Positions 1-64,000 of a stretch of 64,000 nt of DNA are shown here, piece by piece. A program made the translations under genes and the position numbers. Within the stretch, counting starts at the first letter, position 1. Every line of letters starts with the position of its first letter. This DNA comes from an uncultured SAR86 cluster bacterium (GTDB lineage Bacteria > Pseudomonadota > Gammaproteobacteria > Magnimaribacterales > Magnimaribacteraceae). The stretch covers positions 231,790 through 295,789 of the forward strand of contig CACBBD010000001.1 of NCBI GenBank assembly GCA_902537425.1, in the 5' to 3' direction. Below the pieces are notes generated by a model. The model was not told the origin of the DNA. It searched no databases and was given only the letters and a program-made list of their open reading frames with translations.

Positions 1-1644
1 AGCTTGAGTCTCTCCTGCATCAAGGGCGGCATGATCTATGAACATCTTTAAAGCACTCTCCTCCAGTTCATCAAAAGAATCAGGTTCAAAATCTCGGGCA
101 GCACCAACTAACTCCGATAAGTTTTCAACTCTCGTCCTACCTTTTTCACCAGCTTCTTTCTTGTGGTATTCGATAAGCCCACTTCTTTCAATAGCCATAT
201 CTACTAAATCTTTGAGTGGTAAATCTCTTGTATCTGACTCAAGAGTATTGAAACTAGACATAAACCCTTGAATTGACTGAGATGCTCTAGCTGCTAACCC
301 TTCGACATCTATTAATTCTTCACAAGCTTTCCAAAGAGATATGTTTTTTTCGGCGGCTTTAGCTCTAATTATATCTATAGTCTTAGCGCCTATACCCCTT
401 GGCGGAATATTGATAACCCTTTCAAATGCTGCGTCATCTTCTCTACCGTATAAGAGTCTTAAGTAACTCATAGCATTCTTGATTTCTGCTCTTTCATAAA
501 ATCTCAAACCACCATAAATCTTATAAGGTAAGGATTCTCTTAAAATTGCCTCTTCAAGTACCCTCGATTGTGCATTGGACCTGTAAAGGATAGCAACTTC
601 ATCAAGACTTCTCCCTTGGTTTACCCAATTCTGTATGCTGCCGACAACATACCTTGCTTCATCATCTTCGTTGTAAGCTGAATATATAGAAATTGGTTCT
701 CCTTCTTTCTGATCAGTCCAAAGTTCCTTTCCCATTCTTCCTTGATTATTCTTAATGACTGCATTTGCAGCATTCAAAATAACTGAGGTAGATCTATAGT
801 TTTGCTCTAGTCTAATTATTTCAGTATTTTTGTAATCAGTTGTAAATCTATTAATGTTTTCACTTTTTGCACCTCTCCAACCATAAATTGATTGGTCATC
901 ATCTCCTACAGACATAAAGCATGCGCCACCATCAGCTAGAAGTCTCAAAAACTGATATTGGACTTCATTAGTATCTTGAAATTCATCTACTAATATATGG
1001 CTAAACCTTCTTTGATAGTGTTTCAAGACCTCTTCATTGCTTTTGAGCAATATATAAACTCTAAGCAGCAATTCTCCAAAATCTACTAAACTTTCTCTCT
1101 CGCATAGCTCTTCATAAACCTTATATACTTCGGTCATCTTCTCAGCGAAATAGTCATCTGCCACTTCTACATCTTTTGATCTTCTGCATTCATCTTTTTG
1201 CTTATTTATGAACCATTGAATCTGTCGTGGAGGCCACTTGGTATCATCCAATCCCATTGACTTAACCACTCTCTTAATTACCCTGTATTGATCCTCTGAG
1301 TCCAGAATCGCAAATTCCTTCCTAAGACCAGCTTCTTCCCAATGTGTTCTTAATAATCGATGCGAGATTCCATGAAAAGTTCCGCACCAAAAATTTCCCA
1401 TCTCTTCTTGAACAATGTCCTCAATTCTCCCACGCATCTCTCTAGAAGCTTTATTGGTAAAAGTGACGGTTAAAATTGAATGTGGATTTATATTTTCAGC
1501 TTTGATAAGCCATGCAACTCGGTGGGCAATAACTCTAGTTTTTCCTGAGCCTGCACCTGCAAGAACGAGTAAATTCTTTGATTCGGAGGTTACTGCGTTC
1601 CTTTGAGGTTCATTTAAAATTTCGAAGATTTCTGATACATCCAC
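1..1644 (-). CDS. uvrD: DNA helicase II (UvrD/Rep family), 3' end runs off window
   Basis: Not in ORF track (truncated). Manual minus-strand translation from GTG 1644 (alt ATG 1650) gives VLAGAGSGKTRV, TFTNKASREM, ILVDEFQDTN, VGDDDQSIYGWRGA, LEQNYRST. Confidence 0.93.
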   Translation of the reverse strand, partial: MDVSEIFEILNEPQRNAVTSESKNLLVLAGAGSGKTRVIAHRVAWLIKAENINPHSILTVTFTNKASREMRGRIEDIVQEEMGNFWCGTFHGISHRLLRTHWEEAGLRKEFAILDSEDQYRVIKRVVKSMGLDDTKWPPRQIQWFINKQKDECRRSKDVEVADDYFAEKMTEVYKVYEELCERESLVDFGELLLRVYILLKSNEEVLKHYQRRFSHILVDEFQDTNEVQYQFLRLLADGGACFMSVGDDDQSIYGWRGAKSENINRFTTDYKNTEIIRLEQNYRSTSVILNAANAVIKNNQGRMGKELWTDQKEGEPISIYSAYNEDDEARYVVGSIQNWVNQGRSLDEVAILYRSNAQSRVLEEAILRESLPYKIYGGLRFYERAEIKNAMSYLRLLYGREDDAAFERVINIPPRGIGAKTIDIIRAKAAEKNISLWKACEELIDVEGLAARASQSIQGFMSSFNTLESDTRDLPLKDLVDMAIERSGLIEYHKKEAGEKGRTRVENLSELVGAARDFEPDSFDELEESALKMFIDHAALDAGETQA

Positions 1645-1769
1645 ACGCATATTCTAACTAAGAATTGTTTTCCATTCTTGAGTTATTCGGTTTAAATCAG
1701 AAAAAAATTGGTTCATTAAAATCTTTTAAAGCAACTATGAATATCATATTCTTTAGGTATCATTAAACT

Positions 1770-2183
1770 ATGAAAAATACAGAAAAATTCTTTGAAACTT
1801 ATTGTGATTTTGTAACCAAAGTAACCAGTGATCCGAGCTTAAAAATAGAGGACTTAAAAAAGTCTTTAGATAAAATTCAAGATAATTCACCTATCGATAC
1901 CCCTCGTTTACTTACTGCTGCTCTTGGTCTGGGAAGTGAGACAGGAGAATTTGTAGAAATAGTAAAAAAAATGATTCTACAAGGTAAGCCGGCCGATCAG
2001 GATAATATCTTTCACATGAAAAGAGAATTAGGAGATGTGATGTGGTATTGGGTTACAGCTTGTATGGCTTTAGACCTTAATCCAGTGGAAGTGATTTTAG
2101 AAAATCAAAAGAAACTTGAGGCGCGATATGGTGAACAGTTCACAATAGACCAAAGTGAAGTGAGAGCGAAAGGAGATCTGTAG
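1770..2183 (+). CDS. MazG-like nucleoside triphosphate pyrophosphohydrolase
   Basis: LGSETGEFVEIVKK...RELGDVMWY all-alpha NTP-PPase acidic motifs. Confidence 0.8.
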   Translation: MKNTEKFFETYCDFVTKVTSDPSLKIEDLKKSLDKIQDNSPIDTPRLLTAALGLGSETGEFVEIVKKMILQGKPADQDNIFHMKRELGDVMWYWVTACMALDLNPVEVILENQKKLEARYGEQFTIDQSEVRAKGDL

Positions 2184-3434
2184 CTAGTAGATTCTTGAAA
2201 CTGCCTTTTTTTCTGCTTGTGTAGGCTCTGCCCTTTTTAAATCCATAGATTTCCAAACATCATCTAAAGCATTCAAAAAATGATCTATATCACTTGCTTC
2301 ATGTCGGGGGGTGATAGTAACTCTAAATCTTTCATCACCTTTTGGAACAGTAGGATGGAAAACAGGTTGAATATATATTCCATGTTTTTCAATCAAAAGA
2401 TTAGCCGCACCTTTACATAACCTAGGATCATATAAATGTATTGGGATAATATGACTGTCATTTTCGAGAAAAGGAATTTCAAGATCCCTTAAGCCCGATC
2501 TTATTCTATCTGAATTATGCCTAATATTATCCCTAAGATGCTCAGATTGCATTGCAATTTTTATACTAGTAATTGAGGCGGCTGCTATAGATGGGTTCAT
2601 AGAAGAAGTAAAAATAAATCCAGGTGCAAAGCTTCTTATATAGTCAATGATGTCAGAATTAGCTGCAACATAACCGCCCATTTGACCGAAGGACTTAGAC
2701 AAAGTGCCGTTGATAATATCTATATCTTCCTCGAGCCCTTTTTCAGCGGTAATACCTCTACCCTCTGGCCCATATAGTCCAACTGAATGAACTTCATCTA
2801 AATAAGTTAAAGCATCATACCTTTTAGCAAGTTCAATAATCTTTTGAAGAGGAGATCGGAGACCTTCCATTGAATACAATGATTCAAACACAATTATTTT
2901 TGGTGTGTTTGCATTAGCTGTCTTTAAAAGCTCTTCCAAATGCTCGGTATCATTGTGCCTAAAGACATGGCATTCAACATTTGCATTCTTTATACCTTGA
3001 ATTAAAGAGGCATGATTCAACTCATCAGAGAAAACTTCAACACCTTCTAGATTTTTACAAAGTGTCCAAAGAGTGGACTGATTGGCAGTGTAAGCTGAAG
3101 GGAAGAGTAATGCCGCTTCTTTCCTGTGCAAATCTGCTAAGAGTTGTTCGAGGTCAACATGGTAAGTAGATGTTCCGGATATATTTCTTGTTCCACCTGA
3201 CCCAGTGCCAAGTTCATTTATCACTTGGACGGAAGTTTTGGTAACCTCTGGATGCTGACTAAGATTCAGGTAGTCATTACTGCACCAAACTTCAACTTCT
3301 CTTTCATTCCCCTCGAAACGTTCAGTAGCTTTTGGGAAGCTCGTTTTATTTCTATTTATAGCTCTGAATTTACGGTAGAGCCCTTGAGATTTCAATGATA
3401 TGAGTTCGTCCGAAAAGAATTTTTTATAGTTCAT
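2184..3434 (-). CDS. hemA: 5-aminolevulinate synthase (ALAS, C4/Shemin pathway)
   Basis: VWCSNDYL, GSGGTRNISGT, DEVHSVGLYG, GTLSKSFG (PLP Lys), APGFIFTSS; divergent from heme operon. Confidence 0.93.
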   Translation of the reverse strand: MNYKKFFSDELISLKSQGLYRKFRAINRNKTSFPKATERFEGNEREVEVWCSNDYLNLSQHPEVTKTSVQVINELGTGSGGTRNISGTSTYHVDLEQLLADLHRKEAALLFPSAYTANQSTLWTLCKNLEGVEVFSDELNHASLIQGIKNANVECHVFRHNDTEHLEELLKTANANTPKIIVFESLYSMEGLRSPLQKIIELAKRYDALTYLDEVHSVGLYGPEGRGITAEKGLEEDIDIINGTLSKSFGQMGGYVAANSDIIDYIRSFAPGFIFTSSMNPSIAAASITSIKIAMQSEHLRDNIRHNSDRIRSGLRDLEIPFLENDSHIIPIHLYDPRLCKGAANLLIEKHGIYIQPVFHPTVPKGDERFRVTITPRHEASDIDHFLNALDDVWKSMDLKRAEPTQAEKKAVSRIY

Positions 3435-3542
3435 GAATTAATTACTAATAAAAGTTAATATAATTATGGTTGACGCGGACTGCATTGTAATTGAAATCTA
3501 CTGCGCCAAAGTAATTAAGAATTATTCTCATTTAACCCTATT

Positions 3543-5039
3543 TTGAAAGTCTTAAAAATTTTATCTAGAAAAAGTCCTCTGGCAAAGATTCAAGCTATGC
3601 TTGTAGCTGAACGAATATTAACAGCTTTTCCTAACATTGAAATATTACATCTGCACAAGAAGACTCTCGGTGATGAAGATTTGACTACTCCCTTAAATAA
3701 GATGCCTGATATTGGAGTGTTTACAAACGATATAAGGAATGATCTTCTCAACAATGTTGCGGATATTGCTGTGCATTCATGGAAAGATTTGCCAGTAGAC
3801 CTTGAAGAAGGCACAGAGATAATTGGTACGCTTGAAAGAGCAGATATGAGAGATATGATCTTTTTAAAGAAAGACAGTATCAATAAAAATAACCTCTCAA
3901 TCCTGAGCTCTTCGCCAAGGAGAGCAAAGAATCTATCCACTTTCTTGCCATCAGCATTACCGTTTGAGTCAAAGATAAAGTTTACAGATGTCAGGGGCAA
4001 TATTCATACTAGACTAACAAAGTTGATTGAAGGAGATGATGATGGTTTGGTAGTAGCGAAAGCAGCCATTGATAGATTCATGCAAGATAAGAGTGGCAAA
4101 TTCGAAGATGAAAGAAACTCTCTGCTTGATATGCAAAAAAACCTTAAATGGATGGTATTGCCCTTGTCGCAAAATCCCTGTGCTGCTGCCCAAGGAGCGC
4201 TGGCTATCGAAGCTAGACAAGAAGATGAAAGGGTAAAAGAAATTATTTCTACTATCTCAAATAAGGAAATTTTTGATTCAGTAGAGAAAGAAAGAACTTT
4301 ATTGAAATCTTATGGTGGTGGATGTCATCAAAAGATAGGTGTCAGTCATGAAATCCTTGAAACTACAGAATTATTGACCGTAAAAGGTGAGACTGAAGAT
4401 GGAGAAGAGTTATCCAAAAGGTCACTTCAGAATAACGACATTAACTATTTTAGTTCTATAAATAATTCTAATTATTTTCCGAGCAATAAACAAGAGCAAA
4501 AGTTCTTTGAAAGAAAATCGATTGTCGATTCTAAGAAGGCCTTGAAGAATGTCAAAAATAAGGGTATCTATATCAGTAGATCGAATGCAATCGAAGACTC
4601 TGGCCTTATAGATGAATCGAATATCATCTGGACAAGTGGTATCGATACTTGGAAGTCGCTAGCAAAAAAAGGGTATTGGGTTAATGGAACCTCGGATAGT
4701 CTTGGTGAAAATAATTCTCCTGAAGAAAGTTTGTTCGAAGACATCACATGGCTGAAAGTTACACATAAGGACAATGACGATGGGGAGAAACAAATTTTAG
4801 CAACTTACGAATTGAAGGCTCGTGATATATCCGAAAGACTTTTGGAGTGTGATTACTTTTATTGGATGAGTACAAGTTCATTTGAAATTGCCATAAATAA
4901 ATATCCTGAGCTTAAAAATAGAAAACATGCTTGCGGACTAGGAAAGACTTTCAAATCTATACAAAAGACCGTTCCAGGAGTTACACCCTTTCTAGACTTC
5001 GATAGCTGGCTCGAAGCTGTAAACAAAAAGATAAGATAA
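3543..5039 (+). CDS. hemC: Hydroxymethylbilane synthase with C-terminal extension (probable HemC-HemD fusion)
   Basis: RKSPLA, AVHSWKDLP, SSSPRR, VRGNIHTRL, GGGCH; about 200 aa beyond the HemC domain. Confidence 0.88.
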   Translation: MKVLKILSRKSPLAKIQAMLVAERILTAFPNIEILHLHKKTLGDEDLTTPLNKMPDIGVFTNDIRNDLLNNVADIAVHSWKDLPVDLEEGTEIIGTLERADMRDMIFLKKDSINKNNLSILSSSPRRAKNLSTFLPSALPFESKIKFTDVRGNIHTRLTKLIEGDDDGLVVAKAAIDRFMQDKSGKFEDERNSLLDMQKNLKWMVLPLSQNPCAAAQGALAIEARQEDERVKEIISTISNKEIFDSVEKERTLLKSYGGGCHQKIGVSHEILETTELLTVKGETEDGEELSKRSLQNNDINYFSSINNSNYFPSNKQEQKFFERKSIVDSKKALKNVKNKGIYISRSNAIEDSGLIDESNIIWTSGIDTWKSLAKKGYWVNGTSDSLGENNSPEESLFEDITWLKVTHKDNDDGEKQILATYELKARDISERLLECDYFYWMSTSSFEIAINKYPELKNRKHACGLGKTFKSIQKTVPGVTPFLDFDSWLEAVNKKIR

Positions 5040-5088
5040 AATACCGGGTTCGCCTGAGGTATAATGCAGAATTCTTAATTCAATTAGT

Positions 5089-6084
5089 ATGAACGTATCA
5101 AGAAAATTCCCTCAATCAAGATTAAGACGAACTAGGTTTACTTCGTCCATAAGGAGTTTAGTGGCAGAGAATAGCCTGTCAGTAAATGACTTAATACAAC
5201 CTATATTTGTAAAGGAAGATTTAGATGGAGTAGAAAATATAGATTCTTTGCCGGGAATTAGCAGATACGGACTTAATGCTTTAGATGAAGAAATAGAGAA
5301 GATACAAAACAATAAAATAAAGGCAGTTGCTATATTTCCCGTCATCAATCCTAATAAAAAAGACGAGACAGGAAGCGACTCATTAAATGAAGATAATTTA
5401 GTATGCACTGCCATCAAGCAAATCAAGAAAAACTCTGGACTGGCTGTTATAGCAGATGTTGCTTTAGATCCTTACACCTCACATGGGCATGATGGTGTAC
5501 TGGATAAGAATGGATATGTTGAAAACGATAAGAGTCTTTCTCTGCTCATAGAACAAGCTCTCACTCTTGCCAAAGCTGGAGCAGATATGGTTGCTCCTTC
5601 AGATATGATGGATGGAAGGATATCCAGTATCAGAGATTCTTTAGAATCTAATAACTTTCCTAATACAATCATTCTCTCTTATGCGGCAAAATACAGTTCG
5701 AAATTTTATGGTCCATTTAGAGACGCCGTAGGATCCTCCGCAAATCTTGGTGTGGGCAGTAAAGATACCTATCAGATGTCAGTTGCAAATATCGATGAAG
5801 CATTGCACGAAGTGAAAATGGATATAGAAGAAGGTGCAGATATAGTGATGGTTAAACCAGGAATGCCTTATCTTGATGTCATCAAGGCAGTTAAAGATGC
5901 TTTTAATGTTCCAACGTTTGCTTATCAGGTAAGTGGTGAATACGCCATGCTCAAAGCTGCGATAGAAAATGATTGGTTATCCGATGAAGTAATACTTGAA
6001 TCCTTATTAAGCTTTAAAAGAGCCGGGGCAGATTGCGTTCTAACCTATGCTGCCAATGAAATAGCAATAAAGTTAAATCAATAG
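5089..6084 (+). CDS. hemB: Porphobilinogen synthase (non-Zn type)
   Basis: DVALDPYTSHGHDG, APSDMMDGR, FYGPFRDA, VMVKPG, AYQVSGEY. Confidence 0.97.
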   Translation: MNVSRKFPQSRLRRTRFTSSIRSLVAENSLSVNDLIQPIFVKEDLDGVENIDSLPGISRYGLNALDEEIEKIQNNKIKAVAIFPVINPNKKDETGSDSLNEDNLVCTAIKQIKKNSGLAVIADVALDPYTSHGHDGVLDKNGYVENDKSLSLLIEQALTLAKAGADMVAPSDMMDGRISSIRDSLESNNFPNTIILSYAAKYSSKFYGPFRDAVGSSANLGVGSKDTYQMSVANIDEALHEVKMDIEEGADIVMVKPGMPYLDVIKAVKDAFNVPTFAYQVSGEYAMLKAAIENDWLSDEVILESLLSFKRAGADCVLTYAANEIAIKLNQ

Positions 6085-6088
6085 AGAC

Positions 6089-7108
6089 TTGCCTAATAAA
6101 AAATTCATAAATGCTATAGAGAGAAAGCCTCAGGCCTGTCCTCCTATATGGCTAATGCGTCAAGCAGGCAGATATCATGCTCACTACCAAAACTTAAAAA
6201 AGGATCACACTTTCGAGGAACTCTGTAAAAAACCAAAACTTGCTGCTGAAACTGCTATGGGTCCTATTAACGAATTTGATTTTGACGTTGCAATTCTATT
6301 TAGCGATATATTATTTCCCCTTGAAGCGCTCGGTATGGACTTATCTTATGACCCAGGGCCTCAATTTGGCCTTCACTTAAACGAGGATAATGCTGAAAGC
6401 TTAATCATTAATCAGAATCCTATAAACTTTATGGAATTTCAAGGTGAAGCAATAGAAAGAACTATCGAGAGACTGCCCAATGAAAAATCATTAATAGGCT
6501 TTGTTGGCGGACCTTGGACTTTGATAGCTTATGCATGCAATATCAGTAAAGAGTTAAGAAATATTCATTTGAATAATTTTCAAATAGGACTTCTAGATAA
6601 TGTGATTCTTCCGCTTCTAAAAGAAAATGTGGAATTGCAATTAAATGCTGGAGCCGAAGTTGTCATGATCTTTGATTCCACTGCTCACCAGCTCGCAGAA
6701 GAAGATTTAAATATTTACCTAGGCAAGACTTTTAATATGTTAGTCAAAGAATTTCCTAGTAAGGTTGGCTACTATGCCAAAGACGGGGTTAACTATGAAA
6801 CTATAATTGCGAATCAACATGAACCTCAAATACACCTAGCTGGAATGGGTATAGACTCAAATGTTGATCTAAGAGATTACTTTAAAAAAACTTCAAATGG
6901 ATTTGTACAAGGTAATTTTAGTGAGCAGTTCTTAACCCTTCCCCATGATCAATTTTTGCCAAAATTAGATAGTTTCATAGAAAAAATGTCAGTGCTATCA
7001 CCAGAAGAAAGATCGGGTTGGGTTTGTGGACTAGGCCATGGAGTTCTGAAAACAACGCCTCAGGAAAATGTCAAAGAATTTGTACAAAGAATTAGGGCAT
7101 CCTTTTAA
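6089..7108 (+). CDS. hemE: Uroporphyrinogen decarboxylase
   Basis: PIWLMRQAGRY, AILFSDIL, IGFVGGPWT, LGHGV. Confidence 0.95.
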   Translation: MPNKKFINAIERKPQACPPIWLMRQAGRYHAHYQNLKKDHTFEELCKKPKLAAETAMGPINEFDFDVAILFSDILFPLEALGMDLSYDPGPQFGLHLNEDNAESLIINQNPINFMEFQGEAIERTIERLPNEKSLIGFVGGPWTLIAYACNISKELRNIHLNNFQIGLLDNVILPLLKENVELQLNAGAEVVMIFDSTAHQLAEEDLNIYLGKTFNMLVKEFPSKVGYYAKDGVNYETIIANQHEPQIHLAGMGIDSNVDLRDYFKKTSNGFVQGNFSEQFLTLPHDQFLPKLDSFIEKMSVLSPEERSGWVCGLGHGVLKTTPQENVKEFVQRIRASF

Positions 7109-7111
7109 AGA

Positions 7112-7924
7112 ATGGATATTGAAGAAAAAAAATCCTTAACTTCGTCTTGGTTTAGAGAGCTGAGAGATATGTTCTGTGAAGAATTTGTAGATATAGATGG
7201 CGGGAGTTTTGAACGAAAAAATTGGGACCATAAATTTGAAGGGGGCGGAGAGATGAGTCTCATGAAAGGTAAAGTCTTTGAAAAGGTTGGAGTAAATATA
7301 TCTACGGTATCCGGAAAATTTGACAATGATTTTAAATCTGAAGTCAAGGGTACAGAGGAAGCACCTAACTACTGGGCAAGTGGTATCAGTCTTGTGGCAC
7401 ACATGCAATCGCCCAAAGTACCGGCATTTCACTTTAATACCAGATATATAGTTACTGGAGATTCCTGGTTCGGAGGAGGAGGAGATTTAACTCCAACAAT
7501 TAAAAAAGAAGACGAAATTGAATTCTTTCATAAGTGTATGAAGGAAGCATGTGATTCTGCTGATCCTGATTATTACGAGAAATATAAAAAGGCCTGTGAT
7601 GAATATTTTTATCTACCACACAGATCAGAAGCTAGAGGCGAAGGCGGAATATTTATAGATCATTTAAAAACAGAGGATTGGAATAAAGATTTTAACTTCA
7701 TAAAAGAAGTAGGTGTATCTACCTTAAAAGCGATTACAACAATAATCAGAAATCTTAAGGATGAGGAATGGACGGAACAGGAAAAAGAGCAGCAACTTAT
7801 CAAAAGAGGTCGTTATGTTGAGTTTAATTTGCTTTGGGATAGAGGAACTGCGTTTGGCATAAAAACTGGGGGCAATTCGGACGCTATATTGATGTCTATG
7901 CCGCCTACTGCTAAATGGGATTAG
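7112..7924 (+). CDS. hemF: Oxygen-dependent coproporphyrinogen III oxidase
   Basis: FEKVGVN, HFNTRY, WFGGGGDLTP, RGRYVEFNL, LMSMPP. Confidence 0.96.
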   Translation: MDIEEKKSLTSSWFRELRDMFCEEFVDIDGGSFERKNWDHKFEGGGEMSLMKGKVFEKVGVNISTVSGKFDNDFKSEVKGTEEAPNYWASGISLVAHMQSPKVPAFHFNTRYIVTGDSWFGGGGDLTPTIKKEDEIEFFHKCMKEACDSADPDYYEKYKKACDEYFYLPHRSEARGEGGIFIDHLKTEDWNKDFNFIKEVGVSTLKAITTIIRNLKDEEWTEQEKEQQLIKRGRYVEFNLLWDRGTAFGIKTGGNSDAILMSMPPTAKWD

Positions 7925-8350
7925 ATGAATACTTACTTAATCTTTAAAGCCATTCATATAATCTCCGTAATTACTTGGATGGCTGCCCTATTTTATCTTC
8001 CAAGACTATTTGTATATCACTCCACCAAGGAAATAGGCTCAGACGCTTCTGAAACCTTTAAAGTGATGGAGTCTAAGTTATTAAAAATCATTGCGAATCC
8101 ATCTCTCATTCTGGTTTGGATCTCAGGCCTAGCCCTTCTGAGCTACAAAGGTTTAGAAATTTGGCTGGTTCTAAAAATGTTTCTTGTCATGGGAATGACT
8201 CTTTTTCACTTTTATCTTAATTTTCTCAGGGTAAGTTTTGAGGCCGATTCCAACACAAAATCGGAAAAGTTTTTTAGGGTTATAAATGAAATACCGACGA
8301 TACTGTTACTGATAATAGTAATACTGGTTGTCTTTCAACCCAGATTTTAA
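7925..8350 (+). CDS. hemJ: Protoporphyrinogen oxidase HemJ
   Basis: KAIHIISVITWMAALFYLPRLFVYH, FFRVINEIPT. Confidence 0.93.
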   Translation: MNTYLIFKAIHIISVITWMAALFYLPRLFVYHSTKEIGSDASETFKVMESKLLKIIANPSLILVWISGLALLSYKGLEIWLVLKMFLVMGMTLFHFYLNFLRVSFEADSNTKSEKFFRVINEIPTILLLIIVILVVFQPRF

Positions 8351-8460
8351 AACTGTACAACCTCTCCAGGCGCTAAACTCGAAAGAATCCTACAGATAAA
8401 CCTAGTTCTTTAAGGGATTGCTTCTAATGATTATAGATTATTAGCCGAAAGAAATTTGCG

Positions 8461-9444
8461 TTATCTCGATAAAACTGTATCTATTGCACTAATTTGATCC
8501 TGGTCGAGTTCTCCGAGTGATTCTGCTTCTATGCATTCTAAAAGCTCCTCCCTATTTTTTACACCTAATATTACAGACGACACTTTTTCGTCGCTAAGAG
8601 CATATCGGTGTGCAAGAATGGATGGATTTATATTCCATTCGGAAGCTAACTTTCTGAAAGGTTGGGCCTTATCATAATCCTCAAAATCTTTTATATCAAA
8701 GCCCGATGGGTGAGGTTCTCTATCCATTTCTAAAGTTAATGCCCCAGCTTGAACCGCTCTAATTCCAAGTATCGGTACTCCAACTTTCTGACTTTCAGTG
8801 AGAATTTTTTGAGGATCAAAATCTTGATCAACATATCCTATGGCACCGGCTGAATTCAAGGGATTAACAACACACTGAATAGCTTCAGGTTGAATATCAT
8901 GATTTAAGACCTCGAGTATTGCTTGAGTTTGACCTAATCCGCCTATACCCCAGCTACCGATCTTTCCTTCATCTTTTAATCTTTCAAAGGCTGGTATAAC
9001 TGCATTGTAATAACAAGAAAGTGATGTTGTATTAGTCTCTCTATATTCATTAAGTGTGTATAGCTGGAAATCATCTTGTCGTAACTGTGAATGCAGTAAG
9101 AAAAGATCAACCCTTTCCATATTGAGATTATCAAGGCTCTTATTGAGAGATGAAATTAAGCGCTCATAAACTTCATCATCTGGCAATGTTCCCAATCTAC
9201 ATTTTGTAGTAATTTTTACATCTCCTAAATCTTTCCCTTTAAAAACTTCACCAACAACTCTCTCGGCCTCTCCTTTTCCGTACATTGGTGCAACATCGAG
9301 GTGAGTTATACCCTTTTCAATGGCAAGATTTACTGTCGCAACTGCTTCCTCTCTAGATGTTTCACCCCAGACCTGTCCAAGGCCTCCACCACCTAGGGTT
9401 AAAGCGCTTATATTTCCAAATGGCTTAAAACTTCTTTTTTTCAT
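8461..9444 (-). CDS. Aldo/keto reductase
   Basis: DVAPMYGKGEAE, ITTK, SLDNL...DLFLLH; start trimmed to ATG 9444. Confidence 0.85.
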   Translation of the reverse strand: MKKRSFKPFGNISALTLGGGGLGQVWGETSREEAVATVNLAIEKGITHLDVAPMYGKGEAERVVGEVFKGKDLGDVKITTKCRLGTLPDDEVYERLISSLNKSLDNLNMERVDLFLLHSQLRQDDFQLYTLNEYRETNTTSLSCYYNAVIPAFERLKDEGKIGSWGIGGLGQTQAILEVLNHDIQPEAIQCVVNPLNSAGAIGYVDQDFDPQKILTESQKVGVPILGIRAVQAGALTLEMDREPHPSGFDIKDFEDYDKAQPFRKLASEWNINPSILAHRYALSDEKVSSVILGVKNREELLECIEAESLGELDQDQISAIDTVLSR

Positions 9445-9532
9445 GTAATAATTTAAATTCAAAAATATTATAACGGAACGCTCATTCTGCATATTGAAGA
9501 AAACAATTTTTTCATGCTACCATCATGTTTCT

Positions 9533-10516
9533 ATGATTTTAGAAGATGGTCCAAAACATACAAAAGATTTAAATCAAGCTAAGCTAGACTTAGATAAATT
9601 TGGTTATTGTTTAATACCAGATGTTCTAAATGATAATGAAATAAGAATTGCTAAAAAACGACTTCTTGAGCAAGCTGAAGCCGAGGAAGAACTAGGTCTT
9701 TCTTTTCGAGATGGAGGGGCAGATCAAGAGGTTAAGTTCAAAGAGGGGCGTGTAGACAAAACTTCATTTACTAAGTGCAACGGAGGGGTGAACCAAAGGC
9801 TTTGGATGTTAGCGAATAAGGGTGAATGTTTCAGAGAGATGGTTACTCACCATCTAGTAGATGAACTTGTCGGTCATATTTTGGGTAATGATTTTATTTT
9901 ATCCACTCACTCAGCAAATATTGCCAAACCCGGTGGAGTAAGAATGGGTTTGCATACAGACCAATGGTGGATGCCTCAACCGGTAAGGGCTGGAGAAAGT
10001 TATATAAAGCCATCAGAAATAACAAGAAAGGCTGATGTAAATTTTGTTGAGCCTGATGTGTCACTTGGCATATCGCCACCGGTTGTAGCTAATTGCATGT
10101 GGATGCTCTCAGATTTCTCTCCAACGAACGGGGCTACCGAGGTAGTTGCAGGATCTCATCTAACCGGGGCGCACCCCAATCAAGAGGACCAAAGTATGTA
10201 TCCCATAAATCAACCTGAGGCAAAGGCAGGCTCTTTAATGGTTTTTGATGGAAGACTTTGGCATGGTACTGGAGCTAATACTGGCAATACTGACAGACTT
10301 GGAGTGTTGACAACTTTCTGCTCGCCTCAGTTTAGACAACAAGAAAATCAAACACTTGGGCTCGATAGAGATCTTTGGGATTCTTGTTCGGAAAAACTAA
10401 AGTCCAGACTTGGATTCAAAGTTTGGAATGCATATGGAAGAATTGAAAGCTCTATGGACTATCTTATTGATATTGAACCTGAAAGAATAAAAGAACTAAA
10501 ACCGACCAAGCAATGA
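9533..10516 (+). CDS. Phytanoyl-CoA dioxygenase (PhyH) family Fe(II)/2OG oxygenase
   Basis: LHTDQW (HxD), NGATEVVAGSH, FDGRLWHG; start trimmed to ATG 9533. Confidence 0.85.
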   Translation: MILEDGPKHTKDLNQAKLDLDKFGYCLIPDVLNDNEIRIAKKRLLEQAEAEEELGLSFRDGGADQEVKFKEGRVDKTSFTKCNGGVNQRLWMLANKGECFREMVTHHLVDELVGHILGNDFILSTHSANIAKPGGVRMGLHTDQWWMPQPVRAGESYIKPSEITRKADVNFVEPDVSLGISPPVVANCMWMLSDFSPTNGATEVVAGSHLTGAHPNQEDQSMYPINQPEAKAGSLMVFDGRLWHGTGANTGNTDRLGVLTTFCSPQFRQQENQTLGLDRDLWDSCSEKLKSRLGFKVWNAYGRIESSMDYLIDIEPERIKELKPTKQ

Positions 10517-11394
10517 ATCTTGAAACACTAGAGTATCCACCCTTAACTGAAGATATCGAAGAAGCCAAAAATCACTTAGATAAATATGGTATGGCTTTGA
10601 TCGCCAACGTATTGAGCTTTGATGAAATTGATGAGATGGATAAAAGACTCAACGAACAGTTCTTAGGTGAGGAAAAATATAAGGTAGGTTCAAAAATTAG
10701 AGGTGATGAGGGATTGGGAGTAGAGTCATCTGATGAAGAAAAAGTAAGTAGATTAGTTTGGAATTTGATAAACAAAGGTGATTGTTTTTTAAAGCTTATA
10801 GATCATCCAAAAATACTGCCACTTATTCAACATATAATCGGAGAAAAAGTGTGTCTTTGTTCAATGGGAGCGCACATGAATGGTAGTGGCAATGAGAGAA
10901 TGGCGCTTCACCAAGATCAATGGCCTTTGGTACCTCATCCTATGGACTTTCCCTTCATGGCGAATGTTATGTACTTAATCTCAGACAATTCTCCAGATAA
11001 CGGTGGCACCAGACTCATACCTGGATCACATAAATGGCCACTTATAGATTATCGCACTGCAAATGGTGAAGAGATTCAAAAAATGGCTACTTCTCTAACC
11101 GCACCGAAAGGCACAGCAATAGTTTGGGAAGGAAGACTATGGCATGGTAATGGTTTAAATAGATCAGGATCCATGAGAAGCAATATCTCGACAGCTTTCT
11201 TACAACCCTGGGTGAAACCTCAAGAAAATCATCAATATAGTATCCGAGATGAAGTACTCGGAAAGATAACCGAAAAACAAAAACACATATTAGGCTTTAG
11301 TTCTTTTGGAACTCTTGGTGGGCATGATGGATCTAGTGTTTCTCCTTCAGAGTTTGATCCTAAAAAAGAATCTATAGGAATCTTGAAACCATAA
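10513..11394 (+). CDS. PhyH family Fe(II)/2OG oxygenase (paralog)
   Basis: LHQDQW, NGGTRLIPGSH, WEGRLWHG; ATGA overlap with upstream paralog. Confidence 0.85.
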   Translation: MNLETLEYPPLTEDIEEAKNHLDKYGMALIANVLSFDEIDEMDKRLNEQFLGEEKYKVGSKIRGDEGLGVESSDEEKVSRLVWNLINKGDCFLKLIDHPKILPLIQHIIGEKVCLCSMGAHMNGSGNERMALHQDQWPLVPHPMDFPFMANVMYLISDNSPDNGGTRLIPGSHKWPLIDYRTANGEEIQKMATSLTAPKGTAIVWEGRLWHGNGLNRSGSMRSNISTAFLQPWVKPQENHQYSIRDEVLGKITEKQKHILGFSSFGTLGGHDGSSVSPSEFDPKKESIGILKP

Positions 11395-11401
11395 ACTTAA
11401 T

Positions 11402-12364
11402 ATGTTGACGGGAGTACTTTTCGGGCTTTCTGTCTTAGTTGTAATAATCCTAATATTTTATTTTTTTCCTTATAGATTTCTTGAAGCAATAGGGCTAGTT
11501 CCTTACATCATTTATAAACAGATTTATATATCCAGACTATTAAGGAAGTCTCGTTTCTTTGTGACATCTAGAGGAAATATTGAGTTTATTTTCAAGGGAA
11601 GCAATGGCCCTGTCCTTTTACATATTCATGGTTCGCCTGGTGGTTGTGATCAAAATATTGAACCTACGCAGAAATATAGAGTATTAACACCTTCAAGACC
11701 TGGATACAGAAGAACAGATATATCTGTGGGTAAAACTCCTGAACAACAGGCTGATAGTTTCAAAGCTTTATTGGATACCTTAAAAATTGATAAAGTTTTT
11801 ATTATGGGAGTCTCTGGAGGCGGACCTTCCTCAATGCACTTTGCAGCTAAGTATCCTGAAAAAACCTTAGGACTAATATTGTTCGAAGCTGTAAGTTTCT
11901 CTCAAGATTTCCTTAAGAAGGATGAGGCATTAATAAATTCTTGGGATTATAAACTTTTTATTCAATTGCTATTTATGTCATCCTTTGGCAATGCCAGATT
12001 GGCAAAAATGATGCTTCCTAATGAAAAAAATAGATTAAGGTTACTGGAAAAGAAAGAAAATATTGTTCTTCTTAAGAAGATTATATGGTCAATTTGGCCA
12101 ATTAGCATAAGAAGACTTGGTATTAAAAATGATTATAAGCAATTTACAAATCTAAATATTCCTTACGATAAAATCTCTTCACCTGTTCTAATCTTACACG
12201 GAGACGAGGATATTAATGTAGATATTGAGCATGCAAGACATGCCAATAAAGCCATAAATAATTCTTCTCTATACATTTTAAAAGAGGCTGACCATATGAT
12301 GCATGCAACTCATTCCAAAGAGATTGAGAAGCAAATTGAGTCTTTCATATCAAATTATTCTTGA
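11402..12364 (+). CDS. Alpha/beta hydrolase with N-terminal membrane anchor
   Basis: IHGSPGG, GVSGGG nucleophile elbow, HGDED, ADH. Confidence 0.82.
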   Translation: MLTGVLFGLSVLVVIILIFYFFPYRFLEAIGLVPYIIYKQIYISRLLRKSRFFVTSRGNIEFIFKGSNGPVLLHIHGSPGGCDQNIEPTQKYRVLTPSRPGYRRTDISVGKTPEQQADSFKALLDTLKIDKVFIMGVSGGGPSSMHFAAKYPEKTLGLILFEAVSFSQDFLKKDEALINSWDYKLFIQLLFMSSFGNARLAKMMLPNEKNRLRLLEKKENIVLLKKIIWSIWPISIRRLGIKNDYKQFTNLNIPYDKISSPVLILHGDEDINVDIEHARHANKAINNSSLYILKEADHMMHATHSKEIEKQIESFISNYS

Positions 12365-12382
12365 AGTGAATTCCTGTCGAGC

Positions 12383-13015
12383 CTATTTATTGTATCTCTT
12401 ATAAGAAAAGTAAAGTACAGCGGGCAATATAGCTGCCCCAAAAAATGCTAAAGTTGATGAACCACTTGATAGTGCTGCAGCTCCTAGTCCAGAAAATACT
12501 ATAGCTACACCTATATTAGATAAAATCATTACATAGACAAATTTCATAAAGGGCATATTAGTTATTCCGGCAGCAAGGGTGCTGAGTTCAGCAAATGCAG
12601 GAACAGGTCTAGCAAGAATTAAGCCCATAACATCAATATCTCTAGCCGAATCTTCAGCTTTTTTTAAATCATCGATACCAACTATCTTTTGAGCTAATGG
12701 TCTTGCTGCAAATCTCCCTACTATGTAGCCAAAAACAGCCCCTAAATTTAGACCTATCCATACAACAACAGAAGCAAGTGCCCAGCCCAAACTAGCGCCT
12801 GCTAAAGTATTTGTTAATCCATTTGGAACAGGGAGAAATACATCAGCAGCTAGAGCAATCATAACTACAATCGAAGTATAGACAGTATTTTCACCTGCCC
12901 AAGCTAGTGCTGTTTCTCCATATCTAGAAAATGGTGTTTCCAAAAAGATTGCTGGAATAACAATGGTCGTAAATAAAACTATCATAAATGTAAGCCATTT
13001 AAATAATCTGGTCAT
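12383..13015 (-). CDS. DedA/VTT (TVP38) family membrane protein
   Basis: DVFLPVP, GYIVGRF, LARPVPAFAE. Confidence 0.8.
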   Translation of the reverse strand: MTRLFKWLTFMIVLFTTIVIPAIFLETPFSRYGETALAWAGENTVYTSIVVMIALAADVFLPVPNGLTNTLAGASLGWALASVVVWIGLNLGAVFGYIVGRFAARPLAQKIVGIDDLKKAEDSARDIDVMGLILARPVPAFAELSTLAAGITNMPFMKFVYVMILSNIGVAIVFSGLGAAALSSGSSTLAFFGAAILPAVLYFSYKRYNK

Positions 13016-14373
13016 TAAGCTCTTTCTTGAATCTGTTGTTTTATTGCTGCGTGTTCTTTTTCACCAAACTTAAATTTTTTATATAAAAGAAAAGCTCCTA
13101 AACTATAAAAAACTAAAGGTACAAGGCCATAGAGGCTAATCAGAGCAATTTTTACTTCCATCGTCTGAGGTTGATTAGGGATAAAACCAGAAAACTGCAG
13201 AACAAAGCCAGTTACAAGAAGCATAATCCCTGTTGCGCTTTTAAATACGAAATTAAGTGCTGCAAAATAAGAACCTTCTTTCCTCTCTCCTGTTAGGTAC
13301 TCGTCATAATCTATTACATCACCTTTCACAGAAGGTCCAATTGCTCCTCCACAGCCTGCAGCCATACCACCTAAAGCTGCACCAATAAACATAACAATCA
13401 ACCTATCTGTTATAGAGTCCAAAAAAGGAATAATAAAAATTCCACCGAAAGAGATACCAGTAAAGGCAAGACTAAAAACCCATAATCTTATTTTTCCAAA
13501 TCTTCTTGATAATGGTATCCAAAGAGGAACAGATAAAGCTGACGGAAGCATGTAAGCAAATATAATTAAAGGCGCCCAAGCAGGAGCTTCAACTATATAT
13601 TGAGTCACATAAAGGGTGAGTACGCCTATAACTGCCCCACCTAAATTTTCAATAAATAGAACTATTATTAATATTTTCGCATGTGGGTTTATCCATACAT
13701 CTCTGAATGCCTTAAATGGATTTTTATTTACTCGGTTTTGAAATTCAGGATTTTCTTTAAGTTTTGAGACTGCAAAAAATATCATTAGCGACATTGCACC
13801 GATGGCATAAAAAGCGAGACTACCAGCCAATTGTCTAACATCTCCATCAGGATTATTTTCTTCGCTAATCAGCAAACTCATAGAAACTAATGCAAGAATT
13901 GATCCCAACGTAAAACCTATATGTCTTACCCCAAATAACCGTGTCCTCTCATGATAATCTTCTGAAAGTTCAGCCCCTAGAGCCATATGAGGTACATTAA
14001 GAAGAGTTATTGCGGAATAAAAACTGAGTATTGCTATCATCATCCACAAATCAAGAGACTGACCTTGCATAGATTCAGGTGGCGAAAAGACTGCTAAAAA
14101 TCCAAACGAAATTGGGATAAAACTTATTAACATCCAGGTCCTTCTTCTGCCAAATTTAAATGTGGTCCTGTCGCTCAAATACCCTGCAATGGGATCTGAT
14201 ACGGCATCCCATATCCTAGATATACTAAAAATGACTCCCATTACAGCTGGAGCAATGAGCAGTACGTCGGTAGAAAATTTCATGACGTATAAGCTCATCA
14301 AAAGATACATATAGCCTGCACCCAATCCCGGCATGCCGTAAGCTATAGTTGTTCCTAATGTTACTTTTCTCAT
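13015..14373 (-). CDS. MFS glycoside-pentoside-hexuronide (MelB-like) transporter
   Basis: RIWDAVSDPIAGYLSDRT...GRRR, DVIDYDE..TGERKEG. Confidence 0.88.
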   Translation of the reverse strand: MRKVTLGTTIAYGMPGLGAGYMYLLMSLYVMKFSTDVLLIAPAVMGVIFSISRIWDAVSDPIAGYLSDRTTFKFGRRRTWMLISFIPISFGFLAVFSPPESMQGQSLDLWMMIAILSFYSAITLLNVPHMALGAELSEDYHERTRLFGVRHIGFTLGSILALVSMSLLISEENNPDGDVRQLAGSLAFYAIGAMSLMIFFAVSKLKENPEFQNRVNKNPFKAFRDVWINPHAKILIIVLFIENLGGAVIGVLTLYVTQYIVEAPAWAPLIIFAYMLPSALSVPLWIPLSRRFGKIRLWVFSLAFTGISFGGIFIIPFLDSITDRLIVMFIGAALGGMAAGCGGAIGPSVKGDVIDYDEYLTGERKEGSYFAALNFVFKSATGIMLLVTGFVLQFSGFIPNQPQTMEVKIALISLYGLVPLVFYSLGAFLLYKKFKFGEKEHAAIKQQIQERA

Positions 14374-15531
14374 TTAAATCTTCTTTAATTCAGATAGTTC
14401 TTTAATAAGATTATATGAATGCAGTTTATTAACACTATTATTCATAATTATTTTTGTAATTAAGTTCCTTATCTTTGCCAGTATGGGGTTAGAGATATGA
14501 TTAAATATCCCCTGAAGTTTTGATCTTTTTTGTATCCATCTACTTCTACTATTTCTCAACCTATCATATTTACGAACTATACTGCTCAAATCTTCTTTGT
14601 CCTTTATTAAAGACGCTAAACAGTAAGCATCTTCAATCGCAAGACACCCACCTTGTCCTAGAAAGGGAACCATAGGATGAGCAGCATCTCCTAGAAGCAA
14701 GCACTTATCTCGATACAGTTTTTTTGGAAGAGGTCTTTCAAAAATACCCCATTTATATATTTCATAAGACGAATCAAACATTGAAAGTAATTCTTCGTTC
14801 CATCCATCAAAGCAATTAAGAAATTCAGATTTATTACCCTTTATTTTCCAAGACTCTTCAGACCAAATTACATTATGTTCAATAGCAATGAAGTTAATAA
14901 GATCTCCTCTGCCGGTAGGATAATGCACACAATGACCTCCAGGGCCGTAGTAGACATTGACCTTGTCATTACCTTCGAATTTAGGAAGGTTCTCTATCGA
15001 GGTCATGCCTCTCCATGCTACATATTTTGTAAATTGAGGTCTTTGGTCATCGAAATAATGCTCTCTTAAAGAAGACTTAATACCATCGCAAATTAGGATT
15101 AGATCATAGGTCTTTTTTTCATGATTAGATATTATGATTTCTCCCATAACAGGATCAATTGACTCAATCTCACTATCGAGGATGATATTTCCACCAAGTT
15201 CTTCAAATTTATTTGAGAGCGTTAAAACAAGATCTCTTCTATCTAAAGTTATAAAATTTTTATCAAGTGTCTGGAACTTTATTACCTTAGCTTTTTTATA
15301 ATCCCGTATGAAGGTACCCAAAGGATAGTGACCCTTAGAAGATAAAACGTCCATAAGATCTAGATCTTGCAGCAACAGAGTAGCATTCTTGGAAAGTGTT
15401 ATACCGGCTCCAAATGCGTCTATAGATTGCGATCTTTCATAAATTTCAACTTCTAGGCCTATTTTTTTTAATGAATACCCTGCAGTTAGGCCGGATACTC
15501 CTGCTCCTATTACTGCAATATTTCTTAACAC
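14374..15531 (-). CDS. FAD-dependent monooxygenase (salicylate-hydroxylase-like family)
   Basis: IGAGVSG, CDGIKS, LLGDAAHPMVPFLGQGGCLAIED. Confidence 0.88.
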   Translation of the reverse strand: MLRNIAVIGAGVSGLTAGYSLKKIGLEVEIYERSQSIDAFGAGITLSKNATLLLQDLDLMDVLSSKGHYPLGTFIRDYKKAKVIKFQTLDKNFITLDRRDLVLTLSNKFEELGGNIILDSEIESIDPVMGEIIISNHEKKTYDLILICDGIKSSLREHYFDDQRPQFTKYVAWRGMTSIENLPKFEGNDKVNVYYGPGGHCVHYPTGRGDLINFIAIEHNVIWSEESWKIKGNKSEFLNCFDGWNEELLSMFDSSYEIYKWGIFERPLPKKLYRDKCLLLGDAAHPMVPFLGQGGCLAIEDAYCLASLIKDKEDLSSIVRKYDRLRNSRSRWIQKRSKLQGIFNHISNPILAKIRNLITKIIMNNSVNKLHSYNLIKELSELKKI

Positions 15532-16652
15532 TAGATAGCCTTAGTCTTGATTTGATTTTTTAGCGCTCGTTCTTTTCTGCGCGTCTTATCATTAACTTGC
15601 CCGACTAGTTGTCCGCAAGCAGCCATGATGTCATCACCTCTTGTTGATCTAATGGTCGTAACGTAACCCTCACCTTGGAGATATTTTTGAAACCTTTTCA
15701 CTCTATTTCCCGAGGGTTTTAGATAATCTGATCCTTCAAAGGCATTAAAAGGAATTAGATTTATTTTGCAGGGCAATTGTCTCAATAATTCTGCCAACTC
15801 TTCTGCGTGTGCCATTTCATCATTAATACCATCAATGAGAATATACTCGATTGTTGTTATTCTCTTATCATCGCATGAATCAACATAACGCTTTACTGAA
15901 TCCAGCAGCTCTTGAATGGGATATTTTTTATTTATAGGAACTAGCTCATTTCTGAGTTTATCATTAGGAGCGTGCAAGGATATTGTAAGAGCGACATCAC
16001 TTACCTTACTTAAGTCATCAATTTTAGGAACAATACCTGAGGTGCTCAAAGTAACTTTTCTTTTAGATAGACCATAAGCGTGATCATCTGTCATCAAATC
16101 CATAGCATTTACAACAGGTTCAAAGTTTAGCAATGGTTCTCCCATTCCCATCATTACCACATTTGTGATATGTCTTGAGTTAGGCTCTCTGGGTAAGCCA
16201 AAGGAATTAGCAGCGACCCAAACTTGTCCGATTATTTCATCTAGGTCTAAATTTCTTGAAAAGCCTTGCTTACCAGTAGCACAAAAACTGCAATCTACCG
16301 CACACCCTACTTGTGATGAAACACATAAAGTGGCTCTATTCTTCTCAGGTATGAGAACCATTTCAACTAAATCTTTTTCTCCTACTTTAATGACCCACTT
16401 TTTGGTTCCATCTTTTGATGATTTTTCATACAAAACTTCAGGAACCTTTACTTCACAAGTTTCTTCTAGTTTTTGACGTAATACTTTTGATAGATCGGTC
16501 ATCTGAGAGACATCTGAAACTCCTCTTTGATGTATCCATTTAATTATTTGGGTTGCCCTAAACGGCCTTTCCTCAATGGAAACAAAAAAATCCTCTAACT
16601 CTTTTCTGCTTAAACCCATAAGGTTAATTTTCTTAGAATGATTTTGTTTCAT
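15531..16652 (-). CDS. rlmN: 23S rRNA m2A2503 radical SAM methyltransferase
   Basis: CVSSQVGCAVDCSFCATG, MGMGEPL, DDIMAACGQL. Confidence 0.96.
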   Translation of the reverse strand: MKQNHSKKINLMGLSRKELEDFFVSIEERPFRATQIIKWIHQRGVSDVSQMTDLSKVLRQKLEETCEVKVPEVLYEKSSKDGTKKWVIKVGEKDLVEMVLIPEKNRATLCVSSQVGCAVDCSFCATGKQGFSRNLDLDEIIGQVWVAANSFGLPREPNSRHITNVVMMGMGEPLLNFEPVVNAMDLMTDDHAYGLSKRKVTLSTSGIVPKIDDLSKVSDVALTISLHAPNDKLRNELVPINKKYPIQELLDSVKRYVDSCDDKRITTIEYILIDGINDEMAHAEELAELLRQLPCKINLIPFNAFEGSDYLKPSGNRVKRFQKYLQGEGYVTTIRSTRGDDIMAACGQLVGQVNDKTRRKERALKNQIKTKAI

Positions 16653-16678
16653 GTCTCTTTTATAAAGTTAAGTGAGCT

Positions 16679-17404
16679 TTAGTCTTCCTTACTTATTTCA
16701 TCAGCTACCCAGCTAATAGACCAATTATGTCCTAATTTATTTCCTTTGTATGTTTCTGGAAGTCTTGTGACCTTGCTTTTTAGAATTTTCACCACTTGAG
16801 GGTCATAATCCAAATCGCTAAAGGCGCCATCTAACTCTTTAATAGTTCTCCATTGATGGAGTTCTATGTTGTCTCTTAAATTATTTGGCACCTCATAATT
16901 GCAGATGGAAGTGAATATACCCATTCCTGCAAGTGGAGCTGCTATTGAGTGAATTTGTAAGGGGAAATCCATCTCCCAGGTCTCTGCAAATGCTACTACG
17001 AGAAGCCCTCCGTAGCTATGACCAAGCAAAATAATTTTATTTAAATTAGGATTATCACTGATTTTTTTCTCAATTAAACTCAGCAAAGAGTTCACTGATG
17101 GAGCTGGACAAGCATCGTCATCCCAACGAAAAAAGGCAACCATATTATCATCATTATTTAATGTTTGAAGAGGATAAATCCATTCATAGCCTCGACTATT
17201 ACTTCCGTGCACTCCAATCAATAAAGTATTTTGATCGACAGTAACCTCCTCTAGATCATGAAGATCAAATGGTAAGGAAATTAAAGATTTACCAGATTCG
17301 AATACATCTTTTTCTACTTTGAAGGTATCAAGTGATGGCTGAATAATTTCCCCACAAGATACTAAAATAAGGGTGAAGACTATCGAGATAAGATTTTTAA
17401 ACAT
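16679..17404 (-). CDS. Lipoprotein, alpha/beta hydrolase fold
   Basis: Lipobox LVSC; VHG and GHSYGG motifs. Confidence 0.65.
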   Translation of the reverse strand: MFKNLISIVFTLILVSCGEIIQPSLDTFKVEKDVFESGKSLISLPFDLHDLEEVTVDQNTLLIGVHGSNSRGYEWIYPLQTLNNDDNMVAFFRWDDDACPAPSVNSLLSLIEKKISDNPNLNKIILLGHSYGGLLVVAFAETWEMDFPLQIHSIAAPLAGMGIFTSICNYEVPNNLRDNIELHQWRTIKELDGAFSDLDYDPQVVKILKSKVTRLPETYKGNKLGHNWSISWVADEISKED

Positions 17405-17437
17405 ATTCTAAGTTTAATCAATTTTATACTCATCTTG

Positions 17438-17465
17438 AAAAAAACCCGCCGTTAAGCGGGTTTTT
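17438..17465. terminator. Bidirectional intrinsic terminator
   Basis: aaaaaaacccgc-cgttaa-gcgggttttt hairpin with A/T tracts. Confidence 0.85.
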
Positions 17466-17480
17466 AAATTTAGATGGTCC

Positions 17481-17903
17481 CTAAAAGGGAAAGAAGGTCA
17501 TCTCTACTGTTTCAGTTTCTAAATTCATTACAGTCTCGCAATAGTTCATATTGCCATCTGTTACATCATCTAAAGACCAAAACTTCATAATGGCTCCTTC
17601 TCTTCTAAAAACACCTTGTCTGGATCCGGCTTGTCTTACTCCGTCGTTAAATCCCACTCCTCTTCCAGAGAAGTAACCCTGATCAGGCAAAGCCGAATTT
17701 AAAGTTACATTGTAAGTTAAGAAAACTTTTCCATATCTCCCAGCTTCAGAAGAAACAGTTATAGTTCCACCGCCATCAGTAAGTTCAACTGATGTTATAG
17801 TTCCTGAAAGAGTAAATGATTCACCTTTTGGATCATGTGCTAATGCAGATAAAGAAAAAAATCCTGACATGATTATGGCAATGCCATATTTAATAAATTT
17901 CAT
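17481..17903 (-). CDS. Secreted hypothetical protein (paralog of 18601-19044)
   Basis: Signal peptide ending ALA; AGGAG RBS; shares GKV.LT.N and QG...REG motifs with paralog. Confidence 0.75.
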   Translation of the reverse strand: MKFIKYGIAIIMSGFFSLSALAHDPKGESFTLSGTITSVELTDGGGTITVSSEAGRYGKVFLTYNVTLNSALPDQGYFSGRGVGFNDGVRQAGSRQGVFRREGAIMKFWSLDDVTDGNMNYCETVMNLETETVEMTFFPF

Positions 17904-17966
17904 AACATTCTCCTTTTTTTTATGAAAAGATATACTGACAATAACAAAATAATCATTGGAGGAAAA

Positions 17967-18590
17967 ATGATAAAAAAAATCAGTTTAATAATCGCCTTTT
18001 TCAGTCTCATATCATGTGGAACAGATATGAGTGTTTCAGAAAAAAATAGTGAGCCTCAAGTCTCACATGATTCTTCTGAGTGGCAAATTTGGGCTTACAC
18101 TTCAGCAGCTCCCGACTTTATTGGTGATCTTGCTACAGTAATAGGAGCTGATGGAACAGTTTTAAGAGAGGGTTCCAATGGTTGGAGGTGTGAAGCCTTT
18201 ATGCCTATGCCTGAAGGAGGATTCGTAGATGCTCATTCTGCTGCTCCGGCATGTTCCGATGCAAACGCAGTAGCATGGGCTAATGCCTATAAAGCGGGAA
18301 CCGTTCCAGATATGGAAGGCGATGGATGGATGTGGATGATTCATGGTGATTTAGGAGTTGATAATTTTACTGTGGGTACAGACGGTCAAAAGGATGCCGG
18401 TCATATGCACTTTATAGAATCAGGTCCACACATGATGTTGATGCCAAAAGATCCTGCGTCTTTAGAAGGTCAATCTACAGACTACACTACAGGTGCACCT
18501 TATGTGATGTTTGAAGGCTCGCCTTATGCGCACCTAATGATTCCATTGGTCGACTATTATTCTTACCAACCTGAATCATCACCTAAATAA
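17967..18590 (+). CDS. Conserved-looking hypothetical lipoprotein
   Basis: GGAGGA RBS before ATG 17967; lipobox LISC; Met/His/Cys-rich C-terminus. Confidence 0.75.
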   Translation: MIKKISLIIAFFSLISCGTDMSVSEKNSEPQVSHDSSEWQIWAYTSAAPDFIGDLATVIGADGTVLREGSNGWRCEAFMPMPEGGFVDAHSAAPACSDANAVAWANAYKAGTVPDMEGDGWMWMIHGDLGVDNFTVGTDGQKDAGHMHFIESGPHMMLMPKDPASLEGQSTDYTTGAPYVMFEGSPYAHLMIPLVDYYSYQPESSPK

Positions 18591-18600
18591 TTAAAAAAAT

Positions 18601-19044
18601 ATGAGAATTAAATTAATAAAAAGAATCGGTCTTCTGGCCCTAATGACATTTTTACTAACAAATGTAAGTACATTATTTGCCTTGGATGTACAAGGAGATT
18701 CATTTGATGCTGAATTCAAAATAACTTCATGGAGTGCAACTAATACGGATAGCACAATTACATCTGAAGGAATAGTCGGAGAAGGTTTTGGAAAGGTGTA
18801 CCTTACCCATAACTTTAGATCTAGATCTGGTGATAACACTCAGGGAGATTTTGATGGTCAAGTTAGATCCATTAATAATGATGGAGTCATGGTTACGGCT
18901 ACCCTCCAAGGAATATGGAAAAGAGAAGGTAAAATTGTGAACATGTATACACTTGATACTTTCTCTGACGGAGGAATGATTTATGCTGAAGGAAAAGTAG
19001 ATCTTGTTGAAGGAACCTTAAAATTTAAGGCGTTCGAATTTTGA
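18601..19044 (+). CDS. Secreted hypothetical protein (paralog of 17481-17903)
   Basis: Signal peptide; motif similarity to 17481-17903. Confidence 0.75.
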   Translation: MRIKLIKRIGLLALMTFLLTNVSTLFALDVQGDSFDAEFKITSWSATNTDSTITSEGIVGEGFGKVYLTHNFRSRSGDNTQGDFDGQVRSINNDGVMVTATLQGIWKREGKIVNMYTLDTFSDGGMIYAEGKVDLVEGTLKFKAFEF

Positions 19045-19058
19045 TACTTCATTCAAAC

Positions 19059-19089
19059 AAAAAAATAGGCCATGAGGCCTATTTTTTTT
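19059..19089. terminator. Bidirectional intrinsic terminator between convergent genes
   Basis: aaaaaaataggcc-atga-ggcctatttttttt. Confidence 0.85.
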
Positions 19090-19106
19090 CCTCTTACCTG
19101 GAAGAA

Positions 19107-19499
19107 CTATGTCATATTAAGAATTCCACAAAGTTTATTTCCAGAGGGATCTCTTAAGTAAGCAAGATACATCTTCATTCCCATACCTTCACGTATACCT
19201 GGAGGGTCCTCACACGTAGAACCTCCATTATTAATTCCCACTTCATGCCATTCATCTCCCTGGTCTGTACTCTTTACAGAGAAACCTATGGTGCTTCCAT
19301 TGCCATGAGTTGCAATCTGATCATCAATTGGTTCAGAAATGAGAAAAACATTTCCATCCAAAAAATACATATATCTTTTATGACCAGTTGGATTTACGGA
19401 AAGAACTCCTGGTTCTCCGCCTAGAACAGCAAAAGTGCTGTCATAGAATTTTTTAGACTCTTCAATGTCATTAGCTCCTACCATTATGTGACTGTACAT
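19107..19499 (-). CDS. VOC/glyoxalase family protein
   Basis: SHIMVGANDIEESKKFYD, GNGSTIGF, YLAYLRDPSGNKL. Confidence 0.85.
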   Translation of the reverse strand: MYSHIMVGANDIEESKKFYDSTFAVLGGEPGVLSVNPTGHKRYMYFLDGNVFLISEPIDDQIATHGNGSTIGFSVKSTDQGDEWHEVGINNGGSTCEDPPGIREGMGMKMYLAYLRDPSGNKLCGILNMT

Positions 19500-19508
19500 C
19501 TTTCCCCC

Positions 19509-20384
19509 TTAATTAGTTGGTATAACTTGTTTTTTATATAGCCTGGTTTCTGCCAGAAGATCACTGTGGTACTCATTCAAACTAATAATTTTTCCATCAG
19601 CAAACTTATAAACCATAGCATAATTATTATTATAAGTTCCGTTAATTCCTTGCGCTTTTCCAGAAACCCTTAAAACAACACTATCACTATCTCCAATGGT
19701 GTCGACTACCTCAAGAGCTATTCCTTCTGGTATTAGACGTCCTACTTCAGGAATAAACTCATTAAAAAAACTATCTGTGTCTGCTTTTGTACATAAAGAG
19801 CATATTCCCATAAACTCGAAAGAAAAATTCTCATGGAGAAGTGATCTTGCTTTATCTGGGTTAGAAAATGCCGTATCTAAAAATTCTTGGGCTTTACCAA
19901 TATTTTCTTTTCTCTTATTGGTAAGAATATTATCTCTGGTATAGCCAACTCTGGTTGTTTTAAAGTGTTTGAATGGAAACCCGAGAGCTGTTACAGCTTC
20001 AAAGGCCTCTTTGGAAATATTACCGTAAATTTCTATTTCAAAACTATCTGCCAATCTGTCATGCGCACCTACATATTCTGGAATATAAGGAGCATTAAGA
20101 TGAAATAATAAAGCTTCACTATTTTCATAAACTTCACTCCAGGTAAATTTCAATGGGTTCAAAGGGTCTGAATCAAAGTTATGAAACAACATGCCAAGTT
20201 CAGCTTCCTGTACCGCATTATCTACGGTATCTGCTATCTCTAAATATTCATTTACCTTTCCAGGTTTAACCTGAATTCTTGCAATAAGAAGAAAAGGATT
20301 GTCTCCTTTTACCCCTTCATGATGCATTGGGAAAATCATTGTCAGTGGGGCAATCATACTTATTACCAATAAAAACTTTTTCAT
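19509..20384 (-). CDS. Secreted ABM-like + SnoaL/NTF2-like fusion protein
   Basis: IARIQVKPGK...WSEVY...ALLFH (ABM-like); YNNNYAMVYKFADGKIISLNEYHS (SnoaL-like). Confidence 0.65.
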   Translation of the reverse strand: MKKFLLVISMIAPLTMIFPMHHEGVKGDNPFLLIARIQVKPGKVNEYLEIADTVDNAVQEAELGMLFHNFDSDPLNPLKFTWSEVYENSEALLFHLNAPYIPEYVGAHDRLADSFEIEIYGNISKEAFEAVTALGFPFKHFKTTRVGYTRDNILTNKRKENIGKAQEFLDTAFSNPDKARSLLHENFSFEFMGICSLCTKADTDSFFNEFIPEVGRLIPEGIALEVVDTIGDSDSVVLRVSGKAQGINGTYNNNYAMVYKFADGKIISLNEYHSDLLAETRLYKKQVIPTN

Positions 20385-20424
20385 TTATTTCTCCTATATA
20401 AACGGATGATTGATTCAAACATAA

Positions 20425-21054
20425 TTATTTTTTAAACAAAACAATATTCTTATCTGGAAATTCTAAGGTCCAAGACATGTTAGATGCAATATTCGTGAGA
20501 GTTTCTTTAGAGTAAAAGGCTACATGAGTTGGATCTTTGCGATAATACCAAGAGGCAAAATCTATATTTTCATCATAAAAATTAGTCATGACTCCTAACC
20601 ATCCATCTTTTTTTAGTATTTTATTTAAATCAAAGATTACTTTTGCGGGATCAAAGACATGCTCTAAAACTTCTGTGCAAGATATAAAATCATAGGGTTT
20701 TAAAAAAATAGTTTCATTAGGAAAAAAATAAGGATCATATACATCCATAATATAACCTGAATCATTAAACATTTTTGCCAGTGCTGGCCCGGGTCCGCAT
20801 CCAAAATCCAACCCCTCTTTATGATTAGATAATCTTTCTTTCAGTGGAATGAAGAGCTTTGAAAGGAATTGTATATATTTCTCATCATCAACAAAGTTTT
20901 GATGCTGCTCATATCTAATTCGCTCATCTTTGTTTGATAAGTAATTTTTGCTATCCAGGAAAATAAGAGAGCATTTGGGACACTTAAAATATTTTTTTTG
21001 ATTCTCTCTATAAAATAATTGAGTATCAGAATGATTGCAGAGTATGCATTTCAT
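20425..21054 (-). CDS. Class I SAM-dependent methyltransferase with N-terminal Zn-ribbon
   Basis: CILC...CPKC; LDFGCGPGP; EVLEH; DPTHV. Confidence 0.85.
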   Translation of the reverse strand: MKCILCNHSDTQLFYRENQKKYFKCPKCSLIFLDSKNYLSNKDERIRYEQHQNFVDDEKYIQFLSKLFIPLKERLSNHKEGLDFGCGPGPALAKMFNDSGYIMDVYDPYFFPNETIFLKPYDFISCTEVLEHVFDPAKVIFDLNKILKKDGWLGVMTNFYDENIDFASWYYRKDPTHVAFYSKETLTNIASNMSWTLEFPDKNIVLFKK

Positions 21055-21102
21055 CAGCTAATTATCTTTATTGAATATGGTCGCATTTAGACTAATCATA
21101 CT

Positions 21103-21135
21103 AAAAAAAAGGGAGGCTATTGCCTCCCTTTTTTT
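21103..21135. terminator. Intrinsic terminator downstream of YRGV micro-protein
   Basis: aaaaaaaagggaggc-tatt-gcctcccttttttt. Confidence 0.88.
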
Positions 21136-21146
21136 CTGTATAAGAA

Positions 21147-21311
21147 TTAAGCAACTCTTTCGACGCCGCGGTAAATTCCTTTACCTGGCTGAGTTGACTT
21201 ACTTTCTACGATTTTTTGCTGAACGCCTCTGTAAACAGTGTTAGCAGATGTTTCGCTTCCTGCTGCATTGTTTAAAGGAGCAGCTTCAACACCTCTGTAT
21301 ATAGTAGTCAT
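21147..21311 (-). CDS. 54-aa protein with three YRGV motifs (DUF4278-like)
   Basis: MTTIYRGV...TVYRGV...GIYRGVERVA; GGAGGG RBS at 21318-21323; start trimmed to ATG 21311. Confidence 0.8.
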   Translation of the reverse strand: MTTIYRGVEAAPLNNAAGSETSANTVYRGVQQKIVESKSTQPGKGIYRGVERVA

Positions 21312-21374
21312 ATCGTGCCCTCCAGTTTTCGTATCGATTTCGTACATATATCTTTCGATATACACCCTTCTCAA

Positions 21375-21496
21375 CGCGTTCCTTCGGTAGATATTCGGTC
21401 TCGTTCCCTTTCGGTACTTGCTTGCCTTTCTTTGATCAAAGAAAGAGGTTTTCCTATCTTCCTACTTCCGTCTTAACCTGCAGATTAAGATGAACG
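21375..21496 (-). ncRNA. Glutamine riboswitch (glnA-motif-like) with enlarged P3
   Basis: Minus strand CGUUCA-[UCUUAA/UUAAGA stem]-CGGAAGUAGG...CCGAAGGAACGCG; P1 CGUUC/GAACG and E-loop AGUA/GAA as in glnA motif; precedes DUF4278-like gene. Confidence 0.75.
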
Positions 21497-21503
21497 TGCC
21501 TGC

Positions 21504-21532
21504 ATTATAGTATAAATATGATCAATGTGCAA
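21504..21532 (-). promoter_or_regulatory. Sigma70 promoter for riboswitch/YRGV transcript
   Basis: TTGCAC-17 bp-TATAAT on minus strand; predicted start ~21497 abuts aptamer 5' end. Confidence 0.75.
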
Positions 21533-21596
21533 ACTTTTTTGGCATCAATGATATCTATATGACTTAGTTTTATTTCTGTATAAACTCCGTCAGGAC

Positions 21597-21992
21597 CTAC
21601 TTTATAGAACTAAAGAATCTCGCATTTGAGTGAATATATGAATCTGGATTGGGGTGTTTGGACCAAACTTCTTCCCATTCTGGATCAACATCTAAATTAG
21701 CAAAAAATGTATCTCTGTCTTCTCTGCTGTTGTACTTTGCAACCCATGTTACATTTGGTTGACCGTTAGGAGATACTATAGGATTAGTGCCTTCCACAAT
21801 AGCCTCATCTCCCCTACTTACCCAAAAATCTACTATTTCGATTCTTTCCTTTCCATACGGCATGAAGTAATTCTCGGCCCAATATACGTATGCTTCAAAA
21901 AACTCTTCTTCAATTGTGTAATCTCTAATCTCGTAGACAGCAGACTTTAAATTGAATGACAAAATTAGTATTACGATTGCAAATGTTTTCAT
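21597..21992 (-). CDS. NIPSNAP-like protein with signal peptide
   Basis: VYEIRDYTI...W...NVTWVAKYNSREDRD pattern. Confidence 0.6.
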   Translation of the reverse strand: MKTFAIVILILSFNLKSAVYEIRDYTIEEEFFEAYVYWAENYFMPYGKERIEIVDFWVSRGDEAIVEGTNPIVSPNGQPNVTWVAKYNSREDRDTFFANLDVDPEWEEVWSKHPNPDSYIHSNARFFSSIK

Positions 21993-22142
21993 TTTTTTCT
22001 CCGGTTATATAAACAAAAGCTAAATTTTATTCTAGCAACAGTTATAGGGTTTCTTCATAAAATCTAAATATTTTATAATCATCATTAAAATAATAAATTA
22101 GTGCTTAGAGAAGCACTTAGCTATAAACTTTTTTGGTAAATT

Positions 22143-23972
22143 ATGAAAAAAATACTCCAGAGTTCGGGAATTTTATTGGCTGTGATTTTGATAAGTTCTT
22201 GTTTGTACCTCATGAACTTATATTCGCAGAAACCTATTTCGATAGATCACTATTTAGCAAAAGATTTAATTGAGAAAATTACAGACTCGCCGGAATATAT
22301 GACTAATCTTGGTGTTTTTGATAATTTTGGTTTCATCTTCAGACATAATGAAAGGCTATCGGTACAAACCTCCGAAAAAAGAAGTAAGGATTATGAACAT
22401 AACCTTAAACGCATAAAGGTTTTGCAAGGTTTTGACAAAAGTAAACTTAGCAAAAGTCAAAAGATAACTCAAAAGATAGCTATATTTGACACCCAAAATG
22501 ATATTGAAGCATATGAGCGCTTTAAATATCACTCGTATCCATTCAATCAAATAAGTGGGAATCACTTGAACTTAGTCGAGTTTATGACTGACACACATCC
22601 TATGAAGAGTTTAAATGATGCACGTAACTATATAGATAGGGTTGAAATGTTTGATGAAGTTCTTTATGAAAATCTTAGCTGGTTAGAAGCACAAAAAGAG
22701 CAAGAAATTTTTCTTCCTAGATTTGTTATGGACCATGTAATTGCTCAGCTTGAGGAGCTGATTAGCTACGAAGACTCAAACAACCCCCTAATGCAAATAT
22801 TTATAAAAAAAATTGACGAATTGGGAGTAGTTGCAGGAGAAAGAACTGAACTTATAAATGAATTAAGTGGAGCTATCAAAGATAATGTTAAGCCGGGCTA
22901 TCAATCGATTCTCAATTTTATGGTTGAGAACTACAAAAATGCAAATCCATATCATGGTGTCTGGTCCTTACCTGATGGTGATGATTTCTATGCTCTCAGA
23001 CTGAGAACTTATACAACAACCGACTACTCGGCAGCTGAAATTCATGAAATTGGTTTGCAAGAAGTTGAAAGGATTGGAAATAGAATGAAAGAAATTTTCA
23101 TAGAGCTTGGTTATGAAGTTAATAAGCCAATCGGAGAGATGATGAGTGATCTTAATGAAAATCCAGAATTTTTATATGACGACACGCCGGATAGAAAAGA
23201 GATAGTTATTAAAGATTATAATCAGATGGTTAAAGAGGCAGAGCAGGATGTAAGGCCGTACTTTTCCGATTTTCCGGAAAGCCCGGTAGAAGTAAAGGCA
23301 GTGCCCGAATATTCAGAAAAGACGGCAGCAGGGGGTTATTATCAGTCACCTAGTTTGGATGGCTCGCGACCTGGAGTGTTCTACGCGAATTTATATGACA
23401 TAAAGCAAACGCCAAAATTTGGAATGAGGACATTAACATTTCACGAGGCCGTGCCGGGACATCACTTCCAAATAGCTTTGAATTTAGAAAATGATGAACT
23501 AACTTTATATAGACGTCTTGGCTACAGAACTTCAGCTTATACTGAAGGTTGGGCTCTTTATGCAGAACAATTAGGAGTTGAAGTGGGGATGACTAAAAGT
23601 CTCTATGATGAATTGGGAGTTCTACAAAGTGAAATGTTTAGAGCTAATAGATTGGTAGTAGATACTGGCTTACATTACAAAAAATGGACTAGGGAAAAAG
23701 CTATGGAGTATATGAAAAAAGTAACCGGTATGTCTGATACTGAGGTGAGGGTTGAGATTGAAAGATATATTGTTTGGCCTGGACAAGCTACCAGTTACAA
23801 GATGGGCATGATAAAAATCTTAGAGTTAAGAGATAAGGCCATGAAAGAACTGGGTGCAAAATTTGATCTTAGAAAATTTCATTCAATAGTTTTAGATCAA
23901 GGCATAGTCCCTTTATTTATCTTAGATGATTTAATAGATGAATGGATAAATGAAGAGAAAACTAGCAATTAG
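22143..23972 (+). CDS. DUF885 family protein
   Basis: IHEIGLQEV, TFHEAVPGHHFQ, EGWALYAE, RLVVDTGLH, PGQATSYKMG. Confidence 0.9.
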   Translation: MKKILQSSGILLAVILISSCLYLMNLYSQKPISIDHYLAKDLIEKITDSPEYMTNLGVFDNFGFIFRHNERLSVQTSEKRSKDYEHNLKRIKVLQGFDKSKLSKSQKITQKIAIFDTQNDIEAYERFKYHSYPFNQISGNHLNLVEFMTDTHPMKSLNDARNYIDRVEMFDEVLYENLSWLEAQKEQEIFLPRFVMDHVIAQLEELISYEDSNNPLMQIFIKKIDELGVVAGERTELINELSGAIKDNVKPGYQSILNFMVENYKNANPYHGVWSLPDGDDFYALRLRTYTTTDYSAAEIHEIGLQEVERIGNRMKEIFIELGYEVNKPIGEMMSDLNENPEFLYDDTPDRKEIVIKDYNQMVKEAEQDVRPYFSDFPESPVEVKAVPEYSEKTAAGGYYQSPSLDGSRPGVFYANLYDIKQTPKFGMRTLTFHEAVPGHHFQIALNLENDELTLYRRLGYRTSAYTEGWALYAEQLGVEVGMTKSLYDELGVLQSEMFRANRLVVDTGLHYKKWTREKAMEYMKKVTGMSDTEVRVEIERYIVWPGQATSYKMGMIKILELRDKAMKELGAKFDLRKFHSIVLDQGIVPLFILDDLIDEWINEEKTSN

Positions 23973-24052
23973 CTTTTAATTCAAAAAAAATCTGAGCCGC
24001 TTTAGGCTTATTTGGTATTTGGCAGATAAAACTACTTAAATTAATGTTTAGC

Positions 24053-24472
24053 TTAGTGGCAAGAACCACATTCAAGTTTTCGGCAAAGTTTATAATTTTT
24101 ATAATGCGCAAAAACTATTATCGATGCTCCGATAGTAGTAAATAATTTCTCTCCGAACTCACCCCAAAGAACTGTGCCAATAGTTATGGCGAAGACTAAA
24201 GCAATAATCCCGATCAGTCCTATAACAAAAAAGCTAAATTTTGAATGATTTCTCATTCCTCTAACGAGTGCATAAAGACTTACTGGTATTGCAAGTAATA
24301 ATAGCAGGTAATGTATCAATTCGTTGTTATATGAAAGAGTTACGTAACCTGAAAACATAACTAATAATGTAGGTACCAACAAACAATGAGCCAAACAAAC
24401 TAGTGATAGGCTAATTGCTGTTTTATCTGAATATTCTTGTGTAACTTTCATTATGTCTTGAAGGCGTTGCAC
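24053..24472 (-). CDS. MerC-domain membrane protein
   Basis: DKTAISLSLVCLAHCLLVP; four TM segments; Cys/His tail. Confidence 0.75.
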   Translation of the reverse strand: MQRLQDIMKVTQEYSDKTAISLSLVCLAHCLLVPTLLVMFSGYVTLSYNNELIHYLLLLLAIPVSLYALVRGMRNHSKFSFFVIGLIGIIALVFAITIGTVLWGEFGEKLFTTIGASIIVFAHYKNYKLCRKLECGSCH

Positions 24473-24521
24473 TTTAAATTATTAAATCTAATAATACAAA
24501 TTAAAATTTATTAAATCTTTA

Positions 24522-25043
24522 CTAAACAAGGTTGCTATCAATAAGAACAGCTATTAGTAATGCAGGTTCAGTACCGTTATTTACCCAAGCATGATTTGTG
24601 CCTCTTTGGACAACAACATCATGTGGTTGAAGAGCCACCTCCTCTTCATCTAAAATCAGAGTGACATTCCCCTTCAGGAGAATAATATAATCAATGGTAT
24701 GGGTTTCGTGCATTGCTGCATTTCGTGAGGTATCAACCCTATGATGAGCTGCTCCCATTTTTTCAAAAGCCTCTGCAGTAGCCGCCTCAATCACGTCCTG
24801 AGGAACTCCTTCTGGAATTGGATTAATTTGAAAATATCTGAATTTTGTTCCTTCTTTGACTGGCGAAAGAACAATATCTATGTCTGCTCTATCTTTATCT
24901 GACTTGGTTTCGAATCCCGATCCATCTGTATTCCAGATTTCAAATAATCCTCCTGCATCCTCACCTATCGATCTGGCAGGAGGTCCGTCTATTGAAATGA
25001 TAGATTTGCCATTTTCATTGTGGCCAGTAATTATTCTTCTCAT
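24522..25043 (-). CDS. Cupin domain protein
   Basis: RRIITGHNENGKS, MHETHTIDY, VVQRGTNHAW. Confidence 0.85.
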   Translation of the reverse strand: MRRIITGHNENGKSIISIDGPPARSIGEDAGGLFEIWNTDGSGFETKSDKDRADIDIVLSPVKEGTKFRYFQINPIPEGVPQDVIEAATAEAFEKMGAAHHRVDTSRNAAMHETHTIDYIILLKGNVTLILDEEEVALQPHDVVVQRGTNHAWVNNGTEPALLIAVLIDSNLV

Positions 25044-25062
25044 TGTATTCTCCCTTATATAT

Positions 25063-25989
25063 TTATTGACTATGTTCTAAAAGAAACTGAATGGAGTCTT
25101 GCATTGATGATTTCCTTGCTTGCCAATTACAACCCAAGTGAGCCCCAATCTTTGCTTTGTCTTTGAATAATTTTGTTCTTTCATGTGGCTCATTAATCAT
25201 AGTTTTTTTTCCTTCTACATCCAGATGATAGTGTGTGCCATCTTTTCCAATAATTGTATGTCTTTTCCCAACTGCTATTGCATTGGGAACGAATACTAAT
25301 GGATCTACAGAATCAAAGGAATGATGGCTATCTTCATAAGTAATTATCTTACTGTTCCCTCCATTCTCATTAATGGCGGGAGATAATTCTTCTATAAGGA
25401 TAGATGGAGTGTAATCATCATCTTTACCAATCAAAGTTAAGATGGGTGCATTACTCCAACGCATTTCTTCTGGCCACATAAAGGCACCAGGATAAAATGC
25501 TAAATGCCCTGCGAATCTTTCACCTGCTGGTGCCAATTTTTCAGCCAAAGGCTCCCAGGCTGAATAAATGGCCGTGCTTCCGCCAAGACTCCATCCAACT
25601 ATGTAAATTCGATTAGGATCTATATCAGGATGATCGGACAAAAGTTTCAGCGCATTAAAGCAATCAACCAGAACTGTAGCTAAAGTTACTTTCATTTGGT
25701 CTTCCACAATAGATACGACACCTCTAGCATCAAAACTATTTACTCGAAATATGGCAAAGCCATTATTGAGAAAATTTACTGAGTGCTCATGGTGATGTCC
25801 TCTCCAGCCCATACTGCCATGCATACATATAACAAGAGGATATTTTTTTTTCTTTTGCTCAGGAAAGATAAGAGACCCGAAAATCTGTTGTTCCTCAGCA
25901 GGCCTAGAATTCAAAATATGAAAGAATTCAAATGGATTAGATGACTTGTAAGCAATTACACCTTCATCACCTGATTGAAATCTATGCAT
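25063..25989 (-). CDS. Dienelactone hydrolase family protein
   Basis: MHGSMG, GWSLGG, AFYP, GKDDDYTP, HHSFD. Confidence 0.8.
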   Translation of the reverse strand: MHRFQSGDEGVIAYKSSNPFEFFHILNSRPAEEQQIFGSLIFPEQKKKKYPLVICMHGSMGWRGHHHEHSVNFLNNGFAIFRVNSFDARGVVSIVEDQMKVTLATVLVDCFNALKLLSDHPDIDPNRIYIVGWSLGGSTAIYSAWEPLAEKLAPAGERFAGHLAFYPGAFMWPEEMRWSNAPILTLIGKDDDYTPSILIEELSPAINENGGNSKIITYEDSHHSFDSVDPLVFVPNAIAVGKRHTIIGKDGTHYHLDVEGKKTMINEPHERTKLFKDKAKIGAHLGCNWQARKSSMQDSIQFLLEHSQ

Positions 25990-26048
25990 CTCAAGTCGTC
26001 TATTTGTTTCTTAAAACGTTCTCCGCACTCTTTTGTAAGTTTCAATTT

Positions 26049-26471
26049 TTACTTTTCTGGGAATAAAGTACTAGGATCAAACATAGTTTTAATTTCAAGT
26101 ACATTTCCACTTGGATCTTCAATGAAAAAAGTTTCTTGTTCTCTAGAATCTCCCTCAAATCTCAAGTAAGGTTTATCTAAATAGTCATATTTTTCTATAT
26201 CGTTAATGCGCGATTTTAATTTATCAAAATCTTCCCTGCCAAGGTGCACCCCGAAATGAGGCACGCACACGTCGCCCATGTCTACATGATGTCTCTCTCT
26301 TGGAAGGGCTTCATTGGCTTCATGCAAAGTTAACTCATTACCCCAAAAGTTTATGTCTTGCCATTTTCCTTCTTCGTAATTTCCTGCTTTGCAACCCAGA
26401 AAGTCACAATAAAACCTTTTTGATTCTTCTATACTACCTACTGGAATGGCGAGATGAAATCGATTTGACAT
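26049..26471 (-). CDS. VOC/glyoxalase family protein
   Basis: FHLAIPV, PHFGV, EQETFFIEDPSGNVLEIK. Confidence 0.85.
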   Translation of the reverse strand: MSNRFHLAIPVGSIEESKRFYCDFLGCKAGNYEEGKWQDINFWGNELTLHEANEALPRERHHVDMGDVCVPHFGVHLGREDFDKLKSRINDIEKYDYLDKPYLRFEGDSREQETFFIEDPSGNVLEIKTMFDPSTLFPEK

Positions 26472-26540
26472 ATATGTTTACTCCTATGACTATTATTTCA
26501 GAATCAGTTTTATTATATATAAAGATTTAATAATTACCTC

Positions 26541-27338
26541 TCATCCATGTTTTTTGATCAAATTTATTGCCCATTTCTTAACATTTGGATTTTTTTCAAT
26601 ATCCAGAATGAATTCTTGGCCAAATCCTCTGTAAAAAACTGTGGATTCTTCCTCATTCTCCCACTTCATTCTATTTAAAAAAAGGTCTTTTGAATCCTTA
26701 AAATATTTGGAGGGTAACTTCCATCTAGATCTGGTTTTATTTTCTTCAGTCAGAATTAAATCTGTATGAGTATATCTAAATAATCCATGGCCTCGGTCAA
26801 AAATTTTTCTTTTATTAAGTTCCAATCGTTTCTTAGCTATGTAAATTGTATTATTAGAAAACCTGGAGGTGTCTCCATATCCATGAGGGTGTTGAATATT
26901 ATTCTCACGAAGATAACTTTTAATTTTTTTTGACCCTTCTATGATTTTATCTATTTGCAACCAGCCAAATAAATGATGCAAATCTCTGCCATCTGCAGAG
27001 AAATTTTTAAACCATCCAAAAAATAAAAACACATCTCCAGGACCTACATGATTATTCTTTAATTCAGTCTGAGATGAGCTGGCTTGTCCAAAAATACCTA
27101 TTCTTTCGTTGAGCAACGGATCATAATGACAATAATCCGTATCCTTCACTTTAGCCGAGACCTCTTTCAATAAATCAGAACCTGATATGCCATTAAAATC
27201 CAGGTCTTTATATTTTTTTGGTGAACAATGATTTTGGGGGATAGGTATTGAAAAAAAGCTTCCATCATTAAATATAGGTGAAGCACTACCACCCGCTTTT
27301 GAGTCAAAACCCTTTCTACTTAATATTAATCTCCTCAA
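26541..27338 (-). CDS. Nucleotide modification associated domain 3 (Nmad3)-like protein
   Basis: ILSRKGFDSKAGG..SPI, HYDP, FGQ, GDVFLFFGWF, LFGWLQI. Confidence 0.7.
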   Translation of the reverse strand: MRRLILSRKGFDSKAGGSASPIFNDGSFFSIPIPQNHCSPKKYKDLDFNGISGSDLLKEVSAKVKDTDYCHYDPLLNERIGIFGQASSSQTELKNNHVGPGDVFLFFGWFKNFSADGRDLHHLFGWLQIDKIIEGSKKIKSYLRENNIQHPHGYGDTSRFSNNTIYIAKKRLELNKRKIFDRGHGLFRYTHTDLILTEENKTRSRWKLPSKYFKDSKDLFLNRMKWENEEESTVFYRGFGQEFILDIEKNPNVKKWAINLIKKHG

Positions 27339-27355
27339 CTATCCTTTATTTATAG

Positions 27356-27715
27356 TTAACCAAAGCCAATAGAACAGAAACCAGAATATATAATCAACAT
27401 TCCATCATCAATCGTACTTAGTCTCCCTTCTACACCCATATCTCCTCCAACGAGATAAACTGTTCCTTTGTCGGTTTCGCCTGCTCTAAAAATTTCCTGT
27501 GTATCCAGATTGGCCAAAAGTGAGTTTTCCATTGGTAGTGATAAACCATCACCAAATATGTCCCATATATCTTCATAGCCAGCAGTACCAATCCAGGCAC
27601 CAGAAGAAGTAGAGTAAGCCTCACCTGACATAAAATTACAACTTACGGTTGCTGCCTTGATGTTGGGCGATAAAAATAAAGCTAAGAAGATTAATTTGAT
27701 TAAATAATTTTTCAT
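27356..27715 (-). CDS. Secreted hypothetical protein
   Basis: Signal peptide; AGGAG RBS; two Cys. Confidence 0.65.
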   Translation of the reverse strand: MKNYLIKLIFLALFLSPNIKAATVSCNFMSGEAYSTSSGAWIGTAGYEDIWDIFGDGLSLPMENSLLANLDTQEIFRAGETDKGTVYLVGGDMGVEGRLSTIDDGMLIIYSGFCSIGFG

Positions 27716-27850
27716 ACAAGTCTCCTAGTGTGATGCAATTTTAAGGATAGAGATTAGCACTAATAATTAACTGCGTCATTTTATGAAAAAATTGTAAAAA
27801 ACTAATTCTTCAGTCAATGACAAATTATCATTATTTCATCGAAATAACTT

Positions 27851-27904
27851 TATTACTTGGGGTGAACTAATCCACAGTGACTGATTAGTTTTAAGAAGTG
27901 ATTT
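27851..27904 (-). repeat. Junction site A (core 27870-27885; reads SVTVD-stop)
   Basis: + strand cta|atccacagtgactgat|tagttttaagaagtgattt. Confidence 0.85.
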
Positions 27905-27910
27905 AATTCT

Positions 27911-28354
27911 TTATTTTCCAGTTGAAATATTTATTGGAATTATAGCCATCTTTAATTTCCAATAATCTCCTCTTTTTATTAAAGTTAAATTTGTATCCGT
28001 TGATATAAGTTCAATATCTTGATTGTTAAATCTAGTGAAATTAGTTTTATATATTGCAAAATCTTTTTGTGAAACTAATGGATCTGTGGAATTGATTTTT
28101 GAATATGACCAACCTTCTTTTTTTAAGTTTTCATAATTAACAATTTCACTGTAACTTTTTGCAACTATTATTTCATCGCCAACAAAATAAGTAATTGGTA
28201 AATCCCATAGCTCATTAATTTTATTTATATCCATCTCATTGAAATGATAGAAAAAATCTTCGATCACTTTCTCAGGGTTGTTGTTTGAGTCTTTTGCAAA
28301 TAACAAAGAAGAAAATAAAAATAAAGTTACTAAAATGTTTCTCATAAAAATCAC
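27911..28354 (-). CDS. Secreted NTF2-like hypothetical protein (module 5 cargo)
   Basis: Signal peptide from ATG 28345 (alt GTG 28354); EKVIEDFFYHFN...W..SKI...NFTRFN...WKL. Confidence 0.65.
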   Translation of the reverse strand: MIFMRNILVTLFLFSSLLFAKDSNNNPEKVIEDFFYHFNEMDINKINELWDLPITYFVGDEIIVAKSYSEIVNYENLKKEGWSYSKINSTDPLVSQKDFAIYKTNFTRFNNQDIELISTDTNLTLIKRGDYWKLKMAIIPINISTGK

Positions 28355-28401
28355 TTTTTAAAATTACTCCACTGTAACAGGGTATCTGTAGCAAGGTTTC
28401 T
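28348..28401 (-). repeat. Junction site B (core 28367-28382; PVTVE-stop, plus RNLA-like relic)
   Basis: + strand aaatcactttttaaaatta|ctccactgtaacaggg|tatctgtagcaaggtttct. Confidence 0.85.
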
Positions 28402-28571
28402 CATGGATTTAATAGGTCTATGAGAGAATTATTTTCATCCACGATCCTGTGTCGTATGTCTTTTTGTTTTACCATCTGCTTCATTACACGGAAAGCATCT
28501 GCTTCATTTGTTTTGGTTTGATAGTGTTGCCAGTTACCCCACCTGTCTTGCCACTGTATTTTATATTTCAT
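28401..28571 (-). CDS. 56-aa hypothetical protein (below ORF-track cutoff; module 4 cargo)
   Basis: Manual translation MKYKIQWQDRWGNWQHYQTKTNEADAFRVMKQMVKQKDIRHRIVDENNSLIDLLNP; starts 2 nt after upstream stop and fills the gap. Confidence 0.65.
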   Translation of the reverse strand: MKYKIQWQDRWGNWQHYQTKTNEADAFRVMKQMVKQKDIRHRIVDENNSLIDLLNP

Positions 28572-28573
28572 TG

Positions 28574-28960
28574 TTATCCAAATAATATGTGATGAAAAAA
28601 TCTTCCTGGCATCAAAGTAAATGCACCAGCAATCAAAAGTGCCCCAACATAAACACCAATCATCGAATACATATGTGAGTATTTGTATCTTTCTATTTTT
28701 GTTTTTTTATATTTCTTTATGTTCCAAATTGAATAAATCAGAGAAACCAAAGTGAAGGGTATCAAAAGATGAATCCATGAATATTGTCCAGGGTTAATTG
28801 TTTGAATAAATATTGCTGTCAAAGAAACTATTATTAAAAAAGTTACCCAGATTCGTCCGAGCATTTTATGTTGCTTTGTGCCCTTTTTAGTTAGGAAGAT
28901 GTAAAGACCAAGAGGAACTGCAAGTAATGCTAACGTTGCATGAACATAAATTATCTGCAT
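28574..28960 (-). CDS. DUF2306 family membrane protein (module 4 cargo)
   Basis: HATLA...KGTKQHKMLGRIWV...WIHLL...GALLIAGAFTLMPGR. Confidence 0.8.
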   Translation of the reverse strand: MQIIYVHATLALLAVPLGLYIFLTKKGTKQHKMLGRIWVTFLIIVSLTAIFIQTINPGQYSWIHLLIPFTLVSLIYSIWNIKKYKKTKIERYKYSHMYSMIGVYVGALLIAGAFTLMPGRFFHHILFG

Positions 28961-28972
28961 ATTTTATATTTT

Positions 28973-29026
28973 AATTCTCTGTTCAAACTTACTCCACCGT
29001 GACTGATTAGATTTGAACAGTGATTT
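28973..29026 (-). repeat. Junction site C (core 28992-29007; SVTVE-stop)
   Basis: + strand aattctctgttcaaactta|ctccaccgtgactgat|tagatttgaacagtgattt; closest copy to glmS. Confidence 0.9.
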
Positions 29027-29032
29027 GATTTT

Positions 29033-29227
29033 TTATCCATAATTGTCCGAAAAATATTTTTCTCTATCTTCTTTATTCATGCCAACTGTTTCGTTCATAA
29101 AATTGTTTCTATCTTCTCTAGATTTAAAGACCCATATACAAACAGTGTCCTGTGAGTGATAGATTGCTTTTAGTTCATCATCTATTTCACAGATTTCTTT
29201 AGGGATTTCTGTCTTAATACAAATCAC
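29033..29227 (-). CDS. 64-aa hypothetical protein (module 3 cargo)
   Basis: ORF fills the module; GTG start lies in terminal IR. Confidence 0.65.
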   Translation of the reverse strand: MICIKTEIPKEICEIDDELKAIYHSQDTVCIWVFKSREDRNNFMNETVGMNKEDREKYFSDNYG

Positions 29228-29274
29228 GATTCAAATCTACTCAACGGTAACAAATTAGATTTGAGTGCAGAATT
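29221..29274 (-). repeat. Junction site D (core 29240-29255; FVTVE-stop)
   Basis: + strand aaatcacgattcaaatcta|ctcaacggtaacaaat|tagatttgagtgcagaatt. Confidence 0.88.
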
Positions 29275-29346
29275 AAGAGTATAGTTTTTTCTGAACCCTT
29301 TGTGAAACTTCAAATAAAATTCAATATCTTTATAGTTCATAAAAAA

Positions 29347-29703
29347 TCAACATATCATGCAATGATCGATAAGAATTTTGCCCTCTTCTTCCTTAAAAAT
29401 TGCTTGATTGATCAATTCGTCGTTGCTTGAAGAAGTTTTTTGTTTCCAAACAATTCCAACTGAGTCGCTTCTTCGAAATAAACACACAAACTCTCTTTTA
29501 GTCCAAAAAATATTTGGTTCAATTGATAACTGTCTTTTGAGTTCTTCAGGTGTAACTATGGACTTCATTCTATCTGTGAAATCCTTTGTATGCTTTTTAT
29601 GGTCACCCTCATTGGAACCCTCCAAACAACTATCCATAATCGGTTCTACTATACTAAGAATTTCATCTTCACTAAGATTGGGGAGTTTCAATTCTGCACT
29701 CAA
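29347..29703 (-). CDS. Hypothetical protein (module 2 cargo)
   Basis: 118-aa ORF; TTG start within terminal IR. Confidence 0.7.
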   Translation of the reverse strand: MSAELKLPNLSEDEILSIVEPIMDSCLEGSNEGDHKKHTKDFTDRMKSIVTPEELKRQLSIEPNIFWTKREFVCLFRRSDSVGIVWKQKTSSSNDELINQAIFKEEEGKILIDHCMIC

Positions 29704-29743
29704 GATTATTCAACCGTAACGGAGTAAGGTGAACCGATCTTTC
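29690..29743 (-). repeat. Junction site E (core 29709-29724; SVTVE-stop)
   Basis: + strand aattctgcactcaagatta|ttcaaccgtaacggag|taaggtgaaccgatctttc. Confidence 0.88.
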
Positions 29744-29861
29744 TCATACCCACTATCTTAGCAGTATTTGAAAGGGTTTGAGTTTGCTTGCATGAATTAC
29801 TCATTTTTACTTTAGATACCTTCTACTATTTCACAAATTAACACTAGTTGAGGTTTTTCTC

Positions 29862-30791
29862 CTATCCTTTAAATCCAATCCAAAACTTTTCTACATAATT
29901 GTTTTCAATTGATAGTCTAAGTTCTTCCGTGAATTTATTATGTATTCCTTTCTTCTCAGTGATTTTTAGCAAATTTATATTTCTAGTCTTTAAATTTTCT
30001 ATCATCTTTTTGTTTGGTAGTCTGTTACTTTTAGAACTATTTTCTTCAGGCAAAACATACACTAAATTCCATAAATCATCTGAATACATATAGGACCAAG
30101 GAATAACATGATCTATAGAAGGTGTTCCTAAAATTTTTTTTCCGGTTAAAAAACACTTTCTCTTAGGATTTTCTTCATCTATAAATTTACGAAATTTATT
30201 TAGATTTCCACGTTTTGGAAATTGATCTCTATCAACTCCTTTAATTTTTTTTGATATTCTGGGTGACCCATCCATAGTTTCTAGTTCTTGTGTCCAACGA
30301 TAGTTAATTGAGTTATATAAAATCTCTGAATAGGTTTTTAAAACCTCTGGATTAGATATTTCAATTTCTCTATTACTTAGGTCATAGTCATAAATTTTAT
30401 TTACCTTTCCTCCAAGATTTAAAAATCTTTTACATACATCCTTCTTTAAAACTGAACTAATTTTTGTAACTGGAATATCTATTTTGCTCTCAACCCTAAG
30501 AAATGTTTCTTTTTTAAAACCCCTTGAGGATTGGTATTCTCTAATGGAATTTTCAACAATTTGTATGATCTCTGGTTTTTTGTTTCTGTTGTGACTTTGA
30601 TTGAGATTAAAAAAAATACACTGATTCCAATAATACTTAAAGATTAATCTAGATAACTGATCAAAATGAACTTTCTTTTTGGGTGTTTTTTCACAAAATT
30701 CAACGATAGACCTTATCCAAGACATTTTGTAAGTGTTATCCATAGATCCATAATTTATGAGATCTAACGTTTTTTTAAGATACGGATCCAT
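29862..30791 (-). CDS. HNH endonuclease domain protein (module 1 cargo)
   Basis: N-terminal DNTYK motif; C-terminal CFLTG...IDHVIPWS...DDLWNLV...ENSSKSN. Confidence 0.8.
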   Translation of the reverse strand: MDPYLKKTLDLINYGSMDNTYKMSWIRSIVEFCEKTPKKKVHFDQLSRLIFKYYWNQCIFFNLNQSHNRNKKPEIIQIVENSIREYQSSRGFKKETFLRVESKIDIPVTKISSVLKKDVCKRFLNLGGKVNKIYDYDLSNREIEISNPEVLKTYSEILYNSINYRWTQELETMDGSPRISKKIKGVDRDQFPKRGNLNKFRKFIDEENPKRKCFLTGKKILGTPSIDHVIPWSYMYSDDLWNLVYVLPEENSSKSNRLPNKKMIENLKTRNINLLKITEKKGIHNKFTEELRLSIENNYVEKFWIGFKG

Positions 30792-31189
30792 TAATATTTT
30801 TGTTTATGAGGAATTACTCCTCTAACTCCGCCACTTGGGTCTTCAACGTCATTTTTGTACCTTGGAATTAGATGAATATGAACATGGTCTATTGTTTGAC
30901 CACTTTCTTGTCCACAGTTGATTCCGATATTGTATCCCTGTGGTTCAAATTTTTTATCTAAGTAGTCTTTAGTTTGAAAAATTAATTCATTTAATCCTCT
31001 GACCTCTTCTTCAGTGGAATCAAAATAGTTTGGGTAAACTCTTTTTGGAATAATTAGAGAGTGTCCTTCACTTACTGGGAAATTATCAAAAATTACAAAT
31101 CCAATAGAGTTCTCAAAAATACGTTTTCTGTTATCTAAAAATGGACTTCTGAAATCTTTTGGGTCACTCATAAAAATATTCTGCCACAA
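30791..31189 (-). CDS. HIT family nucleotide hydrolase (module 1 cargo)
   Basis: FPVSEGHSLIIPKR, GYNIGINCGQESGQTIDHVHIHLIPR; start may be ATG 31171. Confidence 0.92.
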   Translation of the reverse strand: MWQNIFMSDPKDFRSPFLDNRKRIFENSIGFVIFDNFPVSEGHSLIIPKRVYPNYFDSTEEEVRGLNELIFQTKDYLDKKFEPQGYNIGINCGQESGQTIDHVHIHLIPRYKNDVEDPSGGVRGVIPHKQKY

Positions 31190-31370
31190 CTCCTAATAAA
31201 TATCCTGTGAATACACATAAGAGATCGCAACAAGTCATATCAACACCTTATGACTTCCACTAACACGAAAAAATAGGTGAGAATTTAAGGGTAGTTTTTA
31301 CCAGGGTTAAGTTTTAGTGATTTTTGAAACCCCCGCAGAATGAGGTGTTAAAACGAAAGTTGGGTTGAAC

Positions 31371-33206
31371 TTACTCCACCGTCACTGACTTAGCGAGGTT
31401 TCGCGGCTGATCAATGTCAGTACCTTTAAGGATGGCAACATGATAAGCAAGAAGCTGTAATGGTATCGAGTAAATTAGAGGAGCAATCAACTCTGGGACT
31501 TCAGGCAGTTCAATAAACTTAGTTATTGATTCATCTTCCTGATGAGCTGCAGAGTGTCCAAATACATATAGCTTTCCTCCTCGCGCTCTAACTTCTTCTA
31601 AGTTTGATTGAAGCTTTGCAAGCAGATCATCATTAGGAGCAACCGCGACGACAGGCATTTCTGAATCAACAAGAGCCAATGGTCCATGTTTTAATTCTCC
31701 TGCAGGATATGCTTCTGCATGAATATAGGAAATTTCTTTAAGCTTTAGTGCACCTTCCATAGCTACGGGGTAATGAATGCCTCTACCCAAAAAGAGAGCA
31801 TGTTCCTTTTGATCAAAATCTTCTGCCATTTCAATAATTTGATCTTCAAGCAACATTACCGAATCTAAAGAATCAGGTAGTGCTCTAAGTGAATTATTTA
31901 TGGTATTTTCTGCAGCCGAGGATAGACCATGATGCCTTCCGAGAATTAAAGTTAACATCAATAAGCCAACGAGCTGAGTGGTAAAGGCTTTTGTTGAAGC
32001 AACACCTATTTCAGGGCCTGCTTTGGTTAAAAATACTAAATCAGATTCTCTCGCTAGAGAACTTGAAGGGACATTGCATATTCCTAGTCGAGCTAGGTAG
32101 CCTGAATCTTTAGCGGCACTTAAACATGCCAGTGTATCTGCTGTTTCACCAGACTGAGAAATGGTTATAAACAGGGTATTGGGTGCCACTACTTTATTTC
32201 TATATCTAAATTCACTTGCCACTTCTACGCTGCAGGGCAAACCGGCAAGACCTTCTAGCCAGTATTTAGCTACTGTTCCGGCATGGAAGCTAGTTCCACA
32301 AGCCACTATCTGAACGGCCTCAACATTTTTAAAAATATCAGGTGCACTAGGCCCAAATATTTCTTCTTGAACACCTGAATCAGTCAATTGTCCTTCTAAT
32401 AAGCCTTTAATTTTTGATGGCTGCTCATTAATTTCTTTTAGCATGAAGTGCCTATATTCACCTTTATCTACCGTCTCTCCTAAAGACTTGGCAACTACAA
32501 CAGGTCTTTCAACTTCAGTATCATCCAGATCCCAGTAGCGAATTCCTTTAGATGTGATTTCAGCAAGATCGCCGTCTTCAAGAAATACAAATTTCTCTGC
32601 AAAGTCCGCTAAAGCAAGTTGATCGGAAGCTATAAAATTTTCTCCGTGCCCCATACCGATAACCAAAGGGCTACCTTTTCTGGCTGAAGCCAAAATTCCA
32701 GGTTCGTTCTCACAAACTGCACCTATTGCATAAGCCCCTCTGAGATCCTTCACTGCCGCCTTCAAGGCATCGATTAAAGTTACTTTATTCTCGCTCATTT
32801 TTGCATGAATCAGATGAGCAATAACTTCTGTGTCTGTTTCTGACTCAAAAACATAACCTAAAGCTTTAAGTGTGGTTCTAATTTCTTGATGATTTTCAAT
32901 AATGCCGTTATGAATAACAAAAATATTATTATTTGAATGGTGCGGGTGAGCATTTGTCTCTGTTGGCAGGCCATGGGTTGCCCATCTGGTGTGGGCAATA
33001 CCCGTATTACCATTCACAGGATTTTGATCAATTGAATTTTGCAGTTCAGCTACCTTACCAGTGCTTTTAAATACCTTTATTTGTTCTGTTTCATCAAAAA
33101 TGGCAAGGCCAGCTGAGTCATATCCTCTATATTCCTGACGCAAAAGCCCTATCAGTAGTTTATCTACTGAGGGTTTACTGGAAGCTACTCCGATTATTCC
33201 ACACAT
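31371..33206 (-). CDS. glmS: Glutamine-fructose-6-phosphate aminotransferase
   Basis: MCGIIG, EYRGYDSAG, HTRWATHG, SQSGET, PRNLAKSVTVE. Confidence 0.98.
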   Translation of the reverse strand: MCGIIGVASSKPSVDKLLIGLLRQEYRGYDSAGLAIFDETEQIKVFKSTGKVAELQNSIDQNPVNGNTGIAHTRWATHGLPTETNAHPHHSNNNIFVIHNGIIENHQEIRTTLKALGYVFESETDTEVIAHLIHAKMSENKVTLIDALKAAVKDLRGAYAIGAVCENEPGILASARKGSPLVIGMGHGENFIASDQLALADFAEKFVFLEDGDLAEITSKGIRYWDLDDTEVERPVVVAKSLGETVDKGEYRHFMLKEINEQPSKIKGLLEGQLTDSGVQEEIFGPSAPDIFKNVEAVQIVACGTSFHAGTVAKYWLEGLAGLPCSVEVASEFRYRNKVVAPNTLFITISQSGETADTLACLSAAKDSGYLARLGICNVPSSSLARESDLVFLTKAGPEIGVASTKAFTTQLVGLLMLTLILGRHHGLSSAAENTINNSLRALPDSLDSVMLLEDQIIEMAEDFDQKEHALFLGRGIHYPVAMEGALKLKEISYIHAEAYPAGELKHGPLALVDSEMPVVAVAPNDDLLAKLQSNLEEVRARGGKLYVFGHSAAHQEDESITKFIELPEVPELIAPLIYSIPLQLLAYHVAILKGTDIDQPRNLAKSVTVE

Positions 33207-33209
33207 AAT

Positions 33210-34556
33210 TTATTTCTTCTTATTCAGATTAACTTGTTTGCCTCTTGCAACAGCAAGTTTACCCTTTGGAACGTCCTTAGTTATAACTGATCCGGCTCCA
33301 GTGTAAGCGTTTTCTCCAAGAACCAAGGGCGCAACAAGTGAGCTATTAGAGCCTATAAATGTCCCATCTGCAATTATGGTTTTATGTTTATTTTTTCCAT
33401 CATAGTTACAGGTTATAGTCCCAGCACCTACATTTACTTTAGTGCCTAGTCTTGCATCACCTAAATAAGTAAGGTGTTTGGCCTTAGAGTTTTTGCCAAT
33501 ATTACTTCTATTAGACTCAACAAAATTACCAAGTTCGGCTCCTTCTGTTAGCTCGCTACCTCCTCTTATTCTTGCAAAAGGCCCAATCTTGCAGTTTTTT
33601 CCAATTACACTGTCTTCCAATACAGTATTTGCATAAACAATAGTGTTGTCTTTGATACTGCAGTTAGAAATGTAGCAATTAGGTCCTATGTGAACATTCT
33701 TTCCCAAGACATTGTTGCCCTCAAAAACATTATTGATATCTACAAAAGAGTTTTGTCCTATCTTGATATCTCCCCTGATGTCTATCCTTGAAGTGTCGGC
33801 AATAGTCACCCCGCTTTTAAGCAAATCTTCAGCTAATTTCTTCTGATAAGCTCTTTCAAGCTCATGCAACTCCTTTTTGTCATTAGCGCCACCAACTTCA
33901 TAAGGGTCGCATAAAGTAGCCACAACATCTACTGAATGATTGTTGGCAATTTCAACCAGATCAGTCAGATAATATTCTTTCGCTGCGTTGTTGTTTTTGA
34001 TTTTAGAAATAAACTGTTGAAGCAGGCTGGCTTTGATCGCTAAGATGCCAGAATTAACTTCTCTTATTTCTTTTTGCGCTGATGACGCATCTTTGTGCTC
34101 TATAATTTTTTGAACACTTTTCTTAGAGCTGCGAATAATTCTGCCATAACCTGTGGGGTCGTCTTTTATGAAGGTCAACATGGAAAGTTTTCCTCTTGAT
34201 GCTGATTTTATAAGCTTGTTTAGTGTATTCTTTTTTACTAAAGGGACATCGCCGTAAAGGACTACAGCTACAGAATTCTTTTTAATAATAGGTAGTGCTT
34301 GCTTAACTGCATGAGCTGTTCCTAACTGATTTTTTTGTTTTACAAAGCGAAGTTTTTTTTGAGAAACGAGATCTCTTTCAACCTCGTTAGATTTATAACC
34401 AACCACAATTGAAGTCTTAGAACTAGGAAATGAATCGACAGTATCGATTAGGTGCTGGATCATCGGTTTGCCTGCCAAACTTGCAAGCACCTTGGGAGAA
34501 TCTCCTCCCATCCTTGTGCCTTTACCGGCAGCTAAAATTATAAAATCTATATTCAT
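33210..34556 (-). CDS. glmU: Bifunctional UDP-GlcNAc pyrophosphorylase/acetyltransferase
   Basis: LAAGKGTRM, QLGTAHAV, EYYLTD, GAGTITCNYDG. Confidence 0.97.
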   Translation of the reverse strand: MNIDFIILAAGKGTRMGGDSPKVLASLAGKPMIQHLIDTVDSFPSSKTSIVVGYKSNEVERDLVSQKKLRFVKQKNQLGTAHAVKQALPIIKKNSVAVVLYGDVPLVKKNTLNKLIKSASRGKLSMLTFIKDDPTGYGRIIRSSKKSVQKIIEHKDASSAQKEIREVNSGILAIKASLLQQFISKIKNNNAAKEYYLTDLVEIANNHSVDVVATLCDPYEVGGANDKKELHELERAYQKKLAEDLLKSGVTIADTSRIDIRGDIKIGQNSFVDINNVFEGNNVLGKNVHIGPNCYISNCSIKDNTIVYANTVLEDSVIGKNCKIGPFARIRGGSELTEGAELGNFVESNRSNIGKNSKAKHLTYLGDARLGTKVNVGAGTITCNYDGKNKHKTIIADGTFIGSNSSLVAPLVLGENAYTGAGSVITKDVPKGKLAVARGKQVNLNKKK

Positions 34557-34599
34557 TGGAACAATGGCGCATTCGCCCCAAGTGGTTTATCTTATTTAA

Positions 34600-35013
34600 C
34601 TACTTCTTACGCAGTTTCTGCAAGGCCTTTAACCTGGCAGCTGCCTCAGCTAGTTGAGCTGATGCCATGGAATAATCCATCTCTGATTTTTGATCTTCTA
34701 GTTCTCTTTCTGCTAATTCTTTTGCTCTTTCAGCAGCTGCTGAGTCTATATCATCAGCCCTCTCTGCAACATCTGTTAGTAGAGTTATCTCTCCAGGCTG
34801 GACTTCTAGAAATCCACCTGAAGCAAAAAATATCTCTTCCTCACCGCCTTCCAATACGAGCTTGACCGGACCGGGCTTAAGATTTGTAAGAAGCGGAGCA
34901 TGTCTGGGAGTAATAGCAATTTCTCCAGCACCACCTTCTGCACTCAATAGCTCAACCGGTCCAGAAAAAAGCTCTCCTTCTGGACTAACTATATTGCACT
35001 GGATAGTTGACAT
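34600..35013 (-). CDS. atpC: ATP synthase epsilon
   Basis: IVSPEG, HAPLLT, SGGFLEVQP; operon position. Confidence 0.96.
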   Translation of the reverse strand: MSTIQCNIVSPEGELFSGPVELLSAEGGAGEIAITPRHAPLLTNLKPGPVKLVLEGGEEEIFFASGGFLEVQPGEITLLTDVAERADDIDSAAAERAKELAERELEDQKSEMDYSMASAQLAEAAARLKALQKLRKK

Positions 35014-35016
35014 AGA

Positions 35017-37295
<2,279 letters not shown>

Positions 37296-37301
37296 TTATG
37301 C

Positions 37302-38846
37302 CTACCAAGTTTGTGTTTCCATGAAATTGTCTAAGGCTTCTTTGAAGGCATTTTGGATATCGTCTCCGTATTCTCCGGTCTCTGACACCTTATCCATCAG
37401 ATCTTTATGCTCGGAATTCATATAGGCTATCAAGCTCTTTTCAAAGTCTTTGATTTTTTCGACCTCAACCTGCCTTAGATACCCTTCATTAGCCGTGTAA
37501 AGCATAAGGCCCATTTCAGCTACAGACATTGGCGAAAACTGATCTTGTTTCGTCAGTTCTGTAACTCTCACACCATGCTCTAATTGCTCTTTGGATGCCT
37601 CATCAAGATCTGAAGCAAATTGGGCAAAAGCCTCTAACTCTCTATATTGAGCGAGAGCTGTTTTAATTCCTCCACCGAGCTTTTTAATTATTGGAACCTG
37701 CGCAGCGCCACCTACCCTTGAAACTGAAATACCAGGGTCCATGGCTGGCTTTAATCCTGAACTAAATAAAGACGACTCGAGGAAAATTTGTCCATCGGTT
37801 ATAGAAATTACGTTCGTAGGAACAAACGCTGAAACGTCTCCAGCCTGAGTTTCGATAATTGGTAGAGCAGTCAACGAACCGGTTTTTCCCTTCACCTCAC
37901 CATTTGTGTAGTTTTCGACATATTCTTCATTAACCCTTGCAGCCCTTTCTAGTAATCTTGAGTGAAGGTAGAAAACGTCACCGGGATAAGCCTCCCTCCC
38001 GGGCGGTCTTCTTAGCAGAAGAGACATCTGTCTATATGCAACGGCTTGTTTAGAAAGGTCATCGTAGATAATTAGAGCATCCTCCCCCCTATCTCTGAAA
38101 TACTCGCCCATGGAACACGCTGCAAAAGGGGCAATATATTGCATTGGTGCTGGGTCAGCCGCCGCAGCCACTACAACAATTGTGTTTTCCATTGCGCCAT
38201 ACTGCTCAAGAGTTCTAACAACTTGGGCAATTGAAGATTGCTTTTGACCTATTGCTACATATATACATTTAACGCCAGTGTCTTTTTGATTGATTATTGC
38301 ATCTATGGCAATAGCTGTTTTACCGGTCTGTCTGTCTCCAATGATCAATTCACGCTGACCCCTTCCAATAGGAACCATGCTGTCAACGGCCTTTATGCCC
38401 AGTTGCACCGGTTGATCTACAGACTTTCTTGAAATAACTCCGGGAGCGACTTTCTCTACTGGGGCGGTTTGATCTGTTTGCACTTCGCCTTTACCATCAA
38501 TTGGGTTGCCTAGTGCGTCAACAACCCTGCCCATAAGAGCCTCTCCAACGGGGACCTCTAAAATTCTTCCAGTACACTTAGCAGAGCCGCCTTCTGCCAA
38601 TAACTTGTAATCTCCTAAGATAACAGCCCCAACAGAGTCTACTTCTAAATTAAGCGCCATTCCCATGACGCCATGTTCAAACTCTATAAGCTCACCATTC
38701 ATGACTTCGCCAAGGCCGTGTATTCTCGCAATACCGTCTGCAAGGAAAACGATTGTGCCTTCATTGCTAGGAGTGGAGGCGGTATCAAGGGCATCAATTT
38801 TCTGTTTGATGACCTGACTAATTTCTGATGGGTTTAATTCTTCCAT
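37302..38846 (-). CDS. atpA: ATP synthase alpha
   Basis: [33 protein letters not shown]. Confidence 0.99.
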
Positions 38847-38851
38847 TTTTT

Positions 38852-39364
38852 TTATTTGATTTGATTTCTTAATTTTTCAAGCTTTCCTTTAACGCTGTAA
38901 TCTGTAACTTCGTCACCGCATTTGATAGAAAAACCACCTATTAAACTTTTGTCTATTACTTGTTCCACTGTTAATGAATCTCCATATTTTCCTTTTAGAG
39001 AGTCTGTAACTTTCTTTAATTGCTCGTCTGTTAACTCAAAAGCAGACGTAATCAAAACCTCGCTAGAGCCTTTTGTTCCCGATAACAACTTTCTGTATTC
39101 TTTGGAGATGTGCGGAAGAAGTGAAATTCTTTTAGACTCACCTAACACTTTAATGAAGTTGCTGGTTTTGCTTTCAATTTGGCCTTCAAACAAAGAGAGG
39201 AACATTTCAGTCTTCTCCTTATAAGCAAGCTTGGGAGAATCTATCAACTGTTGTACTTCAGGTGTCTCTAGAGCTAGCTCAAGCTGACCAAGGTCCTTTT
39301 CCCATCCTTCAGAATGGTCGTAGATCGCTTGGGCGTATGGTCTTGCTATGGTCTCGAAATTCAA
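38852..39364 (-). CDS. atpH: ATP synthase delta
   Basis: [16 protein letters not shown]; operon position. Confidence 0.95.
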
Positions 39365-39366
39365 AG

Positions 39367-39837
39367 TTATAACTCCTGAGCTATTTGATCGATAATTTGT
39401 GAGTTTTTATCTTTATCAATCTCTGAGCCTAGTATTTTTTCAGCCCCTGCAATTGAAAGGGCCGCTACTTCAGACCTTAATTCTTCCTTGGTTCTTTTTG
39501 CGGCTTGATCTAAGTCGCTTTGAGCAGAGACTTTTATCCTTTCAGCTTCTTCGTGTGCAGTAGATTTTGCATCCTCCACCAGCTGATTTGCTCGAGCATT
39601 TGCCTGATTAACTAAATCAGCAGCCTCTTTCTTGGCCTCTTCTAAAATTTCAGCTTTTTTCTGATGAGCTTCATCAAGCTCTCGCTTTCCTCGGCTTGCA
39701 GCTTCTAAACCATCGGATATTTCTTTTTCTCTCTCTTCAAGAGCTTCAAGAATATAAGGCCAGACGTATTGCATGGTGAACCACACAAAAAATACAAAGG
39801 CTAAAAGCTGTCCGAATAATGTGGCATTAAAATTCAT
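39367..39837 (-). CDS. atpF: ATP synthase subunit b
   Basis: [20 protein letters not shown]. Confidence 0.96.
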
Positions 39838-39859
39838 TTACAAAACTCCGGGCATATTT

Positions 39860-40090
39860 TTATGTGAATAAGAATAAAAGACCGATCGCAAGTGAGACGA
39901 TGGGTATCGCATCTACTAAACCCATACCAATTAACAGCTGTGTAAAAAGGTATGGTTGAAGTTCAGGCTGTCTTGCGATTCCTTCTAGATATTTTGCAGT
40001 AATTAGACCAACACCGATTCCGACACCGATGGCGCCCCCTCCTGTTAGTAGGGCTCCTGCGACCCTTCTTATAGCTTCTGCTTCTTCCAT
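39860..40090 (-). CDS. atpE: ATP synthase subunit c
   Basis: GAIGVGIG, ARQPEL, GLVDAIP (H+-carrying Asp); start trimmed to ATG 40090 with AGGAG RBS. Confidence 0.95.
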   Translation of the reverse strand: MEEAEAIRRVAGALLTGGGAIGVGIGVGLITAKYLEGIARQPELQPYLFTQLLIGMGLVDAIPIVSLAIGLLFLFT

Positions 40091-40113
40091 TTTATTCTCC
40101 TTAGATAAAAAAA

Positions 40114-41073
<960 letters not shown>

Positions 41074-41100
41074 TTAGTGAAAGAAGAATTTGTTACTTTT

Positions 41101-41952
41101 TTAAGATTTTAATTTATCTAACACACCTTCTAGAGTATCAAGATTTTTGTAGCTTACTATTATTTTGCCGCAGCCCCTCTTACTGTGTTTTATTTCTACA
41201 GGCGAACCGAGTGTTTCAGATAGTTCTTTTTCAAGCGACACTATATTGGGGTCTCGCTGGGTTTTTGATTTAACACTCTTGTTTTTATTGCCAGACAGGC
41301 CTCCAACAATGGCTTCACACTCTCTTACTGAAAGTGATTCTGATACTACTCTCTTTGCACATTGAAGCTGAGCGTCTTCAGTTAGTGTTAAAAGTGCTCT
41401 AGCGTGGCCCATTTCAATTTTTCCCTCTTCTAATAAGGATTGAACTTCGGGACTAAGGGACAGAAGCCTCAAGAGGTTGGTTACTGTTGAACGAGATTTT
41501 CCAACGGCGGCCCCAAGCTCTTCTTGTGAGAGATTAAACTCTCCTTGAAGCCTCAAAAGGCCCTTGGCCTGGTCAAGGGCGTTAAGATCCTCTCTTTGAA
41601 GGTTTTCTATTAAGGCAATTTTGGCAGTTTCATCGTTATTAAGATCTCTTATGATGGCTGGTACGGAACTAATACCGGCGAGTTGAGCCGCTCTCCATCT
41701 TCTCTCACCAACCACTATCTCAAACCTTCCTGAGGCCAACCTCCTTACAACCAGCGGTTGAAGAATTCCTTGTTCTTTTATGCTTTGAGACAGCTCCTCA
41801 AGAGTAGACTTATGCATTTTTGTTCTGGGTTGATATTGCCCAGGAGCAAGATCGTCTAAGGGAATCTGGGTAACCGAAACTCCGTCTGACTTGGGTCTGT
41901 CTCCCAAAAGAGAGTCCAGTCCGGTGCCTAAACTAGATTTGTCTTTGTTCAT
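41101..41952 (-). CDS. parB: Chromosome partitioning protein ParB
   Basis: LGTGLDSLL, QPR, GERRWRAA, ENLQREDL; start trimmed to ATG 41952. Confidence 0.96.
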   Translation of the reverse strand: MNKDKSSLGTGLDSLLGDRPKSDGVSVTQIPLDDLAPGQYQPRTKMHKSTLEELSQSIKEQGILQPLVVRRLASGRFEIVVGERRWRAAQLAGISSVPAIIRDLNNDETAKIALIENLQREDLNALDQAKGLLRLQGEFNLSQEELGAAVGKSRSTVTNLLRLLSLSPEVQSLLEEGKIEMGHARALLTLTEDAQLQCAKRVVSESLSVRECEAIVGGLSGNKNKSVKSKTQRDPNIVSLEKELSETLGSPVEIKHSKRGCGKIIVSYKNLDTLEGVLDKLKS

Positions 41953-42727
41953 GAGCGTTATCGCTATACTGTTCTTCCATCTTACCAATCAACTCTCCAG
42001 CTAAGGCAAGATAAGCCAAAGAGCCTTTGGCGTTAGGCTCATAAGATAGAACGGACTTACCAAAACTAGGGGCTTCTGCTAATTTTATATTTCTAGGAAT
42101 GACTGTTGAGTACAGTTCGCTGGAAAAATGTTTTTGTAACTCTCCTGTTACCTGTTGGCCGAGCTTATTACGAGGGTCAAACATGGTTCTTACAACAGCT
42201 TTCAATTGGAGGTTGTGGCCGGTGCTATCATTTAATTGTCCTACAGTCTCTAAAAGTCCGGCCAAGCCTTCAAGGGCGAAGTATTCACATTGCATAGGAA
42301 CAAGTAAATCTTTGGCTGCCCGCAAACCGTTTAGGGTTAATAAATTTAAAGAGGGTGGGCAGTCGATAATTATGTAGTCGTACTTTTCATTGATCTCGGT
42401 TAAATAGTTTAAAAGGGCCCTTTCTTGGTCCCCGCCTCCCCTTAAGAAAGATTCTGCAGCTATAAGCTCCGGACCTGATGGCATAATGTCATAGCCCAGC
42501 TCTGTACCAAAAACAACCTCCCCTTGTGTTCCCATTAAGGCCGCAGCTGACCCTTTGGTTTGATCACACTTTTTTATACCAGATCCGGTGGTTGCATTTG
42601 CCTGCGGATCCAAGTCTACCAACAGGACGGCTCTTTTCATTGCACTCAGAGATGCTGCCAGGTTTACTGCAGTGGTTGTCTTGCCAACACCTCCTTTCTG
42701 GTTTGCTATAACTAATGTATTAACCAT
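41933..42727 (-). CDS. parA: Chromosome partitioning ATPase ParA
   Basis: NQKGGVGKTT, DLDPQAN, IDCPP, LAEAPSFG. Confidence 0.97.
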   Translation of the reverse strand: MVNTLVIANQKGGVGKTTTAVNLAASLSAMKRAVLLVDLDPQANATTGSGIKKCDQTKGSAAALMGTQGEVVFGTELGYDIMPSGPELIAAESFLRGGGDQERALLNYLTEINEKYDYIIIDCPPSLNLLTLNGLRAAKDLLVPMQCEYFALEGLAGLLETVGQLNDSTGHNLQLKAVVRTMFDPRNKLGQQVTGELQKHFSSELYSTVIPRNIKLAEAPSFGKSVLSYEPNAKGSLAYLALAGELIGKMEEQYSDNAHEQRQI

Positions 42728-43304
42728 TGTTTTGTTCTGCTTCTATTGTAACCAAGATACGCGTCTTGTCTTTCGCTTTTGAAGGAAATTTGTCAATTTT
42801 TTTTAAAACATATCCAGGCGGTATTCTTTCCTGGTCAAATTGCTCTTGGGTCTTCATGAGTTTGAGCTCTACTCCTCTTTTTTGGAGCAAAGGGGCTGTT
42901 AAGCTAATGATAAACTCTGTAGAGCCTACTGCTCTGCAGACTATGTCAAATGATTCGGGAAAAGTTTTTGTTTTTGTTTTTTCTATCCTTTGGTTGATGA
43001 CGCTTGTGTTTTTTAAGCCCAAACGAGAGGTTGTGTGTAATAAAAATGATGATTTCTTGGTGTTGCTTTCTATTAAATAAAATTCTTTATTGGGGTTGGT
43101 GATGGCAAGCGGGATGCCCGGAAGCCCGCCTCCGCTGCCTAGGTCAACTATGGTTTTTTTTAACAAGGGGGCAATGATCAAAGAATCTGATATATGATCA
43201 TCGATTTTTTGGGCTTGTTTTTTGGAGATTAGGTTGTGGGTTTTGTTCCAGGCAACCAGGTGAGCTTTATATTCTGCCAGCAGGTTTGTTTGGTCCTTAA
43301 CCAA
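42720..43304 (-). CDS. rsmG: 16S rRNA m7G527 methyltransferase (GidB)
   Basis: WNKTHNL, HISDSL, DLGSGGGLPGIPLA. Confidence 0.94.
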   Translation of the reverse strand: MVKDQTNLLAEYKAHLVAWNKTHNLISKKQAQKIDDHISDSLIIAPLLKKTIVDLGSGGGLPGIPLAITNPNKEFYLIESNTKKSSFLLHTTSRLGLKNTSVINQRIEKTKTKTFPESFDIVCRAVGSTEFIISLTAPLLQKRGVELKLMKTQEQFDQERIPPGYVLKKIDKFPSKAKDKTRILVTIEAEQNNG

Positions 43305-45159
43305 CAGCCCGTCTTTCCTTTTTCAAGTAGATCATTAGTAAAGAGATTGCTGCAGGAGTGACGCCTGGCAATCTTGAGGCTCGGGCCAGGCTCCCTGGTC
43401 TTGCTTCAGATAGTTTTTGTTTTGCTTCATTAGATAGCCCAACCACTTTCTCGTAATCTATGTGTTCTGGGATTGGGGTGTTTTCGTTTTTTTGCAGTCT
43501 CTCTATGTCGATTTTTTGTCTTTTTATGTACCCCTCATATTTAACAGAAGCTTCTATTTCGTCTACTGCGTTCGGGGCTAGAATTATTTCCCCCTGTGGC
43601 AAGTGTGAATGAAGAACTTTGGGGCGTTTTAACATTTCGAAAAGGCTAATATTCTTTGAAATATCCTCACCTGTTTGTTTTTTTATTTTTTTGGCTGCGG
43701 GCGAGTTTGGTTTAAGTTTGTCTTTTTTTAATCTGAGCATTTCCTTAGTTGTAGCGTTTTTTTTGTCTTGATATTTTTGCCACAATAAATCGGATACTAT
43801 TCCTAGCTTTCTGCCCTTTTCAGTTAAGCGCATGTCTGCATTATCTTCTCTAAGTATCAGTCTATATTCAGCTCTGCTTGTAAACATTCTATAAGGCTCT
43901 TTTGTGCCAAGGCTTACCAAATCGTCTATCAAAACCCCTATATAGGCTTCGTCTCTTTGTAGTTCGAATGCTTCTTGATTGGTTACTAAAAGTGATGCGT
44001 TTATTCCTGCCATTATGCCTTGAGCTGCTGCTTCTTCGTATCCTGTGGTTCCATTAATTTGTCCTGCGAAAAATAAACCTGAAATTGCCTTTGTTTCTAA
44101 TGAGTGTTTTAATCCTGTGGGGTCAAAGAAATCGTACTCTATTGCATATCCTGGTCTTACTATTTTTGCGTTTTCAAAGCCTCTGATAGATTTTATGAGC
44201 TCTTTTTGAGCCTTCAAAGGCAGGCTTGTCGAAATGCCGTTTGGATAAATTAGGTCTGAATTGAGTCCTTCCGGCTCAGCGAATATCTGATGAGAGTCTC
44301 TTTCTGCAAACCTCATAACTTTATCTTCAATTGAGGGGCAATACCTTGGTCCTACACCCTCGATCACACCTGAATACATGGGTGATTTATCAAGGTGATT
44401 TAATATAACCTGGTGTGTTTTTGGGTTGGTGCGTGTCATGTAGCAATTTAGCTGTGCAGGTCTTTCGCTTGCTTGAGAAGTATAAGAAAGAAGTGGTGTT
44501 GGAGTGTCTCCTGGTTGCGGTGAAAGAAGAGACCAATCTATGGAGTGCTTATCAAGTCTGGGTGGTGTTCCTGTTTTCAATCTGCCAACTTTTAAATTGA
44601 GACCTCTAAGTTTTTGAGCCAGTTTATCACTAGAAGGATCTCCGGTTCGTCCGCCCGAAGATTGCTCCAGACCAGTATGCATTACCCCTCCAAGAAAAGT
44701 TCCTGTTGTTAAAATTACTGAATTGGAAAATATTTTCTCCCCTCTTTCGGTTAATACTGACTGAATGGCTGAGTTCTTAATATCCAGATCGACAACTGAG
44801 CCTTCTTTAATTTTGAGGTTAGGAGATGAAGACAGAAATTTTTGTATTGCAGTCTTGTAAAGCTCTCTATCAGTTTGCACTCTAGTAGCCCTTACGGCCT
44901 GCCCTTTTGCAGAATTAAGGACTCGGTAGTGAATACCTGCCTTGTCAGTAGCTTTAGCCATCAAACCACCCAGGGCATCAACTTCCTTTGCCAGATGACT
45001 TTTGCCAATGCCTCCGATTGCAGGATTACACGACATCTCACCTATCTTTGATTTATCATGTGTAATAAGTAGGGTTTTTACACCGAATCTTGAACATGCT
45101 TCTGCGGCTTCAACTCCCGCGTGCCCCCCACCAATAACTATAACATCGTACTTATCCAC
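43297..45159 (-). CDS. mnmG: tRNA uridine modification enzyme MnmG (GidA)
   Basis: GGGHAG, MSCNPAIGG, GPRYCPSIEDK, GQINGTTGYEEAAAQG. Confidence 0.98.
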   Translation of the reverse strand: MDKYDVIVIGGGHAGVEAAEACSRFGVKTLLITHDKSKIGEMSCNPAIGGIGKSHLAKEVDALGGLMAKATDKAGIHYRVLNSAKGQAVRATRVQTDRELYKTAIQKFLSSSPNLKIKEGSVVDLDIKNSAIQSVLTERGEKIFSNSVILTTGTFLGGVMHTGLEQSSGGRTGDPSSDKLAQKLRGLNLKVGRLKTGTPPRLDKHSIDWSLLSPQPGDTPTPLLSYTSQASERPAQLNCYMTRTNPKTHQVILNHLDKSPMYSGVIEGVGPRYCPSIEDKVMRFAERDSHQIFAEPEGLNSDLIYPNGISTSLPLKAQKELIKSIRGFENAKIVRPGYAIEYDFFDPTGLKHSLETKAISGLFFAGQINGTTGYEEAAAQGIMAGINASLLVTNQEAFELQRDEAYIGVLIDDLVSLGTKEPYRMFTSRAEYRLILREDNADMRLTEKGRKLGIVSDLLWQKYQDKKNATTKEMLRLKKDKLKPNSPAAKKIKKQTGEDISKNISLFEMLKRPKVLHSHLPQGEIILAPNAVDEIEASVKYEGYIKRQKIDIERLQKNENTPIPEHIDYEKVVGLSNEAKQKLSEARPGSLARASRLPGVTPAAISLLMIYLKKERRAVG

Positions 45160-45390
45160 AGTTAAAAAAATTAAATTAGTTTTATTTGAATTCTATAGTT
45201 TATATTATTTTGTTATTATTAAGGACCTTCACGCCTGTGGAAAACTGGCACAACCCCTGCATTTTATTGAAATTACAAGGACATAAAAGCTGTATAAAAC
45301 CAAAATATAATTTCTTTATCGATTTGTATATTCAGTTAATAAAAAAAAATAGACACAAAATAAAAATATTTTTCAACAGCGTTTTAACAG
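45152..45390. other. Probable oriC: DnaA boxes plus AT-rich tract between mnmG and mnmE
   Basis: TTATCCACA 45152-45160, TGTGGAAAA 45236-45244, near-boxes 45291-45299 and 45370-45378; AT-rich 45165-45222. Confidence 0.65.
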
Positions 45391-46707
45391 TTACTTACCT
45401 ATACAAAACTCCGAAAAAATTTCACCCAGAAGGTCGTCCGCACTCATAGGCCTTAAGATATCACCAAGAGCCGAATGAGCAGACCTCAAACTCTCTGCAA
45501 CCAACTCTAACGCCTGTCCTTCACCCAAAGAAATTATGGCCTCTTCTAAAAAAAGACCCCCACTTCTTAAAGAAATTTCATGTCTTTGTCTGGACAGAAA
45601 TACAGTTTCCTCTCCCCCGTCTATTTCTAATCTTGTAATTAATGCTTTGAGTAATTCCTCAACCCCCTTACCAGTAGAGCACGACAAGTAGAAAGTGTTT
45701 TCTTCATTGGAGAACTCACCTTCAAGCAAGTCAGACTTATTCAGCACAGTCAAAAAAGCACCCAAGCCTACATCAAACCTCTGAATGGCTGTTGCATCTT
45801 GCACTAAGAGGCTTAAGTTTGACTTTTTGATAGCTTCTTTTGATCTCTGTATGCCCTCTTCTTCAATAGGCCCCTCTGGATCGTGCCTAACACCGGCTGT
45901 ATCAACAAATTCTATGAGTGTGCCCCCGATATTCACAGACGTTTTTACAAGGTCGCGTGTAGTTCCAGGAACTTCAGAAGTAATTGCAAGGTCTTCCCGA
46001 GCCAAGAGGTTTAATAAAGATGATTTCCCGGCGTTCGGAGGTCCCACAATAGCAACCGAATAACCATCTCTGAGCTTTATCCCTTCTTTTATACGAGAAA
46101 GCAATTCACTTATCTCGGCGTGAAAGCCCTGGAGCATTTCTTTGATAGACTCAAGAGCTGAAACATCAATCTCCTCTTCTGGAAAGTCTATATTTGCCTC
46201 AACAACAACCCTTGCCTTAAGAATACCATCAAGCAATAAGTTTATTTGTTTAGAAAACTCCCCAGAAAGCGACGAGTTAGCCGCTACAACAGCCGTTTCG
46301 CTTTGAGCATTTATTAAATCAGCCACAGACTCAGCCTGAACCAGATCAATTTTCTCATTTAGAAATGCGGTTTTTGTAAACTCTCCGGGCTCCGCGACCA
46401 CCGCACCAAGATAAACAGCCTCTTCTATAACTAAATTCACTATGGTGGGATTTCCATGACAATGGAACTCAACAACGTCGTCTCCAGTGTAAGAGTTAGG
46501 AGAGTTAAAAAAAACAACCATGCCATCATCTATTTTTGATCCACTACGCGACTTTATAGAACAACGCTTAAAGCTCCGGGCCTCTGCGAGTTCTCCGCAC
46601 ATAGTTTCAGCAATGTTCTTAGAAAGCTTTCCAGACATTCTTATTATTGAAATACCACCCCTTCCCATAACAGTCGCAGGAGCAATAATGGTTCTGTTTT
46701 TATTCAA
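45391..46707 (-). CDS. mnmE: tRNA modification GTPase MnmE
   Basis: SYTGDDVVEFHCHG, GPPNAGKSS, PGTTRD, DTAG, FCIGK. Confidence 0.98.
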   Translation of the reverse strand: MNKNRTIIAPATVMGRGGISIIRMSGKLSKNIAETMCGELAEARSFKRCSIKSRSGSKIDDGMVVFFNSPNSYTGDDVVEFHCHGNPTIVNLVIEEAVYLGAVVAEPGEFTKTAFLNEKIDLVQAESVADLINAQSETAVVAANSSLSGEFSKQINLLLDGILKARVVVEANIDFPEEEIDVSALESIKEMLQGFHAEISELLSRIKEGIKLRDGYSVAIVGPPNAGKSSLLNLLAREDLAITSEVPGTTRDLVKTSVNIGGTLIEFVDTAGVRHDPEGPIEEEGIQRSKEAIKKSNLSLLVQDATAIQRFDVGLGAFLTVLNKSDLLEGEFSNEENTFYLSCSTGKGVEELLKALITRLEIDGGEETVFLSRQRHEISLRSGGLFLEEAIISLGEGQALELVAESLRSAHSALGDILRPMSADDLLGEIFSEFCIGK

Positions 46708-46722
46708 GGCCGATAGAGCTCA

Positions 46723-48378
46723 TCAGCCGGAACCTACAGACCCAGTTCCATACTTGGTGCCTCTCGAATACCACCACTGTTGAAATATTTGAATAACCAT
46801 ATTTACCAGCCAATACAAAACTAAGCCAGACGGGAACCACGCAAAAATGACAGCAAAAATAAGAGGAAAGAACTTCATCATCTGGGCTTGCATTGGGTCC
46901 GCATTGGGTGGAGTCGGCGTAAGTTTTTGAGAAAGGTACATGCCAGCCCCATTAAGAATAGGAAGAATAAAGTAAGGATCCATGGCCGATAAGTCGTCTA
47001 TCCACAAAAAGAACGGAGAATGCCTCAATTCAACAGTTTCGAGCAAAACCCAATAGAAAGCTAGAAAAAAAGGCATTTGCGCCAACATAGGTAGGCAGCC
47101 TCCAAGCGGATTTACTCCCTCTTTTTTATACACTTCCATTAATTCTTGACTCATTGCCTGCCTGTTGTCTCCGTGCTTCTCCTGTAAAAGCTGCATTTTG
47201 GGCGCCAATTCTCTCATCTTGCCCATCGAAACATAAGCTTTTGCCGAAAGAGGCCAGGTCAAAAGCTTCAAGGCAACAGTAAGGAAGATAATTGCCAATC
47301 CCCAGTTATTAAAAAGACTATATCCGAGGTCTAAAAACCAATACATAGGCTTACCTAGCCACCATAAAAATCCGTAATCTACTGTTAGGTCAAGGTTTTC
47401 TTCAATTTCAACAAGTTGTTTGGGCAGTTTAGGGCCTACATAAAGAGTGTTTTTTGTAGATACAGACTCGCCATAGGAAAGAACAGAATCTCTGGAGGTG
47501 TAACCTAAAGAGTATCTTTCAGAGTTTACTCCATATCTGCCCTGGTAGAGATACTCCTCATTTTGATCTGGAATCCACGCAGACAAGAAGTAATGTTGTA
47601 TCAAAGCAACCCAACCACCTAGAGACTTATTCTGATACGAAGACTCCCTTATGTCATCAAAATCATATTTTTCATATGTATCTTTTGTTGATGAAAAAAC
47701 AGGACCAAGATAGGTATACATCAAACCAGCTTCTTCCGCTGGCGAGCCATCTCTTTCAATAACCACATAAGGTGTTATTGAAATATCTTCATCTAAAACT
47801 GAGTTCACTGTGTCCTCAATTTTTAGAGAATAGCCTGTATTTTCAATTTCTATTTTTCTAGAAAAATTTAGCCCCAAAGAAGTGCCTTCAAGAATGTAAA
47901 CTTTTGAACCTGTCTCAACCGACCGTTCAGTTATTTTTTTAAATTGTGGATTTAAATATCCTTGAGCCCGGGTATAAAAACCACTGTTAGCGAAATATAT
48001 ATTTTCTTTTCCAGAGTTGGCATCATAGGTTTTTCCAAATATATTGAACCCCTCTTCAGAACCTTTCTCTTCAGATATGTTTTTTAAGGTCGAAACTTCA
48101 AACCTTCCCGTTTTTGATTCAACCAATAAAGACAAATCATCATTTTGTATTTCAAAATAATTAAGTTCTTGAGGGGCAACTTCAACTAACCCTTGATTAG
48201 GTTGCGAAAGGGGAGCAAGAGGCTCAGAAAGTGAACGCTCACTATCAGTGAAAGTATTTATTTCTCTTTGTTCTTCAGAAGAACCATCGTAGATATAATT
48301 ATCTGTTGGCCACTGCAAAAGAAGGTAATAAAGTGTAAGGCCAATTCCTATTATCAAGGATGTTTTAATTACGTCCAT
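46723..48378 (-). CDS. yidC: Membrane protein insertase YidC
   Basis: [30 protein letters not shown]; start trimmed to ATG 48378. Confidence 0.96.
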
Positions 48379-48601
48379 GCTTTGATTCTCCAGGTACATT
48401 ATCTATTCCGCTACCGCCCCAAGGATTGCACCTAATGATTCTTCTTATGGCAAGGATAGAGCCTCGATAAGTCCCATGAACTTTCAAGGCCTCCAGCGCA
48501 TACTGAGAGCAGGTTGGATGGAACCTACAGTTTTGTCCCAACATTGGGCTCAAAAACTTTTGGTAAAATTTTATAATCCTTACAAGCGTTTTATTAATCA
48601 T
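48365..48601 (-). CDS. yidD: Membrane protein insertion efficiency factor
   Basis: [17 protein letters not shown]...RCNPW. Confidence 0.95.
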
Positions 48602-48932
48602 TATTGAGCGTAAATTTTCTCCAGATCTTTTCTAAATCTTTTTTAAGTTCCTCTTCTTTTCCTTTTAAATTTTTTTTTACATACACAACAAAATCTTTAT
48701 GAGGTAATTCTAAAACCTTTGCAAGAAAACTTCCTTTTATTTTTCTCTTTATATTGTTTCTGTCTACAGCAAGCCTATTGTCCTTCTTCCTAATGGCCAC
48801 CCCTATTCTTGAAAAACCCAAGGAATTATCTTTTGAAAGAATTAATATGTTTTTGGTGGAATGTTTTTGATCAGGATTATCAAAAATATCACTAAAACCT
48901 TCTTTAGATGATATGGAGCGCTTAGGGCTCAT
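48594..48932 (-). CDS. rnpA: Ribonuclease P protein component
   Basis: [19 protein letters not shown]; position between rpmH and yidD. Confidence 0.88.
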
Positions 48933-49067
48933 TTAGACAGTTAGGGAAAGCCTCCCCTTTTTTCTTCTATTACTTAGCACCTTTTTACCTCCAAGCCTTG
49001 AGTTTCTGGCACGAAAACCATGAGTTCTAGCTCGCTTAATTTTACTCGGCTGATATGTTCTTTTCAT
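48933..49067 (-). CDS. rpmH: 50S ribosomal protein L34
   Basis: [21 protein letters not shown]; start trimmed to ATG 49067. Confidence 0.97.
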
Positions 49068-49141
49068 AGTGCTATTAAGTATTTGGGTTGCGAATGATAG
49101 AGTTTTTGTTGGTCTAAGACAAGCAAAATAAAAAAAACAAT

Positions 49142-49190
49142 ATATCAACAAGTTATCCACAACAAAAATCTGTGTTTATACTGTGGATAA
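49142..49190. promoter_or_regulatory. DnaA boxes upstream of dnaA
   Basis: TTATCCACA 49153-49161 and inverted TGTGGATAA 49182-49190; weak box 49142-49150. Confidence 0.8.
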
Positions 49191-49218
49191 CTTTGTTAAT
49201 CTATATATAATCGAAATC

Positions 49219-50589
49219 ATGACCGAATTGCACTTTTGGGGAGAATGTAAGAAAACTTTAGAAAGAGATTTGCCTATTGAGGAGTATTCTACATGGATTG
49301 CACCACTAACTTTAGAGCAAAATAATGGTTCAAACCCGCTTTCTTACAGTGTTTTAGCTCCAAACAAGTTTATATCTGATTGGGTTGAAGACAATTATGG
49401 AATAACAATTAAAGAAAGATTAAGTGCCATTACAAGCATGAGTGACCTTAATCTTAACTTTGAAATCTTTGTTGATTACCACGACAAGCGCCCTGATAGA
49501 GATCCAGAAAGTAATAGTGTTGCGCCTACCATAACAAATAGTCAGGTTCAGTCTCAAGAAGTTGTTAAAAACAACAACCTAATCGATGATTTTACATTTG
49601 AAACATTTGTAGAGGGTAAGTCGAACCACATTGCATTGGCTGCTTCCAGGCAAATTGGTGATGGTCTTAAAAATTCATATAATCCTCTTTTCATTTACGG
49701 CGGCGTGGGATTGGGAAAAACTCATCTCATGCATGCTGTGGGAAATGAGATCCTGAAACAAGATCCTAAAAAGAAAATAGCTTATGTTCATTCAGAGAAG
49801 TTTGTGAGTGATATGGTAAAATCTCTACAATTAGGAGCAATTAATGAATTTAAGCAGCACTATAGGTCTTTAGATGCTCTATTGATTGATGATATTCAGT
49901 TTTTTGCAAAAAAGGAGCAATCACAAGAAGAATTATTTCACACGTTCAATTCTCTACTAGAGAAAGGAAGTCAAATGATTCTAACTTGCGACAAGTATCC
50001 TAAAGAAATAGAAGGATTAGAGGACAGGCTAAAGTCCAGATTGGGATGGGGCTTGCCAGTTGTTATAGAGCCACCCGAATTAGAAACCAGAGTTGCAATA
50101 CTCTTAAGCAAAGCAACAACCATGAACCACGAGCTGAATGAAGAATCTGCTTTTTTCATAGCTCAAAAAGTGAGATCGAATGTAAGAGAGCTAGAGGGTG
50201 CTCTAAAGCGAGTAATTGCGAACTCTAACTTTACAGGGAGACCAATTACAATTGACCTAATAAAAGACTCCTTAAAAGATCTTCTTGCCATACAGGCAAG
50301 ACAAGTAAGTGTAGAGAATATTCAAAAAACAACAGCTGAGTACTACAACATTAAAATGAGCGATATACTCTCAAAAAGAAGAAGCAGATCCGTTGCTAGA
50401 CCCAGACAGATGGCAATGTTTTTAGCCAAAGAGCTAACTAATTATAGTTTGCCAGAAATAGGCGAGTCTTTTGGTGGAAGAGACCACACAACAGTTATAC
50501 ACGCTTGTAAAAAAATAAATGAACTTAGGTCCTATAACCTGGACATAGAAGAGGATTATAGAAAGCTTTTAAGGGTTTTAACTATATAA
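49219..50589 (+). CDS. dnaA: Chromosomal replication initiator DnaA
   Basis: [37 protein letters not shown]; start trimmed to ATG 49219. Confidence 0.98.
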
Positions 50590-50596
50590 TGTAAGC

Positions 50597-51697
50597 ATGA
50601 AGTTCATCACAGAAAAAGCACAAATAGTTGATTCTCTTCAAAATGCTGCAGCCGTCGCTGAAAGACGCCAAACAATACCTATTTTAGCAAATCTAAGGCT
50701 AAAAACTATTAATGGAAAATTGGAGGTTACCGCAACTGATTTAGAGATTCAAATAAAAACTTTTTCTGATTTAATTGAAATTGAAGAGGAGGGCGAAACT
50801 ACAGTTTCTGCTAGAAAAATGTCAGAATTATGTAGATCATTGCCAGAAGGTGAAAATGTTAAGTTTTCTCTATCAAATGGAAAATTGACTGTTAGCTCTA
50901 GTAATTTTCACGCTGATTTTGCAACAATTTCTTCAGATGATTTCCCTGAAATAGAAATCAATGAAGAGCAGACCCCAATCACAGTCCAGTCCGGTGTTCT
51001 AAAAAGATTATTATCTAAAACATCATTTTCTATGGCCTCACAAGATGTGAGATATTATCTAAATGGTATGCTTTTAGAGGTAGAAGGCAATAAAATAAAC
51101 GGAGTAGCCACTGATGGGCACAGATTGGCTTTTTCATCAGCAACAACTAATGCTGTAGATTTAGGTATAAGAAACATACTTCCAAGAAAAGCGGTTTTAG
51201 AGCTTTCAAAACTTCTTTTACCGAATGAAGAGACTGTTGAGCTCCTCATAGGAGCATCTTATGTTGACGTGCGGTCTGAAAACCTCAGTTTTTCAACCAA
51301 ATTAATAGATGGAAAATATCCAGACTATAATAAAGTCTTTCCAACCGGACAGCCTTTGCCTTTAGAAATTAGTAAAGAAATCCTTCAAGCTGCCCTTTCT
51401 AGAGCCTCTGTTCTGTCAAATGAAAAGTACAGAGGTGTCAGATTTCAGTTATCTGAAAATAAGCTTAAACTTACTGCCAATAATCCAGAACAAGAATCAG
51501 CTGAAGAAGAAGTAGAAGTAATTTATAAAGGTTCTGATCTAGAAGTTGGTTTCAATATAGGATATTTGTTAGACGTCCTAAACTCTATCGAAAGTGAAAC
51601 TGTTTCCTTTGAATTCTACGGCGAAGACTCTAGTTGTGTTATCAAAGAACAAAATTCTGAAGATGACGTCTATGTAATCATGCCAATGCGGCTGTAA
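50597..51697 (+). CDS. dnaN: DNA polymerase III beta clamp
   Basis: ATDLEI, QDVRYYLNG, ATDGHRLA, IMPMRL. Confidence 0.98.
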   Translation: MKFITEKAQIVDSLQNAAAVAERRQTIPILANLRLKTINGKLEVTATDLEIQIKTFSDLIEIEEEGETTVSARKMSELCRSLPEGENVKFSLSNGKLTVSSSNFHADFATISSDDFPEIEINEEQTPITVQSGVLKRLLSKTSFSMASQDVRYYLNGMLLEVEGNKINGVATDGHRLAFSSATTNAVDLGIRNILPRKAVLELSKLLLPNEETVELLIGASYVDVRSENLSFSTKLIDGKYPDYNKVFPTGQPLPLEISKEILQAALSRASVLSNEKYRGVRFQLSENKLKLTANNPEQESAEEEVEVIYKGSDLEVGFNIGYLLDVLNSIESETVSFEFYGEDSSCVIKEQNSEDDVYVIMPMRL

Positions 51698-52767
51698 TGA
51701 CTCTTCAGCGGCTTCACCTAAAAAACTTTAGGCTTTTTCAAGATAAAACTTTCAACTTCTCGGATGGAATAAATCTAATATTAGGAGAAAATGGTTCAGG
51801 AAAAACAACGGTTTTAGAGTCACTAAATGTTCTGTTAACTGGTAATTCTTTTAGAGCAAAGGAAACCAAAGAATGTATTCATTCTGATAAAGAATTTTAT
51901 AAAATTTCTGCCAAAGGTAGTATTAATGCCCAAAACCTCACTCTTGTTGTTGAAAATAGTCATAACAAAAAGCTATTTTCCAAAAGATTGCTTGGAGAAA
52001 TATCTGTAAAAAAGGAAGATATATATTTTATGCAAGTTGTACTCGCTAAAAACCTTAAAATGATAGATGGAGATCCAGAAATAAGAAGGGATTTTTTTAA
52101 CGATCTTATGTTCCACGTGAAACCTGAGATAAAAAAATTGCATAATGCCTATCAAAAAGCCCTTAAACAAAGGAATAAGTCGCTAAAGAGAAAACTTTCT
52201 AGTTCAGAAATTTCCTTGTGGAGTAATGAGCTTTCAACATTGGGATTAAAACTTAGTCTCGAGCAATATAATTTTTTTAAGGTGTTTAAAGAACATACAC
52301 TAAAATCAATAGAAAAAAATATTTCTAATGGCTCTTTTGATTACCTTGATAAATTAAGTGTAACTTTTTCGAAAGGGTGGGAACGCTCAAAAAAACTGGA
52401 AGAGTCTTTATTAGAAAGCCTTGAGAGAGATATGGCTCTTGGATATACGTCAAAAGGGCCACACAGAATGGACTTTACATTTACAGTAGGCAATAAAAAG
52501 GCCTCCTCTAATCTTTCCAGAGGTCAAATTAAGATATTGATTTTATTAGTTTTTTTATCAAGTATAAAGCTTTTGAAAGATTTAATAGATACTGAAATTC
52601 TGCTTGTGATAGATGATCTAGGATCTGAACTAGATTTGAGCAATCTCACATCAATAGTCATGAAGATTCTTGAATCTGAGAATCAAATTATCTTAACCGG
52701 CATTGAGGGTGAAGAGATGCATAAATCGTTTAAAAAAATGACAAATTTTACACAGATTAATATCTAA
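51697..52767 (+). CDS. recF: DNA replication/repair protein RecF
   Basis: GENGSGKT, GPHRMD, LSRGQ, DDLGSELD. Confidence 0.93.
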   Translation: MTLQRLHLKNFRLFQDKTFNFSDGINLILGENGSGKTTVLESLNVLLTGNSFRAKETKECIHSDKEFYKISAKGSINAQNLTLVVENSHNKKLFSKRLLGEISVKKEDIYFMQVVLAKNLKMIDGDPEIRRDFFNDLMFHVKPEIKKLHNAYQKALKQRNKSLKRKLSSSEISLWSNELSTLGLKLSLEQYNFFKVFKEHTLKSIEKNISNGSFDYLDKLSVTFSKGWERSKKLEESLLESLERDMALGYTSKGPHRMDFTFTVGNKKASSNLSRGQIKILILLVFLSSIKLLKDLIDTEILLVIDDLGSELDLSNLTSIVMKILESENQIILTGIEGEEMHKSFKKMTNFTQINI

Positions 52768-52778
52768 TTATGTATTAA

Positions 52779-55268
<2,490 letters not shown>

Positions 55269-55274
55269 CTTGAT

Positions 55275-55970
55275 CTAAGAATTTAGTTTTTTTTCTACCC
55301 ACTTTCTTACATCGCTTGCTGATTGTCTTGAATCTTCAACATAAAATGGCTCCCCAATTATTAACTTAATTTTTCCTGGCTTTTTAATGAATTTATGTGC
55401 TGGCCAGCAATCACCCGAGTTATGGCATAATGGCAACACCATAACGCCATTTCTTTTGGCTAATTCAAAACTACTCCTTGCATATTTTCCAACCCTGCCA
55501 GCTTTGACCCTTGTTCCTTCTGGGAACAATAAAACATACATTCCATTTTTCAATCTATTTGAACCCTCCTCAAGAGTTTGCAAGATAGCTTCTTTGGGTT
55601 TGCTTCTATTGATTGCGATTGGATTTAACATTTTCATAGCCCATCCCCAAAGTGGAATGTACAGCAATTCTTTTTTCAGTAAGGTACACATGGGATGAAA
55701 GAGGTATTGCATCGAATAGGTTTCCCATTGACCTTGATGATTAGAAACAATGACACAAGGTTCAGTTGGTAAGTTCTCTTGACCAATAATTTCTACTTTA
55801 ATCCCGCAAGATAAATGTAAAAACCAATTAGCAAACTTTGGCCATTGTGAAAAAAGCTTTAGTCTATTTTCCAGTCCTAAAAAAGGCCCGATTATACAGG
55901 CCAACAAGCTTGCTATTATTCCTGAACTCAAATAGCCAAGGTAAAAAATAGTAGATCTAACAACAATCAC
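55275..55970 (-). CDS. plsC: 1-acyl-sn-glycerol-3-phosphate acyltransferase
   Basis: SNHQGQWE, KKEL, FPEGTR. Confidence 0.88.
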   Translation of the reverse strand: MIVVRSTIFYLGYLSSGIIASLLACIIGPFLGLENRLKLFSQWPKFANWFLHLSCGIKVEIIGQENLPTEPCVIVSNHQGQWETYSMQYLFHPMCTLLKKELLYIPLWGWAMKMLNPIAINRSKPKEAILQTLEEGSNRLKNGMYVLLFPEGTRVKAGRVGKYARSSFELAKRNGVMVLPLCHNSGDCWPAHKFIKKPGKIKLIIGEPFYVEDSRQSASDVRKWVEKKLNS

Positions 55971-56515
55971 TTTTTAGAGCTTAAAATATATTCTGCAGCT
56001 TCAAGAAGGTTATTAAAACAGTGCTCATCAGGAGGACTTATATCTGTTCCATACACTTTTTCTCCATAACCACCCGTTTTAATGAGCATAGGAACGCAGC
56101 CATGTTTTCTACCTGCTAAAATATCCGAATCTTTGTCTCCTATAAAATATTTTCCTTTGAGATCAACTTCTATAGACTTCTCAATATCTTCTAAGAGACC
56201 AGTCTCAGGCTTTCTACATTTACATTTAGTTTCAGGTGCATGAGGACAATAAGCGATGTAATCAATTTTTCCTCCAACTTCTTTGAGCAGATCTTCCATG
56301 TGGTCGTGAATTTTGAATAAATCAGCATCTTTAATAATTTTTTTCTCAATGCAAGCCTGATTAGTGGCAATCGCAACTTTAAAGCCATGTTTGTTAAGAA
56401 GCGCAATAGCCTCTAAACTGCCTTTAATAGGCTTAAAATCTTCCGGCTTAGTCACATAAGTCATGAGGTCAACATTAATGACCCCGTCCCTGTCTAAGAC
56501 TAAAACGTCATCCAT
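55967..56515 (-). CDS. gmhB: D-glycero-D-manno-heptose 1,7-bisphosphate phosphatase (HAD IIIA)
   Basis: LDRDGVIN, ATNQ, CPH...CKCRKP, IGDKDSD. Confidence 0.85.
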   Translation of the reverse strand: MDDVLVLDRDGVINVDLMTYVTKPEDFKPIKGSLEAIALLNKHGFKVAIATNQACIEKKIIKDADLFKIHDHMEDLLKEVGGKIDYIAYCPHAPETKCKCRKPETGLLEDIEKSIEVDLKGKYFIGDKDSDILAGRKHGCVPMLIKTGGYGEKVYGTDISPPDEHCFNNLLEAAEYILSSKK

Positions 56516-56521
56516 TAATCT

Positions 56522-57871
56522 CTAAATCTGATAGTTTTGTGCTAAAAAGGTTCTAACTTCGTCTATTTTCAATCTTGTTTGATCCATCGTATCTCTATCT
56601 CTTATAGTTACACTATTGTCTTCAAGAGTTTGAAAATCGACGGTGATACAAGCAGGTGTACCAATTTCGTCATGTTTTCTATAGTTTTTACCGATGTTAC
56701 CGGTGTTTTCTAGAAGAACTCGCCCTTCAATTGTTCGCTGTAAGTCATTTTTTAGATCTACTGATGTCATTACTATCGAATTTTCATTTCTTTTCAGAGG
56801 AATAACAGCAATTTTTATAGGTGCAAGATGTGGTTTTAGAGACAAAACCGTTCTTTCTTTATTGTTTTCAAGGCTCTCAACCTTGTATGCTTCGTTGAGA
56901 ATAGCTAAAAAGCCTCTATCAACCCCAGCAGAAGGCTCAATTACGTATGGAACCACCCATTGCTTATTTTCTAGATCTTGTATAGCAAGTTTTGCATTTG
57001 ATTGAGTATTTTCTGCAACAGTTGCATCAATATCAAGGTCCTTTTGGCCTCTAGTATGGGATCCTAGATCAAAATCCGTCCTATTGGCTATTCCTTCTAG
57101 TTCCTCTAGACCATGCGGAAAGTTATACATAATGTCCACAGTAGCTTTAGAGTAGTGTGCCAACTCGTCATCGGGAACATGATATATCTCCAAGCTATCC
57201 TTGCTTACCCCCTGATCTTCCCACCACTGCAGCCTTAAATCGGTCCATTTTTTATGCCATTCCTCATCTTCACCTGGTTTTACAAAAAATTCGAGTTCCA
57301 TCTGCTCAAATTCGCGTACCCTAAATATAAAGTTTCTTGGAGTTATCTCATTTCTAAATGCTTTACCCATTTGAGCTATCCCAAAAGGAAGTGGGTGAGG
57401 ATTAGAATCTAGAACATTTTTAAAATTCGTAAAGATATTTTGAGCTGTTTCAGGTCTTAAGTAGGCAAAGGAATTTCCATCTTCAATTGGCCCAACATTC
57501 GTTTTGAACATTAAGTTGAATTGCCTTGGCTCTGTTAAATCTTCTTTCTTACAATAATCTGGTACTTGATCTGCTCTGAATCTTTCACCACAAGATTTGC
57601 AATCGACCAAAGGATCAGTAAACGTGTTTTCATGTCCAGAATATTTAAGGACAAGAGGGTTGGTTAAAATGGACGAGTCTATTCCTTCTATATCATCCCT
57701 TTCATATATCATGGATTTCCACCAAGATTTTTTTAAATTATTTTTAAGTTCAACTCCTAAAGGGCCATAGTCATAAAGGCCTTGTAGACCTCCATAAATT
57801 TCATTGGATTGATATATGAAACCTCGTCTTTTACATAAAGAGACTAAGTCTTCCATTGTGGCATTATTCAT
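56522..57871 (-). CDS. glyQS: Glycine-tRNA ligase, homodimeric (alpha2) type
   Basis: [60 protein letters not shown]. Confidence 0.95.
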
Positions 57872-57900
57872 AATGTTAGTGAGTACTTACTATAGTTGAA

Positions 57901-58764
57901 TTATCTATCATATATAGAAACTTTTTTTGTCCTCTTAAATTTTTTATACTCCCAAGCATATTGTCCTGGTAATTTCATTATACATTTTTCAAACTCGTTA
58001 TTCATTTTATCTACCCCTTCTTTGTAATCTGATGAAAAATCAATTTTGTTATGGAAATGAATAATAAATCCTTCCCCTTTTTCTTTTCTTTCACAATACA
58101 TAAAGTGCGCAGCGCATTTAGTTCTTTGTTGTAATTTTGGTAAAAGATTCATGGAATAGACTTCATTATTAAAAAATGTTGAGCTTATTCCGGCACCTCT
58201 TTTTGGAACTTGATCAGACGCTACTGCTACCAATTTTTTATTATTTAAAGCTAGTAGCATTTCTTTTATTCCACCCACATTTGTCTCTACCATTTTTACA
58301 CCAGCGCTATTTCTTGAGTCAGTGATCACTTTATCCAAGTCTTTATTTTTTGGCGGAGTATAAGGAATCGTACAATCTGTATGCTGACCAAGAAAATTAA
58401 TGATAATTTCTATATTACCGATGTGGGGCGTAAAGAGAAGAACACCTTTACCTGATGACAAAGAATTTTCAATTTCAGAAAAATTTTCAACATCTATAAA
58501 CTGCTTATTTTTTTTATAATCCTTCTTGCCCCAAACAAGTCCTGTTTCAAGAAAATTCATTATGCTGTGAAACAAGCTATCTTTTAATACTGAATTAATT
58601 TGTGAGGGCACTTTGTCAGAAAAGACTAATTCAAGATTAGCCCTAGAGATTCTCTTATGCTTATTTGGAAATAAGTATAATAAAAGGGCTAAAACCTTAC
58701 CTAAATAAAATAGTACTTTATAAGGAATTGCCTCTAAGCTTTTGATGATCAGTATATACAGCAA
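57901..58764 (-). CDS. Lipid A lauroyl/myristoyl acyltransferase family (LpxL-like)
   Basis: TPHIGNIE, DQVP, FF, PGQYAWEYKKFK; start uncertain, TTG 58764 chosen to avoid overlap with trkH. Confidence 0.82.
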   Translation of the reverse strand: MLYILIIKSLEAIPYKVLFYLGKVLALLLYLFPNKHKRISRANLELVFSDKVPSQINSVLKDSLFHSIMNFLETGLVWGKKDYKKNKQFIDVENFSEIENSLSSGKGVLLFTPHIGNIEIIINFLGQHTDCTIPYTPPKNKDLDKVITDSRNSAGVKMVETNVGGIKEMLLALNNKKLVAVASDQVPKRGAGISSTFFNNEVYSMNLLPKLQQRTKCAAHFMYCERKEKGEGFIIHFHNKIDFSSDYKEGVDKMNNEFEKCIMKLPGQYAWEYKKFKRTKKVSIYDR

Positions 58765-58784
58765 ATCGAGATGTGATAATTCAC

Positions 58785-60236
58785 TTAATTCCTCCAAAAA
58801 GCTGGAGTAAATAGCAAAAGCATTGTAAATATTTCTAATCTTCCCAATAACATTGCCATGCAAAGTCCTATTTTGGAGGCATCTGATATATTCCTATAAT
58901 TCTCAGCAACAATGCCCAGTCCAGGACCTAAATTATTCAAAGTAGCTCCTACTGCTGAGAATGCGCTTAGAAAATCCATGTTTTGAGACAATAGAAACAT
59001 TAATATAATTAGGAAAGTAGCCACGTAGACCGCAAAAAATCCCCATACAGACTCTGAAACCCTTGGGTCTAATGATTTCTTCCCAAACTTTATTGTCACA
59101 ACTGCATTAGGGTGTATAAGCTTGGTTATTTCGCTTGATCCCTGCCTTAAGAGGATAAGGGCTCTTATGACCTTTATTCCACCACCAGTAGAACCTGCAC
59201 AAGCTCCTATAAAGGCCGCTATGAGAAGCATGATTGGAACAAATAAGGGCCAATTAGAATAGTTTGAAGTCAGAAAACCAGAAGTTGTTCCAATAGAGAC
59301 TGCTTGAAACACACTATCTACTATCATTTCATCATATATATTATTGCTATAGTAGAGGGTAAGATAAGTAATAAATGCTGTGCTAATTAATAGTGATAGA
59401 TAGAGCTTTACTTCAGAGTCATAAAAATAGTGAAACAGCCTTTTTTTAGTCCATGCTAGGTAATGGAGTGCAAAATTTACTCCTGAAATAACCATAAATA
59501 CAATCGCAGTCCATCTTAGGCTGCTGCTCTCAAAATATGCAAAATTCTCATCATGTGTAGAAAAGCCTCCAATTGAGATGGTTGAAAAGGCATGACATAT
59601 TGCGTCATACCAACTCATGCCGAAATATTTATATAAAACTGAACACGATATTGTCATCAATACATATACAAACCATAAAGCCTTCGCTGTTTGAGTAATT
59701 CTGGGAGTGAGCTTCGCATCTTTAAGAGGTCCAGGAGTTTCAGCTTTGTATAGTTGCATACCTCCAACTCCCAATAATGGAAGAACCGCAACAGCTAGAA
59801 CAATAATTCCCATGCCTCCCAGCCACTGAAGTAAATGACGGTAGAAAAGTAAAGATCTTGGCATTTCATCTAAACCGACCAAAACTGTCGCGCCTGTTGT
59901 TGTTAAGCCTGATATCGACTCAAAAAGTGAATCTACATATGAAACTCCTTCTAAATCCGCTAAAAAGAATGGAATTGATCCGAAAAACCCTAGTACAGTC
60001 CAGAAATAAATAGTTATAATAAAACCATCTTTTGTTCTTAGATCTCCATCCTTTTCTGAAGACAAGAAAAAAAGAAAACATCCAATAATTAAAGTTATAA
60101 AGCCTGTAAAACCAAAGTTATAGATAAATTCGTTCTCTTCCAAGAAGTAAGCAAGAAACGCCGGAAAAAAAAGAGCAACTCCGCTAAATAGCATCAAAAG
60201 CGCTCCTAAAATACTAGTTGTGTATGGAAACTTCAT
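58785..60236 (-). CDS. trkH: Trk potassium uptake membrane protein
   Basis: FESISGLTTTGAT, GGFS, GSTGGGIK, NNLGPGL, LGRLE. Confidence 0.95.
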   Translation of the reverse strand: MKFPYTTSILGALLMLFSGVALFFPAFLAYFLEENEFIYNFGFTGFITLIIGCFLFFLSSEKDGDLRTKDGFIITIYFWTVLGFFGSIPFFLADLEGVSYVDSLFESISGLTTTGATVLVGLDEMPRSLLFYRHLLQWLGGMGIIVLAVAVLPLLGVGGMQLYKAETPGPLKDAKLTPRITQTAKALWFVYVLMTISCSVLYKYFGMSWYDAICHAFSTISIGGFSTHDENFAYFESSSLRWTAIVFMVISGVNFALHYLAWTKKRLFHYFYDSEVKLYLSLLISTAFITYLTLYYSNNIYDEMIVDSVFQAVSIGTTSGFLTSNYSNWPLFVPIMLLIAAFIGACAGSTGGGIKVIRALILLRQGSSEITKLIHPNAVVTIKFGKKSLDPRVSESVWGFFAVYVATFLIILMFLLSQNMDFLSAFSAVGATLNNLGPGLGIVAENYRNISDASKIGLCMAMLLGRLEIFTMLLLFTPAFWRN

Positions 60237-60238
60237 TT

Positions 60239-61606
60239 CTATAAAGGAGAGAATGTTTCCTTGACTTGTTTTATGACTGATTTGTCCGTTAAAAATACGA
60301 TAACATGATCGTTCTCCCTTAAATGTACGTGATCATGAGCTATCTTTCCTTTACTATCTCTTATTAAAGCACCAATTGTTGCTCCTTCTGGTAAGTAAAT
60401 TTCTCCTAACTCTTTACCGATACTACTTTCCTTTCCAGAAGGCGATTCTTTAGCTATTGCTTCGATTGCTTCAGCTGCTCCTCGGCGTAATGAATGTACC
60501 TTTACTACATCTTTTCCCTCAATTTCTGCAATAAAAGTTCCAATTGTTATTTGGGAGGGCGCAATAGCAATATCTATACCCTTATCTTGAACAAGATCGA
60601 CATAAGCTGGATTATTTATTAGCGCTACAACTTTGTGTGCTCCCATGTCTTTTGCTAGAAGACATGACATAACATTTGCTTCGTCGTCATTCGTTACAGC
60701 TGCAAATACGTCGGTCCCTTCAATATTTTCTTCATGAAGTAAATGCTTGTCGCAAACATTGCCCTCTAGCACTATAGTTTGTTCCAACTTTTCCGATAAT
60801 CTTTTTGCTCTCTTGTGGTCAGAATCAATGATCTTTACTCTGTGATTTTTTTCAATTCTTTTCGCCAGTCTACTGCCTATCTTGCCTCCACCAGCAATTA
60901 TGACATTTTTATATGGATCCTCTTTTTTGCGCATTTCATTTACAACCTTTGATGCTTCACCTTTTTTTGATATGAAAAACACTTCATCTCCAGCACTAAT
61001 AGTTGTTTGTCCCGTGGGTACAATTGATCGACCATCTCGAAAAATGGCAGCTACTCTTGAATCAACTTTTGGCATGTGTTTTTTTAGATCCCCAATTTCG
61101 TGTCCAATCATAGGACCTCCATCTACGGCTTTTACGGCTACTAAATTTAGTTCACCTTGGCCAAATTCCATGACCTGTAAGGAGCCGGGAACTTCAATGA
61201 GACCTTCAATATGATCAGTAATGAGTTGCTCTGGGCTTATGTGTATATCCACTGGAATTTGGCCTGATTCCATAGCCTCTTTAGTTTTGCCTTTTAGATA
61301 TGACATTTCTCTGACTCTTGCAATGGTCTTTACGGAATCATTCAATACTTTAGATATCATGCAAGACACGAGATTGATTTCATCACTTCCTGTTACTGCG
61401 ACAACCATGTCAGCTTCTTTAATTCCAGCTGTAACCTGAATGTTTGGAAAAGATGCACTGCCAAGGACTGTTTTTATATCTGCTTCTTCTTCTAATTTGT
61501 GCAGCTTGACAGGATCATTGTCTACAATGGTGAGATCATTTTCCTGAGACAACAGATCAGCGAGAGTGCTACCTACAGCTCCGGCCCCCAAAATGACTAT
61601 TTTCAC
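60239..61606 (-). CDS. trkA: Trk potassium uptake NAD-binding subunit
   Basis: Two RCK domains: ILGAGAVG, AGGGKIG; SLRRGAAEAIE. Confidence 0.96.
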   Translation of the reverse strand: MKIVILGAGAVGSTLADLLSQENDLTIVDNDPVKLHKLEEEADIKTVLGSASFPNIQVTAGIKEADMVVAVTGSDEINLVSCMISKVLNDSVKTIARVREMSYLKGKTKEAMESGQIPVDIHISPEQLITDHIEGLIEVPGSLQVMEFGQGELNLVAVKAVDGGPMIGHEIGDLKKHMPKVDSRVAAIFRDGRSIVPTGQTTISAGDEVFFISKKGEASKVVNEMRKKEDPYKNVIIAGGGKIGSRLAKRIEKNHRVKIIDSDHKRAKRLSEKLEQTIVLEGNVCDKHLLHEENIEGTDVFAAVTNDDEANVMSCLLAKDMGAHKVVALINNPAYVDLVQDKGIDIAIAPSQITIGTFIAEIEGKDVVKVHSLRRGAAEAIEAIAKESPSGKESSIGKELGEIYLPEGATIGALIRDSKGKIAHDHVHLRENDHVIVFLTDKSVIKQVKETFSPL

Positions 61607-61664
61607 TAGTTTATATTAGACAACTTTTGTTCGATTATAATCCTATTTTTTCAATAAAGAATAA

Positions 61665-62615
61665 TTATTGAATAGTAAGTTCGAAATTTCCATTTTTCTT
61701 AATCAGATCTAAGTATCCAGCAATAAAATCTTTGCCCGAAACTTTATTTTTTCCCTCCATTTGTATCTGCTCAATCAATATTGAAGAAGCATCCTTACAA
61801 AATACAACTAACTTATCGTCTTTCACGCTTATATATCCTGGATCATGTTTTATTTCTGATTCAATCCTCCTGGCCCTATGTATCTTAACCCTTTTTCCTC
61901 CCAAAAAAGAATGAGTTCCATATTTGGAGCCTAGAGCGTTTATTTTTCTAATTATTTCTATTGAAGAATCCCCTTGCCAATCGATCTGTAAGAATTTCTT
62001 ATCAATTTTAGGAGAAAATGTTGCTTTGTTTTCGTCTTGAGCTTTATGCTTGATAGAGCCAGATTCGAGGTTATCCAAAAAAGAAACTAAGTATTTTTCA
62101 CTTAGTTGAATAAACTTTTCTTCAACTGTATGAAGTGTATCGTATTCTTTAAGTGAACATTCATGCATTTCATAAACTGGACCTTCATCCAAACCTTCTG
62201 ACATTTCCATATAACTTATCCCAATATTTTTGTCTCCTGACATAATTGCATGCTCCATTGGTGAGGCGCCTCTCCATCTTGGCAGAAGAGAGGCATGAAT
62301 ATTTACGCAGCCATACTTGGGTAACTCTAATATTTTTTTTGGTACTAGCAGTCCATATGCAACTACTAATATAAGATCTGGAGTTATATTTTTTAAATCA
62401 CTAAATACCTTTTCTATTCCAAGAGATTCAGGCTGATGGATACTTATGCCATTATCTAAAGCGGTTTGCTTTACTGGACTAAAATTTATTTTTTTCCCTC
62501 GACCCGATTTCCTATCTGGTTGTGTTAGAACACTCAAGACTTCATGCTCAGACTGCAAGACTATCTCTAAATGTCTGGCAGCAAATTCAGGAGTTCCTGC
62601 AAAAATAATTTTCAT
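61665..62615 (-). CDS. fmt: Methionyl-tRNA formyltransferase
   Basis: FAGTPEFA, TQPDR, NIHASLLPRWRGASP. Confidence 0.97.
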   Translation of the reverse strand: MKIIFAGTPEFAARHLEIVLQSEHEVLSVLTQPDRKSGRGKKINFSPVKQTALDNGISIHQPESLGIEKVFSDLKNITPDLILVVAYGLLVPKKILELPKYGCVNIHASLLPRWRGASPMEHAIMSGDKNIGISYMEMSEGLDEGPVYEMHECSLKEYDTLHTVEEKFIQLSEKYLVSFLDNLESGSIKHKAQDENKATFSPKIDKKFLQIDWQGDSSIEIIRKINALGSKYGTHSFLGGKRVKIHRARRIESEIKHDPGYISVKDDKLVVFCKDASSILIEQIQMEGKNKVSGKDFIAGYLDLIKKNGNFELTIQ

Positions 62616-62618
62616 TAG

Positions 62619-63122
62619 CTACAGTCCTTTAGCTTTTAAGAGCTTTTTTCTAATCATTTCTCTTTTGATGTTAGAGATAAAATCAACCATCATTTTTCCA
62701 TCAAGGTGATCCATTTCATGTTGAATCACTACCGCCAAAAGGTCATTTGCCAAAAGTAAATTTTTCTTTCCATCAATGTCGAGATATGAAATTTCTACTG
62801 AACTAGGCCTTTTTAGCTCTTCATAAAATCCTGGAACGGAAAGGCATCCTTCAGAAAATATTTTTTTATTCGGATCAATAATTTTTATTATTTCGGGATT
62901 TATTAATATCAATGGCTCGTCTTTAGACTCACTTATGTCCAAAACAATTACTCTTTTGTGAACATTTACCTGAGTAGCTGCTAAGCCTATGCCTGATCCT
63001 TGATACATAGTTTCTAGCATGTCTTGGGCAAGTTTCTTAATGGAATCGTCAACTACCTCTACAGTTTTGGCAACTGTACGTAGACGGGGGTCAGGGAAAA
63101 TTAGTATTTTTAATAATGCCAT
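62619..63122 (-). CDS. def: Peptide deformylase
   Basis: [20 protein letters not shown]. Confidence 0.97.
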
Positions 63123-63158
63123 TATTTAATTTCAATATATTAGTATACAATTTTTGTT

Positions 63159-63665
63159 TTGGAGAAAACTGTGACTGTAACCGTATCAATACTAATAGGG
63201 TCCGAATCAGACTTGTACTTGGCAAATAAATGTTCTGAAACTCTGGATTCACTTTCAATTTCAAATTCAATCCAAGTTCTTTCGGCTCATAGAACCCCAA
63301 CTCTTCTTGAAACTCATATAAGAGAATGTGAAGCAGGCGGCACTAAAGTCTTTATTGCCATGGCCGGATTGGCGGCGCACCTAGCAGGTGCTGTAGCTTC
63401 TAAAACAGTTCTCCCTGTTATAGGAGTTCCAGGTGATGGGGGCCCCTTGAGCGGCATGGATGCTCTTTTGTCCACCGTACAAATGCCAAAAGGTATTCCA
63501 GTGGCAACTGTAGCAATAGGTTCCGCTGGAGCAATTAATTCTGCCTATTTAGCTGCACAAATGTTGGGTATGGAGTCTGCTGAAATGCGAGCAGCATTAT
63601 TGAAGGTAAGAGAAGACGGCATAGAAGCAATAAAAGCATCAAATAAAAAGCTAGAATCTTCTTAG
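63159..63665 (+). CDS. purE: N5-CAIR mutase
   Basis: GSESDL, SAHRTP, AAHLAG, VQMPKGIPVATV. Confidence 0.95.
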   Translation: MEKTVTVTVSILIGSESDLYLANKCSETLDSLSISNSIQVLSAHRTPTLLETHIRECEAGGTKVFIAMAGLAAHLAGAVASKTVLPVIGVPGDGGPLSGMDALLSTVQMPKGIPVATVAIGSAGAINSAYLAAQMLGMESAEMRAALLKVREDGIEAIKASNKKLESS

Positions 63666-63669
63666 CAGG

Positions 63670-64000
63670 ATGAGCTCTCTTGGCTCTGTTCTTGAACACC
63701 TAAAGTCCGGAAAAACGATTGCTTATCCAACCGAAGGAGTGTGGGGCTTGGGATGCGACCCTGAAAATCAAGATGCAATTGAAAATCTTTTAAAACTTAA
63801 GGCACGTTCTTACGAAAAAGGCCTAATTTTGATTGCCTCAAAATTTGAGCATTTCCTGAATTTTTCCTATGTAGAAGATTACAAAGATAAACTATTAACC
63901 AAATGGCCAGGACCCCATACTTGGTTAGTCCCATCAAAACCAAACTTGAGTCCTCTTATTAAGGGTAACAATGATAAAGTTGCTTTAAGACTTAGCAATC
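63670..64000 (+). CDS. tsaC: Threonylcarbamoyl-AMP synthase (YrdC/Sua5), truncated by window end
   Basis: Manual translation IAYPTEGVWGLGCDP...LK.R...KGLILIA...WPGP. Confidence 0.9.
   Translation, partial: MSSLGSVLEHLKSGKTIAYPTEGVWGLGCDPENQDAIENLLKLKARSYEKGLILIASKFEHFLNFSYVEDYKDKLLTKWPGPHTWLVPSKPNLSPLIKGNNDKVALRLSN

What the first reader, a model, noticed from the sequence alone, without database searches (positions are those of the whole stretch)
27851..31392. glmS-anchored cassette array: IR-bounded mini-modules stacked at the glmS 3' end
Seen: five copies of the glmS terminus recur downstream of glmS with identical geometry (stop codon, 16-bp core, then TA). Cores: A 27870-27885, B 28367-28382, C 28992-29007, D 29240-29255, E 29709-29724; native 31374-31389. 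The DNA between cores forms modules with their own 19-bp terminal inverted repeats starting TA: module 1 29725-31373 (taaggtgaaccgatctttc vs taagttcaacccaactttc, 15/19), module 2 29256-29708 (16/19, 14 contiguous), module 3 29008-29239 (17/19), module 5 27886-28366 (17/19). Modules are only 0.23-1.65 kb, carry 1-2 AT-rich cargo genes, are all co-oriented with glmS and encode no recombinase. Inference: each module circularises as arm-core-arm (attP-like) and integrates site-specifically at the glmS end, restoring the C-terminus and pushing older modules downstream. That would be an integron-like gene-accretion platform with a trans-acting recombinase. I do not recognise it as a described system.
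Basis: partly seen in the sequence, partly recalled or inferred. Interest (0 to 1): 0.92.

Follow-up and report, generated by a model that had tools for sequence, protein, structure and literature searches.

The report
Serine-recombinase cassette array behind glmS
Behind the essential gene glmS this marine bacterium carries a row of five tiny gene cassettes, each bounded by a copy of the gene's last codons; they were likely spliced in by a large serine recombinase found on rare, larger relatives, which would give these stripped-down ocean bacteria an integron-like way to trade single genes.

Summary
Observation confirmed. The array is real and order-wide: 166 of 266 genomes have two or more core motifs on one strand, with content that differs from genome to genome. 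Window cassettes recur with exact ends in other families; the 248-bp one is 100% identical, with other neighbours. The crossover maps to the central AC of GTNAC, a serine-type signature. A relative carries a 6-kb element with the same anatomy and a large serine recombinase (LSR). Relatives of that LSR end at a glmS core in 90 of 101 loci, against 0 of 37 distant phage LSRs. Two such elements assembled as circles with the arm-core-arm site. The arms look like fossil LSR coding sequence. Circles of the small cassettes themselves, and enzyme activity, are not shown. It works like staphylococcal SCC islands at rlmH but fails SCC membership. I found no description in print (nine searches). This scan reached the same reading before on other genomes. 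Verdict: new variant of a known kind.

The parts
31371..33206 (-). glmS (611 aa), last gene of the atp-glmU-glmS run; its last codons form the chromosomal target (attB/attL)
31374..31389 (-). native core at the glmS end; crossover between 31382 and 31381 (central AC), 8 bases before the stop codon
29717..31381 (-). cassette 1, 1665 bp crossover to crossover, arms 15/19; its distal half-site matches LSR-adjacent half-sites of L152 and G205 at 22 of 27 bases
31169..31354 (-). conserved non-coding leader (about 190 bp) behind the proximal arm, shared with 18 other places in relatives that have other arms and other cargo; function unknown
30791..31189 (-). cargo: HIT-family hydrolase (likely start is the ATG at 31171, where the leader ends)
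29862..30791 (-). cargo: HNH_4 endonuclease, 309 aa; the HIT-HNH pair sits between other arms in G056 and G139
29744..29804 (-). conserved trailer (about 60 bp) before the distal arm, shared by most leader-type cassettes
   Evidence: contig joints at 29804
29709..29724 (-). core E; crossover between 29717 and 29716
29248..29716 (-). cassette 2, 469 bp, arms 16/19, one 118-aa ORF without Pfam match; same cassette with exact ends in G008 (94%), G199 (94%), G105 (99%)
29240..29255 (-). core D; crossover between 29248 and 29247
29000..29247 (-). cassette 3, 248 bp, arms 17/19, one 64-aa ORF; 100% identical in G199 and 99.6% in G047 (two other families), with other neighbours
28992..29007 (-). core C; crossover between 29000 and 28999
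28375..28999 (-). segment 4, 625 bp, IR 7/19: fusion of a DUF2306 cassette (28561-28999; 511 bp with both arms in G008, G019, G047) and a 204-bp cassette (28375-28572; separate in G008) after loss of the junction between them
28367..28382 (-). core B; crossover between 28375 and 28374
27878..28374 (-). cassette 5, 497 bp, arms 17/19, one 147-aa ORF, 25% GC; 99% identical in G008
27870..27885 (-). core A, most distal and degenerate (ends V-D-stop); crossover between 27878 and 27877; same core in G008

Best explanation
The array is a stack of five recombinase-less gene cassettes joined at copies of the glmS end, likely integrated one after another by a glmS-specific large serine recombinase supplied in trans. 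SHOWN by sequence comparison: the core is the last codons of glmS; cassettes change neighbours at the central AC; LSR genes of one broad family sit at this site in many bacterial groups; their elements occur as circles with arm-core-arm; the window genome has no such gene in its assembled part. INFERRED: a cassette is excised as a circle whose two ends form a roughly 54-bp attP; the LSR cuts at AC and joins it to the glmS end; the incoming half supplies T-V-E-stop, so glmS stays whole and older cassettes are pushed outward. INFERRED: the cassettes descend from full elements whose LSR and replication genes were replaced by cargo, which is why their arms still resemble the LSR's C-terminal coding sequence. 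In full elements a small recombinase-like helix-turn-helix ORF lies on the far side of attP and is joined to the LSR end only on the circle, in frame or as a coupled second gene; it is predicted to act in directionality control (untested). How circles travel between cells is not shown.
For: Crossover: in cassette pairs with the same start and other neighbours (78 pairs) the base at -2 matches at 0.23 (random 0.27) and the base at +2 at 0.72 (0.32); for the same end (56 pairs) 0.73 (0.29) and 0.30 (0.30). Two-bp crossover, modular DNA-binding domains and about 50-bp dyad att sites are the LSR pattern (passages of PMC11722253; PMC6222049). G205: 6047-bp first element, arms 18/19, LSR with Resolvase, Recombinase and Zn-ribbon domains, plus a REP_ORF2-G2P gene. 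The same arm is 19/19 on LSR-less cassettes in G199 and G043. Core at the LSR 3' end: 52 of 59 genome loci, 38 of 42 metagenome loci, 5 of 7 viral loci with near-full LSR match, 0 of 37 distant phage LSRs; background 1 core in 869 kb. L144 (99-bp terminal repeat) and L137 (47-bp) are circular contigs with arm-core-arm; L143 is the glmS-joined form of the L144 site. Arms of window cassettes 2, 3 and 5 encode 7, 8 and 6 of 15 residues of the linker in natural LSR proteins that read across the site (null 1.6-2.3; p 0.0002-0.0008). Both ends of one cassette match (IR of 13/19 or more in 64% of 219) while non-cognate ends do not (8%). Polarity. Contig joints: one skips exactly 1665 bp; one puts cassette 5 directly at glmS.
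Against: No activity was measured. No LSR with arms matching cassettes 2, 3 or 5 at DNA level was found: best 17-18 of 27 among 104 LSR-adjacent half-sites; for these the link rests on peptides. Only 11 of 218 cassettes match a sampled LSR arm at 16/19 or better. The G205-type LSR was found in an array in 1 of 266 genomes. 67 of 219 segments have IR of 9/19 or less. The one joint that looks like a circle of cassette 1 has depth 3.4 and could be a same-arm tandem, as G008 has. How one enzyme copes with so many arm sequences is unexplained. Adjacent cassettes do not avoid sharing arms (9% against 8%), although a strict directionality model would predict avoidance.
Confidence: 0.8

Rival explanations
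1. Graveyard: the segments are immobile, internally deleted remains of full LSR elements. They move only as passengers when a neighbouring full element excises with them, or by homologous recombination of the whole island.
For: Length and IR quality fall with distance from glmS (median 951 bp and 76% intact at position 1; 496 bp and 53% at position 4 or more; rho -0.28 and -0.22). 20 LSR-less segments keep the small att-side ORF, most at position 1. Segment 4 is a deletion fusion. LSRs are rare. The reversed order of cassettes 2 and 3 in G199 could come from one two-cassette circle.
Against: The 248-bp cassette is 99.6-100% identical in three families (glmS of G047 is 54% identical), each time with other neighbours and exact ends. 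Six-member clusters of 186-bp and 538-bp cassettes occur in unrelated array positions. One leader/trailer backbone carries many cargos between several arm types. The enzyme would still be the LSR.
Confidence: 0.15
2. A tyrosine recombinase (host XerC/D as for pdif modules, or an integron-type integrase) moves the cassettes, using the central 8 bp as overlap.
For: The only recombinases found in the window genome are two XerC/XerD-like genes. The joined site has an 8-bp asymmetric centre between inverted arms. Cassettes are single-gene sized and mostly co-oriented (318 of 384 ORFs).
Against: The bases at -2 and +2 assort independently with the left and right partner, which a 6-8-bp homologous overlap would not give (established tyrosine-recombinase behaviour, recalled). 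Junctions in the array are not hairpins. The site is tied to LSR genes across taxa.
Confidence: 0.03
3. Tn7-type or IS/MITE insertions with target duplications, or an assembly artefact.
For: glmS is the classic Tn7 site (recalled). The modules have terminal inverted repeats that start with TA in this genome.
Against: No TnsD in the genome (74% complete). The junction lies inside the last codons. The repeats differ at synonymous positions instead of being identical duplications. The arrays recur in 34 of 41 unselected loci and in independent metagenome runs.
Confidence: 0.02

Closest known systems
Staphylococcal and enterococcal cassette chromosomes (SCC/SCCmec, pseudo-SCC, ECC) at rlmH, moved by CcrAB/CcrC
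   Same: Large serine recombinase; target is the last five codons plus stop of a conserved gene, left intact; several direct repeats partition a variable region downstream; ccr-less segments exist; about 50-bp att sites with dyad symmetry; circles (passages of PMC4723332; PMC6222049).
   Different: Target is glmS with GTNAC, not rlmH with TATCATAA. One LSR far below the Ccr cut-offs. Units are single-gene sized (median 629 bp) against 8.9 and 32 kb in the papers read. Each cassette has its own arm pair. 218 of 219 segments show no LSR.
Integrons (IntI, attI, attC cassettes)
   Same: Polar array of small, mostly single-ORF, co-oriented cassettes whose ORF starts close to the junction (first ORF within 60 bp in 62% of 199).
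   Different: No resident integrase; no hairpin at each junction; serine-type 2-bp crossover; the site is a host gene end. Integron features are recalled, not read here.
Tycheposons and additive genomic islands of Prochlorococcus
   Same: Small cargo elements of streamlined marine bacteria; new arrivals push older ones outward, leaving partial target copies (passages of 10.1101/2020.12.28.424599).
   Different: Those target tRNA genes, mostly with tyrosine recombinases carried on the element; that text has no mention of glmS or SAR86.
Archaeal 'suicidal' integrases (SSV1, pTN3)
   Same: The attachment site lies in or at the integrase reading frame, so integration splits coding sequence (passages of PMC8371274, which calls this exclusive to archaea).
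   Different: Here a serine enzyme in bacteria; only a C-terminal, roughly 110-aa domain is cut off and the catalytic, recombinase and zinc-ribbon domains stay whole. In most type I elements the piece is a separate coupled ORF.
Tn7 at attTn7
   Same: Uses the conserved glmS 3' end as a safe site (recalled).
   Different: Transposase chemistry, insertion behind the stop codon (recalled); no TnsD here.

Membership tests
Large-serine-recombinase integrative elements | LSR with catalytic, recombinase and zinc-ribbon domains tied to the site | tested here: met
   G205 element and 95 of 108 near-full LSR loci; not encoded in the window genome
Large-serine-recombinase integrative elements | crossover within a central dinucleotide | tested here: met
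   linkage of flanking variable bases; L143 against L144
Large-serine-recombinase integrative elements | about 50-bp attP with dyad symmetry, present on a circle | tested here: met
   symmetry +6 to +27; circular contigs L137, L144. Shown for full elements, not for the small cassettes
Large-serine-recombinase integrative elements | recombination activity and a directionality factor | not testable with these tools
SCC / ECC | direct repeats encoding the last codons of the target gene, multiple copies downstream | tested here: met
   compare
SCC / ECC | integration at rlmH (orfX) with the TATCATAA core | tested here: not met
   target is glmS, core GTNACNGT
SCC / ECC | CcrA/CcrB/CcrC recombinase | tested here: not met
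   G205 LSR scores 80.8, 60.3 and 45.2 bits against cut-offs 900, 700 and 900
Integron | IntI tyrosine integrase beside the array | tested here: not met
   two PF00589 hits, both on other contigs and best matching XerC/XerD; genome 74% complete; none among 18 window ORFs and 92 ORFs of relatives scanned
Integron | attC hairpin at each cassette junction | tested here: not met
   same-junction IR of 13/19 or more in 9%, random 8%; no attC model was run
Integron | polar accretion of small co-oriented cassettes | tested here: met
Xer/pdif modules | identical central 6 bp between partners, fixed XerC/XerD arms (recalled) | tested here: not met
   bases at -2 and +2 assort independently; arms differ between cassettes
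Tn7 / attTn7 | TnsD, insertion behind the glmS stop with a short duplication (recalled) | tested here: not met
   no PF15978 hit; crossover 8 bases before the stop
Tycheposons | tRNA target and element-borne integrase | tested here: not met
   protein-gene target; no integrase in the cassettes
Suicidal (att-split) integrases | att site inside the integrase reading frame | tested here: inconclusive
   LSR frame open up to the crossover in 25 of 31 type II and 15 of 72 type I loci; natural read-through proteins exist; catalytic part is not cut

The most novel reading that the evidence does not exclude
A serine-recombinase counterpart of the integron in a dominant ocean lineage. Single-gene cassettes circulate across families as free circles, built on reusable backbones that swap both cargo and att arms. 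They are served in trans by a rare, widespread glmS-specific LSR family whose own C-terminal DNA-binding module is joined to it only on the circle, a directionality switch built into attP.
Probability: 0.4. Interest if true: 0.88.

Novelty: new variant of a known kind. Interest (0 to 1): 0.72.

Why it matters
Streamlined marine bacteria have large accessory gene pools but few known carriers. This names a site, an enzyme family and a unit of exchange for a whole order, and makes them testable with short synthetic att sites. The target, the last codons of glmS, matched in 300 of 401 genomes across the phylum, and the LSR family sits there in Alpha-, Beta- and Gammaproteobacteria, Bacteroidetes and Verrucomicrobia (record titles). 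It could therefore be a broad-host, gene-sparing integration tool beside Tn7. Island catalogues that require an integrase gene and 2 kb (TIGER/Islander, whole text read) would miss most of these cassettes. The att-split small ORF may be an undescribed way to control LSR direction.

Tried and rejected
No LSR or att-side ORF in the window genome by Pfam, tblastn or own profiles, and none of the five window segments keeps the small ORF. Viral contigs gave little: no close relative of the G205 LSR or of P0195, no match to the leader motif, one match to the common arm motif that I did not examine beyond two blasts. Annotated phages hold only distant LSRs under 30%. The fold of the small ORF (pLDDT 72) had no PDB match at E 0.001; Bxb1 integrase came at rank 31, so nothing is drawn from it. 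Complex prediction of LSR with the small ORF was not available, so binding is open. Leader as structured RNA: consensus folds weak, 2-3 pairs with double changes, z-scores mixed; no Rfam family at threshold; promoter-like sites no more frequent than in shuffles (15 against 19). My idea that the small ORF is always fused in frame failed for type I. The idea of slippage on A-runs at LSR ends was noticed but not tested. Avoidance of same-arm neighbours was not seen. Contig joints were read at 85-88% likeness, where the tool warns of other organisms; they count as relatives' arrangements, not as this strain's. Durrant et al. (PMC10083194): passages and a term search of 8 supplementary files showed no glmS; gene clusters there may be unnamed. 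The 2020 TIGER paper was not held and the TIGER database could not be seen; bioRxiv supplements are closed; either could list glmS-targeting serine integrases.
Full report
1. Observation. On the glmS strand every core reads four variable bases, then GTN ACN GTN GAR and a stop: the last codons of glmS. The motif occurs six times in the 1.34-Mb genome, all here; 2000 simulations of the region gave at most one. Cargo: HIT plus HNH_4, three short ORFs without a Pfam match, DUF2306 and a 56-aa ORF; 25-33% GC against 36% for the genome. The host is a small marine proteobacterium in an order of four families and 266 species. I take it to be SAR86; that name is recalled and inferred, no call gave it.

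2. Relatives. Of 41 loci fetched by glmS position alone (own genome plus 40), 34 have two or more cores. Across the order, 222 of 266 genomes match the motif, 166 have two or more on one strand and 110 three or more; places were listed for only 150 of 654 matches. With a stricter motif, 400 other genomes of the phylum gave three or more hits in 5, clustered in one of those whose places were listed, against 11 of the 41 order loci. Dense arrays are thus typical of this order in the sample searched. From 88 loci (47 chosen because they had cores or a recombinase-domain hit) I took 307 cores and 219 segments, median 629 bp. The two ends of one segment are inverted repeats (13/19 or more) in 64%, ends of different segments in 8%, the two sides of one junction in 9%. 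184 clusters among 218 segments show the diversity.

3. The window's cassettes move as units. Cassette 3 (248 bp) is 100% identical in G199 and 99.6% in G047, two other families; cassette 2 (469 bp) is 94-99% identical in G008, G199 and G105. All have exact ends and other neighbours, and cassettes 2 and 3 stand in reverse order in G199. Segment 4, which lacks an IR, is a fusion of two cassettes that are separate in G008. The last could be a circle or a same-arm tandem.

4. Crossover. In pairs that share a cassette but not the neighbour, the variable base two places left of the centre follows the left partner and the one two places right follows the right partner (0.73 against 0.29; 0.72 against 0.32; the cross comparisons are at chance; 14 and 20 independent groups give the same). 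Exchange therefore happens within the invariant AC. That is how serine recombinases work (passages of PMC11722253) and not how tyrosine recombinases with a homologous overlap work (recalled).

5. The enzyme. A search for the Recombinase domain hit 26 of 266 genomes. In G205 the first element behind glmS is 6047 bp, has arms of 18/19, a rolling-circle-type Rep gene, and a 551-aa LSR that ends at the distal arm. LSR-less cassettes in G199 and G043 carry the same arm. For relatives of this LSR matched over at least 450 residues and not cut off by a contig end, a core lies at the 3' end in 52 of 59 genome loci (42 exact), 38 of 42 metagenome loci and 5 of 7 viral loci; in 0 of 37 more distant phage LSRs (13 near-full loci were left out as truncated; only the best 79-80 loci per collection were returned). 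There are two layouts: LSR co-oriented and distal (type I), or antisense and converging on glmS (type II). L144 and L137 are contigs with exact terminal repeats and an arm-core-arm site, that is circles; L143 shows the L144 site joined to glmS, differing only left of AC. The window genome, 74% complete, has only XerC/XerD-like recombinases.

6. The att-split ORF. On the far side of attP from the LSR lies a roughly 110-aa ORF with a partial Recombinase (helix-turn-helix) match. On the circle it follows the LSR: in frame in most type II loci (25 of 31 open to the crossover), rarely in type I (15 of 72), where a start codon in the arm is common. Natural 700-aa read-through proteins exist, and the family is large and mostly stand-alone (519 clusters at 1e-10). 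It is kept in 20 LSR-less segments, with an in-frame start on the modelled circle in 15 of 21 against 4 of 21 as integrated, and dN/dS of 0.08-0.26 in the pairs with full-length ORFs (one copy has an early stop; the selection may date from full ancestors). The window's segments lack it, but the arms of cassettes 2, 3 and 5 encode 7, 8 and 6 of 15 residues of the read-through linker (p 0.0002-0.0008; cassette 1 and segment 4 do not). Cassette 1 instead matches arms of the G205-type LSRs at DNA level (22 of 27). Its function is not shown.

7. A reusable backbone. Cassette 1 shares a non-coding leader of about 190 bp, ending at the cargo start, and a 60-bp trailer with cassettes of 14 other genomes that have several arm types and unrelated cargo; its own cargo sits between other arms in G056 and G139. 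Contig joints at 29804 and about 31170-31220 agree. No RNA family or clear structure was found.

8. Polarity. In 82 arrays anchored at glmS, length, IR quality and retention of the small ORF fall with distance. This supports insertion at the glmS end and also some decay, the main rival.

9. Comparison. It works like SCC/ECC islands at rlmH (passages of PMC4723332 and PMC6222049; I took this comparison from earlier scan notes) but fails on target gene and Ccr identity. It looks like an integron in layout and fails on integrase and attC. It resembles tycheposon islands (passages) and, in the split ORF, archaeal suicidal integrases (passages). Nine answered searches bear on print status (listings and abstract openings only; one search was for SCC papers); none listed a glmS-targeting serine recombinase or such arrays. 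Durrant et al. has no glmS in the passages or 8 supplements searched. Subscription papers, bioRxiv supplements and the TIGER table were not visible.

10. Verdict. Real, likely LSR-driven, a new variant of a known kind. Eight earlier notes of this scan on other genomes reach the same reading; they are not independent proof, and my LSR and crossover results came before I read them. Interest 0.72.

Noticed in passing
67 of 219 segments in relatives; window 28375-28572: A class of segments has a distal arm but no matching proximal arm; their start is enriched for the GAA form of the last codon (42 of 67 against 37 of 141). They may be host DNA behind glmS captured between two cores.
   Followed up: partly
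L076, L079, L081 (G115, G046, G043): A second kind of LSR whose C-terminal residues look like a tRNA gene read antisense; likely tRNA-targeting. Not checked with a tRNA finder.
   Followed up: no
LSR 3' ends in L194, L197, L221, L238, L240, L249, L253, L271: Many type I LSRs end in a lysine run, and a shifted frame from there reads through attP into the small ORF; slippage on an A-run is possible. Direction of the shift differs between loci.
   Followed up: partly
L036:8755-18678 (G016) and G013: A 3200-3300-aa Calx-beta repeat protein lies about 800 bp behind glmS.
   Followed up: no
G024, G083, G199 (5.2-5.3-kb segments), G014, G060, G005, G030: Defence-type cargo is common: restriction-modification pairs, DarT with NADAR, SRA-HNH, MrcB/NucS-like and methyltransferase genes (Pfam shown for G024, G014, G060, G005, G030).
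   Followed up: no
window 26541-27338 and 27356-27715 (minus): An Nmad3 gene and a 119-aa ORF follow the last core and are shared by close relatives; they may be older cassettes whose junctions have eroded.
   Followed up: no
G567:C1:2697980-2698200 and G517:C1:685424-685507: Outside the order, glmS-end motifs repeat only 66 and 137 bp apart: possibly empty mini-cassettes or another repeat.
   Followed up: no
L100:19184-19645 (G205 element): The full element carries a REP_ORF2-G2P gene and an RHH-like gene, hinting at rolling-circle replication or a satellite lifestyle.
   Followed up: no
window 21147-21374 (minus): A 75-aa ORF with three YRGV repeats and a weak DUF4278 match.
   Followed up: no
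L198, L238, L253: Outside the order, full LSR elements are followed directly by a second element that starts with the small ORF, so stacking at glmS also happens there.
   Followed up: partly

Follow-up and report, generated by a model that had tools for sequence, protein, structure and literature searches.

Background

The window, i.e. the whole stretch of 64,000 nucleotides analysed here, carries a row of small genes behind glmS, separated by 18-base cores that repeat the last codons of glmS in variant spelling. This raises the question of what these cores are and how they came to lie there. Our reading, which is based on sequence comparison and held with a probability of roughly 0.8, is that they are hybrid recombination sites of cassettes stacked at the glmS end, and that a large serine recombinase (LSR) likely inserted these cassettes. 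The gene itself is presumed to be glmS from its sequence and because it follows glmU and the atp operon.

Organization of the array

The features are as follows.

31371..33206, minus strand: glmS, 611 aa, from the ORF list; insertion targets its final codons
31371-31388, minus strand: glmS-end core, SVTVE-stop; host 5' half, AC (31382-31381) and 3' half of cassette 1; attL-like
29718..31380, minus strand: cassette 1, a 1665-bp unit with a HIT gene (30791-31168) and an HNH gene (29862-30791); arms at ~31351-31370 and 29724-29743, mutual pairing 18/24, no matching LSR site found
29706-29723, minus strand: core E, SVTVE-stop; hybrid junction
29249..29715, minus strand: cassette 2, 469 bp; one 118-aa ORF (29347-29703), starting within the arm
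29237-29254, minus strand: core D, FVTVE-stop; 5' half with disrupted Ser codon
29001..29246, minus strand: cassette 3, 248 bp; one 64-aa ORF (29033-29227)
28989-29006, minus strand: core C, SVTVE-stop
28572..28998, minus strand: cassette 4, DUF2306 gene (28574-28960); without 3' arm and following core
28376..28571, minus strand: cassette 5, 56-aa ORF (28401-28571); without upstream core here
28364-28381, minus strand: core B, PVTVE-stop; 5' half with disrupted Ser codon
27879..28373, minus strand: cassette 6, 497 bp; one 147-aa ORF (27911-28354); arms 19/24 complementary
27867-27884, minus strand: core A, SVTVD-stop; last junction

All six minus-strand 18-base cores that the original prediction had written out are present at these positions. 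The core pattern is matched seven times in the window, compared with 1.0 expected, and seven matches were reached in 0 of 100 shuffles. The seventh match, at 38960, lies in the atp region outside the array. Across 97 cassette junctions, taken from 35 loci of relatives and the window, 371 departures from the majority base were counted, with 35, 39 and 297 at codon positions 1, 2 and 3, respectively. The bias towards third codon positions noticed earlier in six cores also holds over these junctions, and substitutions are not evenly spread (297/371).

Several cassettes of the window recur elsewhere. The arms of cassette 2 pair at 18/24 and share 32/40 bases with the site of an LSR element (L212), and this cassette is also found in another genome (G040) behind a different neighbour. 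In cassette 3, arm pairing is 20/24, and 32/40 bases agree with the intact LSR site of L205. Cassette 4 has an intact 511-bp counterpart immediately after glmS in L046; judging from an alignment of the two, the 3' arm and the core that should follow it were likely lost by a deletion of ~95 bp at a short shared word. In relatives, the ATG of the cassette 5 ORF overlaps the stop of a core, and cassette 6 is joined directly to a glmS end in one seawater contig. No LSR is present in the window's cassettes. Since the recombinase is not encoded on them, these units are non-autonomous and keep only the arms.

Position of the exchange

Core positions 3 and 6 go with the upstream module and positions 9, 12, 15 and 18 with the downstream module, and the exchange therefore lies in AC (core positions 7-8). 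This dinucleotide of the Thr codon is invariant, and the crossover interval between positions 6 and 9 coincides with the dyad axis of the arms, rather than with the neighbourhood of the Ser codon, where it had previously been placed. In pairwise comparisons, positions 12 and 15 are equal in 19/20 and 20/20 pairs, while positions 3 and 6 are equal in 4/20 and 2/20. The 3' letters stay with the cassette even when it adjoins glmS: members of seven cassette families are found directly behind glmS as well as at internal places, with identical 3' letters, and seawater contigs show a glmS end joined directly to cassettes of the window.

The idea that cores travel with their modules thus holds for core halves. 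As to the further idea that each core once served as a functional glmS C-terminus, the data support that the 3' part can do so, and the 5' half lies outside the glmS constraint. Among 25 LSR attachment sites, all 25 retain T-V-E-stop, whereas S-V is altered in 12/25, with S-V still being the commonest 5' half. TCC accounts for 34% of cassette 5' halves vs 4% of 26 host ends. The cores are recombined attachment sites and not an archive of past hosts, as had been suggested, with the 3' half being the cassette's own sequence and the 5' half the arm of the preceding cassette. Because the cassette 3' half replaces the glmS end and re-creates T-V-E-stop, glmS is kept intact and the target is renewed. 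The wobble positions may vary because the enzyme would have to accept synonymous glmS ends.

Only core A, with its E>D change, likely retains the 3' half of an old host; this half and the flank to its right are probably the former glmS end, displaced by insertion. Core A has no arm partner downstream, and G040 has the same last junction. In general, the 3' half is changed in 15/34 last junctions vs 12/63 internal ones.

Cassette boundaries

Inverted arms of ~20 bases, a separate pair for each module, mark the module ends, a feature absent from the original prediction. A rebuilt or intact site is an imperfect palindrome of ~52 bp centred on AC. Arms of the same cassette pair at 17/24 or better in 54% of 89 units (non-self pairs 7%; 100 same-junction pairs 9%) and score below 15/24 in 33/89, where arm pairs and sites are non-independent, so that p-values overstate the significance. 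Complementarity amounts to 0.75-1.0 at 12-26 bp from the centre, with the sequence itself being widely variable. The symmetry profile, which extends 26 bp to each side of AC, and the centre are identical between cassettes and LSR sites. An LSR site is matched at 28/40 or better by 32/56 cassettes (shuffled maximum 24), and in 25/26 of the best-matching cassettes the resemblance to LSR sites stops at the ~20-base arms. For some arm families, the set examined contains no matching LSR.

The units are compact, with a single ORF in 64/87 cassettes, and 102/108 ORFs are oriented like glmS. In 67/87 cassettes the ORF starts at most 45 nt from the core stop, a spacing which suggests that the cassettes may be read from the glmS transcript. 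In 15 families, copies of one cassette have different neighbours, to which they are joined at AC. The commonest cassette arm, representing one arm family, had 0 exact matches in viral contigs. Two low-depth seawater contig joins lead from a cassette start to its own end, which fits circles or tandem relatives equally, and they were given no weight as evidence.

Source of the recombinase

PF07508 matches were found in 4/47 family genomes, and 4/5 of these matches lie inside glmS arrays. The domain found there is the C-terminal ~115 aa (RD2) of a 703-aa LSR, the reading frame of which crosses a glmS-like core with paired arms. This enzyme (P0275), which is encoded elsewhere than in the window, has a PF00239 serine catalytic domain and a PF07508 recombinase domain. 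The catalytic Ser S12 is invariant among 45 LSR sequences, as are C300, C302, C324 and C339 of the zinc ribbon. The structure model predicts long helices at 366-459, a putative coiled coil, and a fold like that of solved serine integrases (Foldseek best E 1e-19); for RD2 alone, the fold search returned no match at E<=0.001.

A core lies at the LSR 3' end in 61/84 LSR loci, and most of the others end before that place. The LSR genes run through sites identical to cassette sites. Because the gene reads through the palindromic site, insertion separates the last DNA-binding domain of ~115 residues, and in integrated elements RD2 indeed lies behind glmS with the LSR body at the far end. Whole integrated elements with the LSR on board are L097, L101, L190, L212 and L225; the last is from a genome of the same order and sits on three mini-cassettes. 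Three contigs (L141, L159, L166) have terminal repeats and intact sites. The LSR elements are marine and 6-10 kb long, some were assembled as circles, and several carry a small second serine recombinase. The LSR was found in neither the window's genome (G000, 74% complete) nor any of 47 family genomes, and in 3/266 order genomes; a profile search of genome contigs with the LSR alignment gave 2 loci.

An A-run of at least 9 occurs just before the site in 42/45 LSR loci and nowhere in 72 kb of LSR coding DNA. Among 20 loci with intact sites, RD2 continues the LSR frame in 6 and is shifted to -1 in 14, with no case of +1, and the second frame is open from the conserved slippery run. Sequencing error is an unlikely cause, since 14/14 shift in the same direction in divergent contigs. 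An attP hairpin acting as a frameshift stimulator at a fixed distance was ruled out because the distance from the A-run to the core varies from 39 to 66 nt. The A9 run is likely the driver of the -1 shift and is predicted to switch the LSR between a long and a short form; the sequence fits either slippage or a ribosomal -1 shift.

Taken together, the following course of events is proposed. The LSR would be supplied by a passing 6-10 kb element and would perform the exchange at AC, with mini-cassettes being moved in trans, probably as circles. Slippage at A9 would yield a long (~700 aa) and a short (~575 aa) enzyme. The weakest step of the proposal is that the long form would arise only from an intact site and favour integration.

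Alternative explanations

According to the most serious alternative, the cassettes are dead scars, i.e. decayed LSR elements that are immobile and spread among relatives by homologous recombination. The lack of an LSR in the family genomes, RD2 without an LSR body in ~20 order genomes, which indicates that decay occurs, the damaged arms of some units and the deletion that joined cassettes 4 and 5 are in line with this, and mini-cassette circles were not demonstrated among the seawater and virus contigs searched. Against it stand identical cassettes joined at AC to different neighbours in 15 families, the seven families found both at glmS and internally, the resemblance to LSR sites in the arms only and the predominance of compact one-gene units. 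This alternative is considered improbable.

Considerably less probable is that the mini-cassettes use a borrowed site and that the mover is another, hairpin-reading enzyme (integron-, HUH- or IS110-like). Arms that are very symmetric yet widely varied in sequence would suit such an enzyme, as would the arm families without a matching LSR, but the shared symmetry profile and centre of cassettes and LSR sites speak against it, and no such enzyme was found among the 84 cargo and flanking proteins scanned. Pfam likewise detected no recombinase among the cassette cargo (84 proteins, E<=1e-4). A tyrosine integrase was rejected as the enzyme, with about two strong PF00589 matches in most family genomes and no core near the weaker ones (16 loci). 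The window's genome has only two PF00589 matches, which lie on contigs C2 and C11 rather than on the window's contig, in open frames of 301 and 313 aa, and these are likely XerC/D.

Hardly tenable and largely refuted by the co-travel data is the view that each core is a host glmS end captured and duplicated at insertion, with the variants marking earlier hosts: the third-position bias spans the whole 18-mer and S-V remains the commonest 5' half, but the crossover at AC, the 3' letters that follow the cassette even on glmS and the TCC excess contradict it.

The LSR-based reading also has evidence against it: the lack of an LSR in the window's genome and the family genomes, the viral contigs without the commonest arm, the 33/89 units with poorly paired arms, the unmatched arms of cassette 1, the 12/63 internal junctions with a changed 3' half and the missing fold match for RD2 alone.

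Discussion

In integrons, the attC site forms a hairpin with the crossover at the stem base, the tyrosine recombinase IntI is encoded beside the array, and the cassettes are driven by a common promoter upstream. The glmS arrays resemble them in that compact cassettes, most with a single gene, line up in one orientation at a fixed site, and in their cargo of defence genes and small enzymes. They differ in that no IntI lies at the array and the enzyme is non-resident, and in the serine-type 2-bp centre with the crossover between the arms. Tn7 carries tns genes and transposes to a point past the glmS stop codon, where a 5-bp duplication arises. Both systems use the conserved glmS 3' end and build islands there; here, in contrast, the exchange lies inside the Thr codon, the gene end is replaced and no Tns families were found among the 84 and 61 proteins scanned. 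For LSRs in general, the ZD motif of attB is shifted 5 bp inward, and attP x attB recombination is one-way and reversed by a directionality factor.

A close resemblance in arrangement is to the ssrA islands of Dehalococcoides with the serine integrase DsiB, as described by McMurdie et al. 2011 (PMC3146451). These are also tandem and located behind an essential single-copy gene, the 3' end of the LSR gene overlaps the attachment site, some islands lack integration genes and several elements have a second small serine recombinase. It was proposed there that DsiB has its full function only in the circular form. In contrast to these islands, the target here is the end of the protein-coding glmS instead of ssrA, the detached part is a folded, recombinase-like domain of ~115 aa, an A9 run is conserved, and most units are one-gene cassettes of ~500 bp. 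With phage serine integrases (Listeria LI/A118, Bxb1, phiC31; PMC3783163), the catalytic-RD-ZD order with coiled coil, half-sites of ~25 bp flanking a central dinucleotide and the predicted fold are shared, whereas a site inside the integrase gene, an extra C-terminal domain and a target renewed for repeated insertion set the present system apart. A9 runs between two frames that give long and short products are known from Thermus dnaX and IS elements (PMC1088944). Here, the run precedes the attachment site, and the long product would therefore depend on the state of the DNA.

A search of openly accessible full texts found no glmS-targeting LSRs, cassette arrays thereof or frameshifted LSR tail, and 'glmS' and 'glucosamine' are absent from the main text and 8 supplementary files of Durrant et al. 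(PMC10083194).

As a whole, these observations allow a tentative picture, possible but rather less likely than not, of an integron counterpart with a serine recombinase. Minimal one-gene cassettes from an ocean-wide pool would be shuffled at the glmS end by visiting LSR elements, and these would need no separate factor to set their direction. An intact site together with A9 slippage would add a second DNA-binding domain for integration, insertion would remove this domain and leave the excising form, and some LSR-less cassettes would make the domain only while circular.

If this is true, the 2011 proposal of a serine integrase that is whole only on the circle can be put to a direct test, for which nature provides long and short forms of the enzyme as well as matched attP, attB, attL and attR sequences. 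The many arm variants facing one conserved target would form a natural series for attP specificity, and the glmS end would be a widely conserved landing site. Streamlined marine bacteria without a resident recombinase could acquire and exchange single genes, anti-phage cargo among them, behind an essential gene, much as integrons do.

Cassette anatomy

The core feature behind glmS is real: the six 18-base cores lie on the minus strand where the original prediction placed them and translate as S/P/F-V-T-V-E/D-stop, and the core pattern occurs seven times in the window against 1.0 expected, a number reached in 0 of 100 shuffles. As the stretch was found in seawater metagenomes and the host assembly measures 1.34 Mb with about 36% GC, the host is a marine bacterium, probably a SAR86-like one.

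From the family genomes, 40 regions were taken, of which five were set aside (single hits, unrelated genes), and two weak sites were dropped later. At least one further core is present in 24 of 26 loci having a glmS end. Reverse-complemented, the sequence that follows one core reappears ahead of the next. In 54% of 89 units, the two arms of a cassette pair with each other at 17/24 or better. Non-self arms reach this in 7% of pairs and the arms flanking a single junction in 9%, which makes the arms a feature of the cassette and not of the junction. Median size among the 87 bounded units is 496 bp; a single ORF is present in 64, 102 of 108 ORFs share the glmS orientation, and in 67 units the ORF starts within 45 nt of the core stop. 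The exception to arm pairing in the window is the C-to-B stretch (10/24), which consists of two cassettes that have lost the junction between them. The DUF2306 cassette (window cassette 4) is found intact directly behind glmS in a relative's genome (G040).

Several further observations concern array content. The non-coding leader of cassette 1 (about 200 bp, window 31170-31370) belongs to an arm family also seen in L034 and L055; the family's cargo varies, and none of the large serine recombinases (LSRs) collected matches it. Units without an ORF of at least 45 aa include a 65-bp unit directly behind glmS (L059:3226-3291) and a 186-bp unit common to three genomes (L041, L042, L061). Defence-type cargo occurs in or beside arrays (L055, L047, L034, L039, L046; window 26541-27338 and 29862-31168) and comprises DarT with NADAR, a type I restriction-like pair, HNH with C5 methylase, a NucS/MrcB-like nuclease, MazG-like, Nmad3 and HIT-HNH. 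Just past the array, several genomes carry a very long gene (L043:4800-9000, L053:4000-9800, L054:4100-10300) with 339-bp-spaced repeats whose N-V-T-V-D-Y motif resembles the core pattern by chance. Two similar-looking proteins of about 140 aa without a Pfam match (window 17481-17903 and 18601-19044) lie on opposite strands, either side of a 222-aa gene.

Crossover point

Core halves do travel with their modules, and the original prediction was not refuted on this point. Among 33 junction pairs with the downstream cassette in common, identity at core positions 3/6/9/12 was 0.27/0.24/0.73/0.85; with the upstream cassette in common (39 pairs), it was 0.72/0.77/0.38/0.56. Position 6 is constant in 2/15 downstream families versus 8/12 upstream families, and position 9 in 9/15 versus 1/12. 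Since positions 3 and 6 follow the upstream and 9 and 12 the downstream cassette, the exchange falls within the AC dinucleotide of positions 7-8 rather than near the Ser codon as first proposed. This AC, invariant at 98-99%, is also the dyad axis of the arms. Seven cassette families were seen both next to glmS and at internal places, giving 20 pairs to compare: position 12 matches in 19 of them and position 15 in all 20, position 3 in 4 and position 6 in 2. Window cassettes 4, 5 and 6 were found joined to glmS ends in seawater contigs with short sides and low depth.

The probable recombinase

PF07508, the C-terminal LSR domain of about 115 aa (RD2), matched in 4/47 family genomes, and four of the five matches are frames of about 115 aa beginning at array junctions. 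It has 2582 relatives of similar length, with three of the best 150 representatives exceeding 200 aa, and occurs in 22/266 genomes of the order, where it starts within 90 nt of a core in 24/26 match rows, some of which represent the same place. Its origin as an LSR end is shown by a viral contig, where RD2 terminates a 703-aa LSR whose frame runs through a core with paired arms. The 54 LSR homologues fall mostly into two length classes, about 570-590 aa and about 700 aa. An alignment of 45 sequences shows no variation at the catalytic Ser or the four Cys, and the predicted structure (pLDDT 79) finds matches among serine integrases of solved structure (E 1e-19). A core lies at the LSR 3' end in 61/84 LSR loci. 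Eight short LSRs (P0277, P0279, P0281, P0287, P0290, P0291, P0294, P0324) end in S-x-T-V-E with the frame and stop of GlmS, so that the core 5' half there encodes the recombinase's own C-terminus.

Integrated elements (L097, L101, L190, L212) show the order glmS-core-RD2 ... LSR body-core; L225 has one of this kind placed on top of three mini-cassettes. Of 12 contigs checked, 3 with an intact site also have terminal repeats; these contigs are 6.0, 6.8 and 10.4 kb long. A second LSR element type has the opposite orientation (L100, L151, L155, L156, L192). A second small recombinase of about 180-210 aa accompanies autonomous elements, resolvase-type in L097, L212, L206, L192, L185 and L141 and tyrosine-type in L190 and L101; L097 and L190 also have a weak PF23343 replication-protein match. 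In a Spirosomataceae record (L098:9631-11646), an LSR gene has the glmS core on one side and, on the other, a core in inverted orientation, with 164 bases identical. This is either a segment able to invert or an artefact of assembly close to the end of the contig; the record also suggests that the LSR family extends to a second phylum.

Among 56 cassettes with arms of at least 15/24, 32 match an LSR site at 28/40 or better (shuffled maximum 24), including window cassettes 2 and 3 (32/40) and 6 (29/40); cassette 1 has no match among the LSR sites found. The likeness ends at the arm in 25 of the 26 best-matching cassettes, which are therefore minimal units. No LSR or resolvase was found in the host assembly (74% complete), no LSR in 47 family genomes, and 3/266 genomes of the order have one, which points to supply in trans; an LSR so supplied would move and insert the window cassettes. 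We put the probability that an LSR built the cassette junctions at about 80%.

Why the cores look synonymous

Core differences do concentrate at third codon positions: across 97 junctions, departures from the majority base number 35/39/297 at positions 1/2/3. The LSR sites compared were 21 intact and 4 rebuilt ones; all 25 preserve T-V-E-stop, and 12 have S-V changed (Fisher p 9e-5, for sites that are not independent). A working GlmS end has to come from the 3' half. The 5' half is free of this demand, and its resemblance to glmS likely reflects bases that the enzyme reads in both partners. Changes in the 3' half affect 15/34 last junctions and proportionally fewer internal ones (12/63; p 0.016), with "last" partly set by contig or fetch limits; changes in the 5' half show no such difference (11/34 versus 23/63). 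The 3'-half excess agrees with core A having kept a displaced host end. The cores had been proposed to record previous hosts, which suits core A and not the others. The first reading was half right: the synonymous pattern and the 3' half as a possible GlmS end are supported, the Ser-codon crossover and the host record are not.

A possible recoding switch

Of 45 LSR loci picked by hand, with near-duplicates partly removed, 42 have at least nine A's in a row at 20-80 nt ahead of the core, and 39 have exactly nine. No such run occurs in 72 kb of preceding LSR coding DNA or before 97 cassette junctions. Three-frame reading covered 32 LSR loci; in the 20 with an intact site followed by RD2, RD2 continues the LSR frame in 6, and in the other 14 it lies in frame -1, which is open from the A-run onward. 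Three +1 cases are hybrid junctions in which RD2 is part of the following element. Slippage in Thermus dnaX and IS elements uses a run of this length, nine A's (PMC1088944). The run would yield long and short LSR products, and a recoding switch is likely. LSR residues 565-621, encoded by the site, are predicted to be disordered and, on this model, would tolerate any frame. Among LSR-less RD2 cassettes with a readable frame, 3/7 gain a far-end ATG in frame with RD2 in the rebuilt circle; in L078:3723-7713, L234 and L236 this start codon is gained only with the ends joined. The full switch model is tentative, and we lean against it.

Comparison with known systems

The array works like an integron but does not pass the tests for IntI and attC. 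The enzyme passes the sequence tests for an LSR. Split archaeal tyrosine integrases offer a further split-gene comparison. Half-site geometry for the LSR test followed PMC3783163. In the closest described system, the ssrA islands of Dehalococcoides (PMC3146451), the gene dsiB overlaps attL and was suggested to be complete only in the circular form. No glmS-targeting LSR was found in the literature searched, including Durrant et al. The glmS array is probably a form of LSR island accretion in which the cassettes resemble those of integrons and a recoding switch is likely.
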